Positions 1-58,174 of a stretch of DNA of 58,174 nt are shown here, in pieces. The notes under the pieces were generated by a model. It was not told where the DNA came from and did no database searches. It was given only the letters and a program-made list of their open reading frames with translations. The DNA is taken from NCBI GenBank assembly GCA_051876075.1, contig JBJEHM010000037.1, positions 5,566-63,739 on the forward strand, given 5' to 3'. The position numbers and the translations under genes are program-made. The DNA is from Coriobacteriales bacterium (GTDB taxonomy: Bacteria > Actinomycetota > Coriobacteriia > Coriobacteriales > QAMH01). Positions within the stretch are counted from its first letter, which is position 1. Every line of letters starts with the position of its first letter.

Positions 1-1517
1 AGGGCGTCGCCCTTAACCACGGCGTTGCCGGCGGGCAGGCCGCCCCACTGCGCAGCCTCGGCACCGTTGCGGACCTCCGTGGCCTTGCCCAGCCCCAGGC
101 GGTCGTAGAGTTCGTCGCTGGTATTGGGCATGAAGGGGCACAGCAGCAGGGCGCTGATGCGGCAGGCCTCCAGGGCGTTGTAGAGCACGGCTGCCAGCTG
201 GGGCAGGGTCTCCTCGGCCTTGACGAGGTTCCAGGGAGCGCTTTCCTCCACATAGAGGTTGGCACGGTGGACAAGCTCCATGATCGCGGAGGTGGCGCCG
301 CCAAAGTCAACCCTGCGCAGGCACTCCGCGTACCTGGGGTACAGCTGGTCTGCGATCTCCTTCAGGGGGTTTTCCACCAGCTCGGCAGGGCAGGCGGGCA
401 CCAGGCCGTCAAAGTACTTGACCGTCATGTTGGACACGCGGCTGAACAGATTGCCGTAGCTGTTGGCCAGGTCTGCGTTGTAGACCTGGGTCATGCGGTC
501 CAGGCCGATGTTGCCGTCGGAGCCAAAGGTGACGTCGCTCATGAAGTAGTAGCGGTAGGCGTCCACACCGTAGGTCTCCATGAGCTGGCGCGGGTAGAGC
601 GCGTTGCCCTTGGACTTGGACATCTTGGAGCCGTCTGCCGCCATGAGGAAGCCATGGGCGAACACGTGCTTGGGCAGGGGCAGGCCAGCAGCCATGAGCA
701 TGGCGGGCCAAATCACGCAGTGGAAGCGAATGATGTCCTTGCCCACGAAGTGGAAGTCGGCCGGCCAGCGGCGCTCGAGCTCGGACTCGTCTTCAGAGCC
801 GTAGCCCAGGGCGGTGAGGTAGTTGATGAGGGCGTCAACCCACACGTAGGTCACGTGCTCGGGGTCGAAGGGCAGGGGCACGCCCCAGTCAAAGGTCGAG
901 CGGCTGATGGAGAGGTCGTGCATGCCGCCCTTCACAAAGCTCATGACCTCGTTGCGGCGGATCTCCGGGCGAATGAAGTCCGGGTTCTCCTCGTAGTAGG
1001 CGATGAGCTTGTCACCGAACGCGCTCAGCTTGAAGAACCAGTTCTCCTCCTTGATGGCCTGGACGGGGCGACCGCAGTCGGGGCAGCAGCCGTCGACGAG
1101 GTCCTCTTCCGCAAAGAAGGTCTCGCAGGGGGTGCAGTAGAGGCCCTCGTAGGAGTCCTTGTAGAGGTAGCCGTTGTCATAGAGGGTCTGCAGAAACTTC
1201 TGCACGCCGCGCATGTGGCGCTCTTCTGTGGTGCGAATGAAGTCGTCGTTGGTGATGTCGAGGTCGCGCCAGAGCTCCTGGAACTGGGGGAGCTGGCTGT
1301 CGCACCACTCCTGGGGGGTCATGTTGTGCTCGGCGGCAGACTGGGCGACCTTTTGGCCGTGCTCGTCCAAGCCGGTGAGGAAGTGGACGTCCTGGCCGTC
1401 GAGGCGGTTGAAGCGGGCGATGGTGTCCGCCGCGATGGTGGTGTAGGCGGTGCCGATGTGGGGCTCGCCGTTGACGTAGTAGATGGGGGTGGTGATGTAG
1501 AACGGTTGCTGGCTCAT
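1..1517 (-). CDS. metG: Methionine--tRNA ligase (3' end runs off the window)
   Basis: Manual translation from ATG at 1517: MSQQPFYITTPIYYVNGEPHIGTAY (HIGH-type motif), later KMSKSKGN. The frame stays open to the window edge (...VVKGDAL), so it is absent from the ORF track. Confidence 0.95.
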   Translation of the reverse strand, partial: MSQQPFYITTPIYYVNGEPHIGTAYTTIAADTIARFNRLDGQDVHFLTGLDEHGQKVAQSAAEHNMTPQEWCDSQLPQFQELWRDLDITNDDFIRTTEERHMRGVQKFLQTLYDNGYLYKDSYEGLYCTPCETFFAEEDLVDGCCPDCGRPVQAIKEENWFFKLSAFGDKLIAYYEENPDFIRPEIRRNEVMSFVKGGMHDLSISRSTFDWGVPLPFDPEHVTYVWVDALINYLTALGYGSEDESELERRWPADFHFVGKDIIRFHCVIWPAMLMAAGLPLPKHVFAHGFLMAADGSKMSKSKGNALYPRQLMETYGVDAYRYYFMSDVTFGSDGNIGLDRMTQVYNADLANSYGNLFSRVSNMTVKYFDGLVPACPAELVENPLKEIADQLYPRYAECLRRVDFGGATSAIMELVHRANLYVEESAPWNLVKAEETLPQLAAVLYNALEACRISALLLCPFMPNTSDELYDRLGLGKATEVRNGAEAAQWGGLPAGNAVVKGDA

Positions 1518-1603
1518 GATGCCCTCTCTTGTCGTATGCGAATGATGCACGTAACGGTTCAGTATACCCCCGCAGTCTGCCCGCTCCCCTCTTCAAGGCA
1601 TGC

Positions 1604-1631
1604 AAAAGGGGCCGCCCTCGCGAGCGGCCCC
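1604..1631 (-). terminator. Probable intrinsic terminator after rpoC
   Basis: Minus strand GGGGCCGC-loop-GCGGCCCC followed by TTTT, ~25 nt after the rpoC stop. Confidence 0.65.
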
Positions 1632-1656
1632 CTCAGCTTGCATGTTTGTGTGGCGC

Positions 1657-6036
<4,380 letters not shown>

Positions 6037-6039
6037 GTC

Positions 6040-9000
6040 TTACTCCTCCTCCTCATCGGTGTTGCTCAAGATGTCGTTCTCTTCTTCCTCGCCCAGGTCG
6101 GCAAGGTCTGCCGCCAGGCCGTCGACCAGCAGGTCGAGGGCGTCGACGGCGTCTTCGGAGACAGCCTCGTCGGCGATGCCGCCGATCAGGGTCTCCTCCT
6201 CTTCCTCCTCAACAGGCGCAGCGGCCTTGTTGGAGCCGGTGAGGCTCACGTCCAGGCACAGGGACTTCATCTCCTTGACCAGAACCTTGAAGGACTCGGG
6301 GATCTCTGCGGGCGGGATGTTCTCGCCCTTGACGATGGCCTCGTAGGTCTTGACGCGGCCGGCGGTGTCGTCGGACTTGACCGTGAGGATCTCCTGCAGG
6401 ACGTTGGACGCGCCGTAGGAGTACAGGGCCCAAACCTCCATCTCGCCAAAGCGCTGGCCGCCGAACTGGGCCTTGCCGCCCAGGGGCTGCTGGGTGATGA
6501 GGCTGTAGGGGCCGGTGGAGCGGGCGTGGATCTTGTCGTCGACCATGTGGGACAGCTTCAGGATGTAGGTCTGGCCCACGGTGATGGGCTCGCGGAACTT
6601 CTCGCCGGTGCGGCCATCGAAGAGCTCGGTCTTGCCGGTGGCGCTCAGCTGGGGCACGAAGGCCTCGTGGAGCTTGTCGCCCAGGTGCGCGCGGGCCTTG
6701 TTCATGCGGTTGGCGTTGGCCTTGAGGATGCACTCGGAGATCTCGTCCTCGTGGGCACCGTCGAAGATCGGGGTTGCCACGAAGAAGGGGCCCTCGACGG
6801 GCTCGGTGGTCTCCTCGTCAGACCAGCCGTTGAGCGCGGCCCAGCCCAGGTGGTTCTCCATCAGCTGGCCGACGTTCATACGGGAGGGAACGCCCAGGGG
6901 GTTGAGGATGACGTCGATGGGCGTGCCGTCTGCCATGTAGGGCATGTCCTCCACAGGCAGGATGCGGGAGATGACGCCCTTGTTGCCGTGGCGGCCAGAG
7001 AGCTTGTCGCCCTGCTGGATCTTGCGCTTCTGGGCAACGTAGACGCGCACCAGCTCGTTGACGCCGGGGGCGAGCTCGTCGCCTGCGGCGCGGGAGAACT
7101 GGTGGATGCCGATGACGCGGCCGCCGGAGCCGTGGGGCACCTTGAGGGAGGTGTCGCGGACCTCGCGGGCCTTCTCGCCGAAGATGGCCCTCAGCAGGCG
7201 CTCCTCGGCGGTGAGCTCGGTTTCTCCCTTGGGAGTGACCTTGCCCACCAGGACGTCGCCCGGCTTGACCTCGGCGCCAACGCGGATGATGCCGTCAACG
7301 TCGAGGTTGGCGAGCATGTCCTCGGAGATGTTGGGGATCTCTCGGGTGATCTCTTCGGGGCCGAGCTTGGTGTCGCGTGCGTCGAGCTCGTACTCGGCGA
7401 TGTGGATGGAGGTCAGCAGGTCCTCGGCCACGACGCGCTCGGAGACGATGATGGCGTCCTCGTAGTTGAAGCCCTCCCACGGCATGTAGGCAACCATGAG
7501 GTTCTGGCCCAGTGCCAGCTCTGCGTGGTCGGTGGAGGGGCCGTCTGCCAGGCAGTCGCCGGCAGAGACCTCGTCGCCGTAGCGGACCAGCGGCTTCATG
7601 TTGATGCAGCCGCCCTGGTTGGAGCGCTGGAACTTGGACAGATGGTAGGTGTCAACGGTGCCCTTGGAGTTGGTGACCTCGATGCGGTTGGCGTCGACGT
7701 AGGTGACGGTGCCGTTGTTGAGGGCCAGGGGCAGCTCGCCGGAGTCGATGGCGATGCGGTGCTCGATGCCGGTGCCCACCAAGGGTGCGGTGGGGCGCAG
7801 CAGGGGCACAGCCTGGCGCTGCATGTTGGAGCCCATGAGGGCGCGGTTTGCGTCGTCGTGCTCCAGGAAGGGGATCAGCGCGGTAGCCACGGAGTTCATC
7901 TGGCGCGGGGAGACGTCCATGTAGTTGACCTGGGAGGGGGCGACGTCTTCGGGGTCGCCGAAGATGCCGTCTGCGTTCTTGGTGCGGCACAGGACGGTCC
8001 TGGCAGGGACAAACTCGCCGTCGACGGTGGTGCCGAACTCGCGGGTGACCTCGTCGAAGGCCTCGTTTGCCTGGGCGATGGTGTAGTTCTCCTCCTCGTC
8101 TGCGGTGAGGTACTCGACCTCGTCCGTGACCTTGCCGTCGACGACCTTGCGGTAGGGGGTCTCGATGAAGCCGAAGGGGTTCACGCGGCCATAGGTTGCC
8201 AGCGAGCCGATGAGGCCGATGTTGGGGCCTTCAGGGGTCTCGATGGGGCACATGCGGCCGTAGTGGGAGGTGTGGACGTCGCGGACCTCGAAGCCTGCGC
8301 GCTCGCGGCTCAGGCCGCCGGGGCCCAGAGCGGAAAGACGGCGCTTGTGGGTGATGCCCGCAGCGGGGTTGGTCTGGTCCATGAACTGGGACAGCTGGGA
8401 GGAGCCGAAGAACTCCTTGATGCTGGCCACGATCGGGCGGATGTTGATGAGACCCTGCGGGGTGATGTCGTTGGGGTCGAAGGTGCTCATGCGCTCGCGG
8501 ACCACGCGCTCCATGCGGCTGATGCCGATGCGGAACTGGTTCTGGATCAACTCGCCCACGGTACGGATGCGGCGGTTGCCGAAATGGTCGATGTCGTCGG
8601 TCTGGTAGCCGTCTGCGCCGTCGTGGAGCTTCATGATGTACTTCATGGAGCTGACGATGTCGTCAACAGTGAGGGTGGACTCGTCCTCGGCGAGGTCGAG
8701 GCCCAGCTTCTTGTTGATCTTGTAGCGGCCGACCTTGGCGAGGTCGTAGCGCTGCGGGTTGAAGAACAGGCCCTCGAGCAGGTTGCGGGCAGACTCGACC
8801 GTGGGCGGCTCGCCCGGGCGGAGGCGCCTGTAGAGCTCGATCAGGGCCTCCTCGCGGTTGGTGGCGACGTCCTTGGCGAGGGTGTGCTGCAGCATCTCGG
8901 ACTCGCCGAGCAGCTCGACGATCTCCTGGTTGGTCTCTGCGATGCCGAGGGCGCGCAGCAGCAGGGTTGCGGGCTGCTTGCGCTTGCGGTCGATGCGCAG

Positions 9001-9534
9001 GGAGAGCACGTCGCGCTTGTCGGTCTCGAACTCGAGCCATGCGCCGCGTGCGGGGATGACCTTGGCGTTGTAGATCATCTTGTCGCTGGTCTTGTCGCGC
9101 TCGGCGGAGAAGTACACGCCGGGGGAGCGGACCAGCTGGGAGACGACGACGCGCTCGGTGCCGTTGATGATGAAGGTGCCGCGGCTGGTCATCAGGGGGA
9201 AGTCGCCCATGAAGACGTTCGACTCCTGCATCTCGCCGGTCTCTGTGTTGACGAGGCGGATGTCAACGAAGAGGGGGGCCTGGTAAGAGATGTCGCGCTT
9301 CTTGCACTCCTCGACGGAATGCTTGGGGTCGCCGAACTCGTGAGCGCCGAACTCCACCCTCAGGGTATGGGAGTTGTTCTCGATCGGGGACATGTCCTTG
9401 AAGGTCTCCGCCAGGCCCTCGTTCATGAAGCGCTTGAACGAGTCGGTCTGGATGGAAATCAGATTGGGGATGTCCATGACCTCGGGGATCTTCGCGAAGC
9501 TCAGGCGATCGCGATAGACGTTGGTCTTTGCCAC
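6040..9534 (-). CDS. rpoB: DNA-directed RNA polymerase subunit beta
   Basis: 1164 aa; rifampicin region [36 protein letters not shown] start after AGGAGG; acidic C-terminal tail. Confidence 0.99.
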
Positions 9535-9601
9535 CTACTGTCCTCCTTCATATGTGAGCAGATTGGTTCCTACGAATGCATATTGCACCAATAGGACCTA
9601 G

Positions 9602-9630
9602 ACCATATGTATTTGGTCTGGCTTCGTCAA
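9602..9630 (-). promoter_or_regulatory. Sigma70-type promoter for rpoBC
   Basis: Minus strand TTGACG-N17-TATGGT, ~70 nt upstream of the rpoB start. Confidence 0.6.
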
Positions 9631-9751
9631 GAAAAACTTTGCCCAGCGGGCATTTGGCTGGGCAACCATCGGCAAACGGCACAAAAAAATCGGAGATGCA
9701 CATACATCCCCGGTTGTCAAGCACAGAGATAAAGAAGTTGAGCGCAAGGGT

Positions 9752-10855
9752 TTACGCATGTTGGGAGGCTGCGGGCTGCCGGCCCAAGTCGTAGCTCCCA
9801 AAACGCGAATGAGCGATGCTTACCGCACCGCAGCGCTTGCGGGGGTCGCCCAACACGGCAATGCCCGGAACCTCCGCCAACAGCCTTGCAGCCAAGTCAG
9901 TGAGCTCATGCTCGCGCTGTTCCAGCTCGCTGCGCCCCAAGCTCTCCAAGAACTCGGCCGCGCAGCCCAGCGCTACAGCGCCGGCTATGTTCGGGGTCCC
10001 CGCCTCTAGGCAATCGGGCAGTGTGGAGTAACGCGGAATAGTGCCCTCAAGCTCATCGATCATTCCCCCACCGTACGCTGGGGGTTCCAGCAGCTCAAGC
10101 GCTTCTGCCGTCCCGTAAAGCACCCCGACACCAGAGGGCGCACACATCTTGTGGCCAGAGAGCACCGCGTAATCGCAGCCGAGCATGCCTACGTCCAAGT
10201 GCAGCGCTCGGGCAGCTTGTGCGGCGTCCACCAGTACCAGTGCTCCCGAACGGTGCGCAGCACGAACCAGCGGCTCGAGCTGGGTCACCGCGCCGGTTAC
10301 GTTTGAACAGGCTGTGAGAGCGCAGACGCGTGCCCGTCCGTCCGCGAGCAGCTCCTCAAAGTGTTCGGAGCAGATGTCGCCGCGATCATCCAGTGGTGCC
10401 ACCCTCAGTTCCGCCCCAGTGCGCTTGCACAGCTCCAGCCAAGGCAGATAGTTGCTGTGGTGTTCCAATGCGCTCACCAATACTGCGGACTTGGAGTCCA
10501 GGTGAGCCTCAAGGCCCCGTGCCACCATGTTAATACCCTGCGTGGTACCAGAAGTGAAGACCACAAAGCCGTGCTGTGGAGCGTTCAGGAAGCGTGCCAT
10601 GGTTGCTCGAGCGCCCTCGTATGCCGCAGTCGCCTCCTCGCCCAGCGCATGCGCCCCGCGATGGATGTTGGCGTTCTGCCAGCAGAGATGCTGTGCCAGC
10701 GCATCCACCACACAATGCGGCACCTGCGCCGTTGCCGCATTGTCCAAATACACCAGCGGCCTCCCGTTGACTTGGCGTTCCAAGATGGGGAACTGCGCTC
10801 TCACCTCGCGCACGCGCTCCTCGCTCCATATGTTGCTCTTGCTGGCTCCGCCCAT
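9752..10855 (-). CDS. sufS: SufS-family cysteine desulfurase (class V PLP aminotransferase), C-terminally truncated; possible pseudogene
   Basis: LVYLDNAATAQ, ANIHRGAH, EHHSN, VDAAQA, PLP-lysine motif SGHK, EAGTPNIAG. Ends at 367 aa before the RxGHHCA catalytic-cysteine motif. Confidence 0.85.
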   Translation of the reverse strand: MGGASKSNIWSEERVREVRAQFPILERQVNGRPLVYLDNAATAQVPHCVVDALAQHLCWQNANIHRGAHALGEEATAAYEGARATMARFLNAPQHGFVVFTSGTTQGINMVARGLEAHLDSKSAVLVSALEHHSNYLPWLELCKRTGAELRVAPLDDRGDICSEHFEELLADGRARVCALTACSNVTGAVTQLEPLVRAAHRSGALVLVDAAQAARALHLDVGMLGCDYAVLSGHKMCAPSGVGVLYGTAEALELLEPPAYGGGMIDELEGTIPRYSTLPDCLEAGTPNIAGAVALGCAAEFLESLGRSELEQREHELTDLAARLLAEVPGIAVLGDPRKRCGAVSIAHSRFGSYDLGRQPAASQHA

Positions 10856-10858
10856 TTC

Positions 10859-11287
10859 CTACTCCTCCTGCAGCGCCTTCCAGACCAACGCGGCCAGCTG
10901 TGCCACATCGGTACAAAGAGCCGCCCTGAATCCATCGAACTCCACGCGGAACTCCTTCTTGAGCGCCATGAGCATGAGCGCCTGCTTGACGGTGGCGCTG
11001 TCCGCCCCGTCGCAGTTGGCCGGCTTGTCTTCAACCGCTACCAGCTCGGGGGCGATGCGCAGCAACTTGGCCAAGCTCAGCTGCGCCAGCTCCTCTATCC
11101 TCCCCTGTGCCGACGCAGCTTCTTCTGGGGCCAGACGGAATTTGGCCAGTACAAAGCGCTCTACCAGCTCCTCCATCCGCTCCAGCGTGATTGTCCCTTC
11201 TGTTCGATCACGCGCGAACTCCTCGCAAACGGCAGAGGCCGCGCGCTTTGCAGCGAGCAGCCTCTTCATGGTCTCCTTGCTGGTCAC
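10859..11287 (-). CDS. Hypothetical 142-aa helical protein; C-terminal half resembles an acyl-carrier-protein fold and carries a Cys (CDGADS)
   Basis: ORF packed between the isomerase-like gene (8 nt gap) and sufS (3 nt gap); motif DS...LMALKKEFRVEF...DVAQLAALV. Confidence 0.75.
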   Translation of the reverse strand: MTSKETMKRLLAAKRAASAVCEEFARDRTEGTITLERMEELVERFVLAKFRLAPEEAASAQGRIEELAQLSLAKLLRIAPELVAVEDKPANCDGADSATVKQALMLMALKKEFRVEFDGFRAALCTDVAQLAALVWKALQEE

Positions 11288-11295
11288 AACGGAGC

Positions 11296-12828
11296 CTAGG
11301 CGATGACGGGCTCGAGCCCCAGACGCTGCGCCACCAGCTTGAAGTCCTCGACGTAGTCACCGTAGACAACGGGCAGGTGCAGGCCAAAGGTCACGTGCTT
11401 GGCAAAGAAGTCGTGGATGTCGTTCACGCGGAAGAGGAAGCCGCCGTTGCAGTTGTCGCTGTCAAAGCCAAAGCCGGCGACGATCTCCCCCTTGCCGATG
11501 AACATCTGCGTGCAGTCGGAGCTGATGCGGATCATGGTCACAACCTGACCCCTGTCCTTGTCGAAGTCATGACGCTGGATCGCGCCAAAGCCGGCGTCCA
11601 GGGCGAAGTGGCGCAGCGTGTACTCGTCGAGATCGTCGAAGCTGTGCAGCGCGCGGCAGGGCGTGGAGTGCGTGGTGAAGTAGAGGTTGTCGCGCTGGTC
11701 TTCCGGCAGGTCGACGGCGTACTTGCCGTCCGAGAAGTTCACGGTTCCGTCGAAGGCCTTGGGAGCAGGCAGGGTGTTGCCCATGTAGGCTGCCTTGCCC
11801 GCCACCGCCATCTCGATGAGCATGCACAGCACGGCTGTGACGTCGTACTCGCACGCGCTGCCGATGCCCTGCTCGAGGTTGAGGCTGTGGGTGAGGCAGA
11901 AGGTGAACTGCTGCTCGTTCAGGCGGCGTGTGGAGCAGGCATCCGGGCACGGCGCTGCAAAGCCGGAGCAGTCGTAGTAGTCCATCAGCTTGTTGACCAC
12001 CTTGTAGGCTGTCAGGCTGTTCACTACGAACTTCTTGGCAACCTGGCACTCCGCTGCACCGCCCATCAGCTCGTCGGCAAGTTCCTCGCACCAGGCGAGC
12101 TCCTCGGGCGTGATGTTTTGCGTGATGCGGCCCGGCGTCGTGTGGTTTCCGCCCTCTGGCAGGGGCTGCATGTAGTCCATGAGCTCGTGGATGTTCACGT
12201 AGCGGAAGTTCGTGCCGAGCTTGTCGCGCACGGCGTTGAGGCTGTCGAAGGTGTCCGTGCCGCCGGCGATTGCCTTGTCGCCGCCAAAGCGCGGGGCGAG
12301 CAGGATGTTGGCGTTGCGCACGACCTTTTCCGCGCGCAGGGCGAGCAGCTTGCGCTTGAGCTCGGGCCAGTCCAGCGCGAAGATGATGTCTGCTCCGCGG
12401 CGCACGCTGGAGGCAAAGCACAGCTGCCCGAACATCTTGAAGGGGTTGGCGCCCATGGGCTTGTTTGTGCGCAGGGCGAACTCCTCGATTGCAGTGTTGG
12501 CGCCGAATGCCGTGCTCAGCAGATAGAAGTCGACGCGTGCGTCGTCTGCCAGTGCCTGCTCGAACCATTCCTCCTTGAGGTCCCAGTCGTCGGTCATGGT
12601 GATGAAGGCGGGCTCGAGCACCTCAAAGCGCTCGTCGCTGCGCAGGTTGAACTCGATCGCCTTATCGAAGCCCTGGTAGATCTTGCCGTTAACGATGGCG
12701 TCGAAGCCCTTCTCGAGCGCGTCCCCGCTGGCCATGCGGCAGGGGCCTTCATAGTAGTACTGGTGCTCCATCCCAAAGAACACCGGCTTGACCACCAGCT
12801 TGAAGTCGCGAACGCTCTTGACTGTCAT
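11296..12828 (-). CDS. L-fucose/L-arabinose isomerase-fold protein, Cys-rich variant, function unknown
   Basis: 510 aa from ATG 12828 (purine-rich RBS). SACEYDV, YMGN, FTTHS, GQVVTMIRIS, NCNGG and GLHLPVVYGDY match the FucI/AraA C-terminal domain pattern. Confidence 0.75.
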   Translation of the reverse strand: MTVKSVRDFKLVVKPVFFGMEHQYYYEGPCRMASGDALEKGFDAIVNGKIYQGFDKAIEFNLRSDERFEVLEPAFITMTDDWDLKEEWFEQALADDARVDFYLLSTAFGANTAIEEFALRTNKPMGANPFKMFGQLCFASSVRRGADIIFALDWPELKRKLLALRAEKVVRNANILLAPRFGGDKAIAGGTDTFDSLNAVRDKLGTNFRYVNIHELMDYMQPLPEGGNHTTPGRITQNITPEELAWCEELADELMGGAAECQVAKKFVVNSLTAYKVVNKLMDYYDCSGFAAPCPDACSTRRLNEQQFTFCLTHSLNLEQGIGSACEYDVTAVLCMLIEMAVAGKAAYMGNTLPAPKAFDGTVNFSDGKYAVDLPEDQRDNLYFTTHSTPCRALHSFDDLDEYTLRHFALDAGFGAIQRHDFDKDRGQVVTMIRISSDCTQMFIGKGEIVAGFGFDSDNCNGGFLFRVNDIHDFFAKHVTFGLHLPVVYGDYVEDFKLVAQRLGLEPVIA

Positions 12829-12890
12829 GTTCTTCCCCTCTTTCCTAGGCTGGGCCCTGCATGCAGCCATCTGCAGCAAGCTTTTTATTC

Positions 12891-12967
12891 ATTCTAAGAA
12901 GGGTTAGAGCAGGGGAATTCGTCATTTAGCCTAGGTATTGCGGGAGAACTCAGTGCAAGATGACGAA
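12891..12967 (-). promoter_or_regulatory. Promoter and inverted-repeat operator upstream of the isomerase-like operon
   Basis: -10 TAGAAT (12891-12896); inverted repeat TTCGTCATTTAGC (12918-12930) / GCAAGATGACGAA (12955-12967), 11 of 13 matching. Confidence 0.55.
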
Positions 12968-12994
12968 ATTGCATAGCTGTGGGAACAGGGTTCT

Positions 12995-14545
12995 TCAGCA
13001 TCCCAAGCGTCTTATCAAGCGGAACTCCGCGTCCAGGCGGCGGCGCACGGCGGGGTCGTCAAGATCGAGTCCGTACGTATCTTGCAGGCGCTGAATGCGG
13101 TAGGCGAGTGTGTTGCGGTGCACGAAGAGCCGCTCGGCCGCAAGCCCTGTCTTGCGCTCGCACTCCAGGTAGACTTGAAGGACATGGGCGTCGTCGGTAC
13201 CGTTCTCCTCGTCTGAACGCGTGATGAGGGCTGCGCGGCTGTGCTGTAGGCAGGTCTCGACAAAGTCCCTGCTCTGCAGGCCGCTGAGCATCAGGTAATC
13301 CGCGAACAAGCTGCTGAAGCTGTGGATGCACGCGCTGGGATAGCCAAACGCGGCACCCGTCTTCAAACCCTCGCACAGCTGCTGGTAGGCAAACGACAGG
13401 CTGCGCAGCTCCTGGATCGAATCCGAGCAGATGCAAGTGGCGTCGTAGCGGGCTAGGTGTTCCTCCAACGCATTTGCAAAGGAACTGTCGGCGCCCTGGG
13501 CCGCGGGTGCCAACACGAGCACGCGGGATTCCGTCAAGGCGAGCACCAGCGGGTGGGACAGCCTTGCAAGCTCCATCGCGCGTTGGGCTGCTATCTGGCG
13601 TTCCTGAGAGTGCAGTCCATAGTCCACAACCATCAGCAACATGGCCTGCCCATCGGTAAAGCCGCGCTCGGCCAGCGCCTTGCGCACCTTGCGGTTGACA
13701 CCGACTAACCCTGTGGCGCAGTCCGTCAGCGCAGCAGACGCGCTTTCCTCAAAGATCGACTCCGAAGGTGGGTTGCGTTGAATTCCCAGCTCGATGGCGT
13801 CGATCATCAGCTGCAGCTTGTCTTTGAGGGCGGGCGTGAGGCTGCAGTGCTCCAGGTGGACCACCAGGTGCATGTAGTAGTTGCCGTTGACCCTGAAGAC
13901 ATAGAAGACAAGCGGGTAGCTGCGGTAGTTCGTAGTCGTCTCTATGAGCGTGATACCGTCGACGAGCTCCCACTGCGTGGAAAGGCCCGACTCCTGAAAG
14001 TGCAGCACAGCTTCCTCGTCGAACGACCCATTTTCGATTGCGCGGAGCACAACGTCCTCTCGCGGGCGGAGCTCGCTGGTGTATGCGACGATCTGCAAGC
14101 CCACACCCGAGACGATCATGGGGCAGCCGATGAAGGGGGCGCTGGCGTTCAAGATCGCATTGAAGTCAGCGCCATCAAGGGCGAGTTCTGTTATGCAGCG
14201 CTCCCAAGCCAAGGTTTCTTGGAAGAGTACAGAAAGGTCTGCCGCTACGGCTGCGATACCGCGTTTGTCACGCACGCCTAGGCAGCGCCCGGTGACGGTT
14301 AGTGCTCCCAGCGGTTTGTCACTTTCTTCCAGCAAGCAAACTGCCTGGAGCAGTGGGCGGCGTTCCAGCTCCTCGAGGCAGCGGTCCTGGTCGGTTTCGA
14401 GCAGGAGGAGCTGGCTGTCGTCAAAGCCGTGCAGCTGCTGTCCCGCGGCCACAAGCCCGGTAAAGTCGGAAGACTCATCTGCTGGCAAGAAGGCGAGTGA
14501 GCACTGCCCGAGTGATTCGATGATCATGTTGAAGCTTACAGTCAT
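12995..14545 (-). CDS. PucR/CdaR-family transcriptional regulator
   Basis: C-terminal HTH LQVYLECERKTGLAAERLFVHRNTLAYRIQRL...DLDD typical of PucR-type regulators. ATG 14545 lies 9 nt after TACAAT; the ORF-track start 14575 is an alternative. Confidence 0.9.
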   Translation of the reverse strand: MTVSFNMIIESLGQCSLAFLPADESSDFTGLVAAGQQLHGFDDSQLLLLETDQDRCLEELERRPLLQAVCLLEESDKPLGALTVTGRCLGVRDKRGIAAVAADLSVLFQETLAWERCITELALDGADFNAILNASAPFIGCPMIVSGVGLQIVAYTSELRPREDVVLRAIENGSFDEEAVLHFQESGLSTQWELVDGITLIETTTNYRSYPLVFYVFRVNGNYYMHLVVHLEHCSLTPALKDKLQLMIDAIELGIQRNPPSESIFEESASAALTDCATGLVGVNRKVRKALAERGFTDGQAMLLMVVDYGLHSQERQIAAQRAMELARLSHPLVLALTESRVLVLAPAAQGADSSFANALEEHLARYDATCICSDSIQELRSLSFAYQQLCEGLKTGAAFGYPSACIHSFSSLFADYLMLSGLQSRDFVETCLQHSRAALITRSDEENGTDDAHVLQVYLECERKTGLAAERLFVHRNTLAYRIQRLQDTYGLDLDDPAVRRRLDAEFRLIRRLGC

Positions 14546-14784
14546 AACGGTCCCATTGTATCCACCCCAGGACACTCACGAGCTCGTCCATTTGGCCAAG
14601 GAGCGCTTGGCGTGCGGGCCTGGAGCCGGGAATGCGAGATGCGGAGGCAGGGAACGCCTGGCGTATGCCATCAGCGGCGGGAGCCCCGTCTTTTGGCCCC
14701 ACTTTCTGTGCCTGCAGGCACATTGTGCGGGGTGTTCCGTAGGAATCAAGTCAAGCTGTCCAAAAATGCGGCACCACTTCGCCT

Positions 14785-15055
14785 CCACCAGGCCCGCCTC
14801 CGCCAGCCTCTCCAGCGTTCCCTTGAGCCTCCCGGAGGGGATGTCGACCTCCCCCGCCAGCTCATCGGCGGTGCACCTGCGGTTCCTCTTGAGGGCGTCG
14901 AGCACCAGCAGCGAGCTCAGCGGCAGCGCGGTTCCGCGGCGGTCGCGCTCCTCTGCGAGCATCCTCACGAACTCCGCGTCCGGCTCGCTCCTTGCGATGA
15001 AGAGGCTGACCTTGGTGGAGTCGGACTCCGTGTAGTCTGGGAGGGGGCGCCCGAG
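14785..15055 (-). pseudogene. Internal fragment of a winged-helix regulator, resembling the C-terminal part of Schlafen/AlbA_2-HATPase-HTH proteins
   Basis: Manual translation GRPLPDYTESDSTKVSLFIARSEPDAEFVRMLAEE...LLVLDALKRNRR...LERLAEAGLVEAK. No N-terminal domain or proper start, and similarity stops abruptly. Family recognised from memory only. Confidence 0.55.
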
Positions 15056-15076
15056 CTCACCCCGCAGGTTCAGTCC

Positions 15077-15532
15077 CTACAGCTCCCAGGCGCGCGTTGG
15101 CCCCACGACCCCGTCGCTGAGCTCTACGGTCAGGCACTGCCGCTTGCTGCCCTTGCGGGGCCTGCTGGCGCTGCCGGGGTTGATGATGCGGCACTCCCCC
15201 ATCATCTCATCGCGCGGCACGTGCGTGTGCCCGTGCACCACCAGCTTCAGCCCGCCGCCGCGCGCCAGGGCCTCGCCGTCTTGCGGGAAGTGGGTCACAG
15301 CAAAGGGCACGCCGCCGATGACGCCGCGGGCGATGCGCCCCACAGAGCTGCCGTAATCCTGCCAGTCGTTGTTGCCCAGGCAGCAGAACGTGGGGGCGAT
15401 CGCCTCGAGCTCCCAGAGCACGCTGGGACGCCCCATGTCGCCAGCGCAGATGATGTAGTCGACGCCCGCGAAGACGCGGTAGATGTCCTCGGAGAGGTCC
15501 CCGTGCACGTCGCTGATGATCCCAACCCTCAC
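15077..15532 (-). CDS. Metallophosphoesterase, YfcE/MJ0936 family
   Basis: ISDVHG, CAGD, LGNND, VTH, HGHTHVP, INPGS motifs; GTG start just after the kinase stop. Confidence 0.9.
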   Translation of the reverse strand: MRVGIISDVHGDLSEDIYRVFAGVDYIICAGDMGRPSVLWELEAIAPTFCCLGNNDWQDYGSSVGRIARGVIGGVPFAVTHFPQDGEALARGGGLKLVVHGHTHVPRDEMMGECRIINPGSASRPRKGSKRQCLTVELSDGVVGPTRAWEL

Positions 15533-15536
15533 GGCG

Positions 15537-16469
15537 CTACTCTTCCCCCTGCTCGGCCTCTGCGGCCCCGTCTGCGGGAGGCAGGCTGGGCAGCGCCACG
15601 ATGAAGGCGGCACCGGCGTTGGGCAGGTTGGCGGCCTCGACCGTGCCCCCCATGGCGGTGGTGAGGGCCTTCACGATGGCCAGCCCCAAGCCGCTGTTGC
15701 CGCTGCCCTTGTGGCGCACGCGGCTCTGGTCTGCGCGGTAGAAGCGGTCGAAGAGGTGGCTGGGGTCCTCGTCTCCAAAACCGGGTCCGTCGTCGACCAC
15801 GGCGATGACGCTGTAGCCGTTGACGTAGCTGATCTCAACGCGCACGCGCTCCTTGGCGTAGCGGCTCGCGTTCTCTATGAGGTTGACAAGGATCTGGTTG
15901 ACGGCGTCTGCGTTGCCGTTGACGTCGGGAGCCTCGCCGCTGAGCTCCAGACGGCAGCCCCGCTCCTCCAGCAGCTCGCCCATGAGCAGGGCGCAGTTGT
16001 CTGCCACGGCGCGCAGGTTGAGGCGCGAGAGCTCCATGTCCTGGCCTTCTGCCTTCTGGAGGGTGAGCAGGTCGTTTGCCAGGCGGGTAAGGCGGTCGCA
16101 CTCGTTGATGATCTGCGCCAGGAAGCGCCTCTGCAGCTCTTCTGGCACGCCGCCGTCGAGTAGGGTCTCCGCTGTGCCGCGGATGGCGGTGAGGGGCGTG
16201 CGGATCTCATGGCTCACATCGCTCACGAACTGCGCCTGGCGCGCCTCCTCGGTGAGGAGCTCGTTGACGTTGTCGACGATGAAGTCCATGACCTCGCGGG
16301 GAGGGTTCTCCTTCTTGAAGTACTCCAGGACGGCGGGCGGCAGCTCTCGGGCGTAGAACTCCTCTGCACTGCCGCAGCGTTCGTGCTCCTCGCAAGCGCA
16401 GCTGCCGTTTTCGCAGGCCCCTGCGCGGCGCGCGGCCTGGTGCTTCTTGTCGTTGCTGATGCTGGCCAT
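15537..16469 (-). CDS. Soluble sensor histidine kinase (HisKA + HATPase), no transmembrane segment
   Basis: H-box DVSHEIRTPLT, N-box NLIENA, DDGPG, FDRFYR, SGLGLAI. Confidence 0.92.
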   Translation of the reverse strand: MASISNDKKHQAARRAGACENGSCACEEHERCGSAEEFYARELPPAVLEYFKKENPPREVMDFIVDNVNELLTEEARQAQFVSDVSHEIRTPLTAIRGTAETLLDGGVPEELQRRFLAQIINECDRLTRLANDLLTLQKAEGQDMELSRLNLRAVADNCALLMGELLEERGCRLELSGEAPDVNGNADAVNQILVNLIENASRYAKERVRVEISYVNGYSVIAVVDDGPGFGDEDPSHLFDRFYRADQSRVRHKGSGNSGLGLAIVKALTTAMGGTVEAANLPNAGAAFIVALPSLPPADGAAEAEQGEE

Positions 16470-16481
16470 AGACGGGGCCTC

Positions 16482-17270
16482 CTAAGCTCGGGTGCCGCCG
16501 CAGCAGCCCCGGTTCTTCTCGTAGATGATGCGCAGGCCCTCCAGCGTGAGGTCCGGCTCGAAGGCGGTAATGGTTGTTGATGCCCCCATGAGGTAGCGCC
16601 CCAGCCCGCCGCTGGCGATGACCGGAGCCTCGTAGCCCAGCTCGGCGAAAATGCGCTGCACCAGGCCGTCGATGCGGGCGACCTCGCCCAGCATGATGCC
16701 GCTGCGCATGGCGTCTGCCGTGTTGGTGCCGATGACATGGGGCGGCATGGAGAGCCCCACCTGCGAGAGCAGGGCGCCGCGCTTGAAGAGGCTGTCTGCG
16801 CCGCTGCGGAGGCCCGGGGCGATGATGCCGCCGCGGAACGCGCCCTTGTCGTCGACCACCTCGATGTTGGTTGCGGTGCCCAAGTCGACCACGACGACAG
16901 GAGCCCCATAGCGCGCAACGGCGGCCACGGCGTCTGCCACGCGGTCTGCACCCACCTCCGAGGGGTTGTCGTAGTGCATGGGCAGCCCGCTTTTGACGCC
17001 CGGCCCGACGATCACGGGCCTGCGCCCGGTGATGCGCTCTGCGACCATCCCCCAGGTGCTCGTGAGAGCGGGCACCACGCTGGCCACCACCACGTCGTCG
17101 ATGCAGTTCAGGCTGCGCCCGCCCAGCACAAGCTGGGTGTAGAGCGTCTGGTGGAGCTCGTCAGGGGTGTCTGCCGCGCGGGTGGTGACGGCCCAGCGGG
17201 CGACCATCTCGGCGTTTAGGAAGAGGCCGGCCGTGGTCTGCGTGTTGCCGATGTCGACTGCAAGAAGCAT
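16482..17270 (-). CDS. coaX: Type III pantothenate kinase
   Basis: MLLAVDIGNT, ASVVP, EVGADR, VDLGTAT, GGIIAPG. True start 17270; the ORF-track extension to 18194 is antisense to the response regulator. Confidence 0.95.
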   Translation of the reverse strand: MLLAVDIGNTQTTAGLFLNAEMVARWAVTTRAADTPDELHQTLYTQLVLGGRSLNCIDDVVVASVVPALTSTWGMVAERITGRRPVIVGPGVKSGLPMHYDNPSEVGADRVADAVAAVARYGAPVVVVDLGTATNIEVVDDKGAFRGGIIAPGLRSGADSLFKRGALLSQVGLSMPPHVIGTNTADAMRSGIMLGEVARIDGLVQRIFAELGYEAPVIASGGLGRYLMGASTTITAFEPDLTLEGLRIIYEKNRGCCGGTRA

Positions 17271-17426
17271 GGTGTTCCTCCCAAGGCGTGGGGCGCTGCG
17301 TGTGGCTACCGATGGTACTGCAACATGGCAGCAGCACGGTAACAAAGCGCCGTTGCTCAGCTGGCCGCATGACACAATAGTGCCATTCAGGAATCCCCCC
17401 GGGCACAGCCCGCTAAGGAGGCAGCC

Positions 17427-18149
17427 ATGGAAGAACTCAACGAGCAGCGCATCCTCGTGGTCGATGACGAGGAAAGCATCACAGACATCGTCAGCTTCAA
17501 CCTCCTGAAGGAAGGCTACAAGGTCGACGTCGCCCACAGCGGCGACAAGGCGGTCGCCATGGCCAAGGCCAACGAGTACGACCTCGTGATCCTCGACGTC
17601 ATGCTCCCCGGCATAGACGGCTACGAGGTCTGCCGCCGCATCCGCAGCGCCTCCAACGTCCCCGTCCTCTTCCTCTCTGCAAGGGACACAGAGCTCGACA
17701 AGGTCGTGGGCCTGGAGCTCGGCGGGGACGACTACCTCGCCAAGCCCTTTGGCATCCGCGAGCTGCTGGCTCGCGTCCACGCCCTCCTGCGCCGCGCCCC
17801 CCAGCAGGGCAGCGCCATGGAAGAAGGCGTGCGCGTGCTCGACGTCAGCGGCGTGCACCTGGACGAGGCCGGCCACCGCGCCACCTACAACGGCACAGAG
17901 ATCGAGCTCACCCCGCGCGAGTTCGAGCTGCTGGCCACGCTCATGGCCCATGCGGGCACCGTGCTCGGCCGCGAGCAGCTCCTCAAGGAGGCCTGGGACT
18001 GGCAGTACGTGGTAGAGACCAAGACCGTCGACACCCACATCAAGCGCCTGCGCGACAAGCTCTCCAGCGTCGGTCTGAGTCCCAGCGTCATCGAGACCGT
18101 CCGCGGCTACGGCTACCGCTTTGTCAAGAACTTCGTGAACCCCGCCTAA
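17427..18149 (+). CDS. OmpR/PhoB-family response regulator
   Basis: ILVVDDE, ILDVMLP, DDYLAKPF, LTPREFELL, VDTHIKRLRDK, ETVRGYGY; GGAGG RBS. Confidence 0.95.
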   Translation: MEELNEQRILVVDDEESITDIVSFNLLKEGYKVDVAHSGDKAVAMAKANEYDLVILDVMLPGIDGYEVCRRIRSASNVPVLFLSARDTELDKVVGLELGGDDYLAKPFGIRELLARVHALLRRAPQQGSAMEEGVRVLDVSGVHLDEAGHRATYNGTEIELTPREFELLATLMAHAGTVLGREQLLKEAWDWQYVVETKTVDTHIKRLRDKLSSVGLSPSVIETVRGYGYRFVKNFVNPA

Positions 18150-18184
18150 CGCAGGAGCGCTTCGCCCGGGTCCGGTGCTAATCA

Positions 18185-18234
18185 GCACACGCAAAGAGAG
18201 GGGAGGCGATCGCCTCCCCTCTCTTTGCGTGTGC
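18185..18234. terminator. Perfect 50-bp palindrome, likely bidirectional terminator
   Basis: GCACACGCAAAGAGAGGGGAGGCGA immediately followed by its exact reverse complement, between convergent genes. Confidence 0.75.
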
Positions 18235-18253
18235 GTTTGAGCTGCGCGGTGCC

Positions 18254-19786
18254 CTAGCCCCAGAAGCTTCCGCTGTCGCCTTCGCCGTCGCCGTAGATGC
18301 TGCGCAGGTAGTCCTCCAGACTGTAGCCGTTGCCGTACCCGTAGCCCTGCTGGCCCTGGCCTTGGCCCTGACTCTGACTGTTGTCGCCGTTGGCGTCGAG
18401 CTGGCTGGAGTACTTCGTCTGGTCGAGCTCGCTGCCGGTGGTGAGGGTCGCGGTGGCGCTCATGGCCTTGCCGTCGCGCGTGAACTCGATGTTCACCTCG
18501 TCCCCTGCCTTGAGGGGAGACATGGCCGCCTTGAGGTCGCTGTAGGAGCCAACGGAGGTGTTGCCCACCTTGGTGAGCTTGTCGCCCGCCTTCACGCCTG
18601 CCTTGTCTGCTGCGGAGCCCTTGATGACGCCGGTGACGGTGAGGCCGTCGCTGCTGGTCGAGGTGCTGCTGGTGGTGACTCCCAGGAAGGCGGCCTCAAC
18701 ATTGCCGCCCTTCTCGATGATCTCTTCGACCAGGGACTGAGCGGTGCTCTGCGGGATGGCAAAGCCCAGGCCGGCGTTGCTCTGGGAATACGAGGCGAGG
18801 TACTCGACGATGCCGATGAGCTTGCCCTCGGCGTCCACGAGCGCGCCGCCGGAGTTGCCGGGGTTGATGGCGGCGTCCGTCTGGATGACGTCGGAGTTGT
18901 AGTAGGTGTTGTTGCCGTCTTGAACAGCGGAGTTGCGGCCCAGTGCAGAGACGATGCCAACGGTGCAGGTGTTCTCGTAGCCCAGCGGCGAGCCGATCGC
19001 CATGCACCACTCGCCCACGGTGAGGCTGCTGGAGTCGCCCCACTCGGCAACGCTCAAGCCACCCACGGGGATGGTGACCACGGCGAGGTCTGCCTGGGAG
19101 TCATAGCCCACGGCGGTGCAGTTGTAGGTCTGGCCGTTGACGGTGACGGTGGCCTTGGAGCAGTCCTCGAGCACGTGGTAGTTGGTGACGATGTAGCTCT
19201 TGTCAGCGTCGCTGCGGATGATCACGCCGGAGCCCAAGCCGTTGGGGCTGTCAGAGGAAGACGAGCCACCGAAGTACTGGCTCCAGCTGCTGTTTGCGGA
19301 GTACACGTAGATGGTGACTACAGAGTCGAGGCACTTGGCGCTCACGGCCTGTGCCAGGGTGGGGTCCTCGGCGCTCTCCACGGTGATGGTGCCGCTTCCA
19401 CCGCTGCCGCCGCTGCGGAAGATGTTGCCCGCGGGAGTCAGCCCGAAGATGAGACCCGCCGCGATCACCACGCACAGCGCTCCTGCAGCTCCGCCGCCAA
19501 AGGCCTTCCAGAACCCGCACCCGCTCTTGGGGCTGGCCCCCTTCTCTGCGCGACGCTGCTCCTTGGCCTTGCGGCGCTCCTCCTTGTTGGCTGCGCGCTC
19601 TGCCGCCTCTGCCTCCTTGCGCTGGCGACGGGCCTCGGCCTCTGCGTCGCGCGCGCGGCTGGCGTCCATGCCGGCCTGGGCCGCTGCGCTCTGGGCGCGC
19701 CCGTAGGCGGCGTCTGCAGCCTCCTGGCGCTGAGCTTGGCTCATGCCCTCGGGTGGAACGGGCGCTCCGTTGGGGTACTCGCTCAT
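18254..19786 (-). CDS. htrA: HtrA/DegP-family membrane-anchored serine protease with PDZ domain
   Basis: GSGVI, TNYHV, DLAV, IQTDAAINPGNSGG catalytic motifs; one N-terminal TM helix; C-terminal PDZ; AAGGAG before ATG 19786. Confidence 0.93.
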   Translation of the reverse strand: MSEYPNGAPVPPEGMSQAQRQEAADAAYGRAQSAAAQAGMDASRARDAEAEARRQRKEAEAAERAANKEERRKAKEQRRAEKGASPKSGCGFWKAFGGGAAGALCVVIAAGLIFGLTPAGNIFRSGGSGGSGTITVESAEDPTLAQAVSAKCLDSVVTIYVYSANSSWSQYFGGSSSSDSPNGLGSGVIIRSDADKSYIVTNYHVLEDCSKATVTVNGQTYNCTAVGYDSQADLAVVTIPVGGLSVAEWGDSSSLTVGEWCMAIGSPLGYENTCTVGIVSALGRNSAVQDGNNTYYNSDVIQTDAAINPGNSGGALVDAEGKLIGIVEYLASYSQSNAGLGFAIPQSTAQSLVEEIIEKGGNVEAAFLGVTTSSTSTSSDGLTVTGVIKGSAADKAGVKAGDKLTKVGNTSVGSYSDLKAAMSPLKAGDEVNIEFTRDGKAMSATATLTTGSELDQTKYSSQLDANGDNSQSQGQGQGQQGYGYGNGYSLEDYLRSIYGDGEGDSGSFWG

Positions 19787-19931
19787 GATGGTCTCCTTTC
19801 GCAACGTGAGGCACTGCTCACAGTGGTCTCTTTAGCCTGATCAGAGAGTACGCGGGAAACCTGAAAAGCCCCTGAATGGTCACCTGTCCGCAAGGGAGCG
19901 CTACGGTAACGACACAATCCAGGGCAGCGCG

Positions 19932-20963
19932 CTAGAGGATGCCCAGCAGCTCCACCAGCAGCCCGCAGGCTATGCCCACGAGCAGCATGATGCCGCAGAT
20001 GCGCAGGTTCTCGCGCGAGTCGTTGTTGGTGCGCATCAAGACGATGAGCCCGACGCCGGCGTTGACCAGCAGGCCGCTCATCATGGCGCCGCCCGCAAGC
20101 GCCCCGTCCAGGTAAAGCTGGGTGAGGGCGACGGAGACAGCGCAGTTGGGCACGAGCCCCAGCACCGCCGCAACCGCGCAGCCGGCCAGGGGAGCCTCGG
20201 CCATGCGGGCGATGGCGCCCTCGAGGCCGGCCTCGACCACCAGGTTGAGCAGCAGGCAGATGACGAATACGAAGACGGTGATCTGCAGGCTGTGGCGCAG
20301 CGCGGCGAGCACCAGGTGCCCCCATCGGGGCGCTCCGCCCCCCGGAGCCCCGTGGTGGTGCTCGCAGCACGAGTGCTCGTGTTCGTGGCAGTGCTCGTGC
20401 TCGTGCGCGCAGCCCTCGTGCTCCTGGGAGGAGAGGAAGCGCTCGCAGCTCGAGCAGTCGCAGCCGTCTGCGCAGTCGCAGCCCTCCTGGGCACAGAGCT
20501 CGCGGATATCGTTGCCATGGTGGCCCTCGTGCAGGTGCATGCTGCCCAAACCCACATGCTCGCGCCCGGCAGCGCGCAGGGCGGCGTCGAGGCCAAAGCC
20601 CACGAGCAAGCCCACGCACAGCTTGATGCCCAGGACCTTGGCGATGAGGGCGGGCTCCACCTGCTGGGAGATCATGATGGGCAGCATCTCGTCAGAGGTG
20701 ACGAGGAAGACGGAGACCAGCGTGCCCAGGGTCACCACGCGCCCCGCGTACAGAGTGGCCGTAGCCCCGCTGAACCCGCACTGGGGCACGATGCCCAGCA
20801 CGGCGCCGATGAGCGGGCCGGCCTTGCCGCCCTTGGCTAGGGCCTTCTCAAAGCGCTCTGCTGCGCCGTGCTCCAGCCATTCCATGAAGAGGTATGTGAG
20901 GAAGAGGAAGGGCAGCAGCTTGAGGCTGTCGAGCCCGGCGTCGATCAGGGCGTCAAGAAACAA
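19932..20963 (-). CDS. Putative manganese/heavy-metal transporter with His/Cys-rich loop
   Basis: Duplicated PQCG / PNCA motifs, TSDE, multiple TM helices, central His/Cys-rich insert. Confidence 0.75.
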   Translation of the reverse strand: MFLDALIDAGLDSLKLLPFLFLTYLFMEWLEHGAAERFEKALAKGGKAGPLIGAVLGIVPQCGFSGATATLYAGRVVTLGTLVSVFLVTSDEMLPIMISQQVEPALIAKVLGIKLCVGLLVGFGLDAALRAAGREHVGLGSMHLHEGHHGNDIRELCAQEGCDCADGCDCSSCERFLSSQEHEGCAHEHEHCHEHEHSCCEHHHGAPGGGAPRWGHLVLAALRHSLQITVFVFVICLLLNLVVEAGLEGAIARMAEAPLAGCAVAAVLGLVPNCAVSVALTQLYLDGALAGGAMMSGLLVNAGVGLIVLMRTNNDSRENLRICGIMLLVGIACGLLVELLGIL

Positions 20964-21615
20964 AGGATTCCCTCTCTTTGATACCGCCCTCGACGATCTT
21001 CCTCTCGATGGCCGCCAGCTCCTCGGGAGTGTTGGTGTTGATGAAGCAGCCGCCGCGCGGCTCGATCTCTGCGATCATCTCGGGCGTGAATTCGGTCACC
21101 CTCATAGTATCGAACCACGAGGTGGCGCGGGTCTCGCCCTTCTGCAACGCTTCGAGAACGGCGGGAAGGCAGGTCTTTCGGCGGTAGACGCCGTGGAAGG
21201 GCTCGTAGCCGAACTGCGTCTTGGGGACGGCGATGTCTGTCCCCTCTCGCTTGAGAGCGGTGAGTTCGGCGCTTATGAGGTTGCGGCTGGGGAAGATCAT
21301 GTCGCAGGCAACCAGCGCCACATAGGGGTTGCTCGCCGCGTTGAGCGCGGTGTTGACGCCGTGCAGGGCACCGCGGGTGTCGCTGATGTCTGTCACCAGG
21401 CGGATGCGCCCGCTGTCGACCCAGTCGTCCAGAAAGCCCAGGTTCTGGGGCTCGTTGGTGGTGATGATGAACTCGTCTGCCAGGGGCAGGAGGCGGTTGA
21501 CGCCCCTCAGCAAAAGCGGCTCGCCCAAGAAGGGCACGGTTGCCTTGGAGCGGCCCATGCGGCGCGACTCACCGCCTGCTTGGATGACGATAGTGAGGTT
21601 TCCTCGCTTGCTCAA
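20953..21615 (-). CDS. mobA: Molybdenum cofactor guanylyltransferase (MobA-like)
   Basis: AGGESRRMGRSKA, VACDM, EPFHGVY, FINTNTPEEL. Confidence 0.85.
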   Translation of the reverse strand: MSKRGNLTIVIQAGGESRRMGRSKATVPFLGEPLLLRGVNRLLPLADEFIITTNEPQNLGFLDDWVDSGRIRLVTDISDTRGALHGVNTALNAASNPYVALVACDMIFPSRNLISAELTALKREGTDIAVPKTQFGYEPFHGVYRRKTCLPAVLEALQKGETRATSWFDTMRVTEFTPEMIAEIEPRGGCFINTNTPEELAAIERKIVEGGIKERESFVS

Positions 21616-21735
21616 ATTATTCCCCCCTCAAGTTATATGCTCCGCGGAAGTATAGCCCAAGGAGACGCGAGTTGAGGGCGTTTGTTGCCAGCCATGCGTG
21701 CAGGGACGGCAAAACACGGCTTGGAGCAAGCGCCC

Positions 21736-22275
21736 TCAGTCGCCTTGGGGGCGGGAGAAGGCGGCGAGCGGGTCGTCTGCCTGCCACAGGACGGCCCTGC
21801 CCGCAGCAAGCGAGGCCGGCACGTCGATCACGCGCTGGTTGGTGCTGCCGCGCCAGTGCGCGTCGTAGGAGCTGAGCGCCTCCACATAGGGCCCGTCTAC
21901 CAGCACGTCGCACAGTGCCAGCAGCTCGGCCGAGCCCTTGGGGGCGTCTGCAGCCACGAGCTGCTCGAAGGTGTAGCCGCTGTACGCCCACAGGCCCTCG
22001 CCCTCGGCCTTGACCAAGCGGGCAAAGGGCAGCAGCTCCTTTGCCTGGCAGAAGGGCTCGCCGCCAGAGAGCGTCACGCCCTTGTTGAGCGGCGAGCTGT
22101 GCAGCGCGTCCAGCAGCGCCTGCGGCTCCACCAGGCGCCCGCCCTCGAAGGGATGGGTCTGGGGGTTGTGGCAGCCCGGGCAGGCGTGCGGGCAGCCCTG
22201 GGTGTAGACCGCAAAGCGAAAGCCCGGCCCGTCTACGATCGACTCGCTCTCAATGCCGGCGATGCGAATTGTCAT
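21736..22275 (-). CDS. nrdG: Anaerobic ribonucleoside-triphosphate reductase activating protein
   Basis: ESIVDGPG, radical-SAM CPHACPGCHNP, SGGEP, RGSTNQR; directly downstream of nrdD. Confidence 0.95.
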   Translation of the reverse strand: MTIRIAGIESESIVDGPGFRFAVYTQGCPHACPGCHNPQTHPFEGGRLVEPQALLDALHSSPLNKGVTLSGGEPFCQAKELLPFARLVKAEGEGLWAYSGYTFEQLVAADAPKGSAELLALCDVLVDGPYVEALSSYDAHWRGSTNQRVIDVPASLAAGRAVLWQADDPLAAFSRPQGD

Positions 22276-22389
22276 GCGTGCTCCCTTTCCCTCTCTTCCG
22301 CCCAGTGCTCGAATGCGAAGGGGGCAGGCACGAGCCCACCCCCTTGCAGTTCACGCAGGCCAAGCGGCCCCGATGAATGCGCAGATGCC

Positions 22390-24723
22390 CTAGGCCAGCT
22401 CTCCTGCGGCGCTCACGTCATGCTTGACGCGGTCTGCCTCCTCGGCGCGCTTGCCGTTGTTGAAGCGGTCCAGAGTGCCCACCAGGTAGCCGGTGATGCG
22501 GCGGATGCGCTCGAACTTGACGTCGTCCTCGGTGCGGCCGCAGCCGGGGCAGCGGTCGCCGATGATGCCGTTAAAGCCGCAGACCGGGTCGCGGTCGACG
22601 GGGTGGTTGATGGAGCCGTAGCCGATGCCGGCCTCCTTCATGTGGCGGATCACAGCCTCGAAGGCGTCGAGGTTTTCCGTGGGGTCGCCGTCGAGCTCGA
22701 TGTAGCTGATGTGGCCGCCGTTGGTGAGGGCGTGGTAGGGCGCCTCGATGTTAATCTTCTCAAACGCGCTGATGGGGTAGTACACCGGCACGTGGAAGCT
22801 GTTGGTGTAGTAGTCGCGGTCTGTCACGCCGGGGATGGAGCCGTAGCGCTCGCGGTCCATGCGCACAAAGCGGCCGGAGAGCCCTTCAGCCGGGGTGGCG
22901 ATGAGCGAGTAGTTGAGGTGGTCCTCCTGGGCCTTGCGGTCCATGAAGCGACGCATGAAGCCCACGATCTCCAGACCGAGGTTCTGGGCGCGCTCGGATT
23001 CTCCCTGGTGCTCGCCGATGAGGGCCTTGAGGCACTCCGCGAGGCCGATGAAGCCGGCGGTGAGGGTGCCGTGCTTGAGGACCTCGCGCTGCTCGTCGTC
23101 CCAAGCGAGGGTGTCGGAGTCGAGCCACACGCCCTGGCCCATCAGGAAGGGGGCGTTGTAGACCTTCTTGCGGCACTGCACCTCAAAGCGCTCGTTGAGC
23201 TGGTCGTACACCAGGTTGAGCATGTTCTCCAGCAGCTCGAAGAAGAGATCGATGTCGCCCTTTGCCTTGATGGCCAGGCGGGGCAGGTTGATGGAGGTGA
23301 AGCTCAGGTTGCCGCGGCCGTTGGAGATGGACTTCTCCGGGCAGTAGACGTTGGTTGCCACGCGGGTGCGGCAGCCCATGTACGCGACCTCGGTTTCAGG
23401 CGTGCCCTGGTAGAACTCCTTGTTGAAGGGGGCGTCCAGGAACGAGAAGTTGGGGAAGAGGCGCTTTGCAGAGCAGCGGCAGGCCAGCTTGAAGAGGTCG
23501 TAGTTGGGCTCGCCGGGGTTGAAGTTGATGCCTTCTGCCACGCGGAAGATCTGGATGGGGAAGATGGGGGTCTCGCCATGGCCCAGGCCGTCTTCCGTGG
23601 CCAGCAGGAGGTTCTTCATGACCATGCGGCCCTCTGGGCTGGTGTCCATGCCGTAGTTGATGGAGGAGAACGGCGTCTGGGCGCCTGCACGGGAGTGCAT
23701 GGTGTTGAGGTTGTGGATGAAGCCCTCCATGGCCTGGAAGGTGGCGCGGTCCGTGTCCTTCTCCGCCGCCTTGTGGGCATAGGACTGGACGCGCTCGATG
23801 AGGGCTGCGTCAACGCCAAAGGCCTCCTGGAACTCCTTGGCCTCGGCCTCGAAGTAAGCCGGGCTGGTCTCCAGGCGGGCGATCAGGCCGCTGGCCTCCT
23901 CTGCGCGCAGGATGGCGGCCTTGACAGCCTCTGCGTCTGTGATGTCTGCCAGCAGCTCGAAAGCGGTGCACACGGCCTTGCGGTACAGGCTGCGGAAGCT
24001 CTTCTCCACGCCCTTTGCCATGCCGTAGTCGAAGTTCACGATGGACTGGCCGCCGTGCTGGTCGTTCTGGTTGGCCTGGATGGCGATGGCCGCCAGGGCG
24101 CCGTAGGAGGCGATGGAGTTGGGCTCGCGCAGCACGCCGTGGCCGGTGGAGAAGCCGCCCTCGAAGAGCTTGATGATGTCGATCTGGCAGCAGGTGGTGG
24201 TGAGGGTGTAGAAGTCGAGGTCGTGGATGTGGATGTCGCCCTCTGCATGGGCCTTGGCATGCTCCGGCTTGAGGACGCACATCTCATAGAACTGCTTGGC
24301 ACTCTCGGAGCCGTACTTGAGCATGGTGCCCATGGCGGTGTCTGCGTCGATGTTGGCGTTCTCGCGCTTGACGTCGGACTCGGAGGCCTTGGAGAAGGTG
24401 ATGTCGTTGAGGGTCTTCATCAGGCGGGAGTTGACCTCGCGAGAGCGGGAGCGCTCTGCGCGGTAGAGGATGTAGCTCTTGGAGGTGCGGACAAAGCCGT
24501 TCTCGATGAGGCACTCCTCGACGAGGTCCTGCACGCCCTCGACGCTGGGCTCGACGCCCCTGGCCTCGAGCTTGGCGAGCACCTGCTCCGTGATGTCCTC
24601 CGCAACGTTGCGGCGCTGCATGGCGCCGGATGCGGCAAAGGCCTTGGAGATGGCTGCGGTGATCTTCTCCTTGTCGAAGGGAACGGAGCGGCCGTCTCGC
24701 TTGCGGATGCTGGTGATTGCCAT
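22390..24723 (-). CDS. nrdD: Anaerobic (class III) ribonucleoside-triphosphate reductase with ATP-cone
   Basis: N-terminal IRKRDGR ATP-cone, IHIHDLDF, TCC, YMGCRT, glycyl-radical RITGYL. Confidence 0.97.
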   Translation of the reverse strand: MAITSIRKRDGRSVPFDKEKITAAISKAFAASGAMQRRNVAEDITEQVLAKLEARGVEPSVEGVQDLVEECLIENGFVRTSKSYILYRAERSRSREVNSRLMKTLNDITFSKASESDVKRENANIDADTAMGTMLKYGSESAKQFYEMCVLKPEHAKAHAEGDIHIHDLDFYTLTTTCCQIDIIKLFEGGFSTGHGVLREPNSIASYGALAAIAIQANQNDQHGGQSIVNFDYGMAKGVEKSFRSLYRKAVCTAFELLADITDAEAVKAAILRAEEASGLIARLETSPAYFEAEAKEFQEAFGVDAALIERVQSYAHKAAEKDTDRATFQAMEGFIHNLNTMHSRAGAQTPFSSINYGMDTSPEGRMVMKNLLLATEDGLGHGETPIFPIQIFRVAEGINFNPGEPNYDLFKLACRCSAKRLFPNFSFLDAPFNKEFYQGTPETEVAYMGCRTRVATNVYCPEKSISNGRGNLSFTSINLPRLAIKAKGDIDLFFELLENMLNLVYDQLNERFEVQCRKKVYNAPFLMGQGVWLDSDTLAWDDEQREVLKHGTLTAGFIGLAECLKALIGEHQGESERAQNLGLEIVGFMRRFMDRKAQEDHLNYSLIATPAEGLSGRFVRMDRERYGSIPGVTDRDYYTNSFHVPVYYPISAFEKINIEAPYHALTNGGHISYIELDGDPTENLDAFEAVIRHMKEAGIGYGSINHPVDRDPVCGFNGIIGDRCPGCGRTEDDVKFERIRRITGYLVGTLDRFNNGKRAEEADRVKHDVSAAGELA

Positions 24724-24766
24724 GTTGTGCCTACCTCTTCTGTTTCCTTTGGTTTACCCTAACCAA

Positions 24767-24814
24767 CCACAATATCTTGTGTTTTTATGTCTATCTTGCA
24801 CATAGATATAGGGG
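24767..24814. promoter_or_regulatory. Tandem NrdR boxes
   Basis: CCACAATATCTTGTGT (24767-24782) and weaker CACATAGATATAGGGG (24799-24814), 32 bp apart, matching acaCwAtATaTwGtg; -10 TATACT at 24830-24835 on the minus strand. Confidence 0.8.
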
Positions 24815-24901
24815 TTTTGCGTCTGGGGTAGTATAGGGCCTCAGAGGCTGGTTGTGGGCGAGATTTTTGTGCTTTTTGCGCGCAGCCCAAAGAACCTGCC
24901 C

Positions 24902-25206
24902 GCCCGCGAGGGCGAGGCCGGGCCAGTGACGCGCAGATCGGAATCGGGAAGCGCGCAAGGCACCCGCAACCCGGCCCCCAAGCCCGCAAGGGCGAGGCCG
25001 GGGCCTGTGCCGCGCGGTTTGCGGAGCAGAGTTCGCCCGGAGGCTTTTCGGGAGCGAGGACTGTCTGAGCGAGCGCAGCGAGCGAGTTCCGCAGCTGAAA
25101 AGCCAGAGGGCGAACTCGGTTGCGCAGCATTAGCGCGGCACGGGCCCCGGCCTCGCCCTTGCGGGCGTGCAGGTCCGTCACCCCCCTTCCCCTCGCCCTC
25201 GCGGGC
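24902..25206. repeat. Nested inverted-repeat intergenic element (MITE/REP-like)
   Basis: Four copies of GCCCGC(A/G)AGGGCGAGG (two forward, two reverse); 34-bp inner arms 24982-25015 / 25133-25166 with one mismatch. Confidence 0.7.
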
Positions 25207-25234
25207 TTGGGGTATGGGCATAGCAAGGGTCTGC

Positions 25235-26209
25235 CTAGTAGCGCTTCTGGTCTTTGAACTCGCCCAGGGCCAGGTAGGCGTCCAGGCGCAGCTGGGAGAC
25301 CCGGCCCGCCACATTGCAGCCGGGCTCGTGGGTGTGGCTGCAGTCAGAGAAGCGGCAGCCCGCGGAAAGCTCCGTGATGTCTGGGAAGGCGGTCTCGAGC
25401 GCCTGCTCGAGGTCCATGATCTGCAGGGTGCGCAGGCCGGGGGCGTCAATGATGAGGCCGCCGCCGGGCACCTTCCAGATGCGGCGGGCAACCGTGGTGT
25501 GGCGGCCGCGGTCGTCGCTTTCGCGCACGGCGCTCGTGGCCATGTACTCGGCGCCGAGCAGGGCGTTGACCAGGGTCGACTTGCCCACGCCGCTCTCCCC
25601 CAGCAGCAGCGCCGTCATGCCGGGGGCGATGAGCGAGCGGATCTCCTCGACTCCTTGGTCGAGCTTGGAGGCGATGGCCAGGCAGCGCAGATCAGGTGCG
25701 AGCTGGGCCAGCAGCTCTCTTGCCTGCTCGACCTGCTGGGGCTCAACGCAGTCCGCCTTGGTCAGCACGAAGACGGGCGTGGCGCCGCAGCCGCAGGCGG
25801 CGGTCATCTGGCGAGCGGCCAGGCGTATGTCGAGGCCCTCGCCGGTGAGGCTCTGGCACAGGAAGACGAGGTCGGCGTTGGCGGCGAGCACCTGACGGCG
25901 TATCTGCTTCTCCCTGCCCACGCGCTTGATGCGCGCTATCTCAACGTGGCGCGGCATGATCTTGGCGATGATGGCCTTCTCGTGCCCTTCCGGAATGCGC
26001 AGGGCCACCCAGTCGCCCACCGCCACGATGCTGTCCTCGCTCTTCTTGATCTCTGTGGCAAGCTCGGCGCGCAGCTCCTCGCTCGCCGTGTTCACCAGGG
26101 GGTAGCCCCTGTCCAGGGAGGTCACGCGCCCCGGCTCCAACCCCGGCTCGAGCTCCTGCGCCCACGCGCGCACCGCCTCTGTGTACCCAAGCTCGTCGAA
26201 TGCGATCAT
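25235..26209 (-). CDS. rsgA: Ribosome small subunit-dependent GTPase A
   Basis: Circularly permuted GTPase: TKAD, GESGVGKS, GRHTT, DAPG; C-terminal CRFSDCSHTHEPGC. Confidence 0.95.
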   Translation of the reverse strand: MIAFDELGYTEAVRAWAQELEPGLEPGRVTSLDRGYPLVNTASEELRAELATEIKKSEDSIVAVGDWVALRIPEGHEKAIIAKIMPRHVEIARIKRVGREKQIRRQVLAANADLVFLCQSLTGEGLDIRLAARQMTAACGCGATPVFVLTKADCVEPQQVEQARELLAQLAPDLRCLAIASKLDQGVEEIRSLIAPGMTALLLGESGVGKSTLVNALLGAEYMATSAVRESDDRGRHTTVARRIWKVPGGGLIIDAPGLRTLQIMDLEQALETAFPDITELSAGCRFSDCSHTHEPGCNVAGRVSQLRLDAYLALGEFKDQKRY

Positions 26210-26230
26210 TCGCCTGCCCCTCCCCTGCGC

Positions 26231-26863
26231 CTAGCGCTCCTCTTCCGCAGCGCGGCGGTCCTCACGCCAGCGCAGTATGCCGAACACAGCCAGCAGGATG
26301 AACGCCACCGCGCACAGCTGCAGGCCGGTTGTTATGTCTTGATCGTCCGCGTAATGCGTGACAGGCCCGCCCGGGTCGAGCACGCGGATGGTGAGGGCGT
26401 GCACGTCGAGCTCTCCCTGGTGGTCCGCGCAGTCGAGCGAGTAGATGCCGCGCACTTGGATGGTGGTGCCCGTCGTCGAGTAGCTGCCCACGTTCGAGAT
26501 GCGGGCCGCCATGTCGTCGTCCACCCACACGCCGATGCAGCTGCCGTCTGCACCGAGCACGTTGAGCCACTTGTGCCCGCTGCCGCCCGCCATGATGTCG
26601 CCCACGACCTCTCCCGTGAAGCTCACCGTCGCCTCGTCGAGCGCTCGGTTGGCAGCGGTGAGGACGCCCACGCGGGTGGTGACCACCACGTTGTCGGTGT
26701 CGTCGACCTCCGGTTCACCTTCCTCTATGGCCTCGTAGCGATTGGAGAGCGTGCCGATGTCGAGCAGCGGCTCCTCTGCTAGCGCCGCAGCAGGCCACAG
26801 CACGGCAGCGGCGAGCACGGCCAGCGCCGCAGCGGAGCACAGCATGCGCCTAACGATGCTCAC
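26231..26863 (-). CDS. Membrane-anchored extracytoplasmic protein with OB-fold-like domain
   Basis: Signal peptide (ALA-EE), VSFTGEVVGD...WLNV...IQVRGIY...CADHQGELDVHA, C-terminal TM helix; overlaps the trkH stop. Confidence 0.8.
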   Translation of the reverse strand: MSIVRRMLCSAAALAVLAAAVLWPAAALAEEPLLDIGTLSNRYEAIEEGEPEVDDTDNVVVTTRVGVLTAANRALDEATVSFTGEVVGDIMAGGSGHKWLNVLGADGSCIGVWVDDDMAARISNVGSYSTTGTTIQVRGIYSLDCADHQGELDVHALTIRVLDPGGPVTHYADDQDITTGLQLCAVAFILLAVFGILRWREDRRAAEEER

Positions 26864-28394
26864 GGCGCCCCCTCTCCCACTTGAAGCCGTCCTTGGGCCT
26901 TATGCTGAGCGCGATCTGAAGCACCATGGCGAAGACCGCCACGAACTCCAGGCGCCCCAGCAGCATCTCGACGATGTAGACGAGCTCCAAGAAGGGCGGC
27001 ATGCCCGGCGCCACGATGCCGGCGGAAAGGCCGCCGTTGGACGCCGCGGAGATAGACTCGAATATCGCCGGCAGGGCGTCGTAGCCGCAGATGATGCCCG
27101 CGATGGCGCCCACGGCAAAGGTGAGTATGTACATCAGGAAGATGGTCATGGCGTTGGAGGCGAGGTCCGCTGTGAGCAGCTTGCGCCCCATGTGGTAGTA
27201 GAAGGTGCGCGGCATGACGCGGTCGGGCACCAGAGCCTCGCGCAGCGTTTGGACCACGGTCTTGGCGCAGATCCCGATGCGGAAGGCCTTGATACCGCCC
27301 GTGGTCGAAGACGAGGACCCGCCGATGATCATGCCGACGCCGACCATGAACAGCGCGCCAGAGCCCATGGCGTAGATGAGCTGCCCCGAGTACACGGTGG
27401 AAAAGCCCACGTTGGTAGCGGCAGAGATCACCAGGAAGACCACGCGGCGCAGCAGCGCGGCGAAACTGTTGAAGTAGTCGCCGGACATCACCACGATGGT
27501 CAGCACCAGCACCAAGCCGAATATCCAGACGGCCATGGTGTGGACCTCGATGTCCTTGAGGAGGTTCTTGATGCGGCCCTTCCATATGTCGCCGTAGAGC
27601 GTGAAGTTGATGATGCCGAAGAACATCAGGCACACGGCGACTATCTCGAGAGGCCAGGAATGGTAGGCCATGATCCCCATGGACTGACCCGTCATGCCGC
27701 CGGTGGCAAAGGCTGAGATGGTGATCCACAGAGAGCTGAACGCGGCGCGCAGCGGTTGCTGCCCCCCTAGCAGCAGGGGGATGGCGCACACCGCCGTGCC
27801 CACCGCGATGATGATGGCGGTGACCTTGAAGATGAAGCGCGACATCTGGCGGATCTCTGGCATGACGCGGCCCTCGCGGGCCTCGGCGCTGTAGATGGAG
27901 GCAGCGCCCGACCCCGTTCCGAAGATGCCCAGGGCCAAGGCGATGACCAAGACGCCCACGCCGCCCATCAAGTGCAGAATGAAGCGCCAGGTGATCATCG
28001 ACAGCGCCATGTGGTCGAGGTCGACGGCGATGGAGAGGCCCGTTGCCGTGATGCCGGAGACTCCTTCGAGCAGGGCGTCTTGGAAGGTGGCGTAGTGGCC
28101 GGAGAACCACAGCGGCAACGAGCCGAAGAACGCCAGCACGCCCCAGGACAGCGCGGTGACCACCAGGGCCTGGTGGCGCAGCATGGTGCCGCGCTTGACC
28201 TGGGCGAGCGTGAGAACAGCGCCCGCGATGCCGGTGAGGCCTATGCACTTGAGGAAGATCGCCGCTTGGTCGAGCTCGTCGAGCGCCAGCGCCAGGGCGA
28301 AGGGGATGCACATGACGGCCGCCATCAGGAGGATGAGCGCTCCCAGGTAGTGGCAGATGATCCGCCAGTCTTCCAGATGCAGCCGGGTGACCAA
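26850..28394 (-). CDS. trkH: TrkH-family potassium uptake permease
   Basis: Four P-loops (ITATGLS, FATGGMT, ATNVGFS, ASNGGLS), GGSSSSTTGGIK, LLGRLEF. Confidence 0.93.
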   Translation of the reverse strand: MVTRLHLEDWRIICHYLGALILLMAAVMCIPFALALALDELDQAAIFLKCIGLTGIAGAVLTLAQVKRGTMLRHQALVVTALSWGVLAFFGSLPLWFSGHYATFQDALLEGVSGITATGLSIAVDLDHMALSMITWRFILHLMGGVGVLVIALALGIFGTGSGAASIYSAEAREGRVMPEIRQMSRFIFKVTAIIIAVGTAVCAIPLLLGGQQPLRAAFSSLWITISAFATGGMTGQSMGIMAYHSWPLEIVAVCLMFFGIINFTLYGDIWKGRIKNLLKDIEVHTMAVWIFGLVLVLTIVVMSGDYFNSFAALLRRVVFLVISAATNVGFSTVYSGQLIYAMGSGALFMVGVGMIIGGSSSSTTGGIKAFRIGICAKTVVQTLREALVPDRVMPRTFYYHMGRKLLTADLASNAMTIFLMYILTFAVGAIAGIICGYDALPAIFESISAASNGGLSAGIVAPGMPPFLELVYIVEMLLGRLEFVAVFAMVLQIALSIRPKDGFKWERGRREHR

Positions 28395-28400
28395 GGCACA

Positions 28401-28538
28401 CTACTCCATGATGAAGCTGACCAAGAAGGTGGCGGCCGTCAGCACCAGCAGGAAGCAGACCACCATCAGAAGCACGAGGGCAAGGCCCTTGACAGGCCCC
28501 TTGGCCTTGTTCTGCGTTTCCTCGATCTTGTCTCTCAC
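28401..28538 (-). CDS. Small 45-aa single-pass membrane protein
   Basis: GTG start after GGGAGG; MRDKIEETQNKAKGPVKGLALVLLMVVCFLLVLTAATFLVSFIME; stop 6 nt before the trkH start. Below the ORF-track cutoff. Confidence 0.65.
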   Translation of the reverse strand: MRDKIEETQNKAKGPVKGLALVLLMVVCFLLVLTAATFLVSFIME

Positions 28539-28616
28539 AGGGCCTCCCTTCGCAGCGCTGCCCTTGCCCGCCTTGCAGCGCGGTGAGACACCCGCGCGGA
28601 AGGCCTATTGTACGCC

Positions 28617-30812
28617 CTAGAGCCGCAGGCCCAGGAAGCGGATGCGAGACCTGCCCCGCAGGAGGCGCTCGAGCACCAGGATGAGCGCTGCCGCAGCCAG
28701 CAGCCCCACGCCGGTGACACCCAGGCTGGTGTTCGCCTCGTGTTCCACGGGGTAGCCCGCAACCCTCACGGCAAGGCTTGCCGCGTGAATCTCCAACTCG
28801 CCGGAGTGCGCAGGGCAGGCTTGGTGGTAGGTGCCCTCCACCACGACCTTATCCCCCTGCATGCCGTAGCCCCCAAAGACGGTGACCTTCTCCGCCATGC
28901 TGTTGCGCACATACACGGAGATGACCTTGCCGCCCTGGTCTTGGATATTGAGCCAGCTGTGTCCAGTGCCCGCCTTGGCGGCGTAGCCCACCACCTCGCC
29001 CGAGATGCGGACCTTGTCGCCGTCCATGCGGCTGCTGGCGCCGAGCAGCTCGGAGATGCTCGAGCTGCGGTAGCTTTGAGAGAGCGAGAAGCCCGCCTCC
29101 GCCTCCTCGGCAAGGGCCAGCTGCTGGGCGCCGCCCGCAAGCAGGCCGCCGGCGAGGGCCAGGCTCAGCAGCAACGGCAGCAGGGCCTTGGGGCCGCTGC
29201 CCTCCAAGAAGAGCGCCCTGCGCAGGCGGCGCAGGCGCGCGCGGCGGTTGTCGCGGCGCTGGGCCTTGCGGCTGCTGTCAACACCCTCTGGAATGACGTT
29301 GCGGTGAGGCCGCAGACTGGCCACGAGGCTGGCGAAGGCGGCGATGAGCGCCACGAACTCCAGGCGGCCGGCCCACATCATGAGCATGGCCATGAGCAGG
29401 AGGCTCGGGGGCATGGTGGAAGCAGACTGCCCCACACAGATGCCGGTGTTGGTCACATACGAGATGCTCTCGCAGATCGCGTCGAGAGCCCCGTAGCCGT
29501 GGGCGATGAACACCGCGGCCCCTATGGCCGCCGCCATGATGAAGAGCGTGGTGACGACCATCGCGAGCTGGGCACCTTCGGAGCCAGCGCGACGCGGGCC
29601 AAAGTGCTCGTAGGTTGCGGTGACGCGCACGCTGTCCGGGAACAGGCTGCGCTTCACGCTGACGCCAAACCAGCGCAGCACCTGGAGGCCGCGGAAGATC
29701 TTGAGGCCGCCTGCCGTCGAGCACGAGCAGCCGCCGATGAACATGGCCGCCATGATGAGCATCAGCGCCCCGTCCGGGAAGCTCGCCCCCATCTGGGCGG
29801 GGTAGACGGTCTGCATGCCGGATGTCGTCGCCGCGCTCACCACCATGAAGGTGCTGTGGTTGAACAGGCCCGCCAGGCTCGTGAGCACGCCCTCCCGGCA
29901 CAGCATGATGCTCACGATCACCACCAGCAGGAAGATCCAGAGCGCGTAGGCGCGCAGTTCGGAGTTGCGCAGGATGGTCTGGCGGGCGTCGTCGCTGGCA
30001 CCGCGGCTGATCGCAAGCGCGAAGATCGCGAAGTTGAGCGAGCCCAGGATCATCAGGACGGCCACAAAGCCGTTGAGTGCAGTGGAGTGGTAGAAGATGA
30101 GGCTCGAGTTGTGCGGGACGTAGCTCCCCGTGCTGAAGGCGTTGCCGCTGAGCCACAGGCCGTTCATGAGGGCATCTGGCAGCGCCATGCCGCCCGCAAC
30201 CAGTATCACAGCCAGTACTGCCATGCCCAGAGCCACCATGCCCGCCATGACGAACCAGATGAGCTGGCCGGTGCTGCGCAGCGCGGCGGTGAGGGCGTCG
30301 CGGCGGCTGCGGGTGCTGTCGCGCGCCGAGTAGCCGCCGTCCCCAAAGAAGCCCAGGTACAGTGCAGAGACGATGATGGCCTGGCCGCCCGCCAACGAAA
30401 GCAGCGTGCGCCAGGTCGACTGCGCATATGAGAGGTGCTCCACATCCTCCAGGCAGGTGACGCCAGTCGAGGTCAGGGCAGAGACGCTGTCGAAGAACGC
30501 GCCGAGAAAGCCGTCGAAGCAGCCGGAGAGGTAGAGCGGAATGGCGGCGAAGAAGCCCACGAGCACCCAGCCAAAGCCGCAGAGCAGCAGCGAGCGGCGG
30601 CGGTCGAGGCGCCCGGCCTTGAGCAGGCACAGCAGGGCGCCGAAGAAGGCCGTGAAGCCCGAGGAGAACACGTAGGCCATGCCCTCGGAGGTCTCGCCAA
30701 AGCAAGCCGCGATGGCGGCCGGCACCAGCATCAGAACCCCGATGACAACCAGGATGACCCCCAGGTAGTGGCCTACCGTGCAGACGTCCTTGAGATGGAA
30801 GCGCAACAACAT
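28617..30812 (-). CDS. trkH: TrkH-family permease fused to a C-terminal OB-fold-like extracytoplasmic domain
   Basis: 731 aa from ATG 30812 (TATAAT 9 nt upstream). P-loops, GGCSCSTAGGLK, WAGRLEF, then a domain homologous to 26231..26863 (SGEVVG...WLNI...CPAHSGELEIHA). Confidence 0.88.
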   Translation of the reverse strand: MLLRFHLKDVCTVGHYLGVILVVIGVLMLVPAAIAACFGETSEGMAYVFSSGFTAFFGALLCLLKAGRLDRRRSLLLCGFGWVLVGFFAAIPLYLSGCFDGFLGAFFDSVSALTSTGVTCLEDVEHLSYAQSTWRTLLSLAGGQAIIVSALYLGFFGDGGYSARDSTRSRRDALTAALRSTGQLIWFVMAGMVALGMAVLAVILVAGGMALPDALMNGLWLSGNAFSTGSYVPHNSSLIFYHSTALNGFVAVLMILGSLNFAIFALAISRGASDDARQTILRNSELRAYALWIFLLVVIVSIMLCREGVLTSLAGLFNHSTFMVVSAATTSGMQTVYPAQMGASFPDGALMLIMAAMFIGGCSCSTAGGLKIFRGLQVLRWFGVSVKRSLFPDSVRVTATYEHFGPRRAGSEGAQLAMVVTTLFIMAAAIGAAVFIAHGYGALDAICESISYVTNTGICVGQSASTMPPSLLLMAMLMMWAGRLEFVALIAAFASLVASLRPHRNVIPEGVDSSRKAQRRDNRRARLRRLRRALFLEGSGPKALLPLLLSLALAGGLLAGGAQQLALAEEAEAGFSLSQSYRSSSISELLGASSRMDGDKVRISGEVVGYAAKAGTGHSWLNIQDQGGKVISVYVRNSMAEKVTVFGGYGMQGDKVVVEGTYHQACPAHSGELEIHAASLAVRVAGYPVEHEANTSLGVTGVGLLAAAALILVLERLLRGRSRIRFLGLRL

Positions 30813-30901
30813 AATGCGGGGATTATAGCGCGCGCAGAGAAAGCAAGGGGGCCGGCCCCGCGTACGGAGCCCGGCCCCCTCTGTCCCCCGTGCCTGCGGG
30901 C

Positions 30902-32137
<1,236 letters not shown>

Positions 32138-32238
32138 TGCTGTCTTTCCTTTCTTCCGTACGGGGGCTTCCACACCCCCGGGATTACCGTAGGATAGCTG
32201 CCCGCTGCACCGCAGGGGCAGCCATTGGGTGAGCGGCG

Positions 32239-32664
32239 CTAGAGCAGCCGCTCGACTCGCTCCTGAAAGCGCTCGCCCGCGCGCTCGTCGCTCGTGATCA
32301 CCAGGATCGTGTCGTCGCCGGCGATTGTGCCGAGCACGCCTTCGGGCATGGCAGCGTCGACCGCCGCGGCCACTCCCTGCGCCGCTCCCGGCCTGCACAG
32401 CACGATCACCTGGTTGCCGGCGCGGCGGGTCTCCCGCACTTGGGCCTTGATCACCGTGCGCAGGTGCTGCAGCTCGGGGAGCACGTAGACGCCGTTGGCG
32501 TCCTTCTCAAGGCCCAGGTCGGTCATGTCGCGGCTCACGGTGGCCTGGGTCACCTCAAAGCCCTCCTTCGCGAGCAGGTCCATCAGCTCGCGCTGGGTGC
32601 GGACTTCGTTTACCTGGATCAAAGCCGAGATAGCGGCTTTGCGGTCTTGGCGCACTGCAGACAT
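32239..32664 (-). CDS. argR: Arginine repressor
   Basis: TQATVSRDM helix-turn-helix and GTIAGDDT arginine-binding motif. Confidence 0.95.
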   Translation of the reverse strand: MSAVRQDRKAAISALIQVNEVRTQRELMDLLAKEGFEVTQATVSRDMTDLGLEKDANGVYVLPELQHLRTVIKAQVRETRRAGNQVIVLCRPGAAQGVAAAVDAAMPEGVLGTIAGDDTILVITSDERAGERFQERVERLL

Positions 32665-33624
32665 CTAGGCACCTCCCATCAGCAGGCTCAAAACGGCGGT
32701 TTGAACATGGAGCAGGTTCTCCACCTGCTCGCGCGCCGTGCAGCAGGGGTCTTGCGCGAGCTCGGCGTCAACCTCAGCCCCGCGCGCCACCGGGTGCGAC
32801 CACAGCAGCAGCGCCCCTTCGGGCGCTTGGTCCATGAGTGCGGCGTCAACAAGCGGTGCCCCGGGCCCAACAGTCACCGCCGCGGCACCCTCCAGGGCGT
32901 CTGCGGCGCTGTCCGCAACGCGGATCGCGGCTCCGGTGCGATGGGCCAGCTTCAGGCACTCTTCCAAGAGCTCCTGGTCGGGCTGGCCTCCCCCTGGTGC
33001 CCAGAGAGCGAGCTCGGCGCCCGCGAGCGCCGCCATGACCAGGTAGCTGGCCGCCAGGGGGCTCTGCGCGCTGCCCAGGAAGGCAAGCGGCGCACCTTCC
33101 AGGCCGCCCAGGTTCTCCTGCAGGGTCATGGCGTCCGCCAGTGCCTGGAGGGGCTGGGCATCCGGCCCGCCGGCGTTGACCACGGGAGCCTGTGCCCACT
33201 CCGCCAGCTCCTCGAGCAGCGCGCTGGGCGCATCGCCGGCAACGATGCACGAGCAGCACAGGTCCAGCAGCTGCGCCGCGTCTTGGGGGGCGTCTTCTCC
33301 CTGGAGGACGTCCGCACCCTCTGGCACCGGCAGGCAGCTTCCGCCAAGGCGCGCCACAGAGGCCTGCAGCGCCGTGCGGCGCGGCCATGCGGGCGCGGCC
33401 ATGAGCAGCGCGGCGGTGCTCCCCTCCATCACCAGGTCCGGGGCGACAACGCCCTGCTCTTCCTTGAGCGTGGCTGCGGTGTTGAGGATGAGGTCGAACT
33501 CATCTGGTGTGAGCTCTGCCAGGCACAACAGGTCGCGCCCCGCAAGCGAGGGCCCGCCATGGCAGGCGCTGCGCATGGCCTCCTCGATGGCGCTCAGGTC
33601 GATGTCGAAGTCGAATTCAGGCAC
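32665..33624 (-). CDS. argF: Ornithine carbamoyltransferase-like protein with degenerate catalytic motifs
   Basis: Scaffold GRDLL, ARLGG, PVVNA, PLQALAD, RGAEV and position in the arg operon; STRT, HPxQ, DxxxSMG and HCLP are not conserved. Confidence 0.75.
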   Translation of the reverse strand: MPEFDFDIDLSAIEEAMRSACHGGPSLAGRDLLCLAELTPDEFDLILNTAATLKEEQGVVAPDLVMEGSTAALLMAAPAWPRRTALQASVARLGGSCLPVPEGADVLQGEDAPQDAAQLLDLCCSCIVAGDAPSALLEELAEWAQAPVVNAGGPDAQPLQALADAMTLQENLGGLEGAPLAFLGSAQSPLAASYLVMAALAGAELALWAPGGGQPDQELLEECLKLAHRTGAAIRVADSAADALEGAAAVTVGPGAPLVDAALMDQAPEGALLLWSHPVARGAEVDAELAQDPCCTAREQVENLLHVQTAVLSLLMGGA

Positions 33625-33641
33625 GCAAGCTCCTCTCTGCG

Positions 33642-34862
33642 CTAGGCCAGCGCCGCTTCATAGCATGCGGGCAGCTTTGACAGCAGCACGTCGACGTCGT
33701 CTTCAGTGCAGACCAGCGGCGGCAAGAAGCGCAGGATGTCTGCAGCGGGGTTGTTGAGCACCAGGCCGTGGTCCAGGCCGGCCAGCACGAGCTTGCCCGC
33801 CACCGGCTTGTCAAGGCTTACGCCGCACATCAGGCCCTTGCCGCGCACCTCCGTGACAAAGGGCAGCTCGCCCAGCCGCTGGCGCAGGTAAGCACCCGTC
33901 TGGTTGACCTGCCCTGCAAAGCCCGGCTTGGACATGAAGGCGGTGACAGCCTCGCTTGCCGCGCATGCCAGCGGGCTGCCGCCAAAGGTGGTGCCGTGCA
34001 TACCGGGCTTCATCACCTGAGCAACGCCCTCGCGCGCGGCAAAGGCGCCCATGGGCACACCGCCAGCGATGCCCTTGGCCATGCTCACGATGTCCGGCTG
34101 CACGCCGTAGGTCTGGAAGGCAAAGGGCGCCCCGCAGCGGAAGAAGCCCGTCTGCACCTCGTCGAAGATGAGCAGCATGTTGTGCTCGTCGCAGATGCGG
34201 CGCGCTGCCTCCAGGTACTCCTGGGTGCAGGGCCACACGCCGCTCTCCCCCTGCACGGGCTCGAGCATCACGGCAACGGGGAGCGTGCCGTCAACAGGCG
34301 TTACCGCAGCAGCCTCCAGTGCGGCCACATCGTTCAGGGGCACGTGCGCAAAGCCCTCGGGCAGCGGGGCGAAGGGGTCCTGCTTGGCGTCTTGCGCCGT
34401 GGCGGCCAAGGTGGCGTAGGTGCGCCCGTGGAAGGACTTGTTGGCCGTGATGATGCCGTAGTTGCCGTCTGCGTGCTCCTTGCCCCAGCGGCGCGCCGTC
34501 TTGATGGCGCCCTCGTTGGCCTCTGCCCCGCTGTTCGCAAAGAAGATGCGCCAGGGCTCGCTGCCGTCCCCCTGCAGCCAGGAGGTGATGCGCTCGGCCA
34601 CGGTGCCGCGGTGCTGCACGTAGTAGTAGTTGCTCACATGGAGGAGCTTTGCGGACTGCTCCTGGATGGCGGCCACCAGGCTGGGCTCGCTGTGCCCGAT
34701 GCTCACCACACCGATGCCGCTGAGGAAGTCCAGGTACTCGCGGCCCTCGTCGTCGTAGAGGCGCATGCCGCAGCCGCGGACGAACTCCACCGGCTTGCGG
34801 GCAAAGGTCTGCATCACATGGAGCTCGTCGAGCTCCCTCTCTTTCTCGAATTCGGCGCCCAT
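33642..34862 (-). CDS. argD: Acetylornithine aminotransferase
   Basis: YLDFLSGIGV, NSGAEANE, SFHGRT, EPVQGE, FDEVQTG, AKGIAGG, HGTTFGG. Confidence 0.95.
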   Translation of the reverse strand: MGAEFEKERELDELHVMQTFARKPVEFVRGCGMRLYDDEGREYLDFLSGIGVVSIGHSEPSLVAAIQEQSAKLLHVSNYYYVQHRGTVAERITSWLQGDGSEPWRIFFANSGAEANEGAIKTARRWGKEHADGNYGIITANKSFHGRTYATLAATAQDAKQDPFAPLPEGFAHVPLNDVAALEAAAVTPVDGTLPVAVMLEPVQGESGVWPCTQEYLEAARRICDEHNMLLIFDEVQTGFFRCGAPFAFQTYGVQPDIVSMAKGIAGGVPMGAFAAREGVAQVMKPGMHGTTFGGSPLACAASEAVTAFMSKPGFAGQVNQTGAYLRQRLGELPFVTEVRGKGLMCGVSLDKPVAGKLVLAGLDHGLVLNNPAADILRFLPPLVCTEDDVDVLLSKLPACYEAALA

Positions 34863-34909
34863 GGCAGGGCTCCCTTCTCGCAGCGCCCGCGCTCGCGCAG
34901 GCGGAAGGT

Positions 34910-35911
34910 TTACAGGACGGCGCCCCCGCGGGCGTTTTGGAAGGGGCTTTCCAGCTTGGAGGCAAAGTTGCTCACCGGCGCCTCCACGAAGGTGGGGTCC
35001 ATGCCGTCTTCCAGCGAACGGACGATGAGCGTGCCCACGCCGTCGTCGGTGAAGATCTCCAGCACCAGGGAGTGCAGGATGGTCCCATTGATGATGTGCG
35101 CCTTCTGGACGCCGGCGGAAAGCGCCGTGACGCAGGCGTTGATCTTGGGGATCATCCCCTTGGAGAGCGTCCCGCTCTCTGCCAGCTCCACCGCCTCCTG
35201 CAGCGCCATGCGCAGCACCAGGGTCGACTTGTCGCTGAAGTCCGTGTAGAGGCCGTCCACATCCGTCATGAAGACGATCTTCTGGGCGCCCAGGGCCGCG
35301 GCGATCTCTCCCGCAGCCGTGTCTGCGTTGATATTGAAGTCGCCGTCATCGCCGTAGCCGACGGTTGCGATGACGGGGATGTAGTCGGCGCTGATGAGGT
35401 CCTCGATGAGGCGCGTGTCCACCTGCTCGACCTTGCCCACGCGCCCCAGCACCGGGTCGAGCTGGGAGGCCTGGATGATCTTGGCGTCTGCTCCGTTGAG
35501 ACCCACGGCGATGGCGCCGTGGGAGTTGATCGCGCGCACCAGCTCCTGGTTGACCTTGCCCACCAGGGTCATCTTGGCCACTTCCATGGTGGCTTCGTCT
35601 GTGACGCGCTGGCCGTTCTGCCAATGAACGGGAATGTCCATGCGGCCCATCATCTCGGTGATGGCCGGGCCGCCGCCGTGCACGATGACGGGGTTTGCCC
35701 CCATGAGCTTGAGCATGATGAGGTCGTTGACCACCGCTTCTCGCAGGTCCTCCTGGACCATGGCAGCGCCGCCGTACTTGATGACGACCGTCTTGCCGGT
35801 GATGTCCTCGATCCAGGGCATCATCTCCATCAGGGCCTGGGCACGCGCCGCATGGGGCAGCTCGCCCAGCTCCTTGATGCTCACTTCTTGGTATTGCTTG
35901 CAAAATATCAT
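34910..35911 (-). CDS. argB: Acetylglutamate kinase
   Basis: VIKYGGAAM, VHGGGP, GQRVTD, NINAD, TDVDG, GMIPK. Confidence 0.96.
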   Translation of the reverse strand: MIFCKQYQEVSIKELGELPHAARAQALMEMMPWIEDITGKTVVIKYGGAAMVQEDLREAVVNDLIMLKLMGANPVIVHGGGPAITEMMGRMDIPVHWQNGQRVTDEATMEVAKMTLVGKVNQELVRAINSHGAIAVGLNGADAKIIQASQLDPVLGRVGKVEQVDTRLIEDLISADYIPVIATVGYGDDGDFNINADTAAGEIAAALGAQKIVFMTDVDGLYTDFSDKSTLVLRMALQEAVELAESGTLSKGMIPKINACVTALSAGVQKAHIINGTILHSLVLEIFTDDGVGTLIVRSLEDGMDPTFVEAPVSNFASKLESPFQNARGGAVL

Positions 35912-35962
35912 GGCTTCCTTCTCGTCCTCGGTTCCCTCCGCTTGCCGGCTGCCGGGCGGCGC

Positions 35963-37186
35963 CTAGGTGCGGTAGTCGCCGTTGATGGTGATGTAGTCGT
36001 GCGTGAGGTCGCAGGTCCACATGCGGGTGGAGTGCTCGCCCGCCCCCATGTTCACGTCGATGGTGATCTCCGGCTGCTCAAAGCGGCGCAGGGCCTCGTC
36101 CTCGTCAAAGCCGCAGGGCAGCCCCGCGCGCATCACGGGCATGCCCATGATGTCGATGTCGACGTCCTCCTGCTTGAAAGTGGCCCCGCTGCGCCCCAAG
36201 GCTGCGGCGATGCGGCCCCAGTTGCAGTCGTGGCCGGCGATGGCGGTCTTCACCAGCGGAGAGTTTGCGATGGTGCGGGCCGCCCTGTCTGCATCCTGCT
36301 CGCTGGCCGCCCCGCTCACGCTGACGGTCACGAGCTTGGAGGCGCCTTCTCCGTCTGCGGCCATCTTGCGGGCGAGCGTTTCGCACAGGGCCCTGAGCGC
36401 CTGGGAAAAGACCTGGAAGCCGGCGGTGCCGGGCTGCAGCAACGGGCCTCCTGCCGCACCGTTGGCCAGGCAGAAGCAGGAGTCGTTGGTGGAGGTGTCG
36501 CTGTCAACGGTGACCTTGTTGAACGAGCAGTCGACCGCTTCCTTGAGCGCCTGGCGCAGGGCAGCGGGCTCGAGCGCGGCGTCTGTTGTGAGGACGGCGA
36601 GCATGGTGGCCATGTTGGGCATGATCATACCCGAGCCCTTGGCCATGCCGCCGATCCTGTAGCGCACGCCCTCGAGCTCAAAGCTCACGGCGCACTCCTT
36701 GGGAACGGTGTCCGTGGTCATGATGGCCTGTGCGGCGGCCGCCGCGGCCTGGGAGCTGCCGTCCAGCTCGCCAAGCAGCAGGGGCAGGCCGCTGCGGTAT
36801 GGCTCGAGGGGCAGCTGCACGCCGATGACGCCGGTAGACGCCACAAAGACCTCCCCCTGCTCCACGCCGAGCGCCTCTGCTGTGAGCCGCTGCGACTCCA
36901 AGGCGACCTCGTCCCCGGGCTTGCCCGTTGCGGCGTTGGCGTTGCCGGAGTTGAGGATGACGGCGCGGGCATGGCCGCCCTGGGCAACCGCGCGCGAGAG
37001 CTTCACGGGAGCCGCACAGAACACGTTGCAGGTGAAGGTGCCGGCGGCAACCGTGCCCTCCACGTCAGAGACGACCAATGCGACGTCCCTGCGGTTGGGG
37101 TTGGCCCTGAAGCCCGCATGGACGCCCGCAGCCCTGAAGCCCGCCGGCGCGGTGACCCCGCCCTCTATGAACTCGATAGCGCACAT
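35963..37186 (-). CDS. argJ: Bifunctional ornithine acetyltransferase / N-acetylglutamate synthase
   Basis: NSGNANA, STGVIG, IMTTDT, KGSGMIMPNMATML, DTSTND, DGEGA, INGDYRT. Confidence 0.97.
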   Translation of the reverse strand: MCAIEFIEGGVTAPAGFRAAGVHAGFRANPNRRDVALVVSDVEGTVAAGTFTCNVFCAAPVKLSRAVAQGGHARAVILNSGNANAATGKPGDEVALESQRLTAEALGVEQGEVFVASTGVIGVQLPLEPYRSGLPLLLGELDGSSQAAAAAAQAIMTTDTVPKECAVSFELEGVRYRIGGMAKGSGMIMPNMATMLAVLTTDAALEPAALRQALKEAVDCSFNKVTVDSDTSTNDSCFCLANGAAGGPLLQPGTAGFQVFSQALRALCETLARKMAADGEGASKLVTVSVSGAASEQDADRAARTIANSPLVKTAIAGHDCNWGRIAAALGRSGATFKQEDVDIDIMGMPVMRAGLPCGFDEDEALRRFEQPEITIDVNMGAGEHSTRMWTCDLTHDYITINGDYRT

Positions 37187-37235
37187 CTCGCGCTCCCCTT
37201 CTCACATGCCTGACCGCGCAGGCAGCTTGTTTCTC

Positions 37236-38285
37236 TTACACAACCGGGCAGCTGCCGTCGAGGCCGGCCGCCTCGTCGAAGCCAAAGGCGATGTTGGCCG
37301 CCTGGACCGCCTGGCCGGCAGCGCCCTTCACCAGGTTGTCGATGGCGCAGCTGGCGATGAGGATATCGCCCTGGGGGCTGAGCTTGACACCCACCTGCGC
37401 CCTGTTGCTGCCCTCGACCCAAGCCGTCTGGGGCATCATGCCCTGCGGCAGCACCGTGACGAAGGGCTCGCCCTCGTAGCGCTTGGCATAGAGCTCGTGC
37501 GCCTGCTCGTCGGTGAGGGGGCGCGCCAAGGGGAGGTAGGCGGTGGCCAGCAGCCCGCGGACCATGGGGACCAGATGCGGGGTGAAGAGCACCTCCACCG
37601 CGCGGCCGGCGCCGCGGCTGAGTGTCTGGGCAATCTCTGGCGTGTGGCGGTGGGGCAGGCCGTAGAGGCCCACGGACTCATCCGCATTGCAGAAGTGCGT
37701 CTTGGCGCTCGCCTTGCGGCCGGCGCCGCTCACCCCAGAGAGCGCGGCGATGATGACGGGGCCCTGGCCCAGCAGGCCGGCCTCGGCCAGAGGCAGGCAC
37801 GCGAGAGCGGATGCGGTGGGATAGCAGCCCGGGCAGGCGAGCACCGGGGGCTTGGCGGCAATCTGCTCGCGCGCGAGCTCGGGCAGGGCATACACCGCCT
37901 GGGCAAGCAGCTCGGTGCTAGTGTGAGGGGCGCCATACCAGGCCTCGTAGACTGCCGGGTCAGCGATGCGGTAGTCCGCAGAGAGGTCCACCACCTGCAC
38001 GCCGGCAGCCACCAGCTCGGGCGTCATGGCCAGCGAGGCCGTGTGCGGCACCGCCAGGAAGGCGACGTCTGCCCGGGCGGCCACCGCTGCGGCGTCATGG
38101 GGCTGGAACTCGAGGTCGCAGATGCCCAGCAGCGCGGGATAGAGCTCGCTCATGCGCTTGCCGGCGTCCCCGGTCGAGGTGATGCAGGTCAGCTCAAAGC
38201 CGGGATGCCCGCACAGGATGCGGACTGCCTCCGCCCCCGCGTAGCCCGCCGCCCCAACAACCGCTGCCCTCACCATGCCGACCAT
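37236..38285 (-). CDS. argC: N-acetyl-gamma-glutamyl-phosphate reductase
   Basis: GAAGYAG, DLSADYR, PGCYPT, SGVSGAG, HRHTPEI, DNLVKGAAGQA; start 38285 or 38276. Confidence 0.95.
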   Translation of the reverse strand: MVGMVRAAVVGAAGYAGAEAVRILCGHPGFELTCITSTGDAGKRMSELYPALLGICDLEFQPHDAAAVAARADVAFLAVPHTASLAMTPELVAAGVQVVDLSADYRIADPAVYEAWYGAPHTSTELLAQAVYALPELAREQIAAKPPVLACPGCYPTASALACLPLAEAGLLGQGPVIIAALSGVSGAGRKASAKTHFCNADESVGLYGLPHRHTPEIAQTLSRGAGRAVEVLFTPHLVPMVRGLLATAYLPLARPLTDEQAHELYAKRYEGEPFVTVLPQGMMPQTAWVEGSNRAQVGVKLSPQGDILIASCAIDNLVKGAAGQAVQAANIAFGFDEAAGLDGSCPVV

Positions 38286-38343
38286 CGTCCTCTCTGTACA
38301 CGTGCCAATGCAAAGGACCCGCGATAACGGGTCCGGTTTGTCA

Positions 38344-38394
38344 ATTATGCGCTTGTTCTGGAGGATATGCAATTATTTGGCATAAATATGCAAA
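38344..38394 (-). promoter_or_regulatory. arg operon promoter with ARG box
   Basis: Minus strand TTGCAT-N17-CATAAT; AT-rich palindrome core GCATAAATATGC (38380-38391) resembling the ArgR box. Confidence 0.7.
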
Positions 38395-38431
38395 AATTTA
38401 GCATTCAACGTACAGAATATGCAGTTAAACG

Positions 38432-39625
38432 CTATTCGAGCTCCTCACCGTTAACCAGCTTGCAGGTATCCCTCGCGATCATGAGCTCCTCGTTGGTGGG
38501 AACGATGAGGACCTTCACCTTGGAGCGCGGGTCACTGATGACGCTCTCCACGCTCTCTGCGCGGTTGGCCTTGTGATCGAGGATGATGCCCAAGGGCTCC
38601 AAGCCAGAGAGGATCATGCGGCGCATGCGCTCGCAGTGCTCGCCCACGCCGCCGGCAAAGGAGATGGCGTCCACGCCGCCCATAACCGCGATGTAGGAGC
38701 CGATCATCTTCTTGACGCTGTTGGAGTACATGTCGTAGGCCAGGGTGGCGCGCTTGTGGCCGGCCAAGGTGGCGGCCTTGACCACGCGGAGGTCATTGGA
38801 GAGGCCGGAGATGCCCGCCAGGCCAGACTCGCGGTTCATGAGGTTGTTGACCTCGCTGGGGGTGTAGCCCTCCTGCTCCATGAGGAAGGTGACGATGGCG
38901 GGGTCGATGTCTCCGCAGCGGGTGCCCATCATGACGCCGCCCAGCGGGGTGAAGCCCATGGAGGTGTCTGCAGAGCGGCCGTGGTCCACAGCCGTGAGAG
39001 AGCAGCCGTTGCCCAGGTGGCAGGTGATGATCTTGAGGTCCTGCAGGGGCTTGCCCAAGAGCTCCGCCGTGCGAGCAGCGATGTAGCGGTGGCTGGTGCC
39101 ATGGGCGCCGTACTTGCGGATGCCGTAGCGCTCGTAGAACTCGTAGGGCAGGGCGTACATGTAGTTGCGCGGAGCCAGGGTCTGGTGGAACGCGGTGTCG
39201 AAGACGACCGCGTTAGGCACGCCGGGCATGAGCTCCTGGCAGGCGTTGATGCACTTGAGCGCGGGCGGGTTGTGCAGGGGGGCGAGCTCAGAGAGAGCCT
39301 CGATGTCTGCGAGGACCTGGTCGTCAACGAGCACGCTCTTGTCGAACTTCTCCCCGCCGTGGACAACGCGGTGGCCGATGGCGTCGATCATGTCCAGACT
39401 GCCGAGGTCGTTGATGAGGGTCTCGATGACAACTGCCATGGCCTCGAGGTGGTTCTTCATGGGCTTGGTGATGACCTTGTTGTCATCGCTGTACCACTGC
39501 TTGCAGAAGGCGTCATCGCAGCCGACCTTCTCGCAAAGGCCCTTGGCGATGACGCTTTCGTCGTCCATGTTGATGACCTGGTACTTCAGGGAAGAGCTGC
39601 CTGCGTTGATTACGAGTACGTTCAT
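38432..39625 (-). CDS. ackA: Acetate kinase
   Basis: MNVLVINAGSSSLKY, GHRVVHGG, APLHNP, FDTAFH, HLGNG, PTNEEL; start 39625. Confidence 0.97.
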   Translation of the reverse strand: MNVLVINAGSSSLKYQVINMDDESVIAKGLCEKVGCDDAFCKQWYSDDNKVITKPMKNHLEAMAVVIETLINDLGSLDMIDAIGHRVVHGGEKFDKSVLVDDQVLADIEALSELAPLHNPPALKCINACQELMPGVPNAVVFDTAFHQTLAPRNYMYALPYEFYERYGIRKYGAHGTSHRYIAARTAELLGKPLQDLKIITCHLGNGCSLTAVDHGRSADTSMGFTPLGGVMMGTRCGDIDPAIVTFLMEQEGYTPSEVNNLMNRESGLAGISGLSNDLRVVKAATLAGHKRATLAYDMYSNSVKKMIGSYIAVMGGVDAISFAGGVGEHCERMRRMILSGLEPLGIILDHKANRAESVESVISDPRSKVKVLIVPTNEELMIARDTCKLVNGEELE

Positions 39626-39757
39626 GCTCTCTCTTTCAGAATGATGACGCCGTGCCGGCATGCGAATATCTGCTGACTCCGGCCATTCTCTCATACAGGC
39701 CCCGTGCTTCACACTCCCTTGCCTGCCAGTGGCTTGCAGCTCCTGCCCAGGAGGCGG

Positions 39758-39997
39758 CTAGCTCAGCCTGGTGTCGACCTCGTCCCCTTCGTCTGGCTGA
39801 AGCTCGCCCATGAGCACGGTGACCTTCTGCTGGGCGGTGTCGAGCTTCTTCTTCAGCGCACCGAGCAACGCCACTCCGCGCTCGTAGCTCTCTATGCTCT
39901 GCTCCAGCTCTAGCTGGTTGGACTCCAGCGCCTTGACGATGGCATCAAGCTCCATCAGACCGTCCCTGAAGCTCAGCTCCTCGATATTCTCGCTCAT
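39758..39997 (-). CDS. xseB: Exodeoxyribonuclease VII small subunit
   Basis: LSF...LDAIVKALE...LEQSIESYERG; downstream of xseA. Confidence 0.93.
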   Translation of the reverse strand: MSENIEELSFRDGLMELDAIVKALESNQLELEQSIESYERGVALLGALKKKLDTAQQKVTVLMGELQPDEGDEVDTRLS

Positions 39998-40051
39998 CCT
40001 CTTGCTCCTCGCCTTCTCTTGAACGCTTGCCTTCTTCTTTAAACGCCCCGC

Positions 40052-41419
40052 CTAGCTCTGTTGCGACGAGCCCACGGGAGTGACGCTGTTGACCGTGCAG
40101 CCCAAGCTGCCGTCCTCAACGCGCAGGGTGATGCTGCTGCCGGGGACAATACCCTCCACGCTCTTCACAATACCCGGACCCTCCCCGCTGTAGGCGATGG
40201 AGTACCCGCGCGAAAGCGTCTTCAAGGGAGAGAGAGCGTCCAGCCGAGCAGCCGCCAGCGCCAGCTTCCTGCCCTGTTCTGCCGCGATGCTGCCACCTAT
40301 GCCCTGCAGCGCACGCTGCAGCTGCCCCAGTCGCACGCTGCGCGCGGCAAGGGCGTTGGGGATGGCTTGACGCAGGCGCAGCTCTGCCATGCTAAGCTGG
40401 GCGCTGTTCTCTTTGACCAGCGCAGGCAGGGCCCGCCCCAGGCGCTCGCTGGCCATGTCGAGCCCCTGGGCCCAGGAGCCCAGCAGATAGTTTTGGTCAT
40501 GCCAGAGCGGCCGGTCCTGCAGGCGGGCCAGCCGATGCTCCAAGCCCTCTATGCGCTGGGCATAGGCGCTGTTGAGCGCGCGGGTGGCGTTCTCCACCTT
40601 GCGCGAGAGCTCCTCCACAGAAGGCGCGATGGCCTCTGCAGCCGCGGTGGGCGTTGAGCAGCGGCGGTCTGCCACCATGTCTGCAATCGAGTTGTCCGGC
40701 TCGTGGCCGATGCCAGTGACCACGGGAATGGTGCAGGCTGCCACCGCGCGCGCCAGGGCCTCGTCATTGAAGGGCATGAGATCCTCGTACGAGCCGCCGC
40801 CGCGCACCAGCAAGATGACGTCTGGAGCCGGCACCGTGGCCTGGGCCTCTGCCAGCGCCCGGCACATGTGGCGCGGGGCATCCGCGCCCTCGACCGGCAC
40901 GCCGTACACCAGGAGCTCCCCCAAGGGGTAGCGCCGGCGCAAGGTGCGCATGACGTCTTTGATGGCCTTGCCGCGTGGGGAGGTGATCACGGCGATGCGC
41001 TTGGGCAGCGCGAGCGTGCGGCGCTTGCGCGAGGGGTCCATGAGGCCCTCGGCCTGCAGGCGCTGAGCGAGCTGGGCCACACGCATGCGCAGGTTGCCTT
41101 CTCCCGCTACCTGGATCTTGCGGACGGAGAACTGCATCCTTCCCTTCGCCGGATAACAGCTGAAGTTGCCGGTGAGCTGCACCAGCATGCCCTGGGCAAG
41201 CTCCACCCCGGCGGCAGAGTAGACGTTGCGCCACATGAGGCAGGGCATGGCGCAGTTGTCATCGCGGACGGTGAAGTAGATGGCCTTGTAGCCTGGCTTG
41301 TCGCTGAACTCAGAAATCTCCCCCACCACCGTGAGGAAGATGGACTCCAGCCCGCGCTTGGCGATCTCCATTGCCTGGCTGACCGTGCAGGCCTCCTGGC
41401 CCTGCTGTTCTTCGCTCAC
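40052..41419 (-). CDS. xseA: Exodeoxyribonuclease VII large subunit
   Basis: VGEIS, RGGGSYEDL, TGIGHEPD, TPTAAAE, LSPLKTLSRGYS; GTG 41419 after AAGGAGG. Confidence 0.95.
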   Translation of the reverse strand: MSEEQQGQEACTVSQAMEIAKRGLESIFLTVVGEISEFSDKPGYKAIYFTVRDDNCAMPCLMWRNVYSAAGVELAQGMLVQLTGNFSCYPAKGRMQFSVRKIQVAGEGNLRMRVAQLAQRLQAEGLMDPSRKRRTLALPKRIAVITSPRGKAIKDVMRTLRRRYPLGELLVYGVPVEGADAPRHMCRALAEAQATVPAPDVILLVRGGGSYEDLMPFNDEALARAVAACTIPVVTGIGHEPDNSIADMVADRRCSTPTAAAEAIAPSVEELSRKVENATRALNSAYAQRIEGLEHRLARLQDRPLWHDQNYLLGSWAQGLDMASERLGRALPALVKENSAQLSMAELRLRQAIPNALAARSVRLGQLQRALQGIGGSIAAEQGRKLALAAARLDALSPLKTLSRGYSIAYSGEGPGIVKSVEGIVPGSSITLRVEDGSLGCTVNSVTPVGSSQQS

Positions 41420-41506
41420 GCGCACCTCCTTGCTCAAAGCGCTGGCCTGACGCTGTGTCTCCACAGTCTACCAAGGGGGTGTGACAGAAAAAGGGCCTTC
41501 AAAAAC

Positions 41507-42658
41507 TCAGCGCGGGACAACGCAGAGCTTGCCGCGCTCGACGCAGACGGCCAGCTTGCCCTCCATGATGGCCTCGAGCTCGCGCCCCACCATCTCGTAG
41601 CGCCAGCCATGGAGCACCTCGCACTCCTCCTTGTGGCCGTGCACCAGGCGGGCGAGGTCGTCGCGCGATGCCAAGACGGGCACTGCCACGCCGTTTTCCT
41701 TGGAGCGCACCTCCACGACCGAGGCGAGCAGGTCGACAGCACCCTCTATCTCCGGCGTGCCGTTGGGGCGCTTGGGCAGGCTGGGGTAGTCCTTGGGGTC
41801 GCGCTCGCGGCCCTTCTTGACGGCCTCGAGCACTTGGCGGGCCGTCTTGGTGGTGAGCTTGGTGTTCAGCCCGCGCACCTCCATGAGCCTGTCGATGCTC
41901 TTGGGGCTCTTGCGGGCGATCTCCACCACGGCCTCGTCTGGGATCACCCACTTGCGGGGGATGTTGCGCTGCATGGCCTCGCGCTCGCGCCAGGCAGCCA
42001 GCTCCTGGGCAACCGCCAGCTGCCCGCGGCTCAAAGACGCCACGCGCTTGACCTTGCGCCACATCTCCATGGGCTCGCTGTTGTAGCGCACTGGGTCCGC
42101 CAGCTTGGCAAAATCCGCATCCAGCCAGTGACTGCGACCCTGCTTCTCGAGCGCCTGCACCATGTGGCGGTACATCTGGGGCAGGTAGACAACGTCATCC
42201 AAAGCGTACTTGAGCTGGTTGGTGGTGAGGGGACGACGCGACCAATCCGTGTAGCTGTCCGCCTTGGCCAGGCGCACGTCGCACAGAGCCTGAACAAGCG
42301 GCCCGTAGCCAACCTGCAGGGGGAAGCCCATGAGGGCCGCCGCCATCTGCGTGTCGAAGAGCGGCGTGGGCATCACGCCCAGCTCGTGGAAGAGTATGTC
42401 GATGTCTTGGGAGCCGGAGTGGAAGATCTTCACGCAGCCCGGGTCTGCCATGATCGAGGCCAAAGGCTCCAGGCTGCGCACGGCCAGCGGGTCGATGATG
42501 GCCTGCACCTTCTCGTTGTTGAGCTGGATGAGGCAGAGCTTGGGATAGTAGGTCTTCTCGCGCAGGAACTCCGTGTCAACTGCAAGCAACTCGGAGCCCT
42601 CGAGCTCTGCCGCAAGCTCGACGAGGCCCGCCTGGGTTTCGATATACCTGCTGTCCAT
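41507..42658 (-). CDS. rnd: Ribonuclease D (DEDDy exonuclease + HRDC)
   Basis: AVDTEFLREKTYYPKLCLIQ, FDTQ, TDWSRRPL, YALDDV, AWREREA. Confidence 0.93.
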   Translation of the reverse strand: MDSRYIETQAGLVELAAELEGSELLAVDTEFLREKTYYPKLCLIQLNNEKVQAIIDPLAVRSLEPLASIMADPGCVKIFHSGSQDIDILFHELGVMPTPLFDTQMAAALMGFPLQVGYGPLVQALCDVRLAKADSYTDWSRRPLTTNQLKYALDDVVYLPQMYRHMVQALEKQGRSHWLDADFAKLADPVRYNSEPMEMWRKVKRVASLSRGQLAVAQELAAWREREAMQRNIPRKWVIPDEAVVEIARKSPKSIDRLMEVRGLNTKLTTKTARQVLEAVKKGRERDPKDYPSLPKRPNGTPEIEGAVDLLASVVEVRSKENGVAVPVLASRDDLARLVHGHKEECEVLHGWRYEMVGRELEAIMEGKLAVCVERGKLCVVPR

Positions 42659-42708
42659 CTGCAGTCTTCCCACTCTTTCCTACGAGGAGGGCACAGCGCC
42701 CGCACATA

Positions 42709-42735
42709 CAAAAAGAGAGCCGCTGAGGGCTCTCT
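42709..42735 (-). terminator. Terminator after tRNA-Val
   Basis: Minus strand AGAGAGCC-loop-GGCTCTCT followed by a T tract. Confidence 0.6.
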
Positions 42736-42745
42736 GAGAATTCGA

Positions 42746-42820
<75 letters not shown>

Positions 42821-42959
42821 ATCGGCCGTTCATCGGCAAGGAAATACTATACAGCATCCTGCGCTTTGCACAAGCCCCCAATTTCAAAGATTTGCAGCCG
42901 TGAATCCCAAACCGCCATGCCAAACTTTTTGGCTCTGTTAGACCAGGGTGGAGCTCAAC

Positions 42960-43122
42960 CTCTCTGCACGTCATCTCGACCAAGCGAGCGAAAGCGAGCG
43001 CGTGGAGAGATCTCGGGGGGAGCCAGGAGACCGAAGCTCGAGAGAGGCGGTCTTGCGGCTCAACCCGAGATTTCTCCACTGCGGCGCTTTCAGCGCCTCC
43101 GGTCGAAATGACGTACAGAGAG
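42960..43122. repeat. REP-like inverted pair (GTCAT...ATGAC type)
   Basis: CTCTGCACGTCATCTCGACC...GTGGAGAGATCTC paired with GAGATTTCTCCAC...GGTCGAAATGACGTACAGAG. Confidence 0.7.
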
Positions 43123-43164
43123 CGCCATTGTGGGTTAACAGAGCCAACTTTTTTGATTTTTTGC

Positions 43165-43193
43165 TTGCCTGGATTTGCGCGTTCCAGTATAGT
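43165..43193 (+). promoter_or_regulatory. Promoter for the tRNA-Gly-Cys-Gly cluster
   Basis: TTGCCT-N17-TATAGT, 14 nt before the first tRNA, with an upstream T-rich tract. Confidence 0.7.
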
Positions 43194-43207
43194 ATCGGCT
43201 TGCGCAC

Positions 43208-43283
43208 GCGGAAGTGGCTCAGTTGGTAGAGCACAACCTTGCCAAGGTTGGGGTCGCGGGTTCGAGCCCCGTCTTCCGCTCCA
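43208..43283 (+). tRNA. tRNA-Gly(GCC)
   Basis: GCGGAAGTGGCTCAGTTGGTAGAGC...CTTGCCAAG...GGTTCGAGCCC...TCCGCTCCA. Confidence 0.97.
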
Positions 43284-43342
43284 TTGACTGAACGGGAGCC
43301 GGCTTTCCAAGTCGGCTCTTTTCGACAAAGGGCGCATGGCAT

Positions 43343-43416
43343 GGCGACGTGGCCAAGCGGTAAGGCAGAGGCCTGCAAAGCCTTTATCACCGGTTCGATT
43401 CCGGTCGTCGCCTCCA
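43343..43416 (+). tRNA. tRNA-Cys(GCA)
   Basis: GGCGACGTGGCCAAGCGGTAAGGC...CTGCAAA...GGTTCGATTCC...GTCGCCTCCA. Confidence 0.97.
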
Positions 43417-43421
43417 TTTTT

Positions 43422-43497
43422 GCGGAAGTGGCTCAGTTGGTAGAGCACAACCTTGCCAAGGTTGGGGTCGCGGGTTCGAGCCCCGTCTTCCGCTCCA
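43422..43497 (+). tRNA. tRNA-Gly(GCC), identical second copy
   Basis: Same 76-nt sequence as 43208..43283. Confidence 0.97.
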
Positions 43498-43549
43498 CAA
43501 TCTCCGGGTCGCCCTCATGGCGGCCCTTTTTGTTTCCCTGGCAAATGCA

Positions 43550-43679
43550 CCGTCGCCCAAAGACCGGATGTGCGTGAAAACTGTTCCCAATGACCCAGAA
43601 TGTAGTTGTCTATTCAATAGATAACTACATTCTGGGTCATTGGCGCTGAAAACGCACATATCCGGTCATTGGGCGTCGG
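43550..43679. repeat. 130-bp nested palindromic element
   Basis: Inner 28-bp arms 43587-43614 / 43616-43643 with one mismatch; outer imperfect arms CCGTCGCCCAAAGACCGGATGTGCGT / ACGCACATATCCGGTCATTGGGCGTCGG. Confidence 0.75.
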
Positions 43680-43702
43680 CCGGCCTCTCGGTCTGACAGC
43701 AT

Positions 43703-43734
43703 AAAAAAGAGCCGGCGGGTTGCCCTGCCGGCTC
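43703..43734 (-). terminator. Intrinsic terminator after rpoD-tRNA-Ile2
   Basis: Minus strand GAGCCGGC-AGGGCAACCC-GCCGGCTC followed by TTTTTT. Confidence 0.8.
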
Positions 43735-43744
43735 GATCTTGCAT

Positions 43745-43820
43745 TGGTGGGCCCAGTAGGATTCGAACCTACAACCCAGGGATTATGAGTCCCCTGCGCT
43801 AACCGTTGCGCCATGGGCCC
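43745..43820 (-). tRNA. tRNA-Ile2(CAT), lysidine type; elongator Met less likely
   Basis: GGGCCCATGGCGCAACGGTTAGCGCAGGGGACTCATAATCCC...CCA; GACTCATAATC arm and position right after rpoD fit tRNA-Ile2. Confidence 0.9.
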
Positions 43821-43843
43821 GCTGCCGAGGAGATTGTACCCTC

Positions 43844-45190
43844 TTACTCCTCCAAATAGTCCTTCAGCTTGCTGCTCCTGCTGGGATGGCGGAGCTTGGC
43901 GAGCGTCTTGCTCTCGATCTGGCGGATGCGCTCTCGCGTCACGCCAAACTCGCGGCCCACTTCCTCGAGGGTGCGGGGGTGGCCGTCCTTCAAGCCAAAG
44001 CGCAGCTCGATGACCTTGCGCTCGCGCTCTGCCAGGCCGTCGAGCACCTTACCCAGCTGCTCCTGCAGCATGGTGAAGCCGGCGGCGTCATCCGGGCGCA
44101 CGGCCTCGTGGTCCTCGATGAAGTCGCCCAGCTGGGAGTCCTCCTCCTCGCCGATGGGCGTCTCCAGAGAAACGGGCTCCTGGGAGATCTTCTGGATTTC
44201 CCTCACGCGCTCTGCGCTCATGTCCATCTTCTCGCCGATTTCCTCCGGGGTTGGCTCGCGACCGAGCTCCTGGAGCAGCTGGCGCTGGATACGGACCAGC
44301 TTGTTGATGGTCTCTACCATGTGGACCGGGATGCGGATGGTGCGCGCCTGGTCTGCGATGGCACGGGTGATGGCCTGGCGGATCCACCAGGTTGCATAGG
44401 TGGAGAACTTGAAGCCCTTGGTGTAGTCGAACTTCTCCACGGCGCGGATGAGGCCCAGGTTGCCTTCCTGGATGAGGTCGAGGAAGAGCATGCCGCGGCC
44501 CACGTAGCGCTTGGCGATGGAGACGACCAGGCGCAGGTTGGCCTCGATCAGGGCATCCTTTGCGTCCCAGCCCACCTGCTCGATGCGGCTCAGGCGGCGC
44601 TTTTCCTTGCGGTCGAGCTCGATGCCGTTGGCCTCTGCCTCTTCGAGCTGGGCGGTGGCGGCCAGGCCCGCCTCGATCTTCATGGCCAGGTCGACTTCCT
44701 CCGCTGCGGTGAGCAGGTCGACCTTGCCTATCTCCTTGAGGTACATGCGCACCGGGTCGCCCGTGAGCATGGCAACGTTGGAGGCCTCTGCGCGCGCCCT
44801 GCGCGACTCGCCGCGCTTCTTGCGCGAAGACGCCTTGCTGGCCTGTTTGAGCAGGGACTCCGCCTCTGCGCTGGCCTTGAGCTCGTCTTCGGGGATGCCC
44901 TCCATGATGTCTTCGTCAGACATGGTTGGATCTGGATCGTCGTCAACTGCAGATGCGATGCTGGAGTCGTCCTCGACCTTGACTCCACAGGTGCGGAAGT
45001 AGTCAACCGCGGCATCGATCTGCTTGGGGTTGAGCTCTTCCTCTGCAAAGGCGTTTTCGATGGTGCTCCTGCTCGTCTTCTTGCCAGTGTCCTTGAGCAG
45101 CTCGTCGAGCTTCTCGATGATCTCTGGCTCGAGCACGCCCGCGGCGGCCTCTGCAGCCTTCTTCTTGTTGGCGTTCTTGGTTGCAGCCAC
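43844..45190 (-). CDS. rpoD: Primary RNA polymerase sigma factor RpoD/SigA
   Basis: [65 protein letters not shown] start at 45190 inferred. Confidence 0.97.
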
Positions 45191-45218
45191 GTTGTTCCCT
45201 TCTCTGCTGGCCCTGGGG

Positions 45219-47063
45219 CTAGGCCCGGGGACCATTGCGCAGCTCCACGAGCTGCTGTTGAAGCCCGACGGTCTTCTCGAACAGGGCGTCTGCCTCTTCT
45301 GGAGACAGCCCTGCATCCCTCATCTGGGCCTTTGCCTGGCGGATCTCAGCTTCGAGGTCGCGCTCCCTGAGGGCCCGTGCCAGCAGGCGCGCCCTCAGCT
45401 GCCCTTCCTCCCCCGGCTCTGCCTCGCTCATTGCCCGAGCAAGCAGCGCGGGGGCCTCCGAGCACACAGAAACCGCGGCGCTGTAGGCCTGCGCAGGCGT
45501 TGCATGTGCGCCGGCTTGCAGCAAGGCGGCAGCCATTGCCTGTGCGCGGGGGTCCTCCCAGTGAATCTCCTTGAGGCTTGTACCCAGTTTGCCGAGGAGC
45601 GCCGTGTCTGCCACGCAAAGCGAGAGCAGCTCGAACTCCATGCGGAAGCTCTTGCGACCCTCTTCTGCGACTCTGGCCACAGCGGTGTTCCGCGGCGGTT
45701 GACCCTGCTCTGGATGAGGCACCAGTTCTTCTTCGCGGCGGGCGACCGCAGGGGCCTTGAGCTCCTTGAGAGCATGGGATACTACAGTATATTCTAGGTT
45801 GAGCCTGTCTGCAATCGAGTTGACGTAATCCGTGGCTATGACAGAGCCGCGCACGGGGAGCAGGATCTTGAGGGCCTCCTCCATGGCGCGCGCCTTCAAG
45901 GCCGGCTTGGAGAGGTCAAAGCTCGCCAGGGTGCGGTTGATGGCAAAGTCCAGCAGCGGCTGGGCCTGCGCCACCTGCTGCAGCAGGGCGTCTGCGCCCT
46001 TTGCTGCCACGTACTCGGCAGGGTCCATGTTGTCTGGCAGGACGGTCACCTTGAGCTCGATGGGGTTGCGCCCGCTTTCCACGGCAGAGCTCCAGTCTAT
46101 GAACTCGGTTGCCCTCATGGCGGCCTTCTGACCGGCGGCGTCCCCGTCGAAGAGGTAGACGATGCTCGAGGCAAAGCGCCCCAACAGCTTGACGTGCTGG
46201 GCGGTGAGCGCCGTTCCCAGCGTTGCCACGGCGTTGCGGATGCCGGCCTCGTGGAGGGCGATGACATCTGTGTAGCCCTCGACCACCACGGCGGTGCCGC
46301 TGCTGACGATGGCGCTCTTGGCCTTGTGGATGCCGAACATGTTGGACGACTTGTGGAACACCGGCGTCTCTGAGCTGTTGAGGTACTTGGGCTCCCCGCT
46401 GCCGATGACGCGCCCGCCGAATGCGATGGTGCGGCCCTGGAGGTCGTGGACGGGGAACATCACCCTGTTGAAGAAGCGGTCGACCATGCGGCCGCCCTCG
46501 TTGACGAACGCCAGGTTTGCCTGCAGCAGCTCGTCGCGCGTGAAGCCCTTGCCCTGCAGGTGGGCGCTGAGCTTGCCGTGGCCGGGCGCATAGCCCAGGC
46601 GCCAGTCCTTGGAGGGCCCGGAGCCAAAGCCGCGCTTGCCGAGGTACTCGCGCGCGCTGGCCGCGCCCGCGTCCTTGGAGCGCATGAGCTGGGTGTGGAA
46701 GAACTCCTCTGCCGCCTCGCAGGCCTCCATGATGCGCTGGCGCTGGCCGCGGGGCATACCGCCCTGGGTCTCCTTGATCTCTATATGGGCGCGGTCTGCC
46801 AGCAGGCGCACCGCCTCTGGGAACTCGAGCTTTTCCCGCTCCATGACATAGCCGAAGGCATCTCCGCCCTTGCCGCAGCCAAAGCAATGCCAGAGCTGCG
46901 TGCCGGGGTCGATCTTGAAGCTGGGGGTCTTCTCGTTGTGGAAGGGGCAGCAGCCCCAGAAGAGGCGCCCCTTCTGCTTGAGGACGACGGTCTCTGCCAC
47001 CAGCTGGACGAGGTCAGTTGCCTCCCTCACACGGCGGATGTCGTCGTCTTCGATGCGACCCAT
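45219..47063 (-). CDS. dnaG: DNA primase
   Basis: Zinc finger [11 protein letters not shown]...[25 protein letters not shown] and FDGDAAG. Confidence 0.97.
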
Positions 47064-47069
47064 GGCGGC

Positions 47070-49019
47070 TCAGCTCCCCTCGCGCCGGGAGGCGGCCAGC
47101 GGTGCCAGGTTGTCACGCACCCACTGGATGTTGCCCATCACCGTGGCGACGAGCTCCTCCTGGCTCTCGAACTTGAGCTGGGGGCGCATCCAGTGGACGA
47201 GCTCCAGCTCGACGGTCTTGCCGTAGAGGTCCCCGCGGTAGTCGAGCAGGTGGGCCTCCACAGGGGCGGTTGCGGCGTCAAAGCTGCGCGCCACCCCAAC
47301 GTTCACAGCCGCAGCATAGCAGGCCCCTGCGACACGGCAGAAGCCCCCGTACACGCCCTCGCGCGGCAGCATCACGTCGCCTGCCGGTTCCACGTTGGCC
47401 GTGGCAAAACCCATGCCGCTGCCCTCACCGCGGCCGTGCACCACCACGCCGCTCAGGCAGCAGCTCCCGCCCAGGCGCACTGCAGCGTCGACGTCGCCTT
47501 CAGCCAGCAGCTGGCGTATGCGCGTTGCGCTCACCACCTCGCCCTCTGCGCAGAGCAGCTCCTGGGGGCAGCAGCGCGCACCGTGCGCTGCGCACCAGCC
47601 GTCGATATCGCTCACCGTGCCGGCCGCCCTGCTCCCAAAGCGGAAGTCGCAGCCCACGTGGACGCTCTGCACCTGGAACAGCTTGCCCAGGCTCTCCAAG
47701 AAGGCCTGGGGTTCCACCGCAAAGCAGGCGCGCTCGGCGCGCATGGCCACCACCTCTGCGATCACGCCCGGGTTGTAAGAGCGCAGCAGCTGCAGGCGCT
47801 TGTCATCGCTCATGAGCTTGAAGCTCGAGGCCTCGCGCCCGAAGAACTCGTCTGGGTCCTTCTCGAAGGTGAGCACGCTCACAGGCACGCCGCGCCCCTG
47901 CGCATCTGCCACGGCGGCGTCAAGCAGGCTGCGGTGGCCGTTGTGCAGGCCGTCGAAGACGCCGATTACCAGCACGCGGGGGCCCAGCGGCTCGCACACA
48001 GGCTCGCAGGGGCTCCACAGGCGCAGGGCGCTGAGCTTCCTTGCACTGCGCACGCCGCACACCCCACCCGGAATCACCAGCTCGGGCCGCGCTGGGCCGT
48101 CCCCCTGCTCGTAGAGCGCCATGAGGTGCCCCTTGCTCACGCAGGCGCTCAGCCCCTGAGGCAGCGCGCGCTTGAGCGGTCTGCCGTTGGAGACATCTTT
48201 GAGCTCGGATTCGCTCAGCTCGCACGCGCTGGCCACGCCCAGCAGGGCAACCGGGTCCTCCCAGGGGAACTCGCGGCCGGCAGCTGCGGCCTCGCCCAGC
48301 TCCTCCAGGCTCACGGCGCGCTCGAGGCCAGTGCCGCCGACCTCGGTGCGGTTGAGGGCGCTCAAATGGGCGCCGCAGCCCAGGCTCTGGCCCAAGTCGC
48401 GCGCGATGGAGCGTATGTAGGTCCCCTTGCTCACCTTGAGGTCGACGTCCCAATAAGGCAGTGTCGCGGCAAAGCGCCCGCCCTGCCCGTCGTCGAGGTC
48501 GACTTCCTCAAAGCCCGCCTGTAGGAAGCGCGCCTCGTAGATGGTGACCTGGCGCGGCTCGAGCTCGAGCTCCCTGCCCTCGCGGGCCGCCTTGTATGCA
48601 GTGACGCCGTTCTTCTTGATGGCGCTGAACGCAGGGGGCAGCTGCATAGTGGGTCCGGTGATGCCGTCGAGTAGCTGCTGCGGCTCCACGGCGGCCAGGC
48701 CCGCCAGACCCTCGCCGGGTGCGGTCTTAGTGTATGCGGTGGTGATGCGGCCCTCTGCGTCGTCTGTATCGGTAGCCGCACCGAACACGATGCGCGCAGT
48801 GTAGCGCTTGTCATGGCCGGTGAGGTAGGCGGAAAGCCTGGTGGCCGCCCCCACGCACACGAGCATGAGGCCTTGCGCCATGGGGTCGAGCGTGCCCGCA
48901 TGCCCCACGCGGCGCTCGCCGGTCACACGCCTCACGGCGTTGACCACATCATGGGATGTAATGCCCTTGGGCTTGTCTATTGCAAGGACACCGCACAGTC
49001 CGCTGGTGCCTCGCTTCAT
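47070..49019 (-). CDS. truB: Fused tRNA pseudouridine-55 synthase TruB / riboflavin kinase-FAD synthetase RibF
   Basis: N-half DKPKG, VGHAGTLDP, SKGTYIRS; C-half GVFDGLHNGH, DFRFG, VSATRIR, GFATAN, EAHLLD; single uninterrupted frame. Confidence 0.9.
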   Translation of the reverse strand: MKRGTSGLCGVLAIDKPKGITSHDVVNAVRRVTGERRVGHAGTLDPMAQGLMLVCVGAATRLSAYLTGHDKRYTARIVFGAATDTDDAEGRITTAYTKTAPGEGLAGLAAVEPQQLLDGITGPTMQLPPAFSAIKKNGVTAYKAAREGRELELEPRQVTIYEARFLQAGFEEVDLDDGQGGRFAATLPYWDVDLKVSKGTYIRSIARDLGQSLGCGAHLSALNRTEVGGTGLERAVSLEELGEAAAAGREFPWEDPVALLGVASACELSESELKDVSNGRPLKRALPQGLSACVSKGHLMALYEQGDGPARPELVIPGGVCGVRSARKLSALRLWSPCEPVCEPLGPRVLVIGVFDGLHNGHRSLLDAAVADAQGRGVPVSVLTFEKDPDEFFGREASSFKLMSDDKRLQLLRSYNPGVIAEVVAMRAERACFAVEPQAFLESLGKLFQVQSVHVGCDFRFGSRAAGTVSDIDGWCAAHGARCCPQELLCAEGEVVSATRIRQLLAEGDVDAAVRLGGSCCLSGVVVHGRGEGSGMGFATANVEPAGDVMLPREGVYGGFCRVAGACYAAAVNVGVARSFDAATAPVEAHLLDYRGDLYGKTVELELVHWMRPQLKFESQEELVATVMGNIQWVRDNLAPLAASRREGS

Positions 49020-50011
49020 CAACGCACCGCCTCTTCACCCGCTAGCTCGAAGGAGGCCGCCACATGGGCGATCACGGTCTGGATCGCCTCCTGGATGTTG
49101 CCGTACAGGGTGAAGCCGCTTGCAGCCCTGTGACCGCCGCCGTTCATCTTCTTGGCGATCGCCTGGACGTCATGGCTTGTCTTGGAGCGGATGGACCCGC
49201 GGATGTGGTCGCCCTGGCCGCGCAGAATCACAGAGACCTCGGGGCCGTCGATCTGACGCACCACGTCTGTGAGCTCCTCACAGTCGTCCTTGCTCGCACC
49301 CAGCTCGACGAGGTCGGCATCGTCCATCCACGAGATGACCAGGCGGCCGTCGCAGGCGAACTGAGCGCGCTGCGCGACCCTCGACTCAAGCTGCAGGGCA
49401 GCGAGGCTCTTGCGCTGGTAAACCATAGTGGCCACCAGGGCAGGCTCTGCACCGGCGGCGACCATCTGGGCTGCCGCCTCGAAGGCGCGCTGGTCTGCGT
49501 TCTGGAACCTGAAGGAGCCGGTGTCGGTGAGCAGCGCAGCATAGCAGCAGCGCGCCATACCCGGCGTAGGCTCCACGCCCAGCTGGGGCAGCAGCTCCCA
49601 CACCAGCACGCCAACAGCCGCGGCATCCTCATCTATATAGCTGTAGTCTGCGATGTCTGCCGGGCCGGCGTGATGGTCGATCTTGACCGTGACCGCAGAA
49701 CGGGCCCTCACGGCGGCAGCATCGTCCATGCGCGCGTCTTCCGGCACGTCCAGCATGACGAAGACATCCGGCTGCCCGCTGTAGTCTGCAGCGGGGACCA
49801 GCTGCCCAAAGCCGGGGAGGAAGTCGTAGAGCTGGGGCTTCTCCCTCGTTGCCAGCAGCGGCGTCGCCTGGATGCCAAGGGACTGCAGCGCCTGGGCAAG
49901 CGCCAAGACGCTGCCCAGGCAATCGCCGTCCGGATTGCGGTGGCCGCAGAGGGCCACCGTTCGTGCGTTCTTGAGCAGCTCTACTGCTCCTGAGAAATCG
50001 AATCCAGCCAC
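49019..50011 (-). CDS. nrnA: DHH/DHHA1 phosphoesterase (NrnA-like oligoribonuclease / pAp phosphatase)
   Basis: HRNPDGDC, IDHH, TDTGSF, GSIRS, GGGHRAASG; lies between rbfA and truB. Confidence 0.9.
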   Translation of the reverse strand: MAGFDFSGAVELLKNARTVALCGHRNPDGDCLGSVLALAQALQSLGIQATPLLATREKPQLYDFLPGFGQLVPAADYSGQPDVFVMLDVPEDARMDDAAAVRARSAVTVKIDHHAGPADIADYSYIDEDAAAVGVLVWELLPQLGVEPTPGMARCCYAALLTDTGSFRFQNADQRAFEAAAQMVAAGAEPALVATMVYQRKSLAALQLESRVAQRAQFACDGRLVISWMDDADLVELGASKDDCEELTDVVRQIDGPEVSVILRGQGDHIRGSIRSKTSHDVQAIAKKMNGGGHRAASGFTLYGNIQEAIQTVIAHVAASFELAGEEAVR

Positions 50012-50346
50012 TTCTGCTCGCTTTCCAAGACGGCTGCGATGTGCTCTGCGGTGTCGACGCTCTTGTCGATGCGGAACCTGAGCTCGGGTGTCACGCGCCA
50101 GCCCAGCTCCTTGCCCACCAGGGAGCGGATGCGCCCCTTGGCGGCCTCGAGCCCCGCGAGAACCTCCTCGTAGCGCTCCTTGTCTGCAGAGACGTAGACA
50201 TCTGCAACAGAGCGGTCCTTGGAGACCTCACAGGCGGTGACGGTGACCATCTGCAGGCGCGGGTCTGCGATCTGGAACAAGATCACGCTGGCGACCGTGT
50301 CCCTGAGCGTCTCGTTTGCCTTGCGGGATGCAGGGGTTTGCCTCAT
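49981..50346 (-). CDS. rbfA: Ribosome-binding factor A
   Basis: ADPRL, VSKD, RVTPELRFRID; follows infB. Confidence 0.95.
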   Translation of the reverse strand: MRQTPASRKANETLRDTVASVILFQIADPRLQMVTVTACEVSKDRSVADVYVSADKERYEEVLAGLEAAKGRIRSLVGKELGWRVTPELRFRIDKSVDTAEHIAAVLESEQKWLDSISQEQ

Positions 50347-50355
50347 GCTGCCTCC

Positions 50356-52926
50356 CTACTCCTTGCGGGCGACCTGCTCGATGCGGTAGCCCTCGAGGAT
50401 GTCGCCTTCCTTGATGTCCTGGAAGCCCTCGATGCCGATGCCGCACTCGGAGCCGGCGCGGATGACGTCGACGTCCTCGCGGTAGTGGCGCATGGAGGTG
50501 ATGGCGCCTTCGTAGACGATGACGCTGTTGCGGACCACGCGGACGGTGTCTGTGCGGTGGATTTCTCCCTCGGTGACCAGGCAGCCGGCGATGACGCCCA
50601 CCTTGGGCATGCGGAAGAGCTCCCTGACCTCGGCAGAACCGGTGTCGATCTCCACTTCCTCGGGGGCCAGCATGCCAACACGCGCGGCGTTGATATCCTC
50701 GAGGGCCTTGTAGATGACCCTGTAGAGGCGAATGTCGACGCCCTCGCGGTCTGCAGCGGCGCGGGCTTTGGCCTGCGGGCGCACGCCAAAGCCGATGATG
50801 ATGGCATCAGACGCACCTGCGAGGATGACGTCGGTTTCCGTGATGCCGCCAACAGCGGAGTGGATGATGTTGATGCGGACCTCGGACTGGTCCATCTTGG
50901 CCAGGGCGTCTGCCAGGGCCTCGATGGAGCCCTGCACGTCTGCCTTGACGATGAGGTTGAGCTCTGCCAGCTTGTCCTGCTCCATGCGGGCGAAGAGGTT
51001 GTCCAGGGAGACATGGGACTTCTGCTCCTGGGCAGCCAGGCGAGCCTTGAACTCGCGCTCCTGGGCCAGCTTGCGTGCCTCGGACTCCTCCTCGAAGACG
51101 CAGAACTCGTCGCCAGCGCCGGGAACGGAGTTGAGGCCGAGGATCTCGACCGGGTCGGACGGGCCGCACTCGGTGACGTTGTTGCCCTTGGGGTCGATCA
51201 GGGCGCGGACGCGGCCATAGGACATGCCGGCCACCAGGGTGTCGCCCACGTGCAGGGTGCCGCGCTGGACGATGACGGTGGCAACGGGGCCGCGGCCCTT
51301 GTCCAGGTTGGCCTCGATGACAAAGCCGCTTGCGGTGGTGTCCGGGTTGGCCTTGAGCTCGAGCACGTCCGCCTGCAGGATGATGGTCTCGAGCAGGTCG
51401 TCGATGTTCATGCGCTTCTTGGCGCTGACCTCGACGAACATGTTCTCGCCGCCCCACTCCTCGGGGACGACGCCGTACTCGACCAGCTCGGTCTTGACGC
51501 GCTCGGGGTTGGCGCCGGGCTTGTCGATCTTGTTGATGGCGACCACGATGGGCACCTGGGCCGCCTTGGCGTGGTTGATGGCCTCGATGGTCTGCGGCAT
51601 CACGCCGTCATCGGCGGCAACAACCAAGACGATGACGTCGGTGACCTGGGCGCCGCGAGCGCGCATGGCGGTGAAGGCCTCGTGACCCGGGGTGTCGATG
51701 AAGGTGATCTGCTGGCCGTTGATGAAGACCACAGACGCGCCGATGTGCTGGGTGATGCCGCCGGCCTCGGTGCTGGCAACGCCGGTCTCGCGGATGGCGT
51801 CGAGCAGGGAGGTCTTGCCGTGGTCGACATGGCCCATGACGGTGACCACGGGCGGGCGCGGCTTGAGGTCCTCCTCGTTGTCATGGAAGGTGAACGACAT
51901 CTCCTCTTCCTGAGACACGACCTTGACCTCGCGGCCCAGGTCATCGGCGATGAGCTCGACGAGCTCGTCGCTCATGGTCTGGGTGAGGGTGAGCGGGGTG
52001 CCCAGCAGGAAGAGGCGCTTGACGATCTCGTTGCCGGGGACCTCGAGCAGCTCGGCCAGCTCGCCCACAGTGACGCCGGAGACGACCTTGGTGACGCCCA
52101 CGGCGATGCCGGTGCGCTCTGCCTCCTTGATCGCCTCCTCCTCGGCCTTCTTGGCGGCCTCTGCCGCACGGCGCTCCTTGCGCTTCTTGCGGCGGCCCTT
52201 GGACTCGGTTTCGGCCTCGGCAACGGCGGCGCGGGCCTCCTCGAGCACCTTGTCGCGCTGCAGCTGCTCGGCTGCAACAGCCATCTGGCGATAGCGGTCG
52301 TCCTCGGACTGGTCGTCAACGGAGACCTCGGCCTTGCGGCCGCCCTTCTTCTTTTTCTTGTTGTTGCGCTCACGGCCCTCGTGCTGCTCGGCCTTCTCTG
52401 CAGCGCGCTCGCGGTGGGAGCTCTCCTTGGCTTCCTCCTTCTCGCGCTTGGCAGTGGCCGCCTCTGCCTTCTCGCTGGCAAGGCGGTCGTTCTCCGCTGC
52501 GATCTGGGAGAGCAGCCCATCGAAGACGGAGGTGGGCTTCAGGCGCTTGGCCTCGCGCTCGGCCTCCTTGGCCTCTTCGGCCAGGCGCTTCTTCTCGGCG
52601 AGCTCTGCGTCGCGGCGGGCCTTCTCCTCCTGGCGGCGGCGACGCTCCTCCTCAGCTGCCAGGCGCTGCTCCTCCTGGATGCGCTGGCGCTCGGCTTCTG
52701 CCTTTGCAGCCTCTGCAGCGGCCGCCTCCTGGGCCTCGCGCTCGATCTGAGCCGCACGCTCGGCCATCTCGGGGCCGAGCTGCTTGCGGACTTTGTCGAC
52801 ATAGGCGTCGACGAGGGTGGAGGCGTGGTTCTTGGCGGGGATCTTCATCTCTGCCAGCTTGTCCAGCATCTCCTTGGAGCTCAGGCCAAACTCCTTGGCC
52901 AGCTCATGTACGCGCATGCTTCCCAT
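50356..52926 (-). CDS. infB: Translation initiation factor IF-2
   Basis: [38 protein letters not shown]. Confidence 0.98.
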
Positions 52927-52940
52927 ACTTCACCTTCCCT

Positions 52941-53228
52941 TTAGCGCAGCTCCGCGCGGGCCGCGCAAAGAGCATCGAAATCCTTCTGGAGGCTGTCATA
53001 GTCCTCTGCGCTCAGCCTCGTGCGCAGCTTGCCCGCAAACGCGCCCTTCTTCACAGCCTTTGCAAAGCAGGATGCGTTGGGACATACGTAGGCGCCCCTG
53101 CCGGCGGCCTTGCCCCGCGGGTCGAGGCTCACCACCCCCTCGGGGGAGCGCACCACCCGCACAAGGCTGCTTTTCTCGGCAGCCGTGCCGCAGGCGATGC
53201 ACGTGCGTGTGGGCACCTTCACGCTCAT
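52941..53228 (-). CDS. ylxR: YlxR/RnpM-family RNA-binding protein
   Basis: PTRTCIACG, GRGAYVC; between nusA and infB. Confidence 0.9.
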   Translation of the reverse strand: MSVKVPTRTCIACGTAAEKSSLVRVVRSPEGVVSLDPRGKAAGRGAYVCPNASCFAKAVKKGAFAGKLRTRLSAEDYDSLQKDFDALCAARAELR

Positions 53229-54455
53229 CTAGATCAGGGACTCCTCGTCTGCTGCGTGCACGCCGCAGTAGCTGGAGCCGGGGCGCGCGTGGTTGCGGCA
53301 GCGGACGCCGTCTGCACTCACGTGCTCGCAGCGGGTGTCTGCCTCTTCTGCCTCGTCATCGTCGTCGATGAAGCTGCGCTCGCTTGCCTGGAGCATGTCC
53401 GCCGTAACGATGCTCGCAGACTTGATGTCGATATGCCAGCCGGTCAGGCGGGCGGCGAGGCGGGCGTTCTGGCCCTCCTTGCCGATCGCCAGCGAGAGCT
53501 GGTCGTCCGGGACGATGACCGTTGCGTAGTGGGTGTCCTCGTCGATGAGCACGCGGCTCACCTTGGCAGGCGAAAGCGCATTGGCCACGTAGACGGATGC
53601 ATCCTCGCTCCACTGGATGACATCGATGCGCTCTCCGCGGAGCTCGGAGACCACAGTGCGGATGCGAGAGCCCTTGGGGCCGACGCAGGCACCCACAGGG
53701 TCGAGGTTTGCCTCGCGGGAGTAGACGGCGATCTTGGAGCGGGCGCCGGCCTCGCGAGCGATGGACTTGACCTCGACCACGCCGTCGTAGATTTCCGGGA
53801 CCTCGATCTCGAGCAAGCGGCGGATGAGGTCGGGATGGGTGCGGCTGACGATGATGGCCGGGCGGGAGCCCTCGTGGCGGCCGTTGGGGCCCACGGCATT
53901 GGGCTCGCGGACATCGATGATCAGCGCCTTGATGCGCTGGTTGTGCTGGTAGTACTCGCCCTCGGGCTTCTCGTTGCGCTCGATGCCGTTGCCCCTGCGC
54001 CCGTCAAAGTGCGGCAGCTCGGCCTCGATGCCGTCTGCGATCTTGATGATGGTGAAGTCCGGGGTGGATTGCAGCACGGTGCCAGTGATCATCTCGCCCT
54101 TGCGGTCCACGTACTCCTTGTAGATGTTGGCGCGGGCTGCGTCGCGAACGATCTCGTTGATCACACGCTTGGCGCTCTGCGCAGCGATGCGAGAGACGTC
54201 GTCGGGTGTGACGTCGTGCTCCTCGTACTCCGGGTAGTCGCCGGTTTCCGGGTCTTCCTCGCCAACACCCACCAGCTCGTAGACGTAGATCTTGCCGGTG
54301 TTGCGGTCGATGGTGACGCGGGCATCCCAGTCCAGCTTGAGGATGTGCTGGTAGCTCTTGGCCAGCTCCTGCTCAAGGCGGTCAAGGACATCGTATTCGT
54401 CGATGTTGCGCTCCTTGGCAAGCTCGGCCAAGGCATCAATCAGGTCAGAAGACAT
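53229..54455 (-). CDS. nusA: Transcription termination/antitermination factor NusA
   Basis: RIAAQSAK, EVPEIYDG, AREAGARSKIAV, GACVGPKG, LAIGKEGQNARLA. Confidence 0.97.
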   Translation of the reverse strand: MSSDLIDALAELAKERNIDEYDVLDRLEQELAKSYQHILKLDWDARVTIDRNTGKIYVYELVGVGEEDPETGDYPEYEEHDVTPDDVSRIAAQSAKRVINEIVRDAARANIYKEYVDRKGEMITGTVLQSTPDFTIIKIADGIEAELPHFDGRRGNGIERNEKPEGEYYQHNQRIKALIIDVREPNAVGPNGRHEGSRPAIIVSRTHPDLIRRLLEIEVPEIYDGVVEVKSIAREAGARSKIAVYSREANLDPVGACVGPKGSRIRTVVSELRGERIDVIQWSEDASVYVANALSPAKVSRVLIDEDTHYATVIVPDDQLSLAIGKEGQNARLAARLTGWHIDIKSASIVTADMLQASERSFIDDDDEAEEADTRCEHVSADGVRCRNHARPGSSYCGVHAADEESLI

Positions 54456-54490
54456 TCTTTTTTCCTCTCGGTTGGGCCGCTTATTCCGGC

Positions 54491-54976
54491 TTAGTCAACG
54501 TTCTTGAGGCCGCTGGAGAAGTCGATGCGGCCCACGATATGTGCTCTCTTGATGGTGTTGAAGGGAATGGCCAGGCTCTGACCATCCTGCTCGACCATGA
54601 CGTCTTCCCCCTCGACACCCGTCAGCACGCCTGTTTCCTTGCTACGCGCCTGGCCGGGCTTGAGGTAGATGACCACGTCCTCCCCCGCAAAGCGCTGGAA
54701 ATCCGTCAGCTTGCGCAGGGGGCGGTCGATGCCGGGAGAGGAGACTTCCAGGACAAACGACTCCTTGAAGGGGTCGAGCTCGTCGACTGCCGCGTCGACC
54801 CACTCGCGAGCCTCTGCCAGCTGGTCGAGGTTGATCCCGCCTTCGGGCGTGTCGAGGCACACCCTCAGGATGGGGTTCTTCTTGGTGCCGGCAATCTCGA
54901 CGGTCACCAGCTCCAAGCCATTGCCCTCAGCCAGAGGCTCCAAGACCTCGATGAGCTTTTCAGCCTTTGTAGCCAT
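54491..54976 (-). CDS. rimP: Ribosome maturation factor RimP
   Basis: LEVSSPGIDRPL; ATG 54976; first gene of the nusA-infB operon. Confidence 0.94.
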   Translation of the reverse strand: MATKAEKLIEVLEPLAEGNGLELVTVEIAGTKKNPILRVCLDTPEGGINLDQLAEAREWVDAAVDELDPFKESFVLEVSSPGIDRPLRKLTDFQRFAGEDVVIYLKPGQARSKETGVLTGVEGEDVMVEQDGQSLAIPFNTIKRAHIVGRIDFSSGLKNVD

Positions 54977-55000
54977 GAAACCCTTTCTCCTCATAAACCA

Positions 55001-55030
55001 AAGAAAGCGGGCCACAATGCCCACTTCCCT
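55001..55030 (-). promoter_or_regulatory. rimP leader hairpin (attenuator-like)
   Basis: Minus strand GAAGTGGGC-ATTGTG-GCCCGCTTTCTTT just upstream of rimP; extended -10 TGCTACAAT at 55126-55134. Confidence 0.65.
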
Positions 55031-55247
55031 CATTTGACGGCATCTGAACATCCCGGCGGCTTGAAAGCCCTACCGTGCCCCCTCTGGGAGCTCCACATAG
55101 CATCATGCAGAAATGTATCCGTTGGATTGTAGCAGATTCTCACCCGTTTGCTAAGCCCTGTGTGCAGCCCCAATGCCCCAACGGCAAGGGGCGCCGCCAA
55201 GCCTCGCAGGCAGGCAGCGCCCCCTCTTTCAGCGATGTGCAGGCTGC

Positions 55248-57830
55248 TTAGCCAGCGACCACGTTCACCACGTTGCCGGCAACGATGGTCTTTCGCACGG
55301 TGAGGCCCTCGATCTTGTCCGCCACGGCCTCGAGAGCCGCCTTGGCGACCTCTTCCTCAGAGGCGTCTGCTGGCGTGGTGATCTTGGCGCGCACCTTGCC
55401 CTTGATCATAACGGCGCGCTCGATCTCCTCTGCCTGGATCAGGGCCTCGTCGTAGGAAGGCCAAGCGGCAAGGCAGACGCTGTCCTCCTTGCCGAGCACC
55501 TCGTGCCACAGCTCCTCTGCCCAGTGCGGGGCGATGGGCGCCAGCAGCTTGACGATGGTCTCTGCCAAGTCCAGGTCCTGCCCTGCCAAGGCTGCGTCTG
55601 CACGCCGCTGCTCAAGGGAGTTCAGACGCAGGTAGGATCCCGTGCTGTTCACCAGCTCCATGATGGCACTGATGGCGGTGTTGAACTGGTTGCGCCCAAA
55701 GTCGTCTTCGACCTTGGAAACAACGCGATGCCTCTCGCGCAGCAGCGCCTTGGCAGCCTGAGCGGCATCACCCTTGGCGCCCTCCTCGAAGAGCGTGTCT
55801 CTTCCGGCGACACCGGCGAGGTCGCACACGGCGCGCCATGCGCGGTAGAGGAACTTGTTGACACCGGCCAGGCCCTTCTCGTTCCACAGCAGCTCCTTGT
55901 CAGGCGGAGCCATGAAGAGAATGCAGGCGCGCACGGAGTCTGCGCCGTAGCGGGCGATCATGCTCTCGGGGGACACGACGTTGCCCTTGGACTTGGACAT
56001 GACATCGCCATGCTCATCGAGCACCATGCCCTGGCACAGCAGGTTGGTGAAGGGCTCGTCAAAGCTCAACATGCCCATGTCACGCAGAACCTTGGTGAAG
56101 AAGCGCGAGTACAGCAGGTGCAAGATGGCGTGCTCGATGCCGCCGATGTACTGGTCAACCGGCATGAAGCTGTCCGCTGCGGCCTTGTCGAAGGGCCTCT
56201 CCGTGTTGTGCGGGTCTGTGTAGCGCAGGTAGTACCACGAGCTGCAGGTGAAGGTGTCCATGGTGTCGGTCTCGCGGCGAGCCGGCTTTCCGCACTTGGG
56301 GCAGGTGCACTTTGCAAACTCCTCATGGGTTGCAAGGGTCTCGCCTGCTGCAAGGTCGATGTCCTCTGGGAGGCGCACCGGCAGGTCCTCTTCCGGCACG
56401 GGCACAACGCCGCACTCGGGGCAGTGGATGGCAGGGATGGGGTTGCCCCAGTAGCGCTGGCGGCTGATGAGCCAGTCCCTCAAGCGGAACTCCACCTTGC
56501 GCTTGCCGCGGCCCATGGCCTCGAGTTCCGCAACGATTGCCTCCTCTGCCGGGGAGTGCTTGCCGCCCACCATGCCGGTGAACTTGCCAGACTGCACGAG
56601 GATGCCCTCCGCAGCCATGGCCTCGTCCCAATCGACGCTGGTGACAACGCGACCCTGCTCCTCCTTGAGCTGCGGGTACAGGGGGTCGTCCTCGGTGACG
56701 ATGATGGGGATGATGGGGAGGTCGTACTTCTTGGCAAACTCAAAGTCGCGCTGGTCGCCGCAAGGCACGGCCATGACGGCACCGGTGCCGTAATCGGCCA
56801 CGATGTAGTCGGCAACCCACACAGGGACCTTCTCGCCGTTGACGGGGTTCACAACATAACGGCCGGTGAAGGCACCGTGCTTCTCCTTGTTGCCCTGAGC
56901 GCGCTCCACAGCGGTGATCTTCTTGGCGTCTTGGACCACCTTCATGACCGCGTCCTCGTACTCGGTGCCCTCGACGAGCTCCTTGAGGATGGTGCTCTCG
57001 GGTGCCAGCAGGAAGAAACTGCAGCCAAAGAGCGTGTCTGCGCGGGTGGTGAAAACAGTGAGGAGCTGGTCCTCGGTGGGGTCAGCGGGCACAGAGCCGT
57101 CCGCATCGCAAAGGGTGAAGGTCACCTCGGCGCCTTCGGAGCGCCCAATCCAGTTACTCTGCTGCTGCTTGACGCGATCGGGCCACCCCTCGAGCTGGTC
57201 GAGGTCGTCTAAGAGCTCCTGGGCGTAGTCAGTAATCTTGAGGTACCACTGGGTGAGGGGTCGCTTTTCAACCTCGGAGTCGCAGCGCCAGCACCTGCCT
57301 TCGATGACCTGCTCGTTGGCCAGAACGGTCTTGCAGCTGGGGCACCAGTTGACCGGGTTGTTGCGGCGCTCCACCAAGCCCTTCTCCCAGAACTTGAGGA
57401 ACATCCACTGACCCCAGCGGTAGTACTCGGGGTCGCATGCGACAACCTGGCGGTCCCAGTCATAAGAAAAGCCCATGCGCTTGAAAGACTGCTTTTGGGT
57501 CTCGATGTTGGCGTAGGTCCACACCGCAGGATGGCTGTTGCGCTTGATAGCGGCGTTCTCCGCTGGAAGGCCAAAGGCGTCCCAGCCCATGGGGTGCAAG
57601 ACGTCATAACCCTTCATGCGCCAGAAGCGTGCCATGACATCGCCGATGGAGTAGTTGCGGGCATGGCCCATGTGTATATCGCCTGAAGGGTAGGGAAACA
57701 TCTCGAGGATGTACTTCTTGGGCTTTTCGCTGGAGGTGTCGACCCTGAAGATGTCCTGGTCTTCCCAGGCCTTCTGCCATTTAAGCTCGATCTCCTGTGG
57801 AGCGTAGGCAGGCATTTCTTTGTCAGGCAT
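55248..57830 (-). CDS. leuS: Leucine--tRNA ligase
   Basis: [59 protein letters not shown]. Confidence 0.98.
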
Positions 57831-57885
57831 GAAACGTACCTTTCAACCAAAATCAAACGTGCCGTCCATAATAGCGCACCTGAGA

Positions 57886-58112
57886 AACAAAAACGCCGCC
57901 CCAAGGGCGGCGCAACGAGCTTGGCGGCTGGGCGGCAGAGCATGAACTCAAGGGACAGCAACGGCAGTGACGGGAGCCCCACCCCAACCGTGACCGCCAA
58001 CAAAAACGCCGCCTCCGAGGGCGGCGCGGCTTACAGAGACGGCCCAGGCGAAGGGCCCGGCCCTCTCCCGCCTCTCAGCCCCGAAAGGCAAAAAGACGCC
58101 CCGCGGGGCGCC
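57886..58112 (-). repeat. Repeated terminator-like hairpin units upstream of leuS
   Basis: Minus strand GCGCCGCCCT(TGG/CGGA)GGCGGCGTTTTTGTT at 57886-57913 and 57999-58027; looser copy at 58089-58112. Confidence 0.55.
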
Positions 58113-58174
58113 GAGAGCCGGCGGGGCGCGGCACATGCACAAAAGGCGAGAGCCCCCTGTCGGGTCAGCGGCGT

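Follow-up and report, generated by a model that had tools for sequence, protein, structure and literature searches.

In the established chemistry of bacterial sulfur relays cysteine gives up its sulfur to SufS, from which SufE receives it in the form of a persulfide, and the usual acceptors of the SufS-SufE and CsdA-CsdE relays are SufBCD or TcdA. Here we describe a conserved and apparently undescribed cassette of four genes, which shares with these relays a SufS-type desulfurase with the RxGxxC motif and a PF02657 protein (SufE), but whose apparent acceptor is a small protein with an acyl-carrier fold and a conserved cysteine together with an enzyme showing the fold of the sugar isomerases AraA and FucI. 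The nearest clade of this enzyme is located in or beside the published ellagic-acid cluster eam of Gordonibacter and Ellagibacter. In the available text on this cluster roles are given only to Eah, Eadh1-3, MFS and LuxR and none to the cassette, the words "isomerase" and "desulfurase" having 0 occurrences in the text and supplement as available, and Eah with Eadh1/2/3 are described there as already explaining how ellagic acid is turned into urolithin; 13 genes are induced more than 1,000-fold by ellagic acid (PMC12771579).

In the window, i.e. the whole stretch of 58,174 nucleotides from a Coriobacteriales genome (G000) that was analysed, four ORFs lie in the same orientation on the minus strand. 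The gene of a PucR/CdaR-type regulator (pucR, 12995..14545, 516 aa; PF13556 E 1.8e-16, PF17853 weak; 81% identity to its orthologue in the comparison genome G002) is followed by those of the AraA/FucI-fold enzyme (11296..12828, 510 aa, assigned by fold model and alignment), the acyl-carrier-fold protein (10859..11287, 142 aa, assigned by structural alignment and the conserved C92) and a 3'-truncated SufS-type cysteine desulfurase (9752..10855, TIGR01979). The close packing of the last three behind pucR, 8 nt and 3 nt apart, as given in a preliminary description of this DNA, could be confirmed. The stretch separating pucR from the enzyme gene showed no sigma-70-type promoter, so that the single promoter proposed there for the operon is deduced from this packing only. 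The desulfurase had also been taken as able to mobilise sulfur; it is indeed of the SufS type, but neither complete nor catalytic. It has 367 aa, its match to TIGR01979 reaches no further than position 345 of 403, and its homology to the 420 aa orthologue of G002 stops at 9781. As the gene ends before the catalytic cysteine motif RxGxxC, this copy cannot be catalytic. A frameshifted SufS tail was considered and rejected, the three downstream minus-strand frames yielding no SufS C-terminus. In G002 sufE follows sufS, and it is absent at the window locus. Judged by these comparisons the window carries a damaged copy of the conserved cassette of enzyme, carrier, SufS and SufE. The same genome possesses a paralogous cassette on contig C110 with both SufS and SufE, and there SufS retains RxGxxC.

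Comparison with G002 places the cassette on an insert of about 5.3 kb (9735..15063), flanked by the region upstream of rpoB and by a yfcE-type gene, which are ~230 bp apart in G002. Against G002 the cassette has dS values of 0.24-0.99, compared with 0.09 in the 5' part of rpoB. Because the sequences at both insert ends resume at core positions that are neighbours in G002, and the insertion site is variable across the genus, the sequence comparison favours a real insertion over a misassembly. At its upstream end the insert holds a winged-HTH gene fragment (14576..14968, minus strand, PF13412 E 1e-5), the DNA of which was unmatched in 5 genomes of the same genus and which is probably a passenger. 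Neither terminal repeats nor target-site repeats were conspicuous at the insert, and no viral relatives were found. In metagenome_contigs, from which records of the source genome may be left out, the junction pattern gave 0 matches and the enzyme query no confirmed relative.

The model of the 510-aa protein (pLDDT 92) shows the AraA/FucI three-domain fold over the whole chain (Foldseek E 5.5e-18, TM 0.65, 0.60-0.67 across matches; PDB 4r1o, 2ajt, 1fui), as had been proposed, with 11-14% identity to these proteins. No Pfam match was obtained, PDB sequence searches with the enzyme found nothing, and the model of the sulfoquinovose isomerase SftI (NF048012) gave a weak match of 18 bits against a cut-off of 700 (E 9e-4). 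The dN/dS of the enzyme against G002 is 0.09. We take E306 and E333 of AraA to be acidic metal ligands or proton shuttles and H350 and H450 to be histidine ligands. Three of these four are kept as E327 (aligned to E306, alignment P 81.7), H387 and H484, the two histidines being present in 103/105 enzymes. The residue equivalent to E333/D361 is replaced by G350, a column with Gly in 100 and Ala in 5 of 105 sequences. The retained ligands, the fold and the database name fucose isomerase carried by its relatives would suit an ordinary Mn-dependent sugar isomerase, perhaps acting on the sugar core of tannins, with the Suf genes as passengers. Given the second acidic ligand replaced by Gly or Ala in 105/105, the lack of any recurrent sugar kinase among the neighbours of 79 related loci and the presence of SufE or SufS within 4 kb of the enzyme in 68 of them, we consider this very improbable. 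Also in contrast to AraA and FucI, the enzyme loci have dedicated carrier and SufSE genes.

Seven cysteines of the enzyme (C30, C287, C294, C298, C311, C326 and C460) are invariant, being kept in 104-105 of 105 sequences; in the AraA alignment C294 takes the position of F279 and C326 lies beside that of E306. The richness in cysteine, which had been read as a sign of a sulfur centre, holds as an observation but is weaker evidence than assumed, since four of the seven (C287, C294, C311 and C326) also occur in an ordinary fucose-isomerase-related protein of a sugar operon. The gene of this protein neighbours a transketolase-like gene and a LacI regulator, and its 4.3 kb locus is free of Suf genes. 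Extra in comparison to AraA and FucI are the invariant C30, C298 and C460.

The small protein had been described as a cysteine-bearing, carrier-like protein, and its structural alignment agrees with this, showing an acyl-carrier fold (best Z 9.1, rmsd 2.3, 82 aligned residues) with an extra N-terminal helix. Carriers fill nearly all of the best 50 structural rows and there are weak sequence matches to acyl carriers; Foldseek gave no E below 0.001. It shares the four-helix carrier bundle with ACP and PCP but differs from them in an invariant cysteine in a loop insertion, C92, which is found in 41/41 aligned sequences. Only C92 and K101 are invariant, and the column in register with the phosphopantetheine serine of ACP varies. 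Unlike ACP and PCP the small protein also occurs fused to Suf proteins, namely to SufS in one locus (L036) and to SufE in two (L067 and L024). Read-through ORFs joining SufE and the enzyme in L081 and L086 were rejected as fusions, each having retained a ribosome site and a start inside the ORF.

This family of cassettes comprises 79 related loci of two phyla, found in Coriobacteriia and in Clostridia. Within 4 kb of the enzyme the small protein is encoded in 76/79 loci, SufE in 65/79 and SufS in 50/79, and all three are found together within this distance in 46/79, where many loci are incomplete because the contig ends. RxGxxC is kept in 50/53 SufS ORFs, while of the other three two lie at contig ends and one is a split gene, and the SufE cysteine motif is present in 69/73. 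Recurrent trios with a full-length SufS, set beforehand as support for the system, are thus borne out; the idea of a SufS working without SufE had to be given up, as SufE is a core fourth gene of the cassette. The regulator, which had been counted as part of the system, does adjoin it in the window, but PucR is near the enzyme in only 39/79 loci, with LysR or LuxR genes as common alternatives. Recurrent neighbours are transporter genes (MFS, DASS, TRAP, ABC), and UbiD, OYE flavoenzymes and a weak PhlG-like hydrolase match each occur at single loci. That the dedicated relay has a carrier-fold protein at its end, together with the fusions of the small protein to SufS and SufE, suggests a stoichiometric use of sulfur, so that the enzyme could use the persulfide catalytically for sulfur insertion into, or exchange with, a phenolic substrate. 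This appears improbable, as no ATP-dependent activating enzyme is recurrent in the loci and the covered part of the ellagic-acid literature does not mention a sulfur-containing urolithin.

In the FastTree phylogeny the window enzyme falls into a clade of 14 rows (support 96) with copies from Gordonibacter and Ellagibacter. The published eah primers match L047 at 3156-4211, 3.8 kb upstream of its cassette, and in Ellagibacter the cassette has an eah homologue on one side and the eadh3 primer site on the other. Genome G000 itself has two eah-like genes (85% and 76%) and Eadh-like genes (83-95%). In 3/3 runs of one study the L047 genes for the enzyme and the small protein are covered by RNA-library contigs, from which level, induction and co-transcription are not readable; uncovered parts in runs X2 and X3 were not counted as evidence. 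Pyrogallol-transhydroxylase-like genes occur in 30/39 cassette-bearing Clostridia vs 1/350 random Clostridia, a comparison in which the query was itself taken from a cassette locus, no more than 2 candidates per genome were scored for the background and the genomes are related, so that the enrichment does not count independent events. No transhydroxylase was seen in the other 9/39. In L055 such a gene (E 3e-245 to 4v4c) is the immediate upstream neighbour of the enzyme gene, and eah-like genes were present in 6/6 tested genomes of the nearest clostridial subclade vs 1/349 random genomes. The cassette is nevertheless accessory, as the window-type enzyme is absent from 13/18 eah-positive genomes of the window's family and the eam cluster of G002 is without it; G453 likewise has transhydroxylase-like and eah-like genes and no enzyme match. 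A general role as gallate decarboxylase was rejected because a UbiD-family gene is already present in 24/39 cassette-bearing Clostridia, Eubacterium oxidoreducens among them; with such a gene in 1/10 Coriobacteriia this rejection does not extend to them.

As the two best-linked partners, the Eadh and transhydroxylase-like proteins, are both Mo-bisPGD/Fe-S enzymes, the cassette might serve the maturation or sulfuration of molybdoenzymes encoded nearby, with the isomerase-fold protein as scaffold or sulfur-transferase and not as a substrate-converting enzyme. It would also suit this explanation that the SufB(C)D scaffold of SUF assembly is lacking in G000, where SufB (TIGR01980) was not found at 92% genome completeness (control positive 14/14), a further difference to the known relays. 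We regard it as unlikely, since Mo enzymes are present in only 14/79 loci, several paralogues per genome each have their own regulators and transporters, and the metal pocket residues of the enzyme are retained; purified Eadh1/2/3 are moreover active according to the accessible part of the published work, but the Gordonibacter expression host may carry the cassette (PMC12771579). The accessory, patchy and mobile nature of the cassette and its link to pyrogallol-type chemistry in two phyla would also fit a stress module for Fe-S cluster repair or quinone quenching when iron-chelating, auto-oxidising polyphenols enter the cell, as would SufSE, a stress-resistant sulfur donor pair. Paralogue-specific transporters and one-to-one pairs of enzyme and carrier better fit substrate specificity, which makes a stress module quite unlikely.

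Our preferred explanation, to which we give about an even chance as a whole, is that the cassette encodes an iron-sulfur enzyme for galloyl/pyrogallol-type dietary polyphenols with its own sulfur relay. The dedicated sulfur supply for a small-molecule route suggested earlier is hereby supported and its substrate class narrowed. Of the single parts, we are fairly confident that the substrate is a polyphenol and consider it likely that the relay serves the isomerase-fold enzyme, and a cofactor of the Fe-S type is somewhat favoured over another sulfur form. SufE would hand its sulfur to Cys92 of the carrier-fold protein, the cognate partner of the enzyme, which would assemble a labile cluster, or mend it, on C294/C298/C311/C326 near the E327/H387/H484 pocket. 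This pocket may bind an aromatic vicinal diol in the way AraA binds the ene-diol of a sugar, allowing a non-redox, tautomerisation-type step such as ring opening, C-C cleavage or decarboxylation of an imported tannin-derived acid, the product of which could feed the ellagic-acid or transhydroxylase routes; that the exact reaction is the proposed one is doubtful. In G000 the window enzyme and its carrier would depend on SufS and SufE of the C110 cassette. More speculatively, a sugar-isomerase fold could have been turned into an Fe-S (or persulfide) polyphenol enzyme, giving a new class of metalloenzyme system. It would be loaded by the acyl-carrier-fold protein, which, with a cysteine persulfide in place of phosphopantetheine, would stand at the end of the enzyme's own SufS-SufE relay, and it might perform a missing step of ellagitannin or gallotannin catabolism, e.g. 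opening or cleavage of a biaryl or lactone intermediate.

If the relay operates in this way, a new type of sulfur acceptor, a carrier fold with a cysteine, would be added to those described, and the AraA/FucI fold would gain a new cofactor. Several hundred proteins automatically named fucose isomerase are probably misannotated. Bacterial metabolism of ellagic acid and gallate in the gut sets the urolithin output in humans and the tannin tolerance of ruminants. The cassette strongly marks Clostridia with transhydroxylase-like genes and points to an unrecognised polyphenol step, which is testable in cultured, genetically tractable strains. If true, an Fe-S or persulfide enzyme step would shape the urolithins or phloroglucinol-derived products of the gut community.

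All four co-oriented open reading frames that the preliminary description had proposed as a candidate system were confirmed in place on the minus strand of the window, with spacers of 8 and 3 nt: pucR (14545–12995), the gene for the 510-aa AraA/FucI-fold enzyme (12828–11296), that for the 142-aa small protein (11287–10859) and a SufS-type gene (10855–9752), with Pfam matches confined to PF13556 in the regulator and, in the last, an aminotransferase class V domain. Relatives of the enzyme were collected in a one-genome-per-species scan, which gave 174, and the best 80 of these define 79 loci, each belonging to Coriobacteriia or Clostridia. No more than 4 kb away from the enzyme gene, in loci many of which stop at contig edges, the small protein is present in 76 of the 79, SufE in 65, SufS in 50, PucR in 39 and small protein, SufE and SufS jointly in 46, so that the association with the small protein and SufS expected from the window holds for most of these loci. 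RxGxxC is kept in 50 of the 53 SufS ORFs of the loci and the Cys motif in 69 of 73 SufE ORFs, and fusions join the small protein with SufS in L036 and with SufE in L067 and L024. Overall the enzyme is rare: apart from the centre genome, 0 of 349 random Clostridia have a relative. In a profile search 132 representative proteins scored E < 1e-30, more distant forms among them. Some distant relatives (P0159, P0161, P0170, P0177 and P0180) carry N-terminal twin-arginine-like leaders, suggesting that they may be exported folded and cofactor-loaded.

The enzyme model (pLDDT 92) matches L-arabinose and L-fucose isomerases with TM 0.60–0.67, despite an identity of just 11–14%. In a profile alignment (P 81.7, AraA residue numbers checked) E306, H350 and H450 of E. 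coli AraA correspond to E327, H387 and H484, and E333 and F279 to G350 and C294. With E306, H350, H450 and E333 taken by us to be ligand positions, this mapping predicts a partly retained metal pocket that has lost one proton-shuttling acid and has C294, C298, C311 and C326 in its lining segments. Among 105 full-length relatives, counted after removal of partial and duplicate rows, 104–105 keep each of seven cysteines. Equivalents of C287, C294, C311 and C326 likewise occur in an ordinary fucose-isomerase-related protein of a sugar operon; this protein keeps the Asp ligand, and the enzyme clade is set apart from it by C30, C298, C460 and the loss of this Asp. A plain sugar isomerase, as the fold would allow, is highly improbable. 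Conserved cysteines round the metal pocket (motifs CW, PC, CExD and HCG) also occur in the ordinary fucose-isomerase-related proteins at L164:1480–2883 and L166:1027–2541, and a second metal or cluster that has gone unrecognised may be bound in the wider family.

For the small protein (model pLDDT 92) acyl and peptidyl carriers were the best structural matches (Z 9.1, rmsd 2.3, 82 residues), a Z that is modest for a helical bundle and with which weak sequence matches to carriers agree, and carrier proteins make up nearly all 50 match rows. Across 41 aligned sequences neither C92 nor K101 varies. Judged from its model the protein probably works like a carrier, yet we do not file it as an ACP because the residue aligned with the ACP serine varies. 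SufS hands persulfide sulfur to SufE, from where it would be transferred to C92 of the small protein, and an Fe–S centre on the enzyme would be assembled or repaired with the relayed sulfur; the enzyme would bind an aromatic vicinal diol and convert a tannin-derived acid in a non-redox step. We give this reading as a whole, an Fe–S polyphenol enzyme with a sulfur relay, about an even chance. The cassette might instead serve stress repair, which seems distinctly unlikely, or the enzyme might insert sulfur catalytically, which is very unlikely.

The window enzyme clusters with the copies from Gordonibacter and Ellagibacter (FastTree, support 96), the genera of the ellagic-acid (eam) cluster. Both published eah primers (PMC12771579) match Gordonibacter sp. 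28C (L047, 3156–4211) 3.8 kb upstream of the cassette, and in Ellagibacter DSM 104140 the genes for enzyme, small protein and SufE have an eah homologue on one side and the site of the eadh3 primer from the same source on the other. In three RNA libraries of one study the L047 genes for enzyme and small protein are covered by contigs, and a single contig of library X1 runs from eah past sufE, which indicates neither level, induction nor one transcript. An Eah-type amidohydrolase is encoded in 8 of the 79 loci (best 80 of 174 relatives), all 8 from Coriobacteriia, and in L055 a pyrogallol transhydroxylase homologue precedes the enzyme gene. Markers were searched genome-wide for 50 of the 79 loci (one locus per genome, long contigs preferred), 39 of them Clostridia, aside from 9 named Coriobacteriia, L075 and L086. 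In counts that are all inflated by kinship among genomes, a transhydroxylase-like gene occurs in 30 of the 39 cassette-bearing Clostridia (E < 1e-200) vs 1 of 350 random Clostridia (E < 1e-150), and Eah-like genes (at least 57% identity) in 7 of the 39, including 6 of 6 tested genomes of the clostridial subclade closest to the eam-type enzymes, vs 1 of 349 random ones. Clostridia with Eah-like proteins, 57–65% identical to Gordonibacter Eah (G071, G072, G074, G075, G076, G077, G089 and G453), are non-coriobacterial candidates for ellagic-acid degradation. In G453 both marker enzymes are present yet no cassette enzyme matches, and in G075 (L176, C8:56700–68758) the eah-like gene sits between two transhydroxylase-like genes and one more Mo enzyme. 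Gallate decarboxylation was rejected as the cassette's general role in Clostridia, since UbiD is already present in 24 of the 39 hosts and no new enzyme is needed there. Within the window's family all 5 genomes with a window-type enzyme have eah, and 13 of 18 eah-positive genomes are without this enzyme. As Eah and Eadh1–3 account for how ellagic acid is turned into urolithin according to PMC12771579, the cassette is unnecessary for the known route.

The genome of the window, G000, has two eah-like genes (85% and 76%) and Mo enzymes 83–95% identical to those of the eam cluster, and from its genes the host is likely a urolithin producer; no transhydroxylase or UbiD match was found in it. That the cassette matures such Mo enzymes is rather unlikely. 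The second eah-like gene has its own Mo enzyme, one Mo enzyme is 95% identical to that downstream of the Ellagibacter cassette, and the eam-type cluster is divided between two contigs (the end of C24, C107, C6 and C17 being involved in the set). A paralogous cassette (L019, C110:3–5606) comprises pucR, enzyme (37% identical to the window enzyme), sufE, small protein and sufS with the catalytic motif RSGHNC, and runs past the contig end; a USP-like gene and a sugar-type MFS gene that N runs interrupt lie upstream. SufB was not found in G000.

The SufS postulated for the window is indeed encoded there but is not full-length: it aligns with TIGR01979 up to position 345 of 403, and the missing tail is absent from every downstream frame. 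The orthologue in G002, a same-genus genome 97% identical at rpoB, is 420 aa long, contains RSGRHC and has sufE following it, and the homology between both DNAs (9781–14563, 83%) ends within sufS. Between the region upstream of rpoB and a yfcE-type gene G002 has about 230 bp vs about 5.3 kb inserted in the window. This spacer (window 9535–15063; L149, L199–L201) varies within the genus: G002 has a palindromic element of 230 bp there, and G004, G005 and G006 have differing gene sets of 2–6 kb. Relative to G002, the cassette genes have a dS of 0.24–0.99 and a dN/dS of 0.09–0.19, and dS for the 5' part of rpoB is 0.09. We infer that the cassette was acquired, was formerly under selection and recently lost the sufS tail and sufE, the truncation being possibly an assembly error at the junction. 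A pucR scar at C24:16083–16200 of G000, with joined ends and no interior, about 1.5 kb upstream of the eadh1–eah genes, suggests that the cassette was formerly at G000's own eam cluster; a resolvase-like HTH remnant lies near the scar. Elsewhere in the window (47070–49022) a single 650-aa ORF combines domains of TruB pseudouridine synthase and of riboflavin kinase/FAD synthetase.

No paper on this gene set was found by full-text literature searches, which covered few subscription papers, combined-term queries gave no papers at all, and a term search of PMC11887054 gave no match. Text, supplement and primer and locus tables of PMC12771579 were covered, whose Fig. 2A may label cassette genes, as were parts of its preprint, 10.64898/2025.12.05.692447 and PMC10470551. 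Apparently, the system is so far undescribed. The window copy is a damaged, relocated example of it, and the cassette is a real, conserved system that is linked to the catabolism of polyphenols by gut anaerobes.
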